The translations under genes and the position numbers were made by a program. 52,330 nucleotides of DNA, from NCBI GenBank assembly GCA_049431945.1, contig JBMTDJ010000006.1:1-52330 (forward strand). Reading direction: 5' to 3'. This document shows positions 1-52,330 of the stretch, one piece after another (the stretch's first letter is position 1; each line of letters opens with the position of its first letter). This DNA comes from Candidatus Nanopelagicales bacterium. Its GTDB lineage: Bacteria; Actinomycetota; Actinomycetes; S36-B12. Below the pieces are notes generated by a model. That model made no database searches, was not told the origin of the DNA, and saw nothing but the letters and a program-made list of their open reading frames with translations.

Positions 1-688
1 CGAGCGGGCCCATGGGGTAGCCGCAACCGAGCCGCATCGCGGCATCGATGTCCTCCCGCGATGCGTAGTTGGCCTCGTACATCGTCACGGCTTGATTGAG
101 GTAGCCGAACAGGAGGGCATTGGCGATGAATCCAGCCCGATCACCGATGACCACAGGCTCCTTCCCGAGCGACCGCGCCAGCGCCTCGAGATCCTCCACG
201 ACATCGGGATCGGTGACCACGGTCGTGACAACTTCGACGAAGGCTTGCACCGGCGCGGGGTTGAAGAAGTGCAGCCCGGCGACACGAGCGGGTCGGCTCG
301 TCGCGACAGCGATATCGGTGACGGACAGCGATGAGGTGTTGGTTGCGAGGATGGCATGGGGCGGCGTGATCTTGTCCAAGCGTCCGAAGAGATCCCGCTT
401 GGCATCGAGGTCCTCGGGGATCGCTTCGACGACCAGGTCGGCGCCCGCGAGTTCCTCAAGGTTGGTGGAGAAGGTGATCCTGCCGAGAATCTCCGCACGC
501 TCCTCCTCCGTGAGCTTGCCGCGCTTCACGGCGCGCTGCGTCGAGCCGTCGATCGACCCGCGTCCGCGCTCGAGTGAGTCGTCCTCGGGCTCGATTGCGA
601 TCACCCGATGGCCGTGACGGGCGCACACCTCGGCGATGCCCGCGCCCATAGTGCCCAGGCCGACCACTCCAACAGTCCCGATCTCCAT
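1..688 (-). CDS. 3-hydroxybutyryl-CoA (3-hydroxyacyl-CoA) dehydrogenase, 3' end runs off the window
   Basis: Read manually: MEIGTVGVVGLGTMGAGIAEV (Rossmann GxGxxG), ILATNTSSL, GLHFFNPAPV, DRAGFIANALL, LGCGYPMGP. Not in the ORF track because no stop codon lies inside the window. Confidence 0.9.
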   Translation of the reverse strand, partial: MEIGTVGVVGLGTMGAGIAEVCARHGHRVIAIEPEDDSLERGRGSIDGSTQRAVKRGKLTEEERAEILGRITFSTNLEELAGADLVVEAIPEDLDAKRDLFGRLDKITPPHAILATNTSSLSVTDIAVATSRPARVAGLHFFNPAPVQAFVEVVTTVVTDPDVVEDLEALARSLGKEPVVIGDRAGFIANALLFGYLNQAVTMYEANYASREDIDAAMRLGCGYPMGPL

Positions 689-709
689 GCGGTGAGTCTC
701 CCATCCCGG

Positions 710-1381
710 TCAGAAGAGCCGTGCGTCTGCGTCGTCGGTGCCACGCAAGGCGGCATAGTCCAGCACCACACACCGGATCCCGCGATCCTCGGCGAGGGTG
801 CGCGCCTGGGGCTTGATCTCCTGCGCTGCGAAGATCCCGCTTACCGGCGCAAGGAGCGGATCGCGATTGAGCAATTCGAGGTAGCGCGTGAGTTGCTCGA
901 CTCCGTCGATTTCACCTCGACGCTTGATTTCGACCGCGACCGACGCGCCGGTCGCGTCACGGCACAGCAGGTCGACCGGGCCTATCGCCGTGGGGAACTC
1001 ACGCCTCACGAGGCGCCAGCCATCCCCGAGCATCTCGACCTGCTCGGCGAGCAATTCCTGCAAGTGCGCCTCGACCCCGTCCTTCACCAGCCCAGGATCG
1101 ACACCGAGTTCGTGCTCCGAGTCGTGGTGCACGTCGAACAGCCGGATGGTGAGCGTCTCACCGGCCCTGTTGGTCACCACCCAGGTCTGGTGCGCCTCGC
1201 CGTCCTCCACCGCCAGCCAGCACGGTGGGCTCATCCAGTTGAGCGGCTTGTAGGACCCTCCGTCGGCATGCACGAGCACGGAGCCGTCGGCCTTGACCAT
1301 GAGGACACGCACGGCCTCGGGCAGGTGCGCATCGAGGCGGCCCGAGTAGTCCACCGAGCACCGCGCGACGACGAGTCTCAT
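710..1381 (-). CDS. nucS: Mismatch-specific endonuclease NucS/EndoMS
   Basis: [57 protein letters not shown]. Confidence 0.95.
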
Positions 1382-3378
1382 CGCGCCGCCGAGGCGAGTC
1401 CCCGAGCGGCACGCACCTCGTCGAGAACTCGCCCCATGATCGCCGTAGCGTCGTAGTCCTTAGGGGTGAACACCGCCGCGACACCTCTCTCGCGCAGGAA
1501 CTCAGCATCGGCATCGGGGATGATGCCGCCTACGACCACGACGGTGTCGTTCATTCCCGCAGCCCGAAGTCCCGCGACGACGGCGGGCACGAGCTCGCGG
1601 TGCGAGCCCGACAGGATCGAGATGCCGACGACATCGACGTCCTCATCGACAGCGGCAGCGACGATCTGCTCTGGAGTGAGTCTGATTCCCTGGTACACGA
1701 CCTCGAAGCCAGCATCGCGGGCACGCACAGCGATCTGCTCTGCGCCATTGGAGTGGCCGTCGAGTCCGGGCTTGGCTACGAGGAATCGCAGGCGCGTGCC
1801 GAGGGCCGCACCTGTCGCCTGCACAGCCTCCCGCACGGCGCTGAGTTCGTCGCTGGCCACCCCTGCGACGATCGACGCGGTCACGCCGGTTGGGGCGCGG
1901 TACTCCCCGAAGATCCGTCGGAGAGTGTCGGCCCACTCGCCCGTCGTCACTCCTGCGCGCGCGCAGTCAAGGGACGCGGCCATGAGATTGACGTCGGCCT
2001 GCGCATCCGCACGAAGTCGCTCCAGGGCTGCTTGGGCAGCGGACTCATCGCGCTGCGCTCGCCAGGCCCGCACGCTTTCGATCGCCTGGGTCGCCACCTC
2101 GGCATCCACCACCTGGATCGCGGCGTCGAGATCGGCGAGCATCGGATTGGGCTCGGTTTCGACATGCCTGTTGACGCCCACGATGACCTGTTCGCCGGAC
2201 TCCACTCGGGCTCGTCGCTCCGCGTGAGCCTGGACCAACTGAGACTTCATGTAGCCGCTCTCAATCGCCGCCACGGCCCCGCCCATCTCGGCGATGCGTG
2301 CCATCTCGTTGCGAGCCTGGCCGACAAGTCGATCGACAAGACCCTCGATGACGTGGGATCCGGCAAAGATGTCGTCGTACTCCAGCAGGTCCGTCTCTTC
2401 CGCGAGCACCTGTTGAATACGCAGCGACCACTGCTGGTCCCATGGTCGCGGCAGGCCGAGGGCCTCGTTCCACGCCGGGAGTTGGATCGCCCGGGCGCGG
2501 GCATCCTTGGACAACGTGACCGCGAGCATCTCCAGGACGATCCGCTGGACGTTGTTCTCGGGCTGCACCTCGGTGAGGCCGAGCGAATTGACCTGCACCC
2601 CATAGCGGAAGCGGCGCTGCTTGGGGTCCGTCACGCCATAGCGCTCAAGGGTGACCTCATCCCAGATCTGGACGAACGCCCGCATCTTCGCCATCTCCTC
2701 GATGAACCGCACGCCTGCGTTGACGAAGAACGACATGCGCGCGACGACCTCGCCGAATCGCTCGGCGGGAATCGCCCCGGAGTCACGAACGGAGTCGAGG
2801 ACCGCAATAGCCGTCGACATCGCGAAGGCGATCTCCTGAACGGGTGTCGCACCGGCCTCCTGCAGGTGATAGCTGCAGATGTTGATCGGGTTCCACTGCG
2901 GTGCGTGCTCGACGGTGTGAACGATCATGTCGGTGATGAGCCGCAGCGATGGACCGGGCGGGAAGATGTACGTGCCGCGCGACAGGTACTCCTTGATGAT
3001 GTCGTTCTGCGTGGTGCCCTGCAGCGCCGACTCGTCAACGCCCTGCTCCTCAGCGGTGACCGCGTAGAGCGCATAGAGCCACATCGCGGTCGCGTTGATG
3101 GTCATGGAGGTGTTCATCGTGTCGAGAGGAATGCCCTCGAACAGCAGGCGCATGTCGCCGAGATCGGCGATCGGCACCCCGACCTTTCCGACCTCGCCGG
3201 CGGCCATGGGACTGTCGGGGTCGTAGCCGGTCTGGGTGGGCAGGTCGAAGGCCACCGAGAGGCCCGTCTGGCCCTTGACGAGATTGCGGCGGTACAAGGC
3301 GTTGGACTCCGCGGGCGACGAGTGCCCAGCGTAGGTCCGCATGATCCAGGGGCGCTCCCGCCGACCGTCCCGATCCAT
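1378..3378 (-). CDS. meaA: B12-dependent ethylmalonyl-CoA mutase (MeaA/Ecm type, methylmalonyl-CoA mutase family)
   Basis: RTYAGH (Ecm-type rather than MCM RQYAGF), [16 protein letters not shown]-terminal B12 domain with DGHSNG; TAGGCT -10 box 6 nt before the ATG. Confidence 0.88.
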
Positions 3379-3443
3379 GGCCGCAGCCTACTCGCGGGTA
3401 ACCCGCGGTGGCGAGGTCGCGCCCGGTGCACCACCATGGGCCC

Positions 3444-3761
3444 GTGGGCACCAGCTACTCCTATGCCGTGGGGCCGCTCATGGCGTTCGTCTTCCTCGGG
3501 GTGCTCATCCTGCTGCTGCGCTGGGCCTTCCGCCGCGGAGTCTCCGTCGTGGCCGCTCCCCCGCGCCAGGGAGCTGCGAGCGACTACGGGCTGCTCGTCC
3601 CCGTTGCCACCCCACCGTCGTACGTCGAGGGCGAGATGATCCGACGTTCGCTCGAGGATGCGGGCATCAAGGCGACCCTCGCCCAGACTCTTGACGGACC
3701 GCGCGTCATGGTGTGGCCCGGCGACGAAAGCCGTGCCCGAGCCCAGCTCGACGCCCGCTGA
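3444..3761 (+). CDS. Small membrane protein, single TM helix plus a DUF2007-like C-terminal domain
   Basis: Hydrophobic LMAFVFLGVLILLLRWAF, then EGEMIRRSLEDAGIKATL; GTG start at 3444 chosen, the ORF extends to 3408. Confidence 0.6.
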   Translation: MGTSYSYAVGPLMAFVFLGVLILLLRWAFRRGVSVVAAPPRQGAASDYGLLVPVATPPSYVEGEMIRRSLEDAGIKATLAQTLDGPRVMVWPGDESRARAQLDAR

Positions 3762-3777
3762 GCGTCGACTGACCGCG

Positions 3778-5040
3778 CTAGCTCACGACGCGTGTGATGT
3801 CGGCACCGAGGCGCTGCAGGTCGGCAACGAAGCCGGCGTAGCCACGGTCGATGTGGTGCACCTCGTGCACCGTCGTCTCGCCGTCGGCGACGAGACCGGC
3901 GAGCACGAGACCCGCCCCGGCGCGGATGTCGGTGGCCTCCACAGGCGCACCGCTCAACTGGTCCTTGCCTCGGACGAGCGCGTGATGACCCTCGGTCTGC
4001 ACGTCGGCACCGAGGCGCACGAGTTCGTGGACGAATCGGAAGCGAGCCTCGAAGAGATTCTCCGTGACCAGGGCCGCGCCGTCGGCGATCGCGTTGAGCG
4101 CGATGAACTGCGGCTGCAGGTCCGTCGGGAAGCCGGGATAGGGAAGCGTGACGATATCGACAGCGGTCGGCCGCCGATCCATGGTGACCCTGAAGCCGTC
4201 ATCGAGCACGCTCACCTCGGCCCCAGCCGTGGTGAGCTTGTCGAGAGCGATGTCGAGGTGGCCGGCGTGAGCGTTGCGCACGGTGACATCGCCCCGCGTC
4301 ATGGCTGCCGCGACAGCCCAGGTGCCCGACACGATGCGATCCGGCACGGTGGCGTGCTCCACGGGCTTGAGGGACTCGACACCTTGCACCTCGAGGGTCG
4401 ACGAGCCGATGCCGTCGATGACGGCACCCATCTCCGTGAGCATCGTGCAGATGTCCACGATCTCCGGTTCGCGGGCAGCGTTGTCGATCACAGTGCGACC
4501 GCTCGCCGTCACCGCCGCCATGAGGAGCGTCTCCGTCGCCCCCACGCTGGGGAAGTCGAGCCAGATGGTCGCACCATGCAGGCCGGCCGAGGCCTGCGCG
4601 ATGAGGTAGCCATGCTCACTGGTGACCTCGGCGCCCATGCGCTGCAGCCCGCCGATGTGCATGTCCAGGCCACGCGAGCCGATGTTGTCACCGCCCGGCA
4701 GGGCGACGTCGACGACTCCGCAGCGGGCCAGCAGCGGGCCGAGGACCGTGATCGACGCGCGCATGCGCCGGACGAGGTCGTAGTCCGCGCGATGCTCGAG
4801 CGCCTCGGGAACGTCGATGACCACCGTGCCCTCAGCCGCGTCGTGATCGACGGTGCAGCCGAGACGGCGCAGGAGTTCGGCCATGATCTCGACGTCGAGG
4901 ATGTCCGGAGCCTCGGTCAAGGTCGAGCGCCCGGGCGCCAGGAGTGCCGCAGCCATGAGTTTGAGCACGCTGTTCTTGGCGCCGGTGACCCTCACCTCGC
5001 CGCTCAGCCGAGCGCCGCCGACGACGCGCAGGACCTCCAC
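3778..5040 (-). CDS. murA: UDP-N-acetylglucosamine 1-carboxyvinyltransferase
   Basis: [24 protein letters not shown] (Asp at the position of the fosfomycin-target Cys), [21 protein letters not shown]. Confidence 0.97.
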
Positions 5041-5093
5041 GGCCCCATGCTAGGGCCGAGGGCTCGGGCGGCCGCGCCACCTCGCGCCGGGAT

Positions 5094-5185
5094 GCAGCGC
5101 TCCCCGTCGACCACATGGCTGCGGGCAGCGCTCCCCGTCGACCACATGGCTGCTGGCAGCGCTCCCCGTCGACCATGTGGCTGCC
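5094..5185. repeat. Three tandem 31-bp repeats (gcagcgctccccgtcgaccacatggctgcng) in the murA/pduO divergent spacer
   Basis: Units start at 5094, 5125 and 5156; flanked by a direct repeat ggcggccgcgccacctcgcg at 5067-5086 and 5227-5246. Confidence 0.9.
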
Positions 5186-5276
5186 ATTCGGTCGACGGCA
5201 CCGACCCCACTGGGCCCGAGGACTCCGGCGGCCGCGCCACCTCGCGGTCCCTCCAGGCGTCCCCTAGGGTCGAGTC

Positions 5277-5861
5277 ATGGTCAACCTCACGCGCATCTAC
5301 ACCCGCACGGGCGATGACGGCTCCACCTCGCTGGGTGACATGTCGCGCACGACCAAGACCGATCTGCGCCTGGAGGCCTACGCCGACGTCGACGAGGGCA
5401 ACTCCTGCATCGGCGTCGCCGTTGCCTCAGGCGGGCTCAACGCGGACATCGTCGAACTCCTCACCGGCGTGCAGAACGACCTCTTCGACGTGGGCGCCGA
5501 TCTGTGCACCCCGATCGTGCCCAACCCGGAGTATCCGCCCCTGCGCATCACCCCGGAGTACGTCGAGCGCCTGGAGAAGGCGTGCGACGACTACAACTCA
5601 CGCCTTGAGCCACTGCGGTCCTTCATCCTGCCCGGGGGCACCCTCGGAGCCGCCCAGTTGCACGTCGCGCGCACCGTCATCCGACGCGCCGAGCGCGCCA
5701 CGTGGAGGGCTATCGAGGAGTACGGCGAGTCGATCAACCCGCTCACCGCGCTCTACCTCAATCGTCTGTCGGACCTGCTCTTCATCCTCGCCCGCTGCGC
5801 CAATCTCGGCATCGGCGGCGATGTCCTCTGGCAGCCCGGCGGCGGCCGCTCCGACTCCTGA
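5277..5861 (+). CDS. ATP:cob(I)alamin adenosyltransferase, PduO type
   Basis: MVNLTRIYTRTGDDGST, AYADVDE, SFILPGG, RTVIRRAER, YLNRLSDLLFILAR. Confidence 0.95.
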   Translation: MVNLTRIYTRTGDDGSTSLGDMSRTTKTDLRLEAYADVDEGNSCIGVAVASGGLNADIVELLTGVQNDLFDVGADLCTPIVPNPEYPPLRITPEYVERLEKACDDYNSRLEPLRSFILPGGTLGAAQLHVARTVIRRAERATWRAIEEYGESINPLTALYLNRLSDLLFILARCANLGIGGDVLWQPGGGRSDS

Positions 5862-5945
5862 GCTGCCCATAGCTGGGCGCCGCACCGGCTAGCGAGCGTT
5901 TCCTACGCCAAGGAGTCTCGTGTGCTCATACGACGACCGAGCTTG

Positions 5946-6338
5946 CTAGCGACTGCCGACGGCGACCGCGAGGCGCGTCTCGGCGCGCTTGGCGGCCTGG
6001 GCCTCCGGGTCGTCCTCGCCACTCGCTGCAGCCTTAGCGCGCTCGAGGGCAGCCTTGGCGCGCTCGACATCGATCTCCTCCGCCAGCTCCGCGGTCTCGG
6101 CGATGACGTTGACCTGGTCGGAGTCGACGGAGAAGAACCCGCCGTGTACGGCGACGAGGACCTTGGTGCCGTCGGTCGTCTCGATGCGCAGGGGTGCATC
6201 GAGCAGGAGAGCGAGCACCGGCGAGTGGCCGGGCAGGATGCCGATCTCCCCGTCGGGGGTCTTGGCGACGATGCTCTTGGCCGTGCCCTGCCAGATGGCG
6301 CGCTCAGCCGACACGAGGGCGACCTTGAGCTCAGCCAC
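5946..6338 (-). CDS. atpC: ATP synthase F1 epsilon subunit
   Basis: ELKVALVSAER, GEIGILPGHSP, VHGGFFSV, EEIDVERAKAA; GTG start at 6338. Confidence 0.95.
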   Translation of the reverse strand: MAELKVALVSAERAIWQGTAKSIVAKTPDGEIGILPGHSPVLALLLDAPLRIETTDGTKVLVAVHGGFFSVDSDQVNVIAETAELAEEIDVERAKAALERAKAAASGEDDPEAQAAKRAETRLAVAVGSR

Positions 6339-6340
6339 GA

Positions 6341-7864
<1,524 letters not shown>

Positions 7865-8773
7865 CTAGGCGGAGGCCAGCGCGTCGGCGCCGCCGACGAT
7901 CTCGCTGATCTCCTGGGTGATCTCGGCCTGGCGGGCCGCGTTGGCCTGGCGGGTGAGGGAGCGGATGAGCTCCTCGGCGTTGTCGGTCGCGGACTTCATC
8001 GCGCGCCGGCGGGCCGCGTGCTCCGAGGCCGCCGACATGAGCAGCGCGGTGTAGACGGCGTGATCGATGTAGCGCGGCAGGAGTGCGTCAAGAACCGTGT
8101 CGGCGCCCGGCTCGAACTCGTAGAGCGGGAAGGGCAGGGACTCCCCGGACTTCGCCTCGACGACCTCGTCGACGATCTCGAGCGGCAGCACACGGCGCAC
8201 CCGCACCTGCTGCACGGCCATGTTGGTGAAGTGGGTGTAGACGATGTGGATCTCGTCGATACCGCCTTCAGACTCCGGCGTGAGGAAGGCCTGAAGCAGG
8301 TCATCGCCGATCCGACGGGCGTCGGCGTACGTCGGCTGGTCCGTGAAGCCGGTGTACTCCCCGCCCATCTGGACCCCGCGGAAGCGGTACCACGCGACAC
8401 CCTTGCGGCCGACGACGTACGGCGTCACCTGCAGGCCCTGCTCGTTGAGCAGGCGGGTCAGCGCAGCTGCCTCGCGGATCGCGTTGACGGAGTATGCGCC
8501 AGCCAGGCCTCGATCAGCGGTGATGACGAGCACGGCCGCACGGTCGCGGACCTCGGGGGCGCGCACGAGCGGGTGGTTGCCAATGTCGCTCGCGTGGCTC
8601 GCCGCCGCTGACACCGCCTGGGTGAGCTGGAGCAGGTACGGCGTCGACGCCTCGAGGCGCTGCTGCGCCTTGACGATGCGCGATGACGCGATCAGCTCCA
8701 TCGCCTTGGTGATCTTCTTCGTCGCCTGGACGGACCTGATCCGTCGGCGGAAGACCCTTAGCTGCGCACCCAT
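7865..8773 (-). CDS. atpG: ATP synthase F1 gamma subunit
   Basis: MGAQLRVFRRRIRSV..KITKAMELIA, TADRGLAGAY, ARQAEITQEISEIVGGA; ATG at 8773. Confidence 0.98.
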   Translation of the reverse strand: MGAQLRVFRRRIRSVQATKKITKAMELIASSRIVKAQQRLEASTPYLLQLTQAVSAAASHASDIGNHPLVRAPEVRDRAAVLVITADRGLAGAYSVNAIREAAALTRLLNEQGLQVTPYVVGRKGVAWYRFRGVQMGGEYTGFTDQPTYADARRIGDDLLQAFLTPESEGGIDEIHIVYTHFTNMAVQQVRVRRVLPLEIVDEVVEAKSGESLPFPLYEFEPGADTVLDALLPRYIDHAVYTALLMSAASEHAARRRAMKSATDNAEELIRSLTRQANAARQAEITQEISEIVGGADALASA

Positions 8774-8792
8774 GACATATCTCCCTAGTCGC

Positions 8793-10427
8793 CTAGGCCC
8801 GCCGGGTCCGGGTGATCTGGGTCGGGTCGATCTCCTCCTCGGACAGCGCCGCAACCGGCTCGTCCTTGATGAGCATCTCGCCGGTATGGGTCGTGAACTG
8901 GCGCTTGAAGGTGTTGATCGCTGACGTCAGCGTCGTCACGGTGTCATCCGAGAGATCCGACGTCTGGCGGATCGTCTCGAAGACACCCGGGTGATCCCGC
9001 TGGATGTAGTCGAGGAACTCCGCATCGAAGCGACGGATGTCCTCGACCGGCACATCGTCGAGCTGGCCGGTCGTGCCCGACCACACCGACACGACCTCGC
9101 GCTCCATGGCCTGCGGCTGGTACTGCGGCTGCTTGAGCAGCTCCACCAGGCGCGTGCCGCGCGCGAGCTGCGCCTTGGATGCCGAGTCCAGGTCGGAGCC
9201 GAAGGCCGCGAAGGCCTCGAGCTCGCGGAACTGCGCGAGATTGAGGCGCAGGCTGCCGGCGACCTTCTTCATCGCCTTGGGCTGAGCGGATCCGCCGACG
9301 CGCGACACCGAGATGCCGACGTTGATGGCCGGGCGCACACCGGAGTTGAACAGGTCCGACTCCAGGAAGCACTGGCCGTCGGTGATGGAGATGACGTTGG
9401 TCGGGATGAACGCCGACACGTCGTTGGCCTTCGTCTCGATGATCGGCAGGCCGGTCATCGAGCCCGCGCCCATCTCGTCACTGAGCTTGGCGCAGCGCTC
9501 GAGCAGGCGGGAGTGCAGGTAGAAGACGTCACCGGGGTACGCCTCGCGGCCCGGAGGACGACGCAGCAGCAGCGACACGGCGCGGTAGGCCTCGGCCTGC
9601 TTCGACAGGTCGTCGAACACGATGAGGACGTGCTTGCCCTGGTACATCCAGTGCTGGCCGATGGCCGAGCCGGTGTAGGGCGCGAGGTACTTGAAGCCGG
9701 CCGGGTCGGAAGCGGGTGCGGCGACGATGGTGGTGTACTCCATCGCGCCGTACTCCTCGAGCGCACCCTTGACCGAGGCGATGGTGGACCCCTTCTGACC
9801 GATCGCGACGTAGATGCAGCGCACCTGCTTGTTGGGATCGCCGGTCTCCCAGTTGGCACGCTGGTTGATGATCGTGTCGAGGCAGACAGCCGTCTTGCCG
9901 GTCTGGCGGTCACCGATGATGAGCTGGCGCTGTCCGCGACCGATGGCCGTCATGGCGTCGATGGCCTTGATGCCGGTCTGCATCGGCTCCTTGACGGGCT
10001 GACGCTGGACGACGGTGGGGGCCTGGACCTCAAGAGCACGGCGACCCTCGGACTCGACCGGACCCTTGCCGTCGATGGGGTTACCGAGCGGGTCGACGAC
10101 GCGGCCGAGGTAACCGTCGCCCACGGGGACGGAGAGCACCTCGCCGGTGCGGCGTACGGTCTGGCCCTCTTCGATGCGCGAGCCATCGCCGAGGAGGACG
10201 ACGCCGATCTCACGCACGTCGAGGTTGAGGGCGAGGCCGAGCAGGCCGCCCTCGAACTCGAGGAGCTCGTTGGTCATCGCCGAGTGCAAACCCTCGACAC
10301 GAGCGATGCCATCTCCTGTCTCGATCACGCGGCCGACCTCTTCGCGGGCCGTGGTGGGCGAGTACGACGAGACGTTTCGCTCGATCGCACTCCGGATCTC
10401 GTCCGGTCGGATCGTCAGCTCCGTCAT
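8793..10427 (-). CDS. atpA: ATP synthase F1 alpha subunit
   Basis: [45 protein letters not shown]; ATG at 10427 with AAGGAG SD. Confidence 0.99.
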
Positions 10428-10503
10428 GGTGCCTGCTCTCCTTCTTCGGTCGCTTGTCGCGACGTCTTTCGTGTGCGTGCGGGTAAGACTTCGGTAGTTC
10501 TGG

Positions 10504-11313
10504 TTAGCCGAGCATCGTCCGGCGGGCTTGCTCGAGTCGTGATGCGACGGTGCCGTCGATGACCTCATCGCCGACCGTCACGAGGACTCCCCCGAGGACA
10601 GCCGGGTCGATGGCGACGTTGAGCCGGACACGCCGGCCCTTGAGGGCGCTGAGCGCCTCAGCCAGGCGACGCTCCTGATCGGCATCCAGCGGCTGGGCGA
10701 CCCGGACCTCCGCGACGATGCGCTGGCGCTGGCGCGCAGCCGCGTCGGCGAGATCGTCGACCACCGCGTCGATGCGACGGCCGTGCAGGTGACCCACGGC
10801 GTAGCCGAGGACGAGCCTCGTCGTCGCCGTAGAGCGGTCGCGCAGGAGGTCCTCGACGATTCCGGCCTTGGCCTGCGCCGACAGCGCGGGATCAGTGAGG
10901 GCCATCTGCAGGTCGGGCGAGGAGTCGATCGCCCGACCGAAGCGGAAGATCTCGTCCTCGGTGGCATCGAGATCGCCTGCGGCGTCGGCCACCATGAAGG
11001 CCGCCTGGTCCGCAAGGGACTCGATGCCGAGCAGCAGGTCCTCGTCGGAGGACCAGCGGTGACGGGCAGCCTCCTGCATGACCTGCAGGGCCAGCGGGCT
11101 GACGCGCGACGCCAGGAGCGACGCCGCGAGTGCCGCGCGCGAGTCGGCCGATTGACCAGAGTCGGCGAGGGCCGTGCGCAGCGTCTTCTCGCGATCGAGG
11201 AGATCGGCGACCGAGAAGAGCTCGGCCGGAAGCCCGGCCAGTCCCTCGGCGCCACGCTGGCCATCGAGCCAGTCGGAGAGTTCCGACAGGCTGCTACGAC
11301 TCGCACCCAACAT
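10504..11313 (-). CDS. atpH: ATP synthase delta subunit (long actinobacterial form)
   Basis: Operon position; C-terminal [22 protein letters not shown]. Confidence 0.93.
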
Positions 11314-11888
11314 CAGCGGCCTGCCTCCTGCTGCGAGACCTGGGCCTCGAGATCGGCGAGGAAGGAGTCGACGGTCGCCTTGACGCGGGCATCGTCGGTG
11401 AGGGTCTGCCCCACGACCTTGCCCGCAAGGGCGACGGCGACCTCGCCCACCTGGCGCGTGAGCTGCGAGGTGGCCTGGGCACGCTCAGCCGCGAGCTGCG
11501 CCTCAGCCTGCGCCGTGACGGCTGCGGCGGCGGTGCGTGCCTCCGCGCGAGCCTCCTCGACGATGGCCGCGCGGTCCGCCTGAGCCTGCGTGCGGATAGC
11601 GGCAGCCTCCTCGCGAGCCGAGGCGAGTGCAGCGCGGTACTCCTCGAGCGCGCGCTGGGCCTCAGCCTGGGCCTCCTCGGCCTTGCGCAGACCCCCTTCG
11701 ATCGCATCGGAACGAGCGGCGAGGGTCTCCTTGATCTTGGGCAGCGCGACCTTGGCGAGGACGCCGAAGACGATGAAGAACGCCAGCAGGCCGACGACCA
11801 ACTCGTCGATCGGCACCGCCAGGACGCTCGGCATCGGCTCGTTCTCTCCGCCGGCAGCCATGAGCTGGCCCGTAAGGAAGTTCGACAC
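11313..11888 (-). CDS. atpF: ATP synthase F0 subunit b
   Basis: N-terminal TM helix then an Ala/Glu coiled coil (IEGGLRKAEEAQAEA); the start may be the ATG at 11861. Confidence 0.93.
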   Translation of the reverse strand: MSNFLTGQLMAAGGENEPMPSVLAVPIDELVVGLLAFFIVFGVLAKVALPKIKETLAARSDAIEGGLRKAEEAQAEAQRALEEYRAALASAREEAAAIRTQAQADRAAIVEEARAEARTAAAAVTAQAEAQLAAERAQATSQLTRQVGEVAVALAGKVVGQTLTDDARVKATVDSFLADLEAQVSQQEAGR

Positions 11889-11899
11889 GGGTGATCCGA

Positions 11900-12178
<279 letters not shown>

Positions 12179-12216
12179 TTATTCGGTTGTGGTGGTGCGG
12201 GTAGTGCGGGTCGAAC

Positions 12217-13044
12217 CTAGTGCTCCGCGTGGAGCGCTCCGCTGATGTAGACCGCTGTCAGCAGGGTGAAGATGTAGGCCTGGAGGGCCTGGATGAGGAG
12301 CTCGAAGCCGGTGAGGGCCACCGCCATCGTGAACGAGGCGACCGATCCGAGCAGACCGATCACCGTGAAGGTGAGCAGGTAGTACGCCGCGATGCTGAAC
12401 GTCGCGATGAGCAGGTGCCCGGCGAACATGTTGGCGAACAGACGCACTGCGTGAGTGAACGGTCGCACGATGATGTTCGAGATGAACTCGATCGGCGAGA
12501 GCAGCACGTACATCGGCTTGGGCACCCCGGGCGGGAAGAGCATGCCCTTGAAGAACCCTCCGAAACCCTGGCGGTAGATGCCCAGGGGCACCCACGTGAA
12601 GTAGACGATCAGTGCGAAGGCGACCGGGATGGCGAAGACGCTCGTGATGGGGAACTGGGCGAAGGGGATGATGCCCAGGACGTTGAACACCCACACGAGG
12701 AAGAAGAAGGAGAAAAGGAAGGGGACGAACTTGTCGCCCTCCTTGCCGATGACGTCGCGGGCGATGCCGTCACGGATGAAGAGGTATCCCGTCTCGCCGA
12801 CGTTCTGCGCTCCCTTGGGGACCAGTTGAGGCCTGCGGAATGCGTAGAGGAAGAAGCCGAGAACGAGGATCACCGCGACCGCGATGAGGATCGTCACCTT
12901 GTTGATGCCAACCTGGGTGCCGGCAATCTCCCAACTGGCGATGTCGTCGAAGAAGAAGATCTCCGATCCGGCTGCCGGGAAACCGCACGGATTGGCGGCA
13001 TTTTCGAACTTGCACTGCAGACTGCCCGAGGCGATGAGGCTCAC
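12217..13044 (-). CDS. atpB: ATP synthase F0 subunit a
   Basis: PIEFISNIIVRPFTHAVRLFANMFAGH, FELLIQALQAYIF. Confidence 0.97.
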   Translation of the reverse strand: MSLIASGSLQCKFENAANPCGFPAAGSEIFFFDDIASWEIAGTQVGINKVTILIAVAVILVLGFFLYAFRRPQLVPKGAQNVGETGYLFIRDGIARDVIGKEGDKFVPFLFSFFFLVWVFNVLGIIPFAQFPITSVFAIPVAFALIVYFTWVPLGIYRQGFGGFFKGMLFPPGVPKPMYVLLSPIEFISNIIVRPFTHAVRLFANMFAGHLLIATFSIAAYYLLTFTVIGLLGSVASFTMAVALTGFELLIQALQAYIFTLLTAVYISGALHAEH

Positions 13045-13349
13045 AGGGCGCCCCCCCGGTGGCCACGCAGGATGCGGGTCGAGCGGTCTGGCACTGAACG
13101 ATCCTTCCCCGGCGCTGTCGCCTCAAGGCGTCGATGGATGAGGTAGAGCGATAGGAACATACCGATGAGGGCACCGGCCCCGATCAGGAGGGGTGCCCTC
13201 CCGAACCAGAGCGACAGCAAGGCTCCGATGCCCGCGTACATCCCGATGCCGGTGATGAGGTGACTGACGATGATCCAGCCGGTATTGGCGGTATCCCAGC
13301 CCTCCTTGTGCACGTTCTCATCCGTCACTTTGGTGCCCAGCCACCTCAC
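13041..13349 (-). CDS. AtpZ/AtpI-like small two-TM accessory protein
   Basis: GWIIVSHLITGIGMYAGIGALLSLWFG..LIGAGALIG; overlaps both neighbours by GTGA; alternative start at 13328. Confidence 0.7.
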   Translation of the reverse strand: MRWLGTKVTDENVHKEGWDTANTGWIIVSHLITGIGMYAGIGALLSLWFGRAPLLIGAGALIGMFLSLYLIHRRLEATAPGKDRSVPDRSTRILRGHRGGAL

Positions 13350-13762
13350 GGCATACCCCCCTGCGAGGGATCGACGTAGAGCACCTTGGTGCGCGTGAAG
13401 ACCCACAGTTCGGCTGCGGTCCAGGCCAGCGTGCACGCGAGCACGGTCAGGGCCATGGCCTTGGTGTCAAAGGCGGTCGTGCCCTGGAAGAGGACGATAA
13501 AGATGAGCAGCGCGCCGATCTTGAGCAGATAGACCATGAGGGCCACCGTCATGGCCATCTGCGGATTGCTCCGGAGCACGGCCCCCACCACGAGCTGCCC
13601 CACCGTAAAGAACACGACCACGATGGCGGTGCCGATGAGGGCTCCGAGGACCCCCTTGCCCGGGTCCGACGTGACGAAGAAGGCGATGAGGGCCGCAATC
13701 GCCCCCACGAGGACCGTGACAGGGATGGAGACGCGCAGGACGAGCCGGTCGATCGACGGCAT
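13346..13762 (-). CDS. atpI: ATP synthase protein I (four-TM)
   Basis: Four hydrophobic helices, ALMVYLLKI, C-terminal KVLYVDP; first gene of the atp operon. Confidence 0.75.
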   Translation of the reverse strand: MPSIDRLVLRVSIPVTVLVGAIAALIAFFVTSDPGKGVLGALIGTAIVVVFFTVGQLVVGAVLRSNPQMAMTVALMVYLLKIGALLIFIVLFQGTTAFDTKAMALTVLACTLAWTAAELWVFTRTKVLYVDPSQGGMP

Positions 13763-13840
13763 GCACCCCTCCCTAGGTCGGCTCCCCTCACGCTATCGAC
13801 TCCCCCAGGAGGCGCATCCGGGGGTCTGGGTCGCGTCGCC

Positions 13841-14962
13841 TCAGCCGTGGGTGCCCGTGCGCTTCGTCGCGGGCACGGGTCTCGACCCGTCGGGTCGCAG
13901 CGCAGCGAAGGCGACAAGCAGGGTCCCCGCGATGAGCAGCAGGAGTGCGTAGGCGACGGGGATGAAGGCCAGGGCCACCGCCGTGCCCGCGACGACCGCG
14001 GTCCAGGCATACATGAGCAGCACGGTCCGTCGCTGCGAGTGACCCATCTCGAGCAGGCGGTGGTGCACGTGCTGCTTGTCGGGTGCGAACGGCGAGCGCC
14101 CCTGGCGGGTACGACGCAGCACGGCCAAACCGAGGTCGAGCAGTGGCAGAACGAGGACCGCCAGCGGCAGCAGGATGGGCAGCAGAGCGGGCAGCAGCGT
14201 GCCGCCTTCGATCGCGGCAGGGTCGATCTGACCCGAGAGCGTGATGATGCTGGCGGCGAGTAGGAAACCCAGCAGCATCGAACCGGTGTCGCCCATGAAT
14301 ATCCGGGCCGGGTAGACGTTGTACGGCAGGAAGCCTGCGCACATGCCGACGAGGAGCGCGGAGACGAGAGTTGCCATCGTCGCGCGCTCGAACCCCACCT
14401 CGACGGACAGCAGGTAGGAGTAGGCAAAGAAGGCGAGGGCAGCCACTCCGACGATGCCCGCGGCAAGTCCGTCGAGGCCGTCCACCATGTTGATCGCGTT
14501 GATGCAGACCAGCACGACGAGGACCGTGAGAAGGACACTCGTCACGGGGTCCAGGACCAGCGTGCCGCCGAAGGGTAGCCAGATGATCGAGATCCCCTGG
14601 AGCGCCATGACCGCCGCCGCGAGGACCTGCCCGGCCAGTTTGGTGGGAGCGGCGAGGCCCCACCGGTCGTCGATCATCCCGAGGACGACGATGATCGCTG
14701 CACCGCTCAGCAGCGCCAGGGTTGGGCTCTCGCCCACCTGGAACACAGAACTCATCTGCGGCAGCTTGCTGGCAAGCAGCAGCCCCGCGCAGAGGCCAGC
14801 CAGCATCGCCAAGCCCCCAAGGCGAGGTGTCGGCTCATCGTGGACGTCACGATCCCGGACCTCGGCCATGGCCCCCCACCGCACCGCGAACGCGCGCACG
14901 AGCGGCGTCACGAGGTACGTCACGGCCGCGGCCGCGACGATGCAGAGGAGGTATTCGCGCAC
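13841..14962 (-). CDS. wecA: Undecaprenyl/decaprenyl-phosphate GlcNAc-1-phosphate transferase (WecA/Rfe, MraY family)
   Basis: RDVHDEPTPRLGG, GMIDD, NAINMVDGLDGL, IFMGDTGS, PDKQHVHHRLL; GTG start at 14962. Confidence 0.92.
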   Translation of the reverse strand: MREYLLCIVAAAAVTYLVTPLVRAFAVRWGAMAEVRDRDVHDEPTPRLGGLAMLAGLCAGLLLASKLPQMSSVFQVGESPTLALLSGAAIIVVLGMIDDRWGLAAPTKLAGQVLAAAVMALQGISIIWLPFGGTLVLDPVTSVLLTVLVVLVCINAINMVDGLDGLAAGIVGVAALAFFAYSYLLSVEVGFERATMATLVSALLVGMCAGFLPYNVYPARIFMGDTGSMLLGFLLAASIITLSGQIDPAAIEGGTLLPALLPILLPLAVLVLPLLDLGLAVLRRTRQGRSPFAPDKQHVHHRLLEMGHSQRRTVLLMYAWTAVVAGTAVALAFIPVAYALLLLIAGTLLVAFAALRPDGSRPVPATKRTGTHG

Positions 14963-14969
14963 GAGCTGC

Positions 14970-16241
14970 CTAGACCCCGACCGGGGCCTCGGCGTAAGCG
15001 GGGAATCGCCGAACGAGGGCACCGACCTGATCCGCGACCTCACGGGCGCTGGATGGGTCCTTGACCGCTCGCGCGATGAGCTGGCCGATCTCGGCCATCT
15101 CCGCCTCCCCCATCCCCTGGGTCGTGACCGAGGGCGTGCCGACACGGATGCCCGAGGCCACCGCGGGTGGCTGCGGGTCGTAGGGGATGGCGTTCTTGTT
15201 GAGGGTGATGCGGGCGTCATCGCAGCGTGCTTCGGCATCGGCACCCGTGACTCCCACACCACGCAGGTCGATGAGCGCGAGATGGGTGTCCGTGCCACCG
15301 CTCACCGGGCGCATGCCCTCATCTGCGAGGGACGCGGTGAGCGCCTGGGCGTTGCGGATGACCTGGGCGGCGTACGCCTGGTACTCCGGCGACATCGCCT
15401 CCTTGAGAGCGACCGCCTTGGCCGCCACCGAATGCATCAACGGGCCGCCCTGCATCATCGGGAAGACCGCCTTGTCAATCGCGGCGGCGTGCTCAGCCTT
15501 CGCGAGGATCATGCCGCCGCGCGGTCCGCGCAGGACCTTGTGAGTGGTGAAGGTGACGACATCGGCGTAGGGGACGGGGCTGGGAATCGCCTTGCCCGCC
15601 ACGAGACCGACGAAGTGGGCCGCGTCGACCATGAGGATGGCGCCCACCTCGTCGGCGATCTCGCGGAAGGCGGCGAAGTCGATGAGGCGAGGGTACGCCG
15701 TGGCACCGGCAATGATCATCCGCGGCTTGTGCTGCTTGGCGATCGAGCGGACCTCGTCGAAGTCGATGAGTTCGGTGTCCTCGCGGACGCCGTAGGAGAC
15801 GACTTCGAACCACTTGCCCGAGAAGTTGACCTTGGAGCCATGGGTGAGGTGACCGCCGTGCGGCAGGCTCATCGCGAGGACAGTCTCGCCGGGCTTGACG
15901 AAGGCGCCGTATGCGGCGAGGTTGGCGCTCGCGCCGCTGTGGGGCTGGAGATTGGCGTGCTCGGCGCCGAAGAGTTCCTTAGCGCGCTCGATTCCGATGA
16001 TCTCCGCCTTGTCGACCTCGGAGCATCCGCCGTAGTAGCGCTTGCCTGGGTAGCCCTCGGCGTACTTGTTGCTCAGCGTCGAGCCGAGTGCGGCGAGAAC
16101 CGCAGGGGAGGTGAAGTTTTCGCTGGCGATGAGCTGCAGGCCACCGCGGGCCCGGTCGAGCTCGGACAGCAGGATGCCGGCGATCTCCGGATCCTCGGCC
16201 TGCAACTGCCCGAAGTCCGGGCCCCAGAATGTCTCGCTCAC
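14970..16241 (-). CDS. glyA: Serine hydroxymethyltransferase
   Basis: [41 protein letters not shown]. Confidence 0.98.
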
Positions 16242-16330
16242 GGCACACTCCCCTCACGGCGGCGGATTCCCACCGCCGAGGGCGAGTGTACGTGCGCCGC
16301 GGCGCTCCGACCCGTTGACCGCTCCGCGGG

Positions 16331-16987
16331 TCAGCCCGGGGCCTCGGGCCCGACGAGATCTGGGGATACCTCCCGTAGGACCTGCAGAGGGTAGGCACCC
16401 TCACGCAAGAGCACCGGCGGCTCCGCCGTGAGGTCGACAATGCTGCTGGGCACTTCGTCGGTTGTCGGACCCGCATCGAGATACAGCGCGATCTCATCGC
16501 CCATCTGCGACTCGGCCTCCGCGCAGGTGCGTGGGGGCACGCTGCCGGCCCGTTGCGCTGACGTCACGGCGAGCGGGCCGGTCGCCGTGAGAACTGCGAG
16601 GGTCACCGGATGCAGCGGCATGCGCAGCGACACGTGACCACCTGGGTTGTCCCACGCCAGCGTCGGCTGCTCGCGTACGACGAGGGTGAGAGGTCCCGGC
16701 CAGAACGCCTCGATGAGCGCCCGTCCGTCCGCCGTGATGCCGCTCGCGAGTCCATCGACCGTTCGTACGGCGCCCACGAGCACACCTACCGGCAGGTCGT
16801 CGCCACGGCCCTTCGCGGCACGCAGGGCGCGCATGGCCTTGGCCGAGAAGGGATCGGCCGCCAGGCCGTATGCGGATTCGGTGGGCAGGACGACAAGTTC
16901 ACCGCGGCGAATCGCGGCCGCTGCCGCGCTGATGCCGCGATCTCGGCCCGGGCCCGGACGGTCGCCGACGTCGATGACCAGGCTCAT
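16331..16987 (-). CDS. tsaC: L-threonylcarbamoyladenylate synthase (YrdC/TsaC)
   Basis: PTESAYGL, AKGR, FWPGPLTLV, LRMP, PSSIVD, LREGA; conserved position after prmC. Confidence 0.88.
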   Translation of the reverse strand: MSLVIDVGDRPGPGRDRGISAAAAAIRRGELVVLPTESAYGLAADPFSAKAMRALRAAKGRGDDLPVGVLVGAVRTVDGLASGITADGRALIEAFWPGPLTLVVREQPTLAWDNPGGHVSLRMPLHPVTLAVLTATGPLAVTSAQRAGSVPPRTCAEAESQMGDEIALYLDAGPTTDEVPSSIVDLTAEPPVLLREGAYPLQVLREVSPDLVGPEAPG

Positions 16988-17910
16988 GCGGGCTCCGCAT
17001 CGAAGGCACGTATTGCCGTCGTGAAGCGTGGGCGGCGCGCCAGATCGCGATGATCGATCACCTCACGCCAACGTCCGTCAGCTTCGAGAAGCGACGGGAC
17101 GCCCTCCTCGGCCTCATCGCCCTGCTCGTCGGAGTGCTCGATGACCACCAGGCCACCGGGCTGCAGGAGCGCCGCAGCAGTGTCGATGGCGCCGCGGATG
17201 ACATCGAGCCCATCGTCACCGCCATAAAGCGCGAGAGCCGGATCGTGCTCGCGCACCTCGGGATCCCGCACGCGAGCGCCGGATGGGACATACGGGGGAT
17301 TCATCGTGACTACGGCCATATCGCCGCGCAGGCCAGCGAGCGGACCACCAGCCGCCGCGCAGATGCGCGCATCGGCCTGAACCACGTCAACGCGGCTCCC
17401 AGCGTCTCGCAGCGTTCCTGCTAGCGCAGCGGCATTGCGCCGAGTCCACTCCACCGCGGCGGAATCGACCTCGACAGCGGTGACATGAGCCGGAGCGGCC
17501 TCGACGGCGAGCGCAAAGGCAACGGCACCTGATCCAGTGCATAGGTCAACGGCGCGACGCTCGCCCGGTGGGAGAGCTCGCAGCACGTCGATCGCCGCCT
17601 GCGCGACGAGTTCAGTCTCCGGCCTGGGGATGAAGACACCTGGGCCAACCTGGAGCTCCAGGGTGCGGAAGGCCGCGGATCCGACGAGGTGCTGCAGCGG
17701 CACTCGCGCGACCCGACGCGTGAGCAGACGCTCGTAGGCTGTGCGCTGGGTCGGATCCATCCGATCGTGCAGGAGTAGGCGCCCCCGAGGCACGCCCATG
17801 ACGTGAGCGGCGAGGAGCATCGCGTCGGTGTCGGGCGAAGGCACCCCCGCCGCCGTCAATCGGCGCTGGCCGTCGGCAATGACATCGCGGAGCGAGACCC
17901 ATCCCTCCAT
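16984..17910 (-). CDS. prmC: Release factor glutamine methyltransferase
   Basis: PLQHLVG, GVFIPRPETE, DLCTGSG, NPPY; the start could be the ATG at 17946 overlapping the prfA stop. Confidence 0.95.
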   Translation of the reverse strand: MEGWVSLRDVIADGQRRLTAAGVPSPDTDAMLLAAHVMGVPRGRLLLHDRMDPTQRTAYERLLTRRVARVPLQHLVGSAAFRTLELQVGPGVFIPRPETELVAQAAIDVLRALPPGERRAVDLCTGSGAVAFALAVEAAPAHVTAVEVDSAAVEWTRRNAAALAGTLRDAGSRVDVVQADARICAAAGGPLAGLRGDMAVVTMNPPYVPSGARVRDPEVREHDPALALYGGDDGLDVIRGAIDTAAALLQPGGLVVIEHSDEQGDEAEEGVPSLLEADGRWREVIDHRDLARRPRFTTAIRAFDAEPA

Positions 17911-17942
17911 GACCCGGGGAGTCGGCCCCTGCCCAGGATGGC

Positions 17943-19013
17943 TCATGCTCCATCCGTCAGCGCGGCCGCAGCAGCGGAGTCGATGCACGACTGGATCACT
18001 GCATCGAGCTCGCCACTGAGCACCTGGTCGAGGTTGTAGGCCTTGTATCCCGAGCGGTGATCGCTAAGGCGGTTTTCGGGGAAGTTGTACGTGCGGATGC
18101 GCTCACTTCTATCGACGGTGCGCACCTGCGCGCGACGGGAATCCGACGCCTCCTGCTCGGCCTGCTCCTGAGCAATGGCGAGCAGCCGCGCGCGCAGAAT
18201 GCGCAGAGCCTGCTCGCGGTTCTGCAGTTGGCTCTTCTCGTTCTGGCACGACACCACGGTGCCGGTCGGCACATGCGTGATGCGTACGGCGGAGTCGGTC
18301 GTGTTGACGCTCTGTCCGCCGGGACCGGATGAGCGGAAGACATCGATGCGCAGGTCGTTGGGGTCAATCGTCACATCGACTTCCTCAGCCTCCGGGAGCA
18401 CGAGCACGCCCGCAGCGGAGGTGTGGATGCGGCCCTGCGACTCGGTGACCGGCACCCGCTGCACGCGGTGAACGCCGCCCTCAAACTTCAATCGCGCGTA
18501 GGGCGCCTCTCCGGGCTCGGGGACTCCCTTCGCCTTCACTGCCACGGCCACGTCACGGTAGCCACCCAGGTCGGACTCCTCGGCCTCGAGAACCTCAGCG
18601 CTCCAGCCCCGCTGGTCGGCGTAGCGCAGGTACATCCGCAGCAGGTCACCGGCGAAGAGCGCTGACTCCTCGCCGCCCTCCCCCGCTTTGATCTCGAGGA
18701 TGACGTCCTTGCCGTCCAGGGGGTCGCGCGGCACGAGGAGTTCGCGCAGACGCTCAGCGACCTCGGCACGCTGCGCCTCGAGCCCCGTAGCCTCCTCGGC
18801 GAAGGCCGGATCGACGTCGGCGAGTTCGCGCGCGGCTGAGATGTCGTCACCGAGCGTGACCCACGTCCGGTAGGCCTCGATCGTCGGGCGAAGTTCAGCG
18901 TGCCGGCGCGCCAGACGCCGAGCCTCAGCAGGATCAGCGTGCACGGCCGGATCAGCCAGGCGCTCCTCGATCGCGGAGTACTCGGCGGCCAACTCGACGC
19001 AGGCGTCGAACAC
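17943..19013 (-). CDS. prfA: Peptide chain release factor 1
   Basis: RVQRVPVTE (PxT motif), [16 protein letters not shown]. Confidence 0.98.
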
Positions 19014-19063
19014 GGGACCTACCTATCGGCGATGAGCGGGGACGGAACTCGACGACGTTCGCG

Positions 19064-19291
19064 TCACTCGGATGCGGAGGCCTTGTCCTTGCCGCCGAAG
19101 CGCTTCTCGAACTTCGCGACGCGACCGCCGGAGTCGAGGATCTTCTGACGACCGGTGTAGAAGGGGTGGCACTGCGAGCAGACATCGGCGTGGATGACGC
19201 CGTTCTTCGCCGTGCTGCGCGTGGTGAACGTCGATCCGCAGGTGCAGGTGACCTGGGTCTCGACGTACTCGGGGTGGATGCCCGACTTCAT
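19064..19291 (-). CDS. rpmE: 50S ribosomal protein L31 (zinc-binding CxC...CxxC type)
   Basis: [35 protein letters not shown]; GGAGG SD. Confidence 0.98.
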
Positions 19292-19350
19292 GATGTCCTC
19301 CATTCGAGCCCGCTTCGTCCCCGGCTGGGCCGGCGAATCCTGCGGGCGTG

Positions 19351-19378
19351 CCCGGGTCCGCAATGCGGTGAACCGGAC
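19351..19378 (-). promoter_or_regulatory. Probable actinobacterial L31 ribosomal-protein leader
   Basis: Minus-strand ccggttcac-cgcattgcg-gacccggg hairpin just after a TACCCT -10 box and upstream of rpmE; resembles the CCGGUUCAC..GACCCGG leader I recall from actinobacteria. Confidence 0.6.
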
Positions 19379-19458
19379 CGGGACAGGGTACGCCATGGGC
19401 TCCGAGATAGACGAATCGGTCCCAGGGGGCAAGGACGCCCCGCCAGCGCTCCTGCGAA

Positions 19459-21090
19459 CTAGGCGTCGTCGGAGTCGCTGGAGCCGGTGACGGCCGGTGT
19501 CGTCTTCTGCACCTGCAGCAGGAACTCCAGATTGCTCTTGGTGTCGCGAAGCTTGGTGAGCAGCAGCTCGATGGCTTGCTGCTGGTCAAGCGCATGCAGC
19601 ACGCGACGGAGCTTCCACACGATCTTGAGCTCGTCCGGAGCCATGAGCAGCTCCTCCTTGCGCGTGCCCGAGGCATCGACGTCGACGCTCGGGAAGATGC
19701 GCTTGTCGGCGAGCTTGCGATCGAGTTTGAGCTCCATGTTGCCGGTGCCCTTGAACTCCTCGAAGATCACTTCGTCCATGCGCGAGCCGGTCTCGACCAG
19801 GGCGGTGGCGAGGATCGTCAGCGAACCGCCATGCTCGATGTTGCGCGCCGCACCGAAGAACTTCTTCGGCGGGTACAGCGCGGTGGAGTCCACGCCACCC
19901 GACAGGATGCGTCCCGAGGCCGGGGCGGCAAGGTTGTAGGCGCGACCCAGTCGTGTCATGGAGTCGAGCAGCACGACGACGTCGTGACCGAGCTCCACCA
20001 GGCGCTTCGCACGCTCGATGGCGAGCTCCGCGACGATCGTGTGGTCCTCCGCCGGACGATCGAAGGTCGAGGCGATGACCTCGCCCTTGACCGAGCGCTG
20101 CATGTCGGTGACTTCCTCGGGGCGCTCGTCGACGAGCACGACCATGAGGTGACACTCGGGATTGTTCTCGGTGATCGCATTGGCGATCGACTGCAGCACC
20201 ATCGTCTTGCCGGCCTTGGGCGGCGACACGATGAGGCCGCGCTGCCCCTTGCCGATGGGCGACACCAGATCGATGACGCGGGTGGTCAGGTTGCCCGGCT
20301 CAGTCTCTAGACGCAGGCGCTCCTGCGGATAGAGGGGCGTGAGCTTGCTGAAGTCGGGCCGCTGGCGCGCCTGATCGATCTCGCTGCCGTTCACCGTGTC
20401 GATGCGCACGAGGGGGTTGAACTTCTCGCGGCGCTCGCCGTCGCGCGGCTGGCGCACCGCGCCGGTGATGGCATCGCCCTTGCGAAGGCCGTTCTTCTTG
20501 ACCATCGAGAGTGAGACGTAGACGTCGTTGGGGCTGGGCAGATAGCCGGCCGTCCGCACGAAGGCGTAGTTGTCGAGGATGTCGAGGATGCCGGCGACGG
20601 GTACGAGCACGTCGTCCTCGGAAACCTCGACCTCCTGGTCGTTGAAGCCGCCGGGGCGACGATCGCGGCGGTCCCGGAATCGGTCGCGGCCGCGGCGGCG
20701 ACGGCGCCGTGAGCCACCCTCACCGTCGTCGTCGTAGTTGTCCTGGCGGTTGTCGTTGCGCTGATCACCGCGAGTGCTGTTGCGGTTGTCATTGCGGTTG
20801 TCATTGCGGTTGTCATTTCGACCGGACTCGCGGGCCTCAGGGGCGGAGCTCTCGGTCTCAGTGGTGGAAGCACTCTCCGTTGCCGGGGCGCTGTCCTTGC
20901 GCTGGCGCTGATTGGCTGACGAGCCATTGCGGCCCGACGACTGCTTGTCGCTGATCGCCTCGATGAGGGCGCTCTTGCGCATCGTGCTTGCCCCGGTGAT
21001 GCCAAGCGACTGCGCGAGCTGCTTGAGCTCGGGCAGGAGCATGCCGGAGAGCCCGGACTTGCTGGCAGGGGCGGTAGCGGTATCGCTCAC
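19459..21090 (-). CDS. rho: Transcription termination factor Rho with a polar N-terminal insertion
   Basis: [61 protein letters not shown]; GTG start at 21090. Confidence 0.98.
20783..20820 (-). repeat. In-frame 12-bp tandem repeat encoding RNDN in the Rho insertion domain
   Basis: (cgcaatgacaac)x3 with a degenerate copy nearby. Confidence 0.8.
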
Positions 21091-21263
21091 GTGGTGTCCT
21101 TCGTCATCCCGACTCCAGGGTGGAAGCGGGTGGTTGCGCACGGGCATGTCATGGCCGCGCGATGTCCGTCGTACCTATGGGGCATTCCCGGAAAAAACGG
21201 GGGGATACGGAGTGCGTCCCGAACGGACACCCAAAGGCTAGCATCCGCACGGCACCGGATGCC

Positions 21264-22190
21264 TCACGACCCCCGGATGTGGACCCGTGCCCCCTGGATA
21301 TCGACCGGCACTGCGATGACCTGCCATCCGGGCGGAGCGGCGGCAGATGCGACCGAGCGCTCCTCATCGTCTGTCGTGAATGCGAGCACGGTCGGTCCGG
21401 CACCGGAGATCACCGCGGGGATCGACGACTCGCGCAGCGTCGCGACAAGTCGGTGTGATGCGGGGTATGCCAGCGCCCTCGCGTCCTGGTGAAGTCGATC
21501 CTCTGTCGCCGGGAACAGCATGGTCGGATCATCGACCAGGGCATGCGCAAGCAGAGCTGCGCGACCCACATTGAAGACCGCATCGGCGCGATCGACGACA
21601 TCGGAGAGCATCATGCGGGCCTCGGATGTGGGCATCGAGTCAGTAGGCACGAAGACCATGGGGGTGATGGACTCGTGCACCGCTCGAGTGACAGCGCTCG
21701 CATGCGTGTCATCGCTGGAGTCAATCCATGCCGTCGTGAAGTTGCCCATGAGAGCAGCAGCCACGTTGTCCGGATGTCCCTCCATACGAGTCGCCAGGCC
21801 GAGGAGTTCGTCGTCGGCGAGACGCTCGTCGCCGTCCTCAACCAATCCCCGGGCGAGGAGCAGGCCCGCGACGATCGCCGCGGCTGACGAGCCCAGACCG
21901 CGCCCCTGAGGCACACCATTGCGACAGCGAATGACGACCCCGGGGGCGGTGAGGTCCATCGCCTCCCACGCAGTCGCCATGGCCTTCGCGACGAGGTGGG
22001 TCTCGTCTGTGGGGAGCACGTCAGCCCCCTCCCCCTCGACCGTGACGAGGACACCGGGGTCCTCGGTAACCATCGCCACGAGGTGATCGTGGATCGCCAG
22101 CGCCAGACCGAGGGAATCGAATCCAGGGCCGAGATTGGCGCTCGTCGCCGGTACGACGACCTCGACGCCGACGGAGCGGAAGGCCGACAC
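21264..22190 (-). CDS. thrB: Homoserine kinase
   Basis: VPATSANLGPGFDSLGLAL, PQGRGLGSSAA, EGHPDN, ISGAGPT; GTG start at 22190. Confidence 0.95.
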   Translation of the reverse strand: MSAFRSVGVEVVVPATSANLGPGFDSLGLALAIHDHLVAMVTEDPGVLVTVEGEGADVLPTDETHLVAKAMATAWEAMDLTAPGVVIRCRNGVPQGRGLGSSAAAIVAGLLLARGLVEDGDERLADDELLGLATRMEGHPDNVAAALMGNFTTAWIDSSDDTHASAVTRAVHESITPMVFVPTDSMPTSEARMMLSDVVDRADAVFNVGRAALLAHALVDDPTMLFPATEDRLHQDARALAYPASHRLVATLRESSIPAVISGAGPTVLAFTTDDEERSVASAAAPPGWQVIAVPVDIQGARVHIRGS

Positions 22191-22194
22191 GGAT

Positions 22195-23265
22195 CTAGCC
22201 CCGCAACCCGAGTGCCACGGCGGCCACAGCCGCATCCACCGGCACGACGATCGGCTCAGGCGCGGCCTCGAGCGCCCACTGCGGATCCTTCAGACCATTG
22301 CCGGTCAGCGTGCACACGACCGTCTGGCCCGCGTCGAGTTGACCGCGTTCATGCGCCTGCAGCAGGCCCGCGACACTCGCCGCACTGGCCGGCTCACAGA
22401 AGAGCCCCTCCTTGGCCGCCAGCAGGCGGTACGCCGCGAGGATCTGCTCGTCAGTGACCGAGTCGATCATCCCGCCCGACTCGTCGCGCGCTGCTTCAGC
22501 CTGCTGCCACGACGCTGGGTTGCCGATGCGGATCGCGGTCGCGATGGTCTCGGGCTTGGACACGGGCGCCCCTGCGACGATCGGCGCGGCCCCCGCAGCC
22601 TGGAAGCCCCACATGCGTGGCCGCTGGGTCGAGTGCCCCGCCTCGGCGTACTCTCCGTAGCCTTTCCAATACGCCGTGATGTTGCCCGCGTTGCCGACTG
22701 GCAAGCAGTGGATGTCAGGGGCGTTGCCGAGGAGGTCGACGATCTCGAAGCTCGCGGTCTTCTGTCCCTCGATGCGATCAGGGTTGACGCTGTTGACCAG
22801 GGACACCGGATAGTCGTCGGCCAGCCCACGGGCCAGGGTGAGGCAGTCGTCGAAGTTGCCTTCGACCTGCAGCAGCGTGGCACCGTGAATGATCGCCTGG
22901 GCAAGCTTGCCCATCGCGATCTTGCCCTCGGGCACGAGCACGGCGCACACCATGCCGGCCTTGACCGCATAGGCGGCGGCGCTCGCAGACGTGTTGCCGG
23001 TCGACGCGCAGATGACGGCACGCGCACCGTCTTGCGCGGCCTTGCTGATGGCCATCGTCATGCCGCGGTCCTTGAACGATCCGGTGGGGTTGGCACCGTC
23101 GTATTTCAGCCAGACCTGGCATCCGGTCATTTCGCTCAACGTGCACGCGTAGACCAGTGGCGTACCCCCCTCGCGCAAGGTGACCACGGGGGTCGCGTCG
23201 TCGACGGGTAGCCACGAGCGGTATTCCTCGATGAGCCCACGCCACTGCGGTGCGCCCGGGATCAC
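22195..23265 (-). CDS. thrC: Threonine synthase
   Basis: [32 protein letters not shown]. Confidence 0.97.
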
Positions 23266-24554
23266 GTGCCTGCCTCGCCTTCGACCCGCATGACACCGAG
23301 GATCGCCTTGACGACGTCGAGGCTGCGCAACTGCTCGATCGTGCGTCGCAGGTCGCCATCCGTGGCGACGTGAGTCCGCACGACGAGGCCCGCATCATCA
23401 CCGTGGCCCTCCTGGCGCACGACCTGGATGCTCACGTCGTTGTCCGAGAACGTCCGCGCGACGGTGGCCAGCACGCCAGGACGATCCGCGACATCGAGAT
23501 TGACGTAGTAGCGGGTGCGGGCCTGCTCCACTCCCCTCACCTCGAGGCCGGCGTACGTCGATTCGCCGGGGCCCCTGCCGCCTGCTCGCAGATTGCGGGC
23601 CACCGCGACGACGTCGCCGAGGACCGCGCTCGCGGTAGGCGCCCCGCCAGCCCCGCGACCATAGAACATCATCTCCCCGGCGTTCTCCGCCTCGATGAAC
23701 ACGGCGTTGAAGGCGTCGCGCACCGCCGCGAGCGGGTGGTCCCGAGGCACCATCGTGGGGTGCACGCGAACGATGACGCCGCCTCCATCCTCCGTGCGCT
23801 CGGCCACGGCCAGCAGCTTGATGACGAAGCCCATCTCCCGCGCCGCGGCGACGTCGGCAGCCGACACCTCGGTGATGCCCTCGCAGTGAACATCGTCGAA
23901 GGTCACCCGGGTGTGGAAGGCGAGTTCGGCGAGGATGGCGGCCTTGGCCGCGGCATCGAGGCCACCCACGTCCGCGGTGGGATCAGCCTCGGCGTAGCCC
24001 AGGGCCTGCGCCTCGGCAAGGACATCTCCATAATCGGCACCCTCGTCGTCCATCTTGCTGAGGATGAAGTTGGTCGTGCCGTTGACGATGCCGAGCACCT
24101 TGGTGACGCGATCCCCGGCCAGGGATTCGCGCAGAGGCCGCAGGAGCGGAATGGCACCAGCCACGGAGGCTTCGAAGTACAAATCGACGCCGTGCTCAGC
24201 GGCGGCGCGGTAGAGCGTCCCGCCGTCCGCAGCGAGCAGGGCCTTGTTTGCCGTGACGACCGAAGAGCCCTGGGCCATCGCCTCGAGGATGAGCGTCCGC
24301 GCCGGCTCGATGCCGCCCATCACCTCCACCACGATGTCGCTGCCGCGCGCGACCAGCGCGGAGGGGTCGTCGGTGATCAGGTCGGCGGGGATCCCGTCGC
24401 GAACCTTCGACGCATCCCGTACGGCGACGCCCACGAGTTCCAGAGGCGCACCCACGCGCGCGGCGAGGTCGTCGGACTGCTCCTGGATGAGCCGGGCGAC
24501 CTGAGCGCCGACGGTGCCCCCGCCCAGGAGCGCGACGGTGATGGGGGCGGACAT
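23262..24554 (-). CDS. hom: Homoserine dehydrogenase with C-terminal ACT domain
   Basis: [40 protein letters not shown]. Confidence 0.96.
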
Positions 24555-24617
24555 GGCCAACTCCTCGGGTCAGTCGACGGGGATGAGCGGACCTAGCCTC
24601 TCAGATGGGCCGCTCGA

Positions 24618-26027
24618 TCAGGAGTCCGCGCCCGGGTCCAGGGCGAGCAGATCCCGCTCGCTCTCGCGGCGGAGCACCACCGTGGCGGCTCCGTCCCGGA
24701 CAGACACGACCGCCGGGCGGGGCAGGTAGTTGTACTGCGAGGCCATCGAGCGGCAGTAGGCCCCGGTCGCGGCCACCGCGAGGAGATCTCCCGGAGCGAG
24801 ATCGGCGGGCAGCCAGGCGTCTCGCACGATGACGTCGCCGCTCTCGCAGTGCTTGCCCACGACACGGCACAGCACCGGCTCGGAATCCGAGACGCGGGAT
24901 GCGAGGACCACGGTGTAGTCGGCGTCATAGAGCGCTGTGCGGATGTTGTCACTCATACCGCCGTCCACCGAGACGTAGACGCGCTCATGGCCGTGGTCGA
25001 GCCTGACGGGCTTGACGGTGCCTACCTCGTAGACGGTGATACCCGCGGGGCCTACGATCGCCCGTCCGGGTTCGAAGGCCAGGCGCGGCATGGGCACCTT
25101 GGCGCGGGCACATGCGTCGACGACGATCGCCTGGATCGCCTTGGCCATGGATTCGACGTCGAGCGGATCGTCGTCGGAGACGTAGGCGATGCCCATGCCT
25201 CCGCCGAGATTGAGTTCGTCGACAGCGACCCCCTCGGCCTGCAACTCCACCATGAGGCCCGTCAGGCGCGATGCCGCGACCTCGAAGCCGGCGGGGTCGA
25301 AGATCTGCGACCCGATGTGCGAGTGCAGGCCGCGGAAGTCCAGGTGGGCGTCGGCCACGACGACCTCGACAGCCTCGCGCGCGTCGCCTGCCGCCAGGGA
25401 GAGCCCGAACTTCTGGTCCTCGTGGGCGGTGGCGATGAACTCGTGAGTGTGGGCCTCGACGCCCACGGTGACGCGCACGAGGACTCCGGCCCGCACATCG
25501 AGCTCACGCGCCACCTGCGCGATCCGCTCGATCTCGATCAGGGAGTCGACGACGATGCGCCCTACACCCGATTCGAGGGCGCGCCTGATCTCGGCAGCCG
25601 ACTTGTTGTTGCCGTGCAGGAGCAGTCGCTCGCCGGGCACCCCCGCCGCGAGCGCGACGGCGAGCTCCCCACCAGAGGCGACGTCGATCCCCAGGCCCTC
25701 CTGCACGGCCCATCGGGCAACGGCGGTGGCGAGGAAGGCCTTGGCGGCGTAGTAGACATCCGAGCCTGATGGGTCGTACGCCGCACGGAAGGCGGCAGCG
25801 CGATTCCGGAAGTCGGCCTCGTCGAGGACGTAGAGCGGCGTGCCGAACCTGGCTGCGAGTCCGCGCACGTCGGCTCCGCCGACGACGAGAGCGCCACCCT
25901 CTCCGCGATGAGCGTCAGCCGGCCACACCGCCGGATCGATAGAACCCGGATCACCCGACGGCGGCAGGGGCGCAGCACTCGAGGCCATGACCTCGCCGTG
26001 CCGCGGACCGGCGGGATGTGCGCGCAT
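24618..26027 (-). CDS. lysA: Diaminopimelate decarboxylase
   Basis: YAAKAF, HGNNKS, HSHIGSQ, EPGR, GKHCESGD, TGAY. Confidence 0.97.
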   Translation of the reverse strand: MRAHPAGPRHGEVMASSAAPLPPSGDPGSIDPAVWPADAHRGEGGALVVGGADVRGLAARFGTPLYVLDEADFRNRAAAFRAAYDPSGSDVYYAAKAFLATAVARWAVQEGLGIDVASGGELAVALAAGVPGERLLLHGNNKSAAEIRRALESGVGRIVVDSLIEIERIAQVARELDVRAGVLVRVTVGVEAHTHEFIATAHEDQKFGLSLAAGDAREAVEVVVADAHLDFRGLHSHIGSQIFDPAGFEVAASRLTGLMVELQAEGVAVDELNLGGGMGIAYVSDDDPLDVESMAKAIQAIVVDACARAKVPMPRLAFEPGRAIVGPAGITVYEVGTVKPVRLDHGHERVYVSVDGGMSDNIRTALYDADYTVVLASRVSDSEPVLCRVVGKHCESGDVIVRDAWLPADLAPGDLLAVAATGAYCRSMASQYNYLPRPAVVSVRDGAATVVLRRESERDLLALDPGADS

Positions 26028-26133
26028 GCGGTCAGCGTAACGGTCCCTGACCGGTCAGCAGGTACGCGCGGGACTGAGGTCCCTATGCGGAGCGAACCCA
26101 TGCGCTCACCATGGAATCAAAGGAGGTACTCCC

Positions 26134-27144
26134 ATGACATCGACCCAGGCAAGGACTCACGAGCAGGTCCAGGCAGTCTCCCCGCATCACTGGCGGCAGG
26201 GTCCACTGCCGGAGATCATCGGGTACGTCGGCGCAGCGCTTGTCGTGAGCGCGGGCCTCAATCTCATTGGGCAAACATGGGACTCTTGGCCGAAGGCCAT
26301 TCAGTTGGCTGTCGTTGTTACCGGCGCCGTCGCCCTCTACGTTGCCTCGGCAGTCGTCACAGCCACGGTCGGCGGGTTCGCTGCCCTACGCGATCACGTG
26401 ATCCGTCGACGGCTCGTGGGGGTCTTGCTCGCCGTTGCGGCTCCGCTCATCGCTGCCAGCATCGCCGTTGGCCTCGATTGGGCTGGGATCTCGCTCGAGG
26501 GCGAAGGCAACTACTGGCCCTTGGTAATGATCTCCGGTGCCGTCGTAGGCACTCTCGTCGCAGCGTGGTGGGCGCCCGGAGTTGTGCCGACGCTGGCCGT
26601 GGCCATCTCAAGTTTCATCTGGCTTCAGATCTTCATCGGCACGACGCTGGGACCGCTTGAGCAGCCTGTCGTCATCGCCGCCGTGAGTGCGGTCGCGACG
26701 GTCGGCTGGCTCATCATCGCGCCCAGGCTCCTGCCCCCGCGCATCCTCACCGAAGCGCTGGGTGTCGCTGGCTTCATCATCCTCCAGGTGGAGCACGCCT
26801 TCATGGCCCTGGACTTCCCGCCCTTCCTGGACGAACTCGCGGAGCAGCGGTTGACGTGGGCCATGTGGTTCTCTCGGATCGCCCTGCTGGTCTTCGCGAC
26901 CGTCGCACTCATCCTCTTCGCTCGGGGCGCCTCGTGGGTGTGGGCGGCCGGAGGTGTGGTCGCGGCGGGCGCAGGCGCCCTGTCGATCGCCGGTCAGACC
27001 TTCGGGCTGATCGCCGGGCTCTTCGTGGCGGGCATCATCCTGCTGGCAGTGAGCGGCGTGCTCCTCGTCGCCCGGGGGCGTCGAGGCTCGACCCACGCGC
27101 CCCAGGAGGCTGAGCCCGAGGCTACATCCGCTCCGGCGCCGTGA
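26134..27144 (+). CDS. Multi-pass membrane protein (DUF2157-like N-terminus)
   Basis: About 10 hydrophobic segments; EIIGYVGAALVVSAG motif; strong AAGGAGG SD. Confidence 0.7.
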   Translation: MTSTQARTHEQVQAVSPHHWRQGPLPEIIGYVGAALVVSAGLNLIGQTWDSWPKAIQLAVVVTGAVALYVASAVVTATVGGFAALRDHVIRRRLVGVLLAVAAPLIAASIAVGLDWAGISLEGEGNYWPLVMISGAVVGTLVAAWWAPGVVPTLAVAISSFIWLQIFIGTTLGPLEQPVVIAAVSAVATVGWLIIAPRLLPPRILTEALGVAGFIILQVEHAFMALDFPPFLDELAEQRLTWAMWFSRIALLVFATVALILFARGASWVWAAGGVVAAGAGALSIAGQTFGLIAGLFVAGIILLAVSGVLLVARGRRGSTHAPQEAEPEATSAPAP

Positions 27145-28780
27145 CCCCGCACAGCGCGAGACCGTTGGCCAGCACCTGACGCGTAGCCGCGCACAGCCAC
27201 AGCCGAGCGATGTGGATGCCCTCCACGGGCTCATCGCCACGCGGCAGGACGCGGCAGACGTCGTAGAAGCGGTGATAGGCCGTGGCCAGCGACTCCAGGT
27301 AGCGCGGGATCCGGTGCGGCTCGCGGAGTTCGGCCGCCGACGCGACGATCGCGGGGAACTCGGCGAGCGCACGCAGGAGATCGCCCTCGCGCTCGTCGGC
27401 CAGCAGAGCGGGATCGAAGGGAGCCTCACGCCAGTCGATGCCGAGATCAGCCGCATTGCGCAGGACCGAACTGACTCGGGCATGGGCGTACTGCACGTAG
27501 TAGACAGGATTGTCGTTGGTGCGCTGGATGATGACGTCCAGATCCAACGTCAAGGGTGAGTCGACCGGGTAGCGGATGAGCGAGTAGCGGGCAGCATCGA
27601 CACCGACCTCTTCGATGAGCTCCTCCAGCGTGATCAAGGTGCCGGCTCGCTTGGAGAGCTTGATCTCCTGACCGTCGCGCATCATCTTGACGAGCTGGCC
27701 GATGAGCACCTCGACGCTCGAGTCCATGTCGTCGCCGGCGCAGGCAGCCACCGCTCGCAGCCGGTTCACGTAGCCGTGGTGGTCGGCGCCGAGGAGATAG
27801 ATGGCGGTGTCGAAGCCACGCGTGCGCTTATCGACGTAGTAGGCGGTATCCGAGGCGAAGTAGGTGAGTTCCCCGTCGGCCTTGACAAGGACACGATCCT
27901 TGTCGTCGCCGAAGTCCGTGGTGCGCAACCAGGTGGCGCCGTCCTCGTCGAAGACATGGCCCTGCTCGCGCAGCCGGGCCATGCCCCGCTCGACCGCACC
28001 GGAGTCATGCAGTGAGCGCTCGGAATACCAGACGTCGAAGTGCGTGCGGAAGAGCTCGAGCACCTGCTGCTGCTGCTCGAGCTGCAGGGCGTAGGCGGCC
28101 TCGCGGAAGGCGACGAGTTGCTCGTCGTCGGGCAGCGTGAGGAAGTCGGGATGCTCAGCGACGATACGCGCCGCCAGGTCGGCGATGTAGGCGCCGTGAT
28201 AGCCGTCCTCCGGCACCGGTCGGCCGTGAGCAACTGCCATGACGGAGGCACCGAAGCGGTCCATCTGCACACCACGGTCGTTGATGTAGAACTCCGTCGC
28301 GACGTCCGCTCCGGCCGCAGCGAGCACGCGCGCGATCGCATCGCCGACCGCTGCCCACCGCGTGTGCCCAAGATGGATCGGACCGGTCGGATTCGCGGAG
28401 ATGAACTCGACGTTGAATCGGCGGCCCACCAGCAGGTCGACGTTCCCGTACCCATCCCCTGCCTCGACGACGGCACGCGCGACGGCGCCCTGGGCGTCCG
28501 TCGCCAAGCGGATATTGATGAAGCCTGGGCCTGCCACTTCGGTCTGCGCAACCCCGCTGACCTGAGCCAGGCGCGCGGCCACGAGATCGGCGATCTCCCG
28601 AGGCGGGCGGCCGGCAGTCTTGGCCAGGGTCAGTGCGACAGGGGTCGCATAGTCGCCGTGCTCCTTGCTCCTGGGCCGCTCGATGACCACGTCGTCAGGC
28701 GGCTGGCCCGCCAGGGTGCCCTCGGCCTGCAGGGCCACGATGCACTCCTGCACCGCGGTGGCAAGGTCCTCGGGAGTCAT
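27122..28780 (-). CDS. argS: Arginine--tRNA ligase
   Basis: SANPTGPIHLGH, DDKDRVL, GADHHGY, LSKRAG, YVQYAHAR, C-terminal PERM. Confidence 0.98.
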   Translation of the reverse strand: MTPEDLATAVQECIVALQAEGTLAGQPPDDVVIERPRSKEHGDYATPVALTLAKTAGRPPREIADLVAARLAQVSGVAQTEVAGPGFINIRLATDAQGAVARAVVEAGDGYGNVDLLVGRRFNVEFISANPTGPIHLGHTRWAAVGDAIARVLAAAGADVATEFYINDRGVQMDRFGASVMAVAHGRPVPEDGYHGAYIADLAARIVAEHPDFLTLPDDEQLVAFREAAYALQLEQQQQVLELFRTHFDVWYSERSLHDSGAVERGMARLREQGHVFDEDGATWLRTTDFGDDKDRVLVKADGELTYFASDTAYYVDKRTRGFDTAIYLLGADHHGYVNRLRAVAACAGDDMDSSVEVLIGQLVKMMRDGQEIKLSKRAGTLITLEELIEEVGVDAARYSLIRYPVDSPLTLDLDVIIQRTNDNPVYYVQYAHARVSSVLRNAADLGIDWREAPFDPALLADEREGDLLRALAEFPAIVASAAELREPHRIPRYLESLATAYHRFYDVCRVLPRGDEPVEGIHIARLWLCAATRQVLANGLALCGVTAPERM

Positions 28781-29047
28781 GGGCGGAGCGTAATCGTCCA
28801 GCCTTCGGGCACTGCCCGGTGGATATCGCTACGAGCCTCACCGGCCGCGTGCTACGGTCACGGTGGCTGTGCTGCACATGAACCACCGTTCGTGGGTGTC
28901 GGCGTCGGTGGGTGACCATCGGCCACGATGCTCAGTTCCGAGGGGCTACCTGAGGGCGGGACGTCGGCTCGCATTATCAGCCCGCCGGGCGAGGTGCCCG
29001 GCGACCACGTATCCGCATTTGGGATCTAGCAGTAGGAGTTACCCCGC

Positions 29048-29251
29048 ATGGCACAGGGAACTGTCAAATGGTTCAACGCCGAGAAGGGCTTCGGCTTCAT
29101 CGCTCAGGCTGACGGGGGTGCCGACGTTTTCGTGCACTTCACCGCCATCCAGGCCGACGGCTACCGCAGCCTCGACGAGAACCAGACGGTCGAGTTCGAC
29201 ATCGTCCAGGGCCCCAAGGGCCCCCAGGCCGACAACGTTCGCATCATCTGA
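29048..29251 (+). CDS. Cold-shock protein (CspA family)
   Basis: [31 protein letters not shown]; AGGAG SD; long 5' leader after TACGGT at ~28853. Confidence 0.97.
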
Positions 29252-29265
29252 CGCACACCGTCATC

Positions 29266-29303
29266 GCGTGAGGCCCGTCCCCTCGGGGGGACGGGCCTCA
29301 CGC
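29266..29303 (+). terminator. Perfect 17-bp hairpin after the csp gene
   Basis: gcgtgaggcccgtcccc-tcgg-ggggacgggcctcacgc; no U-tract, which is common in actinobacteria. Confidence 0.75.
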
Positions 29304-29374
29304 ATGTGCACAAGGGTGCAGCGATCGCCACGTCCCGGCTGGACGCAGCAGCCCGGCCGGGTGAGGATGGATAC

Positions 29375-29677
29375 ATGAGCGACGACATCGAGAAGCTGCT
29401 TGCCGAGGTCTCCCAGTCAACCCAACCCACAGCGAAGCCTTCGAAGGCACCCGCCAAGAAGGGGAAGGGCGAGGTAGCCAAGCAGGGGTCGGACAAGCCC
29501 GGCGGACGATTCGCCTTCGCCGTCATTACTGCCGTCGTCTTCGGCGCGATCGCCTTCATCGTCGGCTGGCTCTTCACGCCCTTCGTGCTCACCGGAACGT
29601 CCATGGGCGTGGGAGCCGCGCTCGGCTCGTTTGCCACTGCGCTGCTGGCAGGGCCGCCGCGCTGGTTCTCGTCGTAG
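29375..29677 (+). CDS. Small two-TM hypothetical protein
   Basis: MSDDIEKLLAEV, Lys/Pro linker, two hydrophobic helices; coding-like codon usage. Confidence 0.7.
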   Translation: MSDDIEKLLAEVSQSTQPTAKPSKAPAKKGKGEVAKQGSDKPGGRFAFAVITAVVFGAIAFIVGWLFTPFVLTGTSMGVGAALGSFATALLAGPPRWFSS

Positions 29678-29705
29678 CCGCGACTGTTACCCTCGGACCT
29701 CCCCA

Positions 29706-29778
29706 GCCCCCGTAGCTCAGGGGATAGAGCGCCGGTTTCCGGTACCGAAGGTCGCAGGTTCGAATCCTGCCGGGGGCG
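29706..29778 (+). tRNA. tRNA-Arg (anticodon CCG); CCA not encoded
   Basis: gcccccg/cgggggc acceptor stem, gctc/gagc D arm, anticodon loop ttCCGgt (29739-29741), gcagg-ttcgaat-cctgc T arm. Confidence 0.96.
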
Positions 29779-29811
29779 CAACTGCGCAGTCCCAAGCCCT
29801 AGGCTCCGCCC

Positions 29812-31122
29812 GTGGACAAGCCTCCCTTGACCGACCGCGAGCTCAGGCGCAACCGCCTCTTCACCACGAGCGGCGTGGTGATCGAGTGGTACGACTTCAT
29901 GGTCTACGGCCTCCTGGCCACGACGCTGCAGCAGGTCTTCTACCCCACTGACAACGCGACGGTCGGCCTCATCCTCACGTTCGCGACATTCGCGGTGGGC
30001 TACATCGCTCGCCCCATCGGTGGCCTGGTCATCGGGCGTCTCGGCGACACCCGGGGACGCCGATTCGCACTCGTGCTCTCGACCACCCTCATGCTCATCC
30101 CGCTCGCCATCACCACGATCCTGCCTACGTACGACCAGATCGGGATCCTCGCCCCGATTCTCCTCACCCTGATGCGCCTCATGCAGGGCTTCTCCGTAGG
30201 CGGCGAGTACTCGGGCGCACTTACCGCGCTGAGCGAGTCGGCCGGACAGTCAGGGCGAGGACGCAGCGTCTCGCTCGGGCTCGCGACCGCCATGGGCGGC
30301 AACCTGCTCGCGTCCCTCGTCGTCTTCGTCACCACCGTCATCTGGGGCCAGGAGGCGCTGGTCGAGGGGACCTGGCGCGTGCCCTACGCCATCGGCTTCG
30401 TGCTCGCGGTCGTCGCGGTGCTCATGCTCCGCAAGATGCGCGAGACGGCGTCGTTCGAGCAGGCGGTCGAGGCTGGCGACACCGGCACGCCGGTGGGCTA
30501 CCTGATGCGCATTTACCCCGGCGCGACCTTCCTCATGCTCGCCCTCGCCACATGGAGCGGAGTCACTGTCTACACGCTCATCTCGTGGATGCCGTCGTAC
30601 CTCGAGACCGTCGTCGGCATCAGCGATGCTCGCGCTGACCTCGTCTCAGCACTGATCTCGGCCATCTACATCGTGCTCATCGTGCCCGTGGCGATCCTGG
30701 GCGATCGACGAGGCCGACGCCCACTCATGATCGCGTCCGTCATCGCGTACGCCGTCCTCGCGATCCCGTCAATCCTGCTTCTCAACTCCGGTGTCGTCGC
30801 GGGCGTACTGCTGTCGATCCTCATCCTCGCCACCCTTCAGACGTTCGTGGACTCGACCACCACGACCGAGATGACCCAGCTGGTGCCGACCAAGGTCCGC
30901 TACACCGGCCTGGCACTGACCTACAGCATCGGCATGATCATCGGCAGCTTCACGCCGGCCATCGAGGAGGCCCTCCTCGGCTCCACCGACAGCATCCTGG
31001 TGCCGGCATTTGTGCTCATCGGCATCTCGCTGCTGCTCATCCCCGTGATCGTGGTCTTCCCCCGATACGTGCGTCGCGCGCAAGCCGAAGACGTCGTTGG
31101 AGCCGAGGCCGACGCCCGTTAA
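29812..31122 (+). CDS. MFS transporter, metabolite:H+ symporter (ProP/ShiA-like) family
   Basis: IEWYDFMVYG, RPIGG..GRLGDTRGRR, RLMQGFSVGGEY. Confidence 0.92.
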   Translation: MDKPPLTDRELRRNRLFTTSGVVIEWYDFMVYGLLATTLQQVFYPTDNATVGLILTFATFAVGYIARPIGGLVIGRLGDTRGRRFALVLSTTLMLIPLAITTILPTYDQIGILAPILLTLMRLMQGFSVGGEYSGALTALSESAGQSGRGRSVSLGLATAMGGNLLASLVVFVTTVIWGQEALVEGTWRVPYAIGFVLAVVAVLMLRKMRETASFEQAVEAGDTGTPVGYLMRIYPGATFLMLALATWSGVTVYTLISWMPSYLETVVGISDARADLVSALISAIYIVLIVPVAILGDRRGRRPLMIASVIAYAVLAIPSILLLNSGVVAGVLLSILILATLQTFVDSTTTTEMTQLVPTKVRYTGLALTYSIGMIIGSFTPAIEEALLGSTDSILVPAFVLIGISLLLIPVIVVFPRYVRRAQAEDVVGAEADAR

Positions 31123-31222
31123 GGGCCGCCGCAGCCCACGACACCTGACCGAAGGCCGGACAGGGCGGCCGCAGAAGCAATACCGTCGGCCTCACGAACC
31201 CCCGCCGAAAGGAAGGCTCGCC

Positions 31223-32188
31223 ATGTCGGCCCAGCGTGACCGCCTCGACCCCGCTTCGCGGGAGCCCCTCGAGCAACTCCTTGCCGCCGTGCCCGGAGGC
31301 TTCAACGCCATCCCCGACATCGTCGAACGACGGGCTTTCGTCCGGCAACTGCTGCAGACCATGACGGCCGACATCCCGCCCAACGACCAGGTGGTCACCG
31401 AAGAGCGCACCATCCCCGGGGCACCGGGTGAACCCGACGTTGCCGTTCGCATCTACACGCCCGCGCAGGCCACCGGGACACTCCTTCCGGGGATCCTCTA
31501 CATCCACGGTGGAGGGATGATCATCGGCGACCTCGACGGGGAGCACCTGCGTGCCGAGATGCTCTGCCAACTCACCAACACCGTGGTCGTGTCGACGGAC
31601 TACCGCAAGGCGCCGGAGCACCCCCATCCCGCGCAGGTCAACGACTGCTACGCCGCGCTCACCTGGATGGCGGCCCACGTCGGAGAGCTCGACATCGACC
31701 CCGCACGCATGGCCGTCTACGGCGGCAGCGCCGGCGGCAATCTCGCCATCGCCACCACGATGATGGCGCGCGACAAGGGCGGGCCCGCCATCTCCTTCCT
31801 CATGGCGCCGTACCCCATGCTCGACGACCGCAACGAGACCGCCTCAAGCCAGGAGGTGACCGAGGTCGGCATCTGGGACCGCGCCGGCAACATCGAGGCC
31901 TGGGACTGGTTCCTCGGTGGGCAGCCAGCCGACGACTACGCCGCCCCGGCGCGCGCAACGGATCTCTCCGGACTGCCGCCGACATTCATCGACGTGGGCG
32001 AGATGGATCTCTTCCGCGATGAGGACATCGCCTTCGTCTCCCGCCTCCTGCAGGCGGGTGTGCCGACTGAGTTCCATATCTACCCCGGGGCCTATCACGC
32101 GTCGGAGGTCTTCGCGCCCGAGGCCCCACTCAGCCAACGGATCTGGGCGGCCCGTTTCTCGGCGCTGACGCGCGCTCTGCATCCGTGA
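31223..32188 (+). CDS. HSL-family esterase (alpha/beta hydrolase fold 3)
   Basis: HGGG, DYRKAPEHP, GGSAGG, DLFRDE, GAYH; ATG at 31223 after GGAAGG. Confidence 0.92.
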   Translation: MSAQRDRLDPASREPLEQLLAAVPGGFNAIPDIVERRAFVRQLLQTMTADIPPNDQVVTEERTIPGAPGEPDVAVRIYTPAQATGTLLPGILYIHGGGMIIGDLDGEHLRAEMLCQLTNTVVVSTDYRKAPEHPHPAQVNDCYAALTWMAAHVGELDIDPARMAVYGGSAGGNLAIATTMMARDKGGPAISFLMAPYPMLDDRNETASSQEVTEVGIWDRAGNIEAWDWFLGGQPADDYAAPARATDLSGLPPTFIDVGEMDLFRDEDIAFVSRLLQAGVPTEFHIYPGAYHASEVFAPEAPLSQRIWAARFSALTRALHP

Positions 32189-32224
32189 GTACCTGCACCG
32201 CTGAACCGCACGCATGAGGCACGT

Positions 32225-32569
32225 ATGCCATTGAGAGAGCGACGGACATTCGCGCACCCGCCGGGACAGGTCCGCGAGTGCGCACTCGCGGTGCTGCGCG
32301 AACGCGGGTACGAGGTGACCCTTGTCGGTGAGTGGTCGGCATTGGCCAGTCGCGGGAGTGTGGGTCGCAACGTTCTCCTCGGCGGCTTTGCCCAGCGGAT
32401 GGAGTTGCGTCTTGACGTCTACGCAGGACCGGGCGCCGACTCGACCGTCGATTGCGGAGTGCGCGATGAAGTCTCATCGACGCTCATGGGTGGAGCCGTG
32501 GGGCTCGCAAAGACGTCGCGGGAGATCACGGGAGTGTTGGACTCCCTCGAGGCACTTCTGAACGGCTGA
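32225..32569 (+). CDS. Hypothetical protein
   Basis: 114-aa ORF filling the gap, GAGG SD; no recognised motif. Confidence 0.6.
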   Translation: MPLRERRTFAHPPGQVRECALAVLRERGYEVTLVGEWSALASRGSVGRNVLLGGFAQRMELRLDVYAGPGADSTVDCGVRDEVSSTLMGGAVGLAKTSREITGVLDSLEALLNG

Positions 32570-32613
32570 TCGCAGCCTGCCGACCCGCCTTCGGGTGAGC
32601 GTAGGGTGTCCCG

Positions 32614-33510
32614 GTGCTCGCCGCCTGGCACGTCATTACCCTCGCCGCCCTGGCAGCAACCGGCATCGCACTGTGGGTTCGCCGCACCTACGACGGTAGG
32701 GCCGCCGCGATCACGGCCAGCCTGTCGGCGGCGGCACTCGCCTGCCTGTGGCTCGCCTACGAGGTCATCCCGATCGAGCAATGGCGCAGGGAGAGCCTGC
32801 CGATCGGCTTGGCCATCTTCGCGCTGCCCGCCGCGACCGCCGTAGCGATCGCCCTCGTGCGGGCGCGGCGCGCCGCCACCAGGCCAACCCTGGCGGCCAC
32901 GGCGTACCTCACCGCCCTGTGGGCTACTCCGGCGATCCTGCTTTACGTCTCGCAGCGCAAGCCCTTTAACGGCGACCTAGCCAACCTGCTGTGGTGGGCG
33001 GGCACGTCGATCGCCATCTACATCCTCGTGCCGGTCATCTACGCGCGCACCTTCGGACAGTCGGTGCGCGGATACGGACTCTCGGTGTCGTTCGTGCGCA
33101 CCGAGGGGATCCTCATCGCCCTCATCGCCCCGGTTGCCCTCGCCATCGTGTGGCTCGCGTCCGCGGATCAGCGCTTCCTCGACACCTACCCCTTCTACAA
33201 GGGCGACGGGTGGTCCCTAGCCGCGTTCGAGGTCGCCTACGGTGCCTCGTTCGTCGCCCTGGAGTTCTTCTTCCGAGGATTCCTCGTCTTCGCAGGCCAA
33301 CCCGTGCTCGGTGTCCACGCTGTGCCGGTCATGGCGTTCACCTACTGCCTGCTGCACCTGGGCAAGCCGCTGCCCGAGGCAGCATCGAGCCTCGTCGGCG
33401 GCCTGATCCTGGGCTACCTCGCACTGAGACTGCGCTCGATCCTCGCCGGCGTCGTCGCACACCTCACCATCGCGTGGGGCATGGACTCATTCGTGCTGTC
33501 CCGCTCCTAG
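32614..33510 (+). CDS. CPBP family intramembrane glutamic endopeptidase (CAAX/Abi)
   Basis: LEFFFRG, LLHLGKP..E, GVVAH; multiple TM helices. Confidence 0.85.
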   Translation: MLAAWHVITLAALAATGIALWVRRTYDGRAAAITASLSAAALACLWLAYEVIPIEQWRRESLPIGLAIFALPAATAVAIALVRARRAATRPTLAATAYLTALWATPAILLYVSQRKPFNGDLANLLWWAGTSIAIYILVPVIYARTFGQSVRGYGLSVSFVRTEGILIALIAPVALAIVWLASADQRFLDTYPFYKGDGWSLAAFEVAYGASFVALEFFFRGFLVFAGQPVLGVHAVPVMAFTYCLLHLGKPLPEAASSLVGGLILGYLALRLRSILAGVVAHLTIAWGMDSFVLSRS

Positions 33511-34544
33511 GAGGACTTCATGGCGGCGCGCACTGCCTCGGGGAAACGACTCGAGTGACCGAGGTAGCCCGCCAGCGACGCCGCGTCTCCCGTCGTGGCA
33601 TGAAGGAGCCCAAGCGCGGAGCCCAACGCCCGCGCACGCGCGCGCTTGGGTCCCCAGTCGGGGAGTGACTTGGCTGCACGCGCACGCGACCACACACGAG
33701 CTGTCGCTCCATCGGCACTCGTCGACCATCCTGCAAACTCCGACGGAATCAGCGGGACGCTCTCACGGGCGAGCAGCACGCGCTGCACATCGGAGCCGTC
33801 ACGCCACGCTCCGTAGTCATCCTCGCGCGACGAGGCCTCAGCCGGGGCTGCCTCGAGCAGGATGACGTCATCGGTGCCCTCTCCGCGCGCCATGAGGATC
33901 AGCACCCTGCCCGCGGAGTCGGCGAGCGCGTCGGCGACGCGATACTGCGCGAGGAGACGCGCAGCGGGCTCGGGCAGGCTCTCGCGGTACTGAGCGAGCT
34001 CGGCCCCGAGGTCCTGAGCTGGCCCGGCCTCGGCACCCCACCGGAGGCTGACGCGATCGGAGCGCAACTGGGCGGGGGCGGATTTGCCGGACACGAGCCG
34101 GCGTACCGCAGCCTCGGACGAAGCAACCGCGGCCGGCTCGATGTCCTTGGCAAGTCGGGACGCACGTCTCAGCGCTGCCGCCCGCACCGCGTGAAGCGGC
34201 TCCGCGGCGATGGCCGCGACCGCCGCCTGATACGCCTGGGCCATCACCTCGGCCGCCCCGCCAGTAAGGCCACGGCGCCGAGCGAGGTCGAGCAGGTCGG
34301 CCTCCCAGGGCCCGGGCAGCGCATCGTCGACCGCGAGAGCGTCGATGATGGGGGCTCGGGGACCTTGAACGGCGCCCAGCGCATCGGCGCACATCCACAC
34401 GACGTACCCGCTCGCGTTGTCATCGAGCGCGTCATCAAAGTCGACGTCATGGCGACGTTCGCGTCCGCGGGACCGCCGCTGTGCCGCGTCCAGCGCTCCA
34501 TCCGACTGCGGCGGATCGGCGTAGGTGCGCCAGGGAGTGCTCAC
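33507..34544 (-). CDS. Divergent DUF2252-like (kinase-like fold) protein
   Basis: ALPGPWEADL, LLAQYRVAD, LHATTGDAASLAGYLG follow the DUF2252 layout; GTG start overlaps the upstream TGA. Confidence 0.6.
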   Translation of the reverse strand: MSTPWRTYADPPQSDGALDAAQRRSRGRERRHDVDFDDALDDNASGYVVWMCADALGAVQGPRAPIIDALAVDDALPGPWEADLLDLARRRGLTGGAAEVMAQAYQAAVAAIAAEPLHAVRAAALRRASRLAKDIEPAAVASSEAAVRRLVSGKSAPAQLRSDRVSLRWGAEAGPAQDLGAELAQYRESLPEPAARLLAQYRVADALADSAGRVLILMARGEGTDDVILLEAAPAEASSREDDYGAWRDGSDVQRVLLARESVPLIPSEFAGWSTSADGATARVWSRARAAKSLPDWGPKRARARALGSALGLLHATTGDAASLAGYLGHSSRFPEAVRAAMKSS

Positions 34545-35425
34545 GCCACCGCCTCCGGGATGGGCACCTGAGTCGCCGGCGTGCGCATCGCCTCCCGAAT
34601 CGCCGCGTGCACGGTCGGCGATACGAGGTACGTCGAGTCCAGATGGGCCGTCGCGGCACCGGCCACGGCTGCTGCGAGACGGGAGAACGCATTGGCGGGT
34701 GAGGCCCAGCCCGTCGTCGGCGAGAGGAAGAGGTCGCACGCGGCCGGGAAGCTCTCGGCGAGACCGCGGCCTGCCGGCACAGGGTCCAGCAGGTGCACGA
34801 CATTGAGCCAGGCACCGATGCGGTCATAGGGGAAGGTGAGAGGTTCGACCTCGACAGCGGGCTGCGAGAGGGGGCTGCCCAAGGTGACGAGCAGATCCAT
34901 CTCGATGCGGGGGTCGGCGAGGAGATCCCAGGCGACGAGCGAGCCGAGCGAGTGCGCGACAACGACCCGCGGCCTCGGCGCGCGAAGCAGGGCGAGCGAG
35001 GCACGGTGCAATACGGCGGCGCGGCGAGCCTCGTCATCGAGGTACCGGCCCACCTGATCGAGGCCGAAAACCGGCGTGCGCAGCATCTGCGTGAGGGGGA
35101 GGCGCTCGGCGATGTCAGACGGATGGGGCAGCAGCGCCGGCCAGGTCAGCGTGCTGGACTCCCCCACGGCATCGATCATCCGCGTCAGCCGGCGCTGTCG
35201 CGTCAGGTAGTCCAGGCGTGCGCGATCACTCGGCCCGTTCGAGTCGGCGACTGATCGGCGCGCATGGACCGAGCCCGAGGTGGTCAGTACGTCGTCATAC
35301 GTCGGAGCCGAGAAGTCGACGGTAAGACCCCCGAGAGCTTCGCGGATCGGCCGCCACCACATGTCACGCGCCCCACCGACCCCATGGAGGTAGACCACGC
35401 TGCCGTGCACGGAACGGGTCGCCAC
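34541..35425 (-). CDS. Lipase-like alpha/beta hydrolase
   Basis: VYLHGVG, VVAHSLG (nucleophile elbow), VTLGSP, LDPV, AHLDSTY; TACTCT -10 box 6 nt before the GTG at 35425. Confidence 0.75.
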   Translation of the reverse strand: MATRSVHGSVVYLHGVGGARDMWWRPIREALGGLTVDFSAPTYDDVLTTSGSVHARRSVADSNGPSDRARLDYLTRQRRLTRMIDAVGESSTLTWPALLPHPSDIAERLPLTQMLRTPVFGLDQVGRYLDDEARRAAVLHRASLALLRAPRPRVVVAHSLGSLVAWDLLADPRIEMDLLVTLGSPLSQPAVEVEPLTFPYDRIGAWLNVVHLLDPVPAGRGLAESFPAACDLFLSPTTGWASPANAFSRLAAAVAGAATAHLDSTYLVSPTVHAAIREAMRTPATQVPIPEAVA

Positions 35426-35630
35426 GTGACGAGAGTACGGCCCGTGACGTCGTGCGGGCCGCCCGCCAGGCGGCTGCAGCCTGGGGGCGCTGGTCGGACC
35501 GGTGGCACGGCGGGGCAGCCGGGCGAGGTGCTGCATGGCTTCCGCATGGTGTGCGCAGGCGAGCCAGGGGCTGGCGATGCCGAACATCCGGGGCGGGTGT
35601 GACTGATCGGATGATCTGTGACTCCTGGTG

Positions 35631-35691
35631 GTCAAGTTTTTTGAAAATGTTCCGACACACCCTTGCGCTGCTTGCGCGCAGCGAATAGAAA
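35631..35691 (+). promoter_or_regulatory. Sigma70-type promoter with AT-rich UP-like element
   Basis: gtcaagttttttgaaaatgtt (35631-35651), TTGCGC (35663-35668), 17-nt spacer, TAGAAA (35686-35691, imperfect -10). Confidence 0.55.
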
Positions 35692-35697
35692 TGTCCT

Positions 35698-35950
35698 GTC
35701 GCAAGGGAAACCGAGCGGCCGGAGCAGCGGAGATCGAGTCGCAAGACGAGATCGGAGGCAACTCCCCACCCCGGTGTCGCGGGGGGGCCGAGGCTTCGGG
35801 ATCGACTGAAGCGGTGCAAGCCGCGCTGGAGGCGCCCCGGCAACGGGTGCGACGGAGGAGGGGCGACACCCCGGACTTCCCCTCACGGGACCAGTAGGTG
35901 CGATCCGAGGCGAGACCCCTGGAACTCATACTTCCAGGGGTCTCGTCCTT
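35698..35950 (+). ncRNA. Candidate structured non-coding RNA (~250 nt)
   Basis: Promoter upstream, four GCAA-tetraloop hairpins, 8-bp long-range helix, terminator at the 3' end, no credible ORF. Confidence 0.6.
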
Positions 35951-35954
35951 TATA
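35908..35954 (+). terminator. Intrinsic terminator, probably bidirectional with the converging ole operon
   Basis: cgagacccctggaa-ctcatac-ttccaggggtctcg (14-bp perfect stem) followed by tcctttata. Confidence 0.85.
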
Positions 35955-36978
35955 GGCCTAGCTCGGACGTGGATCCAGGAGCCACGCCGGAGAGGGTCGC
36001 AGCCAGATGTGCGAATCCCTCGTCCAGGCTCACCTGAGGCGACCAGGCCAGGGCGGCACGGGTCCCCCGCTGATCGAACCAATGCGCCGTGGCGAGCTGC
36101 TCCGCGAGGAACGAGGTCACCGGGGGTTCACCCTCGCGTCCCGTGCGCTCCCAGAGGCGCTCGAGCACCAGGCCGCCAAGGCGCGCGGCGGCAAAGGGCA
36201 CGCTGCGCGTGGGGCCCGGGACTCCGGCTGCCTGAGCGATACGAGTGAGCATCTCGCTCACCGTCCGCGGCTCGCCGTTGGAGATGACGAAGGCCCTCCC
36301 TCTCACCTGCGGATTCTCCGCGCGGTCCACGGCAGCGGCGATGGCCGTGCCCGCGTTGTCGATGTACGTCGTATCGATCAGCGATGCCCCGCTGCCGATG
36401 AGGACGAGTCGCCCGCTGCGCGCACGCTCGATGATGCGCGCGGTCAACTGGGTGTCCCCCGGCCCCCACACCAGGTGCGGTCGGATGACCGTCACGGCCA
36501 TCTGAGGGTCAACGCCGGACAGCACCGCCGCCTCCGCCATTGCCTTGCTCCGCGAGTAGTGACCATGGGCGCGCTCGGGGACTGCCGGCTCGCATTGGGC
36601 ACCGACGAGGGCGTATCCGGCATGCGCGACGGACGGCGAGGAGACGAGGACGAATCGGCGCACGCCTGCGCGCTGTGCTGCAGCGAGCACCTGGTGTGTG
36701 CCGACGACGTTGACTCGCTCGAAGTCCTCCCATGGGCCGGTGATGTCCACCTTCGCCGCGGCGTGCACGACGGCAGTGCAGCCGGCGAATGCCTCGTCGA
36801 GCGCCTCGCTGGGTCCCGAGATGTCCGCGCGGAAGCCGCGAGCACCCGCCGCTCGAAGTTCCGCGGGAACGTCACCGCGCTGGACAGCCACGACGTCGTT
36901 ACCGCGATCAAGCAGGGCGCGCGCCGCAGCGCCACCGACCACACCCGACGCCCCCGTCACCGCGATGCGCTCACCCAT
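35950..36978 (-). CDS. oleD: OleD, 2-alkyl-3-oxoalkanoate reductase (extended SDR)
   Basis: TGASGVVG, HAAAKV, VSSPSV, YSRSK, RPHLVWGPGDTQL, EQLATAHWFD; ATG at 36978. Confidence 0.85.
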   Translation of the reverse strand: MGERIAVTGASGVVGGAAARALLDRGNDVVAVQRGDVPAELRAAGARGFRADISGPSEALDEAFAGCTAVVHAAAKVDITGPWEDFERVNVVGTHQVLAAAQRAGVRRFVLVSSPSVAHAGYALVGAQCEPAVPERAHGHYSRSKAMAEAAVLSGVDPQMAVTVIRPHLVWGPGDTQLTARIIERARSGRLVLIGSGASLIDTTYIDNAGTAIAAAVDRAENPQVRGRAFVISNGEPRTVSEMLTRIAQAAGVPGPTRSVPFAAARLGGLVLERLWERTGREGEPPVTSFLAEQLATAHWFDQRGTRAALAWSPQVSLDEGFAHLAATLSGVAPGSTSELGL

Positions 36979-39538
36979 CGGTGCGCTCCCCGGCGAGGAG
37001 ATCGGCTGCCTCCCGGCCGATCCTCGTACGGTCGACCTTCGATCGATGCCGTACGTCGACGGGAAGTTCGCGCATCGTGAGGACGGCGGCAACGTCCACG
37101 CCCGTCTCGTCGCGCACGGCTGCGCGAACGCGCTGAGTGAGATCTGTGTCCGCAAGTCCGAGGGGCGGCCCGGGGGCGAGCAGCACGATGACGGGCACCT
37201 GCACGCCGGCCGGTCCTATACCCACGAGTGCCGCCAGCGGCGTTCGGGCCGCGCGCTGCGCCGCCAGCTCGGCGGCCACAGGCGTGACGGGCCCATCGGG
37301 ACAGGTCAGCACGTGCGCCAGGCGCCCCTCCACCCACAGTCGCCCCGCATCATCCAGATGCCCGACGTCACCTGTGCGGTGCCACCCCTCGGGTGAATCG
37401 GCCCGATGCTGGGTCGCCCAGCGACGGTCATAGCGATCGCGCATCCAGTCGCAGCGCACGATCACCTCACCCGTCGTTCCTGGCGCGCACCCTGGATCGA
37501 CGCTCGGCACTCCGGACGCATCCAGGGCGGCGATGTCGATGTCGACTCCCGGCAGCGGTCTTCCCACCAGGACACCGTGGCCGTGAGCCTCGCGGAGCTC
37601 AGCCAGGGTGACCTCCGTCAGTGGCAGTGCCTCGGTCATTCCGTACGGCGTGGCGAGAACGGCCCGCGGCAGGAGTCGACCCGCGCGCTCGAGCAGATCG
37701 AGCGGCACGGGCGCGCCGGCGACGAGCAGCGATCGCAGACCGTCGAGCGCGCGACGCTCATGCATGTCCAGATGCTCACCAGATTCGACAATGGCGCGCA
37801 ACGCGGTGGGCGACGCCCACGCGAAGGTGCCGTCGACCGCGGCGGCGGCGTCCGCGAAGGCACGAGCGCTCAGCGTGCTCGCATCCGTGAGGTCCATGTC
37901 GGGGATGGCCGAGGCGATCCCGAGCGCTGGGCCGAGGACCGACCACGGCGCGAAGGCGGCCACGAGGGCGTCCTCCGGTCCGATGCCGTATGCCCGGTGA
38001 AGCGCATCGCGCAGGTGGCCGAGTCGGGCGTGGGTGTAGACCACGCCCTTCGCCGGGCCGGTCGCGCCCGAGGTGAAGGCGACAAGCGCATCGGCGTCGC
38101 CGGGTGGCGGAGAGGGAAGGTCGGCGGTCGCGAGATGGTCGCGCCCTCGGCGCGCGACCTCGGCCAGGGAGGCGTCGGCGCCGAGCACGCGCGTGGCCGG
38201 TCCCGTGCGTCCGACGAGGATGCGCACACCTGGGAGCCCGAGCGTGCGTGCGAGACCGAGTCCCGCGGGAATACCGATCACATGCGTCGCTTCGGCTGAG
38301 CGCAGGGCCCTGCGCATGCCGCGCACACCGAGCCCGGAGTCAGCCACCACGACAATCGCCCCGATGCGCCACGCGGCGTAGACCGAGGCGATGAGGTCCG
38401 CACCGGGGGGCACGAGCAGGGCGATGCGGTCCCCCGGGCGCACGCCCATGGAGATGAGGCCCGCGGCTATCTCGCGTGTGCGCGTCGCGAGCATGGTCCA
38501 ACTCACACGCCGATCGGATCGCAGGTCCGCGAGCGCGATGCCCGGGTCCTCCGAGCGCTCCATGAGCGCCTGCCCGATCGGCCCGTCCATCACAGCCGCG
38601 GGGGACGCGGCCGGTCGCGCCTGGAGAACACGCGACTTCGTCCAGGCAATCACGTCATCGCACCACTGCTCCGCGTCCTCGATGACCAGGTGTCGTGCCT
38701 TCTCGTAGCGATGGACGTCCGCATGCGGCATTCGCGAGCCGAGGTCGCGCAAGTAGCGATCGGAGAACACCGGATCGTCCGATCCCCACGCGAGCAGCAC
38801 GGGGACATCCAGGGAGCGAATGCCGTCAGCGATCGCGTCGAGGGTCGCGGCGCTCGGGTGGTCTGCTGCGAGGGGGATGTCGGCGACGAAGTCTCCGATC
38901 GACCGGCGACGCGCGCGATCGGTGTACGGCGCACGGTAGGCCCGAGCCACCTCGGGCGGCATCGCACGGGACATCGCGGTCGTCCCGCGCACGAACGTCG
39001 ACGTGCGCCGGGTCACCGCGTCGAGCATGGGACGCGACCGGGCGATGCGGATGAGTGTTGGCGCCGGAGCGCCAGCGGGCTGATGCACCGCGGTGTTGCC
39101 GAGAACGACCCCGGCGAGGTCGGCGCGATGCTCCAGAGCCCACCCGAGCGAGATCGGACCGCCCCAGTCGTGCGCAACAGTGACGACAGGGCCGCTGACG
39201 TGCATCGCATCGGTGAGCGAGCCGAGGTCCGCCACGCGATCGGCCAGGCGACGCATCGGCGCATCCTCCGCGAGGCGATCGGAGTAGCCCATGCCGATGT
39301 GGTCCACGGCAATGACTCGCCAGTCCTCGGGTGCGAGCGCGAGCAATCGGCGCCAGAGGTAGGACCACGTGGGATTGCCGTGCACAGCGAGCATGGTCAG
39401 GGTGGGGGTGCCCGATGCTGGACGCTCGAGGACATGCATGGTGACGCCGCCGATGTCGACTAAGCGAGACCAGGCCGGATCGACGCCGGGCAAGCCCGAT
39501 AGGGCCGGCCCGGGCACATCCGGAATGCGCGCACTCAT
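36971..39538 (-). CDS. oleBC: OleBC fusion (beta-lactone decarboxylase plus beta-lactone synthetase)
   Basis: N-terminal HGNPTWSYLWR and HDWGG (haloalkane dehalogenase-like); C-terminal FTSGATGPAKGV, YGMTE, WHRTGDVG, PVDVRHRSKVDR; ATG at 39538. Confidence 0.87.
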   Translation of the reverse strand: MSARIPDVPGPALSGLPGVDPAWSRLVDIGGVTMHVLERPASGTPTLTMLAVHGNPTWSYLWRRLLALAPEDWRVIAVDHIGMGYSDRLAEDAPMRRLADRVADLGSLTDAMHVSGPVVTVAHDWGGPISLGWALEHRADLAGVVLGNTAVHQPAGAPAPTLIRIARSRPMLDAVTRRTSTFVRGTTAMSRAMPPEVARAYRAPYTDRARRRSIGDFVADIPLAADHPSAATLDAIADGIRSLDVPVLLAWGSDDPVFSDRYLRDLGSRMPHADVHRYEKARHLVIEDAEQWCDDVIAWTKSRVLQARPAASPAAVMDGPIGQALMERSEDPGIALADLRSDRRVSWTMLATRTREIAAGLISMGVRPGDRIALLVPPGADLIASVYAAWRIGAIVVVADSGLGVRGMRRALRSAEATHVIGIPAGLGLARTLGLPGVRILVGRTGPATRVLGADASLAEVARRGRDHLATADLPSPPPGDADALVAFTSGATGPAKGVVYTHARLGHLRDALHRAYGIGPEDALVAAFAPWSVLGPALGIASAIPDMDLTDASTLSARAFADAAAAVDGTFAWASPTALRAIVESGEHLDMHERRALDGLRSLLVAGAPVPLDLLERAGRLLPRAVLATPYGMTEALPLTEVTLAELREAHGHGVLVGRPLPGVDIDIAALDASGVPSVDPGCAPGTTGEVIVRCDWMRDRYDRRWATQHRADSPEGWHRTGDVGHLDDAGRLWVEGRLAHVLTCPDGPVTPVAAELAAQRAARTPLAALVGIGPAGVQVPVIVLLAPGPPLGLADTDLTQRVRAAVRDETGVDVAAVLTMRELPVDVRHRSKVDRTRIGREAADLLAGERTDG

Positions 39539-39549
39539 CGCGGCGCGGG

Positions 39550-40587
39550 CTACCAGGAGATCTCGATAACGCTGGCGTTGAGGCCCGAGCCGATGCCCAG
39601 GCACCCGACGCGGTCACCCTCGCGGAGATCGTCGGCGGCCAGCGCGAGCGTGAAGGGAATCGACGCCGGTCCGATGTTGCCGTAGCGGGGGAAGGTCATG
39701 GGCACGCGTGCCGGGTCGATGCCGACAGCCGCCGTCACGGCCTGCGTGTGGACGTTCGATACCTGATGGATGATGTAGCGGTCGAGATCAGACCAGTCGA
39801 AGAGCTCAGCCGCCTCCTGCCACAGGGCCACGGACAACTCAAGCCCCGCCTCGAGCAGTGCCCGGGAGTCGGTGCGCATCTGATTCATGTCGCCGACGCA
39901 GATGTTGTGGTGCTGGGTCGCCGCGCGGGATACGCCTCCGACGAAGCGATGGCCCTCAGGATGCTCCGTGGCCCGCCCGAGGACCATCGCCGCCCCCCCG
40001 GAGCCCAGCGTCAGGGAGGCGAAGTTCTCGAAGATGTCTGCGACGGTGGTCTCAGGTCCCTGCAGTCGCTCGATGGTGCGTTCGTGCAGTCCGCGAGAGC
40101 CCTCGCCATCGACGATCACGGCATAGTCAATCTGCCCGGCATCGATGAGCGTGCCTGCGAGGTGCATGCCGTTGACGAAGCCGAGGCAGGCATTGGACAG
40201 GTCGAAGTTGAGGGCGTGCGGCGCCAACCCAAGTTGATGGTGCACGTCGACGGCTGCGGATGGCTCGAGATGCGCCTTGGAGACTGACGTATCGATGAGG
40301 AGACCGATGCGCTCCGGAGCAACGCCCGCATCGGCGATCGCCTTGGCACCGGCCATGGCGGCGGCATCGGCGAACGTGACGTCCTCGGGCCACCAGCGCC
40401 GTTCGATGATGCCGGCCAGCCCCTCGAGGAGCCCGGGGCGGACATCGAGGCGCGCGTAGGTGTCAGCCAGGGCCGCATCGATCTCCGCTGAGGTGACCAC
40501 GATGGGTGCCTCGGCGACGCTGACGGACAGTACCGCCGTGTCCGTGAACCGGAAGGTGGCGTTTCCGCCACCCGTGCGCTCGCTCAT
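39550..40587 (-). CDS. oleA: OleA, acyl-CoA:acyl-CoA condensing thiolase (FabH/KAS III-like)
   Basis: HLEPS (Glu), SNACLGF (Cys), IHQVS (His), YGNIGPAS (Asn), GIGSGLN; ATG at 40587. Confidence 0.88.
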   Translation of the reverse strand: MSERTGGGNATFRFTDTAVLSVSVAEAPIVVTSAEIDAALADTYARLDVRPGLLEGLAGIIERRWWPEDVTFADAAAMAGAKAIADAGVAPERIGLLIDTSVSKAHLEPSAAVDVHHQLGLAPHALNFDLSNACLGFVNGMHLAGTLIDAGQIDYAVIVDGEGSRGLHERTIERLQGPETTVADIFENFASLTLGSGGAAMVLGRATEHPEGHRFVGGVSRAATQHHNICVGDMNQMRTDSRALLEAGLELSVALWQEAAELFDWSDLDRYIIHQVSNVHTQAVTAAVGIDPARVPMTFPRYGNIGPASIPFTLALAADDLREGDRVGCLGIGSGLNASVIEISW

Positions 40588-40665
40588 CAGATCCTTCCCA
40601 CAGGAGGACAAGTCTCACATGTGCCTCCTTGGGGCGCCCGCTGCCCCTCGGCGGGGCCGGGGGGC

Positions 40666-41595
40666 TCACTCGGGGTCGCCGGACTCCCTGTCGTGCATGT
40701 CCGCGAGGAACTGCTCGACCTGGGCCGCAATCTCGTCACCCGACGGCACCTGGCCGCCCGGGGCGAGCTCGGAACCCGCGATCGTGGGCTGCCCGGCAGC
40801 ACCCCTCAGGGCGGCCAACTGGTCGTACTGCTGCTCCAGGGCATGGACGATGGTGACGAACTCCTCGCTGTTCTGCAGTTGCTGGGCGATCTCCCCCTCC
40901 GCACGGGATGCGGGAGCGCGCAGGTCATCGACGGGAAGCACGAGCCCGGTGGTGGAGCCTAGAGCCTCCAGCGCGGTGATGGCCGCGGACGGGTATTCGA
41001 ACTGGCCGAGGTAGTGGGGCACGTGCGTGGCGATGCCGATCGCCTGCTCGCCTGCCTCGCCGAGTCGCAACTCCAGCAGTCCACCGATGTGGCCGGGCAC
41101 CTGCAGGTTGCCCGCCACGGTATGCGGACTGGAGACCAGGGAGGGCACGTTGCCGTGCACGGTTACGCCGAGAGGGCGAGTGTGCGGTGCCGGCCACGGG
41201 ATCGCCGACAGGCCCACGGTCAACTTCGTACCGGTGCGCCGCACGATCTCGAGGATCTCGTCAGAGAAGCGCTGCCACTGGTAGTCCGGCTCCGGACCCG
41301 TGAGCAGCAGGAACGGCGTGCCCGCGGCGTCGGTGACCTCATGCAGGGCGATCTGTGGCATGTCGACCGCAGCGAAGTGGTCTGCAACGAAGGTGAGCAC
41401 GGGCCGGCGGGCCCGGTAGTCCAGGACCTGGTCGACATCGAAGGTGGCCAGCAGACGCGGGTCGCGAGCCTGGAGCGCGCGAGCGGCCATGGCGGTCGCG
41501 CCGCCCGCATCGAGGAATCCCGTGAACGCGTGTACGAGGACGTGACGGCCCTCCACCGGGGTGGGGTCGCCGTGCCAGGTGACGAGCGAAGTCAT
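40666..41595 (-). CDS. PAC2 (proteasome assembly chaperone-like) family protein
   Basis: GFLDAG, DYRARRP, GPEPDYQW, HVPHYL, LEQQYD, EIAAQVEQFL. Confidence 0.9.
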   Translation of the reverse strand: MTSLVTWHGDPTPVEGRHVLVHAFTGFLDAGGATAMAARALQARDPRLLATFDVDQVLDYRARRPVLTFVADHFAAVDMPQIALHEVTDAAGTPFLLLTGPEPDYQWQRFSDEILEIVRRTGTKLTVGLSAIPWPAPHTRPLGVTVHGNVPSLVSSPHTVAGNLQVPGHIGGLLELRLGEAGEQAIGIATHVPHYLGQFEYPSAAITALEALGSTTGLVLPVDDLRAPASRAEGEIAQQLQNSEEFVTIVHALEQQYDQLAALRGAAGQPTIAGSELAPGGQVPSGDEIAAQVEQFLADMHDRESGDPE

Positions 41596-41717
41596 GAACC
41601 CTCCTTGCAGACAGTGTCGCTGGGGGCAGCAACGCTCGCGAGCCGGAAAACCTTCCCCCCAGTCAGGCTCGGTGGCACACTTTCCCAGATCCCGGACACT
41701 GGCCCCTTGGAGGACTC

Positions 41718-42218
41718 ATGCGCCGCATGCTCACCGCCGTCACCAGCACCGCCCTCATGGCCGCGGCGATCGGCTTCGCGGCCCCCGCGTCCGCCATGGT
41801 CGCCGCCGACGTCCAGGCGATCCGCCTCAGCGCCCCCTACGCCCAGGCGCCGACAGATGTCGTCGTGGTGGCCAAGCTCACCCAGACCTCCTACGAGAAC
41901 ATCTCTCTCAACATCGCCCTCCACGGCTTCCGCGCCCACCAGGTGTTCGCCTACGGCGATGGGCAGTGCCCGACGTCCGTTGCCGTCGTTGATGCCCCGG
42001 TCACCGTCTTCGAGTGCGGCTGGCAGGAGGAAGGCGGTATCGCGAAGCTGCGCCTCGCGCTCGAGGGCACGATGCCGTCCGGCAAGGTCAAGGTCCGGAT
42101 CAAGTCCGATGCCGTGACCGCTCCGGCCAGGGCCGGCACCTATCGCGTGACGATGTCGAGCTGGGCTTTCGACAAGGTGATCACCAAGATCGCTATCACC
42201 TCAGGACCGTTCAAGTAA
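41718..42218 (+). CDS. Secreted hypothetical protein
   Basis: Sec signal MRRMLTAV..APASA, beta-rich mature part with two Cys; GGAGG SD. Confidence 0.75.
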   Translation: MRRMLTAVTSTALMAAAIGFAAPASAMVAADVQAIRLSAPYAQAPTDVVVVAKLTQTSYENISLNIALHGFRAHQVFAYGDGQCPTSVAVVDAPVTVFECGWQEEGGIAKLRLALEGTMPSGKVKVRIKSDAVTAPARAGTYRVTMSSWAFDKVITKIAITSGPFK

Positions 42219-42220
42219 AA

Positions 42221-42276
42221 CTCGCGGCACCCTTCACGTGGGCCTCGCGGCCCCCGTTAATTGGGCCTCGCGGCCC
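42221..42276. repeat. ~2.5 copies of a 23-bp-period repeat with gggcc-tcgc-ggccc mini-hairpins
   Basis: ctcgcggc at 42221, 42244 and 42267. Confidence 0.65.
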
Positions 42277-42288
42277 TGGCACCGCCGG

Positions 42289-42918
42289 CTACTTCGGCTG
42301 CTCTGGCTGATCCAGGTCCTTTGCCACGGCCTTCTTGGCGGCCTTCCCAGGAGATGCCTTCTTGGCCGGCGCCTTCTTGGCCGGCTTGCCGTCAGAGGCT
42401 TTGCGCGCGGGCGACTTCTTGGCGGAGGCCTTCTTCGCGGGAACCTTCGTCGCGGATTCGGGTTCCGCGGGGGCGTGGTCCTCGGCGGTCTCGGACTCAC
42501 TGAGTTCCTCCGCGGCTGCGGCAGCGGCGCTCTTCACCACGTCTGCCGTATCGGCCGCGGCGGCCTTGGTCGCGCTCGCAGCACCCGCAGCAGCAGCGGA
42601 GGTCACGTCGGCCGCATCGCTCATCGCGGCACCCGCGCTGGCGGCCGCAGCGCTCACGGCGTCGGCAACGACTGGCGGCACGGCAGGCGAGGAATGCGCG
42701 GCATCCGATGCCGTCCGCGCAGCCCTGTCCGCCAGGCCCGCCGCCGTGGTGGCCGCGCCCGAGACTCCGGCAGCGGAACGGCCGGCGAAGCTCGACAGGG
42801 AGTCGGCCCAGGCATCGGCACGCTCGGCGACCGGGTCGGTGTGCTGATAGCGGCGCCACGCGGCCACTCCCGCAGCGGCGCCGGCGACCGCGGCAGCGAT
42901 GAGGAATACCCGGCGCAT
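42289..42918 (-). CDS. Membrane-anchored Ala-rich protein with a histone H1-like PAKKA tail
   Basis: MRRVFLIAAAVAGAAAGVAAWRR anchor; PAKKASAKKSPARK..PAKKAPAKKA; GGAGG SD before the ATG at 42918. Confidence 0.72.
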   Translation of the reverse strand: MRRVFLIAAAVAGAAAGVAAWRRYQHTDPVAERADAWADSLSSFAGRSAAGVSGAATTAAGLADRAARTASDAAHSSPAVPPVVADAVSAAAASAGAAMSDAADVTSAAAAGAASATKAAAADTADVVKSAAAAAAEELSESETAEDHAPAEPESATKVPAKKASAKKSPARKASDGKPAKKAPAKKASPGKAAKKAVAKDLDQPEQPK

Positions 42919-42977
42919 CGAACCTCCAAGGGTGGACTCCCCCGACCGTAGCAGCGCCCGCCGAAGGCCGCCGGGGA

Positions 42978-44153
42978 TCAGCGCTGCTTGCCGGAGAAGT
43001 ACGCCAGGAACAGGTCCTTGGGTCCGGTCCCGGAGAGGAATCGATCCCGCTCCGCCGGGGGCAACGTCAGCGCGTACTCGCAGACTCGGGACCAAGCTCC
43101 GCCTACTGCTCGCGTGAGCGACCCTGCCACGGTCGCGGAAATCGCCGACGTCGCGACCTGACCGCCGGGGACGAACTTGAGCAGGCTTGTCGCGATGTAG
43201 CGCCCTGCCATGGTGGCACCGCCGGTGAGGATGACGGCGCCAGCGGCGGCGAGCGCACGTGAGCGATCCGCCGGCAGGCCGTAGGCCGCCGTGATGCGCG
43301 CGATCATCGTGACTTGCGTGGGAACCAGGATGGCAGCGTCGGCGAAGGGAATGGGAGTCGCACCGACCCCGGCAGCGATCGCAACCGACGCAGTGATGAT
43401 CTTCTTGGCCGCCTGTCTTTTACGCTCCCAGTCGAGGATCTGCGCGGCGGTCAGGGCCGCGGTAGCAACCTCCGGGACGACGAGGTACGTCGCATCGAGC
43501 AGGTCCTGAAGACCGAAAGCGGGCGAGCCCGTGAAGGGGTCCTCCATCGCGTTCGTGAGCAGGACGTTGCCCGCCGGGCGCAAGGGCAGGCCGAGTGACT
43601 CGATGTAGGCAGCGAGTTCAAGGGCATCGGGGTGCGGAACACCGTCTCGGGTGGGCACCTGCGTCATCACCATGATGACGGGCAGCCCGAGATCGGAGAG
43701 CGCTCGAACGAACTCGCCCTGGCGTTCCTCGAAGCGACGGTCGGACCAGCGCACGAGGTACCACGCCGCATGGATCTGCTGGTCGACGGGCAGGGTGCGC
43801 GATTCGGCTACGCGCGATCGCAGCGCCTCGAGGATCTCGTCGCCGGAGGCACCGGTCTCGAAGCCCTCGGAGTCGTAGAGCCCGAGCATGCCCCCGGGAT
43901 GGCGGTAGTAGACCAGGCCGCGTGTCACGGGCCGGCCGACGCCGGTCTCGGCCACCTGACTGCCGAAGATGGCGTTCACCAGGGTGGACTTGCCGACGCC
44001 GGTCTTGCCGAAGACCGCGAGATTGAAGCAGCCGAGCGAGGCGAAGGCCTCCGTCAGGCGATCGGCGAAGAGCGACTCGACCTCGGCCTGGGGCATGTCG
44101 ACGGCCTTGCCCGGCTTGACGGGCTCGGGGGCACGGCTCGGGGAGTCACTCAT
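42978..44153 (-). CDS. P-loop GTPase with a C-terminal DUF697 membrane domain
   Basis: GKTGVGKS (G1), GRPVT (G2), DSEG (G3), ATPIPFADAAIL..QVTMI; ATG at 44153. Confidence 0.85.
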   Translation of the reverse strand: MSDSPSRAPEPVKPGKAVDMPQAEVESLFADRLTEAFASLGCFNLAVFGKTGVGKSTLVNAIFGSQVAETGVGRPVTRGLVYYRHPGGMLGLYDSEGFETGASGDEILEALRSRVAESRTLPVDQQIHAAWYLVRWSDRRFEERQGEFVRALSDLGLPVIMVMTQVPTRDGVPHPDALELAAYIESLGLPLRPAGNVLLTNAMEDPFTGSPAFGLQDLLDATYLVVPEVATAALTAAQILDWERKRQAAKKIITASVAIAAGVGATPIPFADAAILVPTQVTMIARITAAYGLPADRSRALAAAGAVILTGGATMAGRYIATSLLKFVPGGQVATSAISATVAGSLTRAVGGAWSRVCEYALTLPPAERDRFLSGTGPKDLFLAYFSGKQR

Positions 44154-44240
44154 GGGACCACGGTAGGCGCACAGCGACCACGGATGCCCAACGACCGCAT
44201 GGATCGACCTCCCCCACCCCCACCGGGTTACCGTGGTCGG

Positions 44241-44780
44241 ATGCTGCGTCCACTGGCCATCGTCGGTGCCGTGCTCGTGCTCGTCGCGGTCGCCGGCGCG
44301 GGCGGGATCCTCGCGCTGGGCGGAGCTGATCTCCTGCGCGACCGGGTGGTGGTCGTCCCCGAGGAATATCGACCGGTCATCATCGAGGCTGCCCAGCGGT
44401 GCCCCGTCGTGCCCGCCACGGTCCTCGCAGCGCAGCTCGCCTCGGAGAGCAGCTGGGACCCGCGCGCCGTCAGTCCCGCGGGTGCGACCGGTCTGGCGCA
44501 GTTCATGCCAGAGGTCTGGGCGCAGTACGCCGTCGACGGTGACGGCGACGGAGACACGGACATCTACGACCCGATCGATGCGATTCACTCAGCGGCGGCG
44601 CTCAATTGCATCAACGCCGATCTCGTCGCGGATGTGCCGGGCGATCGAGTGCGCAACATCCTCGCGGCGTACAACGCCGGATTCAACCAGGTGCTCAAGT
44701 ACGAAGGGGTTCCCCCGTTCCCTGAGACAGAGCAGTACGTCGAGCGCGTGCTGTCGCGCGCTGCCCAGATCGAACTCTAG
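44241..44780 (+). CDS. Lytic transglycosylase (SLT domain) with N-terminal anchor
   Basis: ASESSWDPRAVSPAGATGLAQFMP, LAAYNAG, PPFPETEQYV; TACCGT 6 nt before the ATG. Confidence 0.88.
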   Translation: MLRPLAIVGAVLVLVAVAGAGGILALGGADLLRDRVVVVPEEYRPVIIEAAQRCPVVPATVLAAQLASESSWDPRAVSPAGATGLAQFMPEVWAQYAVDGDGDGDTDIYDPIDAIHSAAALNCINADLVADVPGDRVRNILAAYNAGFNQVLKYEGVPPFPETEQYVERVLSRAAQIEL

Positions 44781-45706
44781 GCGCGCGGGTTCCCGAACAT
44801 GTCCGAGTTGCCTCGGGCATCGGCGACCAGGCCGGGCACGACGTCCGTGAGCTCCGCCGGATTCCAGCGACCGCCGTCCTTCGTCGCCGTCGGGCCTTTG
44901 ATCCACGGCTCAGCGACGCCGATCTCGTTGCCCGTCACTGTGAAGATGCGACCGGTCACTCCTGCCGAGAGCGACGATCCGAGCCAGACGACGAGCGGGG
45001 AGATGTTGGCCGGATCCATCGGGTGATAGCCCGACTCGTCGGGCTCGAGGCCGCTCATGTCCGAGAAGAGGGGCAGGCCCTCGGTCATGCGCGTGAGCGC
45101 GACTGGCGCGATGGCATTGGCGGTCACTCCCAGGCGCGCCAACTCGTCGGCGAGAATGACCGTCATCGCGGCAATGCCCGCTTTGGCTGCGCCGTAGTTT
45201 GCCTGGCCGATATTGCCGAAGATCCCCGAAGGGGATGACGTAGAGATGATCCGCGCGTCATTGGTCTCGCCCGCCTTGGCGCGAGCACGCCAGTAGTCGA
45301 CGGCATGCCGGCTCACCGCGAAGGTGCCGCGCAGGTGCACGGCGATGACCGAGTCGAACTCCTCCTCGGTCATGTTGACGAACATCCGATCGCGCAGGAT
45401 GCCGGCGTTGTTGACGACCACGTCGAGGCCACCGAAGACGTCGATGGCAGCCTGCACGATGCGCCCGGCACCGGCATAGTCCGTGACACTGTCGGTGCTG
45501 GCAATCGCCTCGCCGCCCATGGCGCGGATCTCGTCGACCACCTCCTGGGCCGGTCCGGCATCTGCCCCGGCACCATCGACCGAGCCACCGAGATCGTTGA
45601 CGACCACCCGAGCGCCCTCGCGGGCGAAGGCCAGCGCGTGCTCGCGGCCGATACCGCGGCCGGCACCCGTGATGATGACGACCCGACCCTCGCAGATGCC
45701 CGACAT
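44777..45706 (-). CDS. SDR oxidoreductase (MFE-2/3-hydroxyacyl-CoA dehydrogenase-like)
   Basis: TGAGRGIG, VVVNDLG, NNAGILRD, YGAAK. Confidence 0.9.
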   Translation of the reverse strand: MSGICEGRVVIITGAGRGIGREHALAFAREGARVVVNDLGGSVDGAGADAGPAQEVVDEIRAMGGEAIASTDSVTDYAGAGRIVQAAIDVFGGLDVVVNNAGILRDRMFVNMTEEEFDSVIAVHLRGTFAVSRHAVDYWRARAKAGETNDARIISTSSPSGIFGNIGQANYGAAKAGIAAMTVILADELARLGVTANAIAPVALTRMTEGLPLFSDMSGLEPDESGYHPMDPANISPLVVWLGSSLSAGVTGRIFTVTGNEIGVAEPWIKGPTATKDGGRWNPAELTDVVPGLVADARGNSDMFGNPRA

Positions 45707-45791
45707 GGTGCCTCCCTCGTCAGCGGTGGACGGCTCCCCCGCGCTTCCTCGGCGAGGCTAGCGAGACGGGGACGGCGTGATAGGACGGGGT

Positions 45792-46280
45792 GTGCCCACG
45801 CCACGCCTGCTGTTCGTCTGCACCGGCAATGCCACCCGCTCGGTGATCGGGGCGGCACTCGCGCGACGTGACAGGCCCTCGTGGCAGGTCGACTCGGCAG
45901 GCACGTGGGCGATCCCCGGGCTGCCGTCGAGCAGGCGCACGCTCGCCGCGCTTGAATCGGTGGGCGTGAGCGCTCCGGGCCACCGGAGTACGACATTGAC
46001 TCGCGATCACCTTGACCATGTGGATGTGGTGATCGCCTTCGAGCGCGACCACGTGCGGTTCATCCGGCACATGGCCCCCGAGGTTGCCGACCGCACCGCC
46101 ACCCTGCCCCGCCTGCTCGTCGATGACTGGCCAGGCGCCGACCTCGCCCGGGAGAATCCCATGGACTGGGACGAGGTGGACGACCCCGCCGGAGGGGACG
46201 TCGACGACTTCGTCCGCTGCGCCAGCACCATCGACACCCAGGTAGCCCTGCTGCTATCGAAGATCGACGGCCACGCCTAG
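45792..46280 (+). CDS. Low-molecular-weight protein tyrosine phosphatase family protein
   Basis: LFVCTGNATRS P-loop, DSAGT, VDDP. Confidence 0.8.
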   Translation: MPTPRLLFVCTGNATRSVIGAALARRDRPSWQVDSAGTWAIPGLPSSRRTLAALESVGVSAPGHRSTTLTRDHLDHVDVVIAFERDHVRFIRHMAPEVADRTATLPRLLVDDWPGADLARENPMDWDEVDDPAGGDVDDFVRCASTIDTQVALLLSKIDGHA

Positions 46281-47407
46281 CCGATGACGCCGCTGTCTGC
46301 CAGCGAGAGCACCCGATCGGCGTCGACTCCCCAGTCGATCAGGGTGTCGCGGCGCGGCGCGCTGACCGGAGTTGGAACGTCCGGGGCCGTGCGCGAGAAG
46401 CGTGGCGCGGGGGCCGGCTGCACGAGGCCGTTGATGTCAATGAAGGTGCCGCGGGCCGCTAGGTGGGGATGCGCCGGCGCTTCGCTCATGGTGAGCACGG
46501 GAGCGACACAGGCATCGGTCCGGTCGGCAAGCACCGCCCACTCGTCGCGGGTCTTGGTCGCCACGACGTCGGCGAAGGCGCGGCGAAGGTCATCCCAGCG
46601 GGAGACGTCGAACTGGGCCGGGAGATCGGCATCCGCAAGATTCGCGATGCGCAACCACTCGGCATAGAACTGTGGCTCCAGGCAGGCGACGGCGAGCCAC
46701 TTGCCATCGGCGGTGCGGTAGACGTCGTAGAACGGCGCCCCTGAGTCGAGCAGGTTGACACCGGTCTCCTCCTGCCACAGTCCCTGCGCAGACATGCTGT
46801 GGAACAGCGACATGAGGAGTGCGGCTCCGTCGACCATGGCTGCATCGACCACCTGGCCCTGGCCCGAGCGCTGGGCCTCCCACAGCGCCGCGAGGATGCC
46901 GACGATGAGAAGCATGGCGCCGCCGCCGTAGTCGCCCACGAGATTCAGTGGCGGCGTCGGGGGCTGACCGCGCCGAGCCGTGTGCGCGAGCACGCCCGCG
47001 ATCGCGATGTAGTCGAGGTCATGGCCCGCCGCGTGGGCCCAGGGGCCGTCCTGCCCCCATCCGGTCATGCGGCCGTAGACGAGGGAGGGCTGACGCTGCA
47101 GGGACTCGTGTGGCCCGAGGCCCAGCCGCTCCATGACGCCGGGCCGGAACCCCTCGATGAGCACGTCGGCACCGGAGATGAGGTCGAGGACGAGGTCGCG
47201 TCCCTCGTCTCGACGCAGATCCACGACAACGCTTTCGCGTCCACGTCGCGTGACATCACCGAGCGGATCACCCACGGCCAGTCCCGCACGGGGAGACTCG
47301 ATGCGAATGCCGGTCGCACCGAGATCAGCGAGCACCATCGCGGCGAAAGGGGCAGGGCCGATGCCGGCCATCTCGACGAATCGCAGTCCGGTGAGCGGCC
47401 CCGTCAT
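46277..47407 (-). CDS. Alpha-methylacyl-CoA racemase (CaiB/BaiF CoA-transferase III family)
   Basis: GIGPAPF, EGFRPGVMERLGLG, AGHDLDY, VGDYGGG, DAAMVDG, PAPAPRFS; ATG at 47407. Confidence 0.9.
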   Translation of the reverse strand: MTGPLTGLRFVEMAGIGPAPFAAMVLADLGATGIRIESPRAGLAVGDPLGDVTRRGRESVVVDLRRDEGRDLVLDLISGADVLIEGFRPGVMERLGLGPHESLQRQPSLVYGRMTGWGQDGPWAHAAGHDLDYIAIAGVLAHTARRGQPPTPPLNLVGDYGGGAMLLIVGILAALWEAQRSGQGQVVDAAMVDGAALLMSLFHSMSAQGLWQEETGVNLLDSGAPFYDVYRTADGKWLAVACLEPQFYAEWLRIANLADADLPAQFDVSRWDDLRRAFADVVATKTRDEWAVLADRTDACVAPVLTMSEAPAHPHLAARGTFIDINGLVQPAPAPRFSRTAPDVPTPVSAPRRDTLIDWGVDADRVLSLADSGVIG

Positions 47408-48186
47408 CGGATGATCGCAATCACCTGGGAATTGTGGACCGCGAGTCGCCCGTCCGCCGTCCACAACTCGCGGCTCTCGGTCGAGTAGCCCTGGGCCAGG
47501 CCGAGCATGCGTCCATGATGGAGCAGAGGCACAGCAGGATCCAAAGTCGCCGGATCGATGAGCAGGGTCGCACTGAAGCTGAGCGTGGCCATCGGCCGCG
47601 CAGTGGAGACCTGCACGAGTGCCGCAGGCCACAGCGCATCGACCATGCCCGTCAGGGTCGCGTCGTCATACGACGGTGGCGCCACCGCTGGCGCTACCCA
47701 GCCGAGCACATCGTCGCGTGTGCCCGAGTAAGGAAAGCCGCTCACCGGTCGCACCGCGAGGTGCTGGAGGAACTCCGGCGCGAGTGGCGGTTCGAGGGTG
47801 AGCGGTTCGAGCTCTCGCCAATCGGCAGCGGCGGGCATCCGCAGGACCGGGTGACCGTCCATGTCCGGTGCACGGTCCCCGCCGAAGACAACGGTGGCGG
47901 TGGCCCACGTCTCGCCCTCCTGCGATGCGATTGCCACGTGCCACACCGCGGTGGACGAGCCGCGGCGGACCAGCGTGCATGCCACCTGCGCCGGGCCGGC
48001 GAGGACGGGGCCGACCATGTGAACGCTGATCTCGCGCAGCGGCGGCACCTCAGGGTCGACGGCGCGGGCCGCGCGGATGGCGGCGGCGACCACGAGGCCG
48101 CCCCACGCTCCTCGGCCTTGGCGCCAGCCCTCGGGGACGTCCCATACGCCGCCGCGAACATCGACGAGATCGGAGTAGGAGGCCAC
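47404..48186 (-). CDS. Double hot-dog acyl-CoA thioesterase family protein
   Basis: WRQGRGAWGGLV, MVDALWP, GYSTESRELW. Confidence 0.8.
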   Translation of the reverse strand: MASYSDLVDVRGGVWDVPEGWRQGRGAWGGLVVAAAIRAARAVDPEVPPLREISVHMVGPVLAGPAQVACTLVRRGSSTAVWHVAIASQEGETWATATVVFGGDRAPDMDGHPVLRMPAAADWRELEPLTLEPPLAPEFLQHLAVRPVSGFPYSGTRDDVLGWVAPAVAPPSYDDATLTGMVDALWPAALVQVSTARPMATLSFSATLLIDPATLDPAVPLLHHGRMLGLAQGYSTESRELWTADGRLAVHNSQVIAIIR

Positions 48187-48251
48187 CGCAGGAGCCTAGC
48201 CGCGCGAGTCGCGGGAGCGAGGTGGTCAGGGGTCGCGGCTAGCCTGCGATC

Positions 48252-49415
48252 GTGCGCATCCTCCACACGTCCGACTGGCACCTGGGCCGGACATTCCACG
48301 GGGCCTCGCTCCACGAGGACCAGCGCGCGGCCATCGACTGGATCGTGGCCACCGCGGCCGCCGAGGACATCGACCTCATCGTCATCGCGGGAGATGTCTA
48401 CGACCGCGCCGTACCACCACTGGAGTCCGTGGCCCTGTGGCAGACCGCGCTGGAGCGTCTCAGCGAGATCGCCGCGGTGCTGGTGACATCGGGCAATCAC
48501 GACTCCCCCACCCGACTGGGCTTCGCCGGCTCCCTCCTCGGCCGCGCGGGCGTCCATCTGCGCACAGGGATCGACACCATCGCGACCCCCGTCGTCGTCA
48601 CCGGCCGCGACGGCGTCGAGGTCGTGGCGTACGGGATTCCGTACCTCGAACCCGATCTCCACCGCGAGGCCCTGGGCGCCGAGCGATCCCACACGGCCGT
48701 CCTCGCCGCGGCGATGGATCGTGTGCGCGACGACCTGGGTCGGCGACCCGCCACACGCTCGGTCGTCGTCGCTCATGCCTTCGTCACCGGGAGTGCCGAG
48801 GCGGTGGTGAGCGAGTCCGAGCGGGACCTGCGGGTGGGCGGCGTGGGCGACGCGCCCGCGACACTCTTCGACGGAGTCGACTACGTCGCCCTCGGTCACC
48901 TGCACGGTGCCCAGCAGGTGCGCGCGCCCGGTGCGACACGGATCCACTACTCCGGTTCGCCTCTCGCCTTCTCCTTCTCCGAGGAGGCGCACCTCAAGTC
49001 GGTCACCCTCGTCGATATCCCCGCTGCCGGTGACGTCGAGGTCACCACCGTGCCCATCCCGATCGGTCGACCACTCGTGACCCTGCGCGGCGAGCTCGAC
49101 ACCTTGCTCGGCGACCCCGACCTGCTCATCCATCGGGACAGTTGGGTGCGGGTGATCCTCACCGATGCGCGCCGTCCCGACCATGCCATGAGCCGGCTGC
49201 GCGAGGTCTGGCCCTTCACCGCGGACCTGGACTTCGACGCGCTTCGGTCGACAACCGGCGTCGCTGCTCGTGATCTCGTAATCAACACGACTGACCCAGT
49301 GGCGATCGCGGAGTCCTTCGTCGAGCACGTCACTGCTACGCCGCCGACCGACGATGAGTCCGCCGCGCTGCGAGCCAGTGTCGAGGCTGCGCGCATCGCG
49401 GAGGTCTCCCCGTGA
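48252..49415 (+). CDS. sbcD: Exonuclease SbcCD subunit D
   Basis: HTSDWHLG, AGDVYD, SGNHDS, ALGHLH, YSGSP..SFSE. Confidence 0.95.
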   Translation: MRILHTSDWHLGRTFHGASLHEDQRAAIDWIVATAAAEDIDLIVIAGDVYDRAVPPLESVALWQTALERLSEIAAVLVTSGNHDSPTRLGFAGSLLGRAGVHLRTGIDTIATPVVVTGRDGVEVVAYGIPYLEPDLHREALGAERSHTAVLAAAMDRVRDDLGRRPATRSVVVAHAFVTGSAEAVVSESERDLRVGGVGDAPATLFDGVDYVALGHLHGAQQVRAPGATRIHYSGSPLAFSFSEEAHLKSVTLVDIPAAGDVEVTTVPIPIGRPLVTLRGELDTLLGDPDLLIHRDSWVRVILTDARRPDHAMSRLREVWPFTADLDFDALRSTTGVAARDLVINTTDPVAIAESFVEHVTATPPTDDESAALRASVEAARIAEVSP

Positions 49416-52093
49416 GGCTGCGCCGCCTGGCGATATCAGGCATCGGACCCTTCCGCGGCGAGGAGGTCATCGACTTCGACGTCCTCACCCGATCGGGTCT
49501 CTTCCTCATCGAGGGCCCGACCGGCGCGGGCAAGTCAACCATCATCGACGCGATCACCTACGCGCTCTACGGCAGCGTCGCCGGCGGTCGTGAGTCCACG
49601 ACGGATCGGATCCGCAGCGACCTCGCCGAAGCCTCCACGCCCAGCTACGTCGAGCTGGAGTTCGACGTAGCTGGAACGACGTATCTGGTCAGGCGCCAGC
49701 CGGCGTACTCGAGGCCCAAACTCCGCGGAGCGGGCATGATCAAGGAGAACCCGAAGCAGTTCCTGCGGGCACTCGATGACTCCCTCGAGCCGATCACCGA
49801 CGCGCGGGAGATCGCGGTGCAGGTCCAGCGCCTGCTCGGCCTCAGCGTCGAGCACTTCCGCAAGCTGGTGGTCCTGCCGCAGGGCGAGTTCGACGCTCTC
49901 TTGCGCTCGAGCCCAGCGGATCGGTTCGAGGTGCTCGGCCGTCTCATCGACGACGGGTTCATCGAGAGCGTTCAGGAGGACCTCGTCCTGCGCGGCCGCG
50001 ATGCGGAGGCGCGTCGCACCGAAGTCCGCGCCCGCATGCACGAGATCTCCACAATGCTGTGCTCGCGGGCGGCGGAGGCACTCGACGACGTGGTCACCGC
50101 TACCGATCTCGACGAGGACGCCCTCGCCACGACCGTCACGGCGCTCCAGGCCCGGGTGGACCAAGCGCGCGGGGTCGCGGAGTCACTGACGGCACCCGCC
50201 GCAGCAGCGATGCAAGCGGCGGGGGCGGCCGAGGCTGAGCTGGCCCGAGCCGAGGCAGGGGCGGCGGCGCTGGCAGCGCTGGCGGCGGCCCGAACCGCGC
50301 TCCCCGAGGCCATGAGGGACCTGCCACCCGACCAACTTCGACAGCGCCGCTCCGAGACTGCCGCGTCCATAGGGCGCCTGGAGCCGTTCGCCGCATGGGA
50401 GATCGCGCGCACCGAGCGCTCGGAACGCACCGCCGAGTTGATCGCGGCCGCGCTCCAGGCACGCCACGAGATGGAAGCCGTGCGGCAGCAGGCCGAGGAA
50501 CTGCCCGGGCAGCGATCCGACTGCGAGCGGCAGCGTCAGGACGCCGTCGCGTTGGCGGCCTCGCTCCAGCAGCACGCGACCGAGGTGCAGCGGCTCGGAG
50601 CGCTCGTGGCGGCCGCGGATGAGCTCAAGGCTCGCGAGGCCGAACATGCGGCGGCCTCGGCAGCCGTTCAGGCGGCCAACGACAAGGCTGAGCGATGCCG
50701 CGCCGCCACGCTCAGCGCGCGTGAGGAGCGCGTCCGCCTGCTCGAGCAGCGCCTGGCGCACAGCGCAGCAGACCTTGCCGCCCGGCTCAGCTCCGGAGAT
50801 CCGTGTCCGGTCTGTGGATCACCTGATCATCCCGCCATCGCGCGTGACGTCGACGGAGTGGTCGTGAGCGAGGGGCAGATCGACGAGGCCGAGGCTGCGG
50901 TTGCGCGCGCGGAGACCGCTGAGTCGGTCGCCGCATCGGCGGCAGACACGGCCCGATCAGCGCTGGCACAGGCGCAGTCGCACGTGGATGGCTTGCGGGG
51001 ACGCCTTGACGGCATCGACGTCGACGGCCTGGCCGAGTCCTTGACAGCCGCTGAGGCGGCGCTCGCGCAGGCAGGTGCTGCGTCGACGACCGTGGACGCC
51101 CTGACCGCTCGCCTGGCCGAGATCGACGCGAAGGCTGCGAGCCTCAATGATTCCAGCGCCGCAGCCTCTGCCGCCCTTGCCCAGGCCGAGGCGCTCGTAA
51201 ACGCGGACGCCGAGCGGGTCGCGCAAGAGGAGGCCGCACTGCGCGAAACCGTGGGAGGAGACGGCACAGCGACGGACCTCCTGGAGGCGGCGAGAATCGC
51301 GGCCGGCGCCATCGACACCGCACTGGATGCCGCCGAAGCAGCAGCCGCGCACGCCGGGTGCGACGGCATCTCTGATCTCCAGATGCGAGCACGAACCGCT
51401 CGCGAGTCGGCCACGGCACTCGGCGAGCAGCTCGAACGCGCCCGGGAGGACCATGCGCGCCTGTCAGCCACTCGAGACGCAGTCCAGGCACTCGCCGAGC
51501 AGTGGCGCGCCGCCCACGCCGACGTCGCGGGCATCCTCGCTGCCACGGACACCGCGGTGAGCCTCGGACAACTCGTCTCGGCGCAGAGCAAGGCCAACAC
51601 CAGGCGGCTCACGCTGCAGTCCTACGCGGTGCAGCGCCGTTTCCGCACGGTGCTCGATGCGGCCACCCTCCATCTTGAGCGGATGAGCGGCAGTCACTTC
51701 GCGTTCGAGCTCGACGAGTCGGTCGGCCGTGGTCAGTCGGGGCTGGGCATCGCCATGCGCGACCAGTGGAGCGGCGCCCTACGGGACCCCAAAGCGCTGT
51801 CCGGAGGGGAGACATTCATCGCCTCGCTCGCCCTGGCGCTCGGCCTCGCTGATGTGGTGCGCGAGGAGAACGGCGGGGTCGACCTCCAGACGCTCTTCGT
51901 CGACGAGGGATTCGGATCCCTCGACCAGGATTCGCTCCAGCAGGTGCTCGACCAACTCGATGCCCTTCGATCCCGTGGCAGGGTCGTGGGAGTGATCAGC
52001 CACGTCACCGAGATGAAGGACTGGGTGCACGACCGCGTGATCGTGACCCCCGGGACGCCAGGCGAGGGCAGCCGCCTGCACCAGCCGACTTGA
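49412..52093 (+). CDS. sbcC: Exonuclease SbcCD subunit C (SMC-like ATPase)
   Basis: GPTGAGKS, LPQGEF, CPVCG zinc hook, LSGGE, FVDEGFGSLD, ISH. Confidence 0.95.
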   Translation: MRLRRLAISGIGPFRGEEVIDFDVLTRSGLFLIEGPTGAGKSTIIDAITYALYGSVAGGRESTTDRIRSDLAEASTPSYVELEFDVAGTTYLVRRQPAYSRPKLRGAGMIKENPKQFLRALDDSLEPITDAREIAVQVQRLLGLSVEHFRKLVVLPQGEFDALLRSSPADRFEVLGRLIDDGFIESVQEDLVLRGRDAEARRTEVRARMHEISTMLCSRAAEALDDVVTATDLDEDALATTVTALQARVDQARGVAESLTAPAAAAMQAAGAAEAELARAEAGAAALAALAAARTALPEAMRDLPPDQLRQRRSETAASIGRLEPFAAWEIARTERSERTAELIAAALQARHEMEAVRQQAEELPGQRSDCERQRQDAVALAASLQQHATEVQRLGALVAAADELKAREAEHAAASAAVQAANDKAERCRAATLSAREERVRLLEQRLAHSAADLAARLSSGDPCPVCGSPDHPAIARDVDGVVVSEGQIDEAEAAVARAETAESVAASAADTARSALAQAQSHVDGLRGRLDGIDVDGLAESLTAAEAALAQAGAASTTVDALTARLAEIDAKAASLNDSSAAASAALAQAEALVNADAERVAQEEAALRETVGGDGTATDLLEAARIAAGAIDTALDAAEAAAAHAGCDGISDLQMRARTARESATALGEQLERAREDHARLSATRDAVQALAEQWRAAHADVAGILAATDTAVSLGQLVSAQSKANTRRLTLQSYAVQRRFRTVLDAATLHLERMSGSHFAFELDESVGRGQSGLGIAMRDQWSGALRDPKALSGGETFIASLALALGLADVVREENGGVDLQTLFVDEGFGSLDQDSLQQVLDQLDALRSRGRVVGVISHVTEMKDWVHDRVIVTPGTPGEGSRLHQPT

Positions 52094-52167
52094 GGTCGGC
52101 AATCCAAACCGCCTCCACACGGCCCACGGGACGTCTAGCCTGCGATCAACGCGATCGAGGAGGCGAC

Positions 52168-52330
52168 ATGGCCGCGACGGCTTCTGCAGCACCGATGAAG
52201 GACTATCGCACCGGCCGAGTCGTCGGGCTCGCGACGACAGCCGCTCTGGGTGGCTTCCTCTTCGGCTATGACTCCGCCGTCATCAACGGCGCGACCTCAG
52301 CGATCAAGTCGCTCTTCGGGCTCAGTGACC
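52168..52330 (+). CDS. Sugar porter family MFS transporter, 5' part only
   Basis: Read manually: MAATASAAPMKDYRTGRVVGLATTAALGGFLFGYDSAVINGA; GAGGAGG SD. Confidence 0.85.
   Translation, partial: MAATASAAPMKDYRTGRVVGLATTAALGGFLFGYDSAVINGATSAIKSLFGLSD

Follow-up and report, generated by a model that had tools for sequence, protein, structure and literature searches.

An uncatalogued family of structured actinobacterial RNAs, represented by a free-standing gene in a Candidatus Nanopelagicales genome

A stretch of 52,330 nucleotides from a Candidatus Nanopelagicales bacterium (contig JBMTDJ010000006.1, positions 1-52,330, hereafter called the window) carries, at positions 35698-35949 of the forward strand, an independent gene for a non-coding RNA of about 252 nt, and this RNA is a member of a much larger, uncatalogued actinobacterial family. 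The initial annotation, made from the sequence of the window, had read the locus as encoding a free-standing, abundant, multi-branched RNA of an undescribed actinobacterial class, and our analysis supports this core reading; the membership of the RNA in a far larger family was beyond its view. The gene is single-copy in its own genome (2.3 Mb, 0.674 GC, 94.3% complete), and 25 of the 28 genomes of the genus contain a DNA match to it. Promoter and first helix together suggest the 5′ end, and an RNA contig with a poly(A) tail gives the 3′ end (Table 1).

Table 1. Position of the RNA gene, its parts and its neighbours in the window
Feature	Position	Strand	Description
331-aa ORF	34541..35536	-	divergent neighbour, outside the RNA; without Pfam match
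A/T-rich patch, UP-element-like	35631..35651	+	kept as GTCAAGTTTTTTGAAAATGT in the genus; putative function
-35-like TTGCGC	35663..35668	+	CTTG(C/T)GC conserved in the genus; also in distant family members
-10-like 7-mer TAGAAAT	35686..35692	+	17 nt past the -35-like element; TAGAA(A/C)T conserved in the genus
RNA body	35698..35949	+	about 252 nt; covariance-model match 35698-35951, 273.9 bits
P1	35698..35719	+	5′ hairpin GUCGC-AA-GG-GAAA-CC-GA-GCGGC; GNRA loop, AA/GA internal loop
Domain I	35720..35798	+	closed by P2 (35720-35725 with 35793-35798); contains P3, P4, P5
P3	35732..35753	+	GAUC-GA-GUC-GCAA-GAC-GA-GAUC; GNRA loop, tandem G.A internal loop
P4	35754..35765	+	GGAG-GCAA-CUCC; 3/4 pairs compensatory (model-fitted alignment)
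P5	35769..35784	+	CCCCG-GUGUCG-CGGGG; loop 35774-35779 contributes the 5′ strand of the loop-loop helix
Loop-loop (kissing) helix	35774..35869	+	GUGUCG 35774-35779 with CGACAC 35864-35869
Domain II	35799..35906	+	closed by P6 (35799-35807 with 35897-35906); contains P7-P11
P7	35811..35824	+	GCGGU-GCAA-GCCGC; 4/5 pairs compensatory (model-fitted alignment)
P9	35831..35853	+	GGCGCCCCG-GCAA-CGGGUGCGAC; most sequence-conserved stretch of the body
P10	35854..35879	+	outer GGAG/CUUC, inner GGGG-CGACA-CCCC; 35864-35869 contributes the 3′ strand of the loop-loop helix
P11	35880..35889	+	CCC-UCAC-GGG; U-A/C-G swap in 11/26
3′ hairpin	35909..35947	+	16-bp stem, 7-nt loop CUCAUAC (35925-35931); family hallmark; probable transcription stop
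oleD-like NAD-dependent 3-beta-HSD/epimerase gene	35950..36978	-	convergent neighbour, outside the RNA; stop 35950-35952

The RNA is present in environmental RNA libraries. Metatranscriptome contigs from four RNA runs, belonging to four studies, map to 35704-35949, and one of them (X1) ends at 35949 and continues with 25 A, which fixes both the strand and the 3′ end of the RNA. The depth of one listed contig on the gene was 4434.8, a figure that gives no true abundance and comes from libraries that may contain DNA. A larger set of 24 RNA runs (17 studies) contained 12-25% of the words sampled from a 601-nt stretch, of which we used the four runs as expression evidence and did not count the other 20 for either habitat or expression. 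The four runs yielded contigs neither on 35400-35696 nor on 35967-36200, and these uncovered parts were likewise not counted as evidence.

Upstream of the gene, the A/T-rich patch and the TTGCGC-N17-TAGAAA arrangement noticed in the initial annotation are both in place and proved to be conserved promoter-like elements. The G+C content dips to 0.425-0.475 over 35600-35659, and A-rich stretches also precede TTGYGC in our listing of the wider family. In the 2.3-Mb genome the composite -35/-10 motif is found at a single place, immediately upstream of the RNA. Of 146 distinct family sequences with the hairpin, 97 have a 7-mer of the form TA[GC]A[AC][ACT]T upstream. These putative promoter elements, assigned by conservation only, are kept across orders; the -10-like 7-mer misfits the TANNNT spacing. 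The promoter pattern by itself gave 21 matches outside its own locus versus 20 for a reversed control; it is therefore not above chance, and we used it solely to anchor searches independently of the hairpin. As the promoter seems to be both dedicated and conserved, the RNA is suggested to be made under one particular regulatory regime.

At the other end of the gene, the terminator hairpin that had been described with a 14-bp stem and a T-tract does exist, but its stem has 16 pairs and its T-tract is merely TTT, within the tail CCTTTAT. It thus differs from a canonical intrinsic terminator (a G+C-rich stem and at least five T in eight), and a simple consensus scan of 35000-36500 returned neither sigma-70-type promoters nor canonical terminators. 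The RNA contig ends 2 nt past the stem, so that the hairpin still marks the 3′ end, and despite the negative consensus scan we kept the assignments of promoter and 3′ end on comparative and RNA-contig grounds.

Could the region be something other than an independent gene? The oleD-like stop codon abuts the 3′ hairpin at 35950-35952, so the hairpin may serve the oleD-like gene too, and the frame of the 331-aa ORF stays open across the RNA to 36082 (513-aa ORF, 34541..36082, reverse strand). The region might accordingly represent the 3′ UTR or terminator of the oleD-like gene together with the 5′ leader or a riboswitch of the reverse-strand ORF 34541-35536, or it might be protein-coding; the reverse strand also folds somewhat better than its shuffles (z -2.15, against -4.11 for the forward strand). 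We find this explanation barely credible. The GNRA loops, the promoter elements and the poly(A)-tailed contig all lie on the forward strand, and covariation follows forward-strand pairs, G-U included. Indels of 1-2 nt between close relatives break any frame over 35698-35949 and exclude a conserved reading frame for the RNA, and the frame spanning the region is the same as that of the Pfam-less 331-aa ORF; we read the 513-aa open frame as a high-GC artefact. Nor does the locus resemble a cis-regulatory leader or riboswitch, which would have a consistent co-directional downstream gene and an expression platform: the RNA is followed by no co-directional gene, the next one being convergent. That neighbour encodes a product matching Pfam PF01073 (2.7e-31) and PF01370 (6.5e-29), and an oleD-like gene also adjoins the RNA at loci L018, L019, L021, L025, L059, L063 and L064. 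Across the genera of the taxonomic family the RNA locus is orthologous and lies beside oleD-like and/or tgt genes, but within the RNA family at large, neighbours and orientations vary, and the RNA is kept amid entirely different ones.

We then consider the fold itself, for which the comparative signal is strong and the thermodynamic signal of the body is modest. Including the 3′ hairpin, the sequence gave a z-score of -4.11, and none of 200 shuffles was as stable; for the body by itself the z-score was -2.02, a stability reached by 7 of 200 shuffles. Among 26 homologues aligned with MAFFT, 97.1% of the cells pair, versus 88.9% in shuffles, and 26 of 50 pairs show compensatory changes, compared with 12.3 ± 2.0 in shuffles (0 of 500 reach the observed value) and 3-8 in slid controls. 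An alignment of 27 sequences fitted to the covariance model gave 60 compensatory pairs of 87, against 29.9 ± 3.3 in shuffles, with at least one compensatory pair in each of the 16 helices. Since this alignment is fitted to the model, its counts are optimistic overall, and they are slightly pessimistic for the rows L020 and L025-L027, where it misplaces L020 and the P1 helix of L025-L027. A free-standing multi-branched RNA, as had been proposed, is supported by this covariation in every helix of the model and by the promoter-like elements of the gene.

The fold consists of a 5′ GNRA hairpin followed by two multi-helix domains that are joined by a covarying 6-bp loop-loop helix. All five of the hairpins listed in the initial annotation (35732-35753, 35754-35765, 35788-35799, 35811-35824 and 35836-35847) can be found in the sequence, but the third of them, ccga[ggct]tcgg, is not conserved: GCUUCG (35793-35798) pairs instead with CGGAGC (35720-35725) to close Domain I. 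Likewise, the pairing suggested between the 5′ end (35698-35703) and 35899-35904 is possible in this sequence but not conserved, GUCGC (35698-35702) pairing with GCGGC (35715-35719) in P1. Changes on both sides were seen for 7/7 pairs of P1 in the model-fitted alignment and 3/6 in the MAFFT alignment; the corresponding figures for P3 are 6/7 and 4/5, and in the model-fitted alignment they are 4/6 for P2, 4/5 for P5 and 9/9 for P6, the latter with 88.9-91.3% of cells paired. More divergent members close Domain I with different sequences in their own minimum free energy folds. P9 is nearly invariant across the 26 sequences, and a 24-nt degenerate pattern of P9 retrieved 19 records, mostly titled as Nanopelagicales, Actinomycetota or Actinomyces MAGs. 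In the 3′ hairpin, 9 of the 16 stem pairs are compensatory (MAFFT alignment), and the pair closing the loop covaries.

The long-range 8-bp complementarity reported earlier between 35773-35780 and 35863-35870 turned out to be a covarying kissing interaction, whose 6-bp core can be extended to these 8 bp in the present sequence. Three of its six pairs change on both sides (G-C/A-U, U-A/C-G and G-C/U-A) and a fourth alternates between U-A and U-G, with 94.9% of cells paired in an alignment that was not fitted to the helix. We traced it by aligned columns, as an automatic complement search gave spurious partners in divergent sequences.

Beyond the genus, members of the family can be recognised by three features: the promoter TTGYGC-N17-TAGAAMT, a body rich in GNRA loops, and a 3′ hairpin whose 7-nt loop reads CUCAUAC. 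Our locus has all three in the form of TTGYGC-N16-19-TAGAAMT, a 5′ GNRA hairpin and the terminal CUCAUAC hairpin. Of 401 genomes sampled from the class, 106 matched an exact pattern for the hairpin, which presupposes the loop by construction, and a reversed-pattern control matched none; after removal of three unpublished genomes, the count was 103 of 398. The four variable stem pairs were fully complementary in 100 of 125 pattern matches and complementary at three of the four positions in another 19. When the promoter was used as the anchor, a CUCAUAC hairpin with a differing stem lay 151-428 nt downstream of 16 of the 21 matches elsewhere in the class. The loop varies to CCCUUAC in Jiangella-type members and to CUCAUGC in 9 of 119 hairpin matches. 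Genomes hold one to four copies, in some of them as tandem arrays of two to four. Covariance-model matches in other genera all include the 3′ hairpin, some being aligned over the hairpin only; the bodies vary strongly in sequence and length, with the promoter type, the GNRA-rich architecture and the 3′ hairpin kept. A phylum-level covariance-model search with 13 candidates scored per genome found the RNA in 0 of 150 genomes, a result that we did not take as a meaningful negative, and exact patterns were used in its place. The carriers include the cultured and harmless genera Kribbella, Phycicoccus and Jiangella as well as abundant uncultured freshwater lineages, in which contigs from RNA runs cover the RNA.

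To our initial finding we can add that the RNA fits no family of Rfam 15. At the gathering threshold its 4227 families matched the window only at a tRNA (29706-29778), and at E ≤ 10 the region 35400-36100 yielded only mir-607, on the 3′ hairpin, with 18.7 bits against a threshold of 94. Searches of other loci of the family gave no match at E ≤ 0.1 (20 loci), tRNA only at E ≤ 0.01 (9 further loci), and a 6C-like match beside Ms1 plus a weak P10 match at E ≤ 1 (3 further loci). The 6S model (RF00013), which found its target in five control genomes, matched neither the region nor the own genome; the 6C model (RF01066) matched neither the window nor the genome. For raiA (RF03072) there was no match at E ≤ 10 in the region and none in the genome, no control genome giving a signal in that search; the model was validated in genome G184 (138.2 bits), where a true raiA RNA lies at a locus separate from the two hairpin RNAs of that genome. 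The covariance-model comparison thus agrees with the undescribed class envisaged in the initial annotation. The literature within our partial view, including PMC11109978, contained no RNA of such loop, promoter and distribution, and subscription journals, bioRxiv supplements or supplementary motif lists could hold one.

What might such an RNA do? We propose, with a probability of about 45%, that it is a trans-acting, compact folded particle whose 3′ hairpin loop is read by a partner. It would work through its folded shape, unlike a linear antisense strand, and its GNRA loops, tandem G.A modules and kissing helix would provide a rigid, nuclease-resistant scaffold. The 3′ hairpin would be its working end, exposing the 7-nt loop on a long C-rich/G-rich stem to a conserved partner. 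A protein, forming an RNP with it, would be the likeliest candidate, a structured RNA the less likely one. Among the points against this proposal, the loop is not strictly invariant, tandem arrays are more typical of base-pairing sRNAs, and the body by itself folds only modestly better than its shuffles.

The same loop is open to a different reading, less probable than the particle but one to be taken seriously, in which the RNA is a base-pairing sRNA with CUCAUAC as its seed, pairing with GUAUGAG (which contains AUG) at the translational start sites of target mRNAs while the body would only stabilise it. The loop varies least of all elements of the family and opens with a YUNR-type CUCA, as do the recognition loops of antisense RNAs. 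Several genomes hold two to four copies, some in tandem; base-pairing sRNAs, among them PrrF, AbcR and LhrC, commonly have multiple or tandem copies, and in LhrC-type sRNAs the terminator loop serves as the seed. Moreover, in one genus (g7) an internal GYAUGAG complements the loop, perfectly so in L057 (GCAUGAG/CUCAUGC) and L059 (GUAUGAG/CUCAUAC), which suggests that the loop could pair with RNA. Three long ORFs of the own genome start inside GUAUGAG, encoding a 2-oxoacid dehydrogenase E2, an alanine dehydrogenase/PntA-like protein and a Bmp-family binding protein, but these genes are unrelated and without a common theme, and GTATGAG occurs 49 times in the genome, never in a partner hairpin. 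Seven bases within a closed hairpin loop make a short seed, and the body, with its kissing helix and its two covarying domains of several helices, goes far beyond what known seed-type sRNAs require. Hfq is not known in actinobacteria, which we also counted against this reading.

The loop further invites comparison with tRNA, as CUCAUAC agrees at six of seven positions with CUCAUAA, the anticodon loop of both tRNA(CAU) genes detected in the genome. The RNA might then mimic an anticodon arm or present a codon, engaging the translation or tRNA-modification machinery (MetRS, TilS, the ribosomal P site or tRNA). A purine (A or G) at the sixth position of the loop, like tRNA position 37, and the covarying closing pair would suit such a role, as would the presence of tgt, whose product modifies tRNA anticodon loops, next to the RNA at seven loci of the same family. 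We nevertheless regard the idea as very improbable: the CCCUUAC of Jiangella-type members loses the equivalent of the universal U33, position 38 is C and not A, and the stem has 16 pairs and not 5. TGT recognises UGU, which the loop does not contain, and the adjacency of tgt is confined to one family and perhaps reflects inherited gene order.

Binding to RNA polymerase, as by 6S, Ms1 or CoRP, is another role to be weighed against the proposed particle; the RNA would sequester or store polymerase where neither 6S nor Ms1 is detectable. The lack of matches to 6S, Ms1 and 6C in a genome that is 94.3% complete, the high depth of RNA-run contigs on the RNA and its dedicated conserved promoter would all fit, as would the similar -10-like 7-mer TAGACAT in front of the Phycicoccus Ms1 homologue (n=1). 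PMC11077062 proposes one abundant polymerase-associated RNA per species, with unknown types existing. On the other hand, Ms1 itself (RF02566) gave no match at E ≤ 10 on 35400-36100 and none at E ≤ 0.001 in the own genome, a result to be read in the light of PMC9130861, which states that the Rfam model reaches only close relatives of mycobacteria. The flanks of the RNA are the oleD-like gene and the Pfam-less ORF, in place of the HAD-IB hydrolase/oxidoreductase and nearby 6C of Ms1, and no HAD domain was found beside the Kribbella or Phycicoccus members. The consensus consists of two multi-helix domains and a kissing helix, not the 6S-like rod with a central internal bubble. In Phycicoccus sp. 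Soil802, the published Ms1 (NZ_LMSS01000002.1:561526-561631) has motifs in common with S. coelicolor Ms1, a 6C-like match (44 bits) lies 200 nt downstream of it, and the hairpin RNA lies on a separate contig (NZ_LMSS01000004.1:369463-369487). Their coexistence in this one genome indicates that the RNA is not simply a replacement of Ms1. BLAST of Kribbella and Jiangella with the Phycicoccus Ms1 region gave a single 23-nt match (E 0.0056) that was unrelated on alignment, with no 6C nearby. Altogether, we consider a polymerase-binding role improbable.

It is tempting to speculate further, and more tentatively than for the particle itself, that a highly expressed class of structured RNAs, class-wide or perhaps even phylum-wide in Actinomycetota and absent from Rfam, has its founding example in this RNA. 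Whether as an RNP or as an RNA dependent on its tertiary structure, it would act in a core process (transcription, translation or RNA turnover) through a near-invariant U-turn loop held out by the conserved 3′ hairpin, be driven by a dedicated promoter type other than TANNNT, and rank with Ms1, 6S and raiA, above lineage-specific sRNAs. Complex-folded, widespread bacterial RNAs are rare, and those that have been solved (RNase P, 6S, tmRNA, riboswitches and Ms1) exposed basic mechanisms. The family occurs in roughly a quarter of the sampled genomes of the class, its cultured carriers make genetics and biochemistry feasible, and the near-invariant loop, the covarying kissing helix and the conserved promoter offer handles for a partner search; annotation based on Rfam still overlooks a major actinobacterial RNA. 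The novelty lies at the level of the RNA class, and how the RNA works may yet prove to be familiar.

Among known systems, Ms1 (MTS2823 / scr3559) is similar in being an actinobacterial, free-standing and abundant RNA of 230-300 nt with its own conserved promoter and 3′ terminator hairpin, as described in PMC4191392 and PMC9130861. Unlike Ms1, the RNA is multi-branched with a kissing helix and has neither a HAD-IB hydrolase nor 6C as a neighbour, and by eye it shares no motif with the S. coelicolor Ms1 sequence. The raiA RNA (ModT), described in PMC10861870 as a free-standing, complex-folded RNA of about 200 nt with multi-stem junctions and pseudoknots that is found in Actinomycetota, reaches its maximum near stationary phase and has an unknown biochemical function, is likewise a complex-folded free-standing RNA of this phylum. 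The raiA motif, however, comprises 51 conserved nucleotides, P1-P8 and two pseudoknots, in contrast to the variable body and constant 3′ hairpin seen here, and it is single-copy and typically lies between raiA and comFC, whereas our RNA is not so placed and its family has one to four copies per genome. Like 6S, it appears to be a stable and abundant RNA that has a promoter of its own and may be a global regulator, but it lacks the long irregular duplex with a central bubble; with 6C it shares G+C-rich hairpins in a small actinobacterial RNA, although 6C has 75 nt and C-rich loops. Finally, the conserved loop starting with CUCA on a terminal hairpin and the tandem gene copies in some genomes recall the loop-seed RNAs (YUNR U-turn antisense RNAs and LhrC-type sRNAs), in comparison with which the RNA is much larger and possesses tertiary structure.

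The locus at 35698-35949 on the plus strand produces an independent, expressed RNA of about 252 nt with a complex fold. The stretch around it (35600-35960) reads as the initial annotation had described it, with an AT-rich patch, TTGCGC-N17-TAGAAA and GNRA hairpins: GC content is 0.425-0.475 at 35600-35659 against 0.674 genome-wide, and the promoter-like elements are followed by a series of GNRA-capped hairpins. Both flanking genes are on the minus strand and no plus-strand gene follows the hairpin. The terminator proposed in that annotation holds as a long hairpin, but a simple consensus scan reports neither a sigma-70-type promoter nor a canonical terminator at the RNA locus, so that both elements are assigned here from comparison and RNA data.

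Features of the RNA locus and its neighbourhood (window positions; P, numbered helix)
Feature	Position	Strand	Remarks
331-aa ORF	34541-35536	-	no Pfam match
-35-like element TTGCGC	35663-35668	+	promoter-like, by comparison
-10-like 7-mer TAGAAAT	35686-35692	+	17-nt spacer after TTGCGC
P1	35698-35719	+	GAAA loop, AA/GA internal loop
Domain I	35720-35725/35793-35798	+	closed by P2; contains P3, P4, P5
P3	35732-35753	+	GCAA loop, tandem G.A
P4	35754-35765	+	
P5	35769-35784	+	loop GUGUCG 35774-35779
Domain II	35799-35807/35897-35906	+	closed by P6; contains P7, P8, P9, P10, P11
P7	35811-35824	+	
P9	35831-35853	+	best-conserved stretch
P10	35854-35879	+	CGACAC 35864-35869 in loop
P11	35880-35889	+	
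Long terminal hairpin	35909-35947	+	CCTTTAT directly after
oleD-like 3-beta-HSD/epimerase gene	35950-36978	-	stop codon touches 3' hairpin; Pfam
Olefin-type ole cluster	35950-40611	-	Pfam only
Fused alpha/beta-hydrolase + AMP-ligase OleBC	36971-39604	-	Pfam only
FabH-like OleA	39550-40611	-	Pfam only
PAC2-family gene	40666-41595		after ole cluster; Pfam only

The frame of the 331-aa ORF stays open across the RNA, giving a 513-aa ORF (34541-36082, minus strand) which automated annotation might report as a gene. Two observations lead us to regard it as a high-GC artefact: the stretch differs among close relatives by 1-2-nt indels, and the 331-aa ORF itself has no Pfam match; that the conserved stretch is a coding region or a cis element is scarcely credible.

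The transcript anticipated by the initial annotation was seen in metatranscriptomes. In each of 24 RNA runs from 17 studies, 12-25% of the words sampled from 35500-36100 were present. Contigs were placed for four of these runs, from four studies and recorded as marine, aquatic, riverine and freshwater, and in all four they lay on the RNA, between 35704 and 35949. The peak depth of single listed contigs was 4434.8, although such contigs do not report real start sites or abundances, and DNA may be present in the libraries. One contig (RNA run X1) spans 35909-35949 and continues with 25 A, which sets a 3' end two bases past the hairpin and fixes the plus strand.

The plus-strand fold is more stable than its shuffles (z -4.11, 0 of 200 as stable) and the minus-strand fold is weaker (z -2.15); the body without the terminal hairpin reaches a z of only -2.02 (7 of 200 shuffles), and thermodynamic stability by itself would be too little to establish a structured RNA. 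By DNA search the stretch has matches at 67-95% identity in 30 of 61 related genomes, among them 25 of the 28 others in its genus. From a MAFFT alignment of 26 homologues, fitted to no structure, RNAalifold derived 44 pairs, 23 with compensatory changes. With a loop-loop helix added, 50 pairs were counted: 97.1% of cells pair (shuffled, 88.9 +/- 0.4%), and 26 pairs change on both sides (shuffled, 12.3 +/- 2.0, with none of 500 as high; slid partners, 3-8). We also built a covariance model, R1, from 16 close sequences and aligned 27 sequences with it. Compensatory pairs then numbered 60 of 87 (29.9 +/- 3.3 shuffled, 14-22 slid), with at least one in each of the 16 helices, in an alignment that leans towards its model and has a few divergent rows misplaced. 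The covariation among homologues that the initial annotation had proposed as a check exceeds shuffles in both alignments.

The P5 loop GUGUCG complements CGACAC in the P10 loop, and relatives carry the variants GUGUCU/AGACAC, AUGUCG/CGACAU and GUGCCU/AGGCAC, with compensatory changes in three of the six pairs. The 8-bp long-range helix of the initial annotation is accordingly supported as a tertiary kissing interaction, whereas a hairpin suggested at 35788-35799 and a pairing of 35698-35703 with 35899-35904 do not belong to the conserved pairings. Within the taxonomic family the locus is orthologous, promoter-to-hairpin distances are alike (215-241 nt) and individual folds have an equivalent two-domain layout.

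Elsewhere in the order, in further genera and further families, R1 matches combine a nearly unchanged terminal hairpin with a different body. We describe wider-family counts from an exact hairpin pattern (five fixed stem bases per side, four free pairs, loop CTCATRC), which demand the loop by construction. The pattern occurs at no fewer than 121 loci in named records. Among the matches listed, nearly all are Actinomycetota, with Kribbella, Phycicoccus and MAGs titled Streptosporangiaceae, Frankiaceae, Nocardioidaceae, Propionibacteriales, Geodermatophilaceae, Jatrophihabitantaceae, Jiangellaceae, Micrococcales and Nanopelagicales, and in 100 of 125 hits all four free pairs are complementary (three of four in 19, two or fewer in 6). 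In an even sample of the actinomycete class, 106 of 401 genomes carry it (103 of 398 without three unpublished ones) and none carries the reversed-pattern control. The distribution is strongly family-specific (21/22, 12/17 and 10/12 in three families); in the same sample the pattern was not found in several other families, including the large-genome genus g45. Copies number 1-4 per genome, and some genomes hold arrays of 2-4 hairpins spaced about 420-1060 nt (G337:C1:1889465-1891503, G340:C1:1328375-1329895, G379:C51:107224-108226, and G468, G406 and G433), presumably tandem copies of the RNA gene. A record titled uncultured Planctomycetota MAG (L042) has a 24-nt degenerate P9 pattern and no R1 match at E<=0.001, so that either the pattern is there by coincidence or the record is mislabelled or fragmentary.

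The promoter served as an independent anchor. Its pattern alone is no commoner than the reversed control in 120 class genomes (21 matches outside the window's own genome, 20 control hits), yet 16 of the 21 have a hairpin 151-428 nt downstream with new stem sequences and a loop of exactly CUCAUAC, two have a hairpin with loop CCCUUAC, and three have no such hairpin downstream. Upstream of the wider-family hairpins this promoter recurs: the 7-mer TA[GC]A[AC][ACT]T lies there in 97 of 146 distinct sequences and, among the matches listed, comes after CTTGYGC and an A-rich stretch (the -35 judged by eye and uncounted). Read directly, the 7-mer has its conserved T-A and its final T one base further apart than the usual TANNNT allows. 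In the genome carrying the window, the composite promoter and the RNA each occur once (2.3 Mb, 94.3% complete), and the 7-mer is absent from all 39 tRNA upstream regions. The Ms1 homologue of Phycicoccus sp. Soil802 (L207, NZ_LMSS01000002.1:561300-562250) has GGTAGACAT upstream, of the same TA-N4-T type. The constant parts of the RNA gene are promoter type and 3' hairpin; its body varies and forms a GNRA-rich scaffold locked by tertiary structure.

We tentatively propose, with a probability of roughly 0.45, that the RNA acts as a folded particle and that a conserved partner, more probably a protein than an RNA, would read the loop of its 3' hairpin. Alternatively, the loop could be the seed of a base-pairing sRNA: it begins with YUNR-type CUCA, its complement includes AUG, and tandem copies exist. 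L057, L059, L063, L064 (genus g7), L083 and L101 also carry, immediately downstream of a GNRA hairpin, an internal GYAUGAG(C) complementary to the loop, perfectly in L057 (GCAUGAG/CUCAUGC) and L059 (GUAUGAG/CUCAUAC) and at 6 of 7 positions in L064, L083 and L101; the segment is absent from the window's RNA, and in genus g7 it may form an intramolecular pseudoknot. We consider the sRNA alternative doubtful, as no target emerges from the search and so elaborate a fold goes beyond what a seed carrier needs. In favour of mimicry of a tRNA anticodon arm, the loop shares six of seven positions with this genome's tRNA(CAU) loops; the 16-bp stem speaks against it, as does CCCUUAC, a naturally occurring two-base variant of a loop that is otherwise constant, in Jiangella and relatives (L229 and L230 of genus g219; L234-L245 of Jiangella, Haloactinopolyspora and Phytoactinopolyspora), whose members of about 330 nt have the same promoter and GNRA hairpins, and we judge it very improbable.

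The oleD-like neighbour is the last gene of an oleA/oleBC-fusion/oleD cluster (Pfam), and the RNA adjoins such genes in two genera of the family. In seven loci of other genera of that family (L055, L056, L058, L059, L060, L065, L066) it directly adjoins tgt (queuine tRNA-ribosyltransferase, PF01702), divergently in L059, which may be just inherited gene order. The constant element of the RNA is an anticodon-loop-like 7-nt loop.

Against Rfam 15, the whole window gave one match at gathering thresholds, a tRNA at 29706-29778 (64 bits); the RNA region gave mir-607 alone at E<=10, a chance match on the hairpin, and no relevant match came from 32 more wider-family loci in other taxa. No description of the RNA was found in Rfam 15 or in the searched literature, a scope outside which supplementary motif lists and subscription journals fall. 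The initial impression that it resembles neither 6C, Ms1 nor raiA RNA is upheld: the genome has no match to Ms1, 6C, 6S or raiA, and a true raiA RNA in G184 (138.2 bits) lies far from the two hairpin RNAs of that genome. An RNA-polymerase binder like 6S, Ms1 or CoRP would suit a genome lacking both 6S and Ms1, and further classes have been predicted (PMC11077062), but the shape and a coexistence with Ms1 in one genome make this unlikely. Published accounts define Ms1 by three traits, a 6S-like rod carrying a bubble, synteny with a HAD hydrolase and 6C, and binding to the RNAP core (PMC4191392, PMC9130861); the window's RNA has neither the rod with bubble nor the synteny. Soil802 is the decisive case, in the one genome on which coexistence rests: its Ms1, placed on NZ_LMSS01000002.1 (PMC9130861 supplement), carries the motifs of Ms1 and is followed by a 6C-like element (L207 527-601, 44 bits, just below the Rfam threshold of 47), and its hairpin RNA is on a different contig, NZ_LMSS01000004.1. 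From the Rfam negatives, the shape and synteny, and the separate loci in Soil802 and G184, the RNA therefore belongs to none of Ms1, 6C, 6S and raiA.
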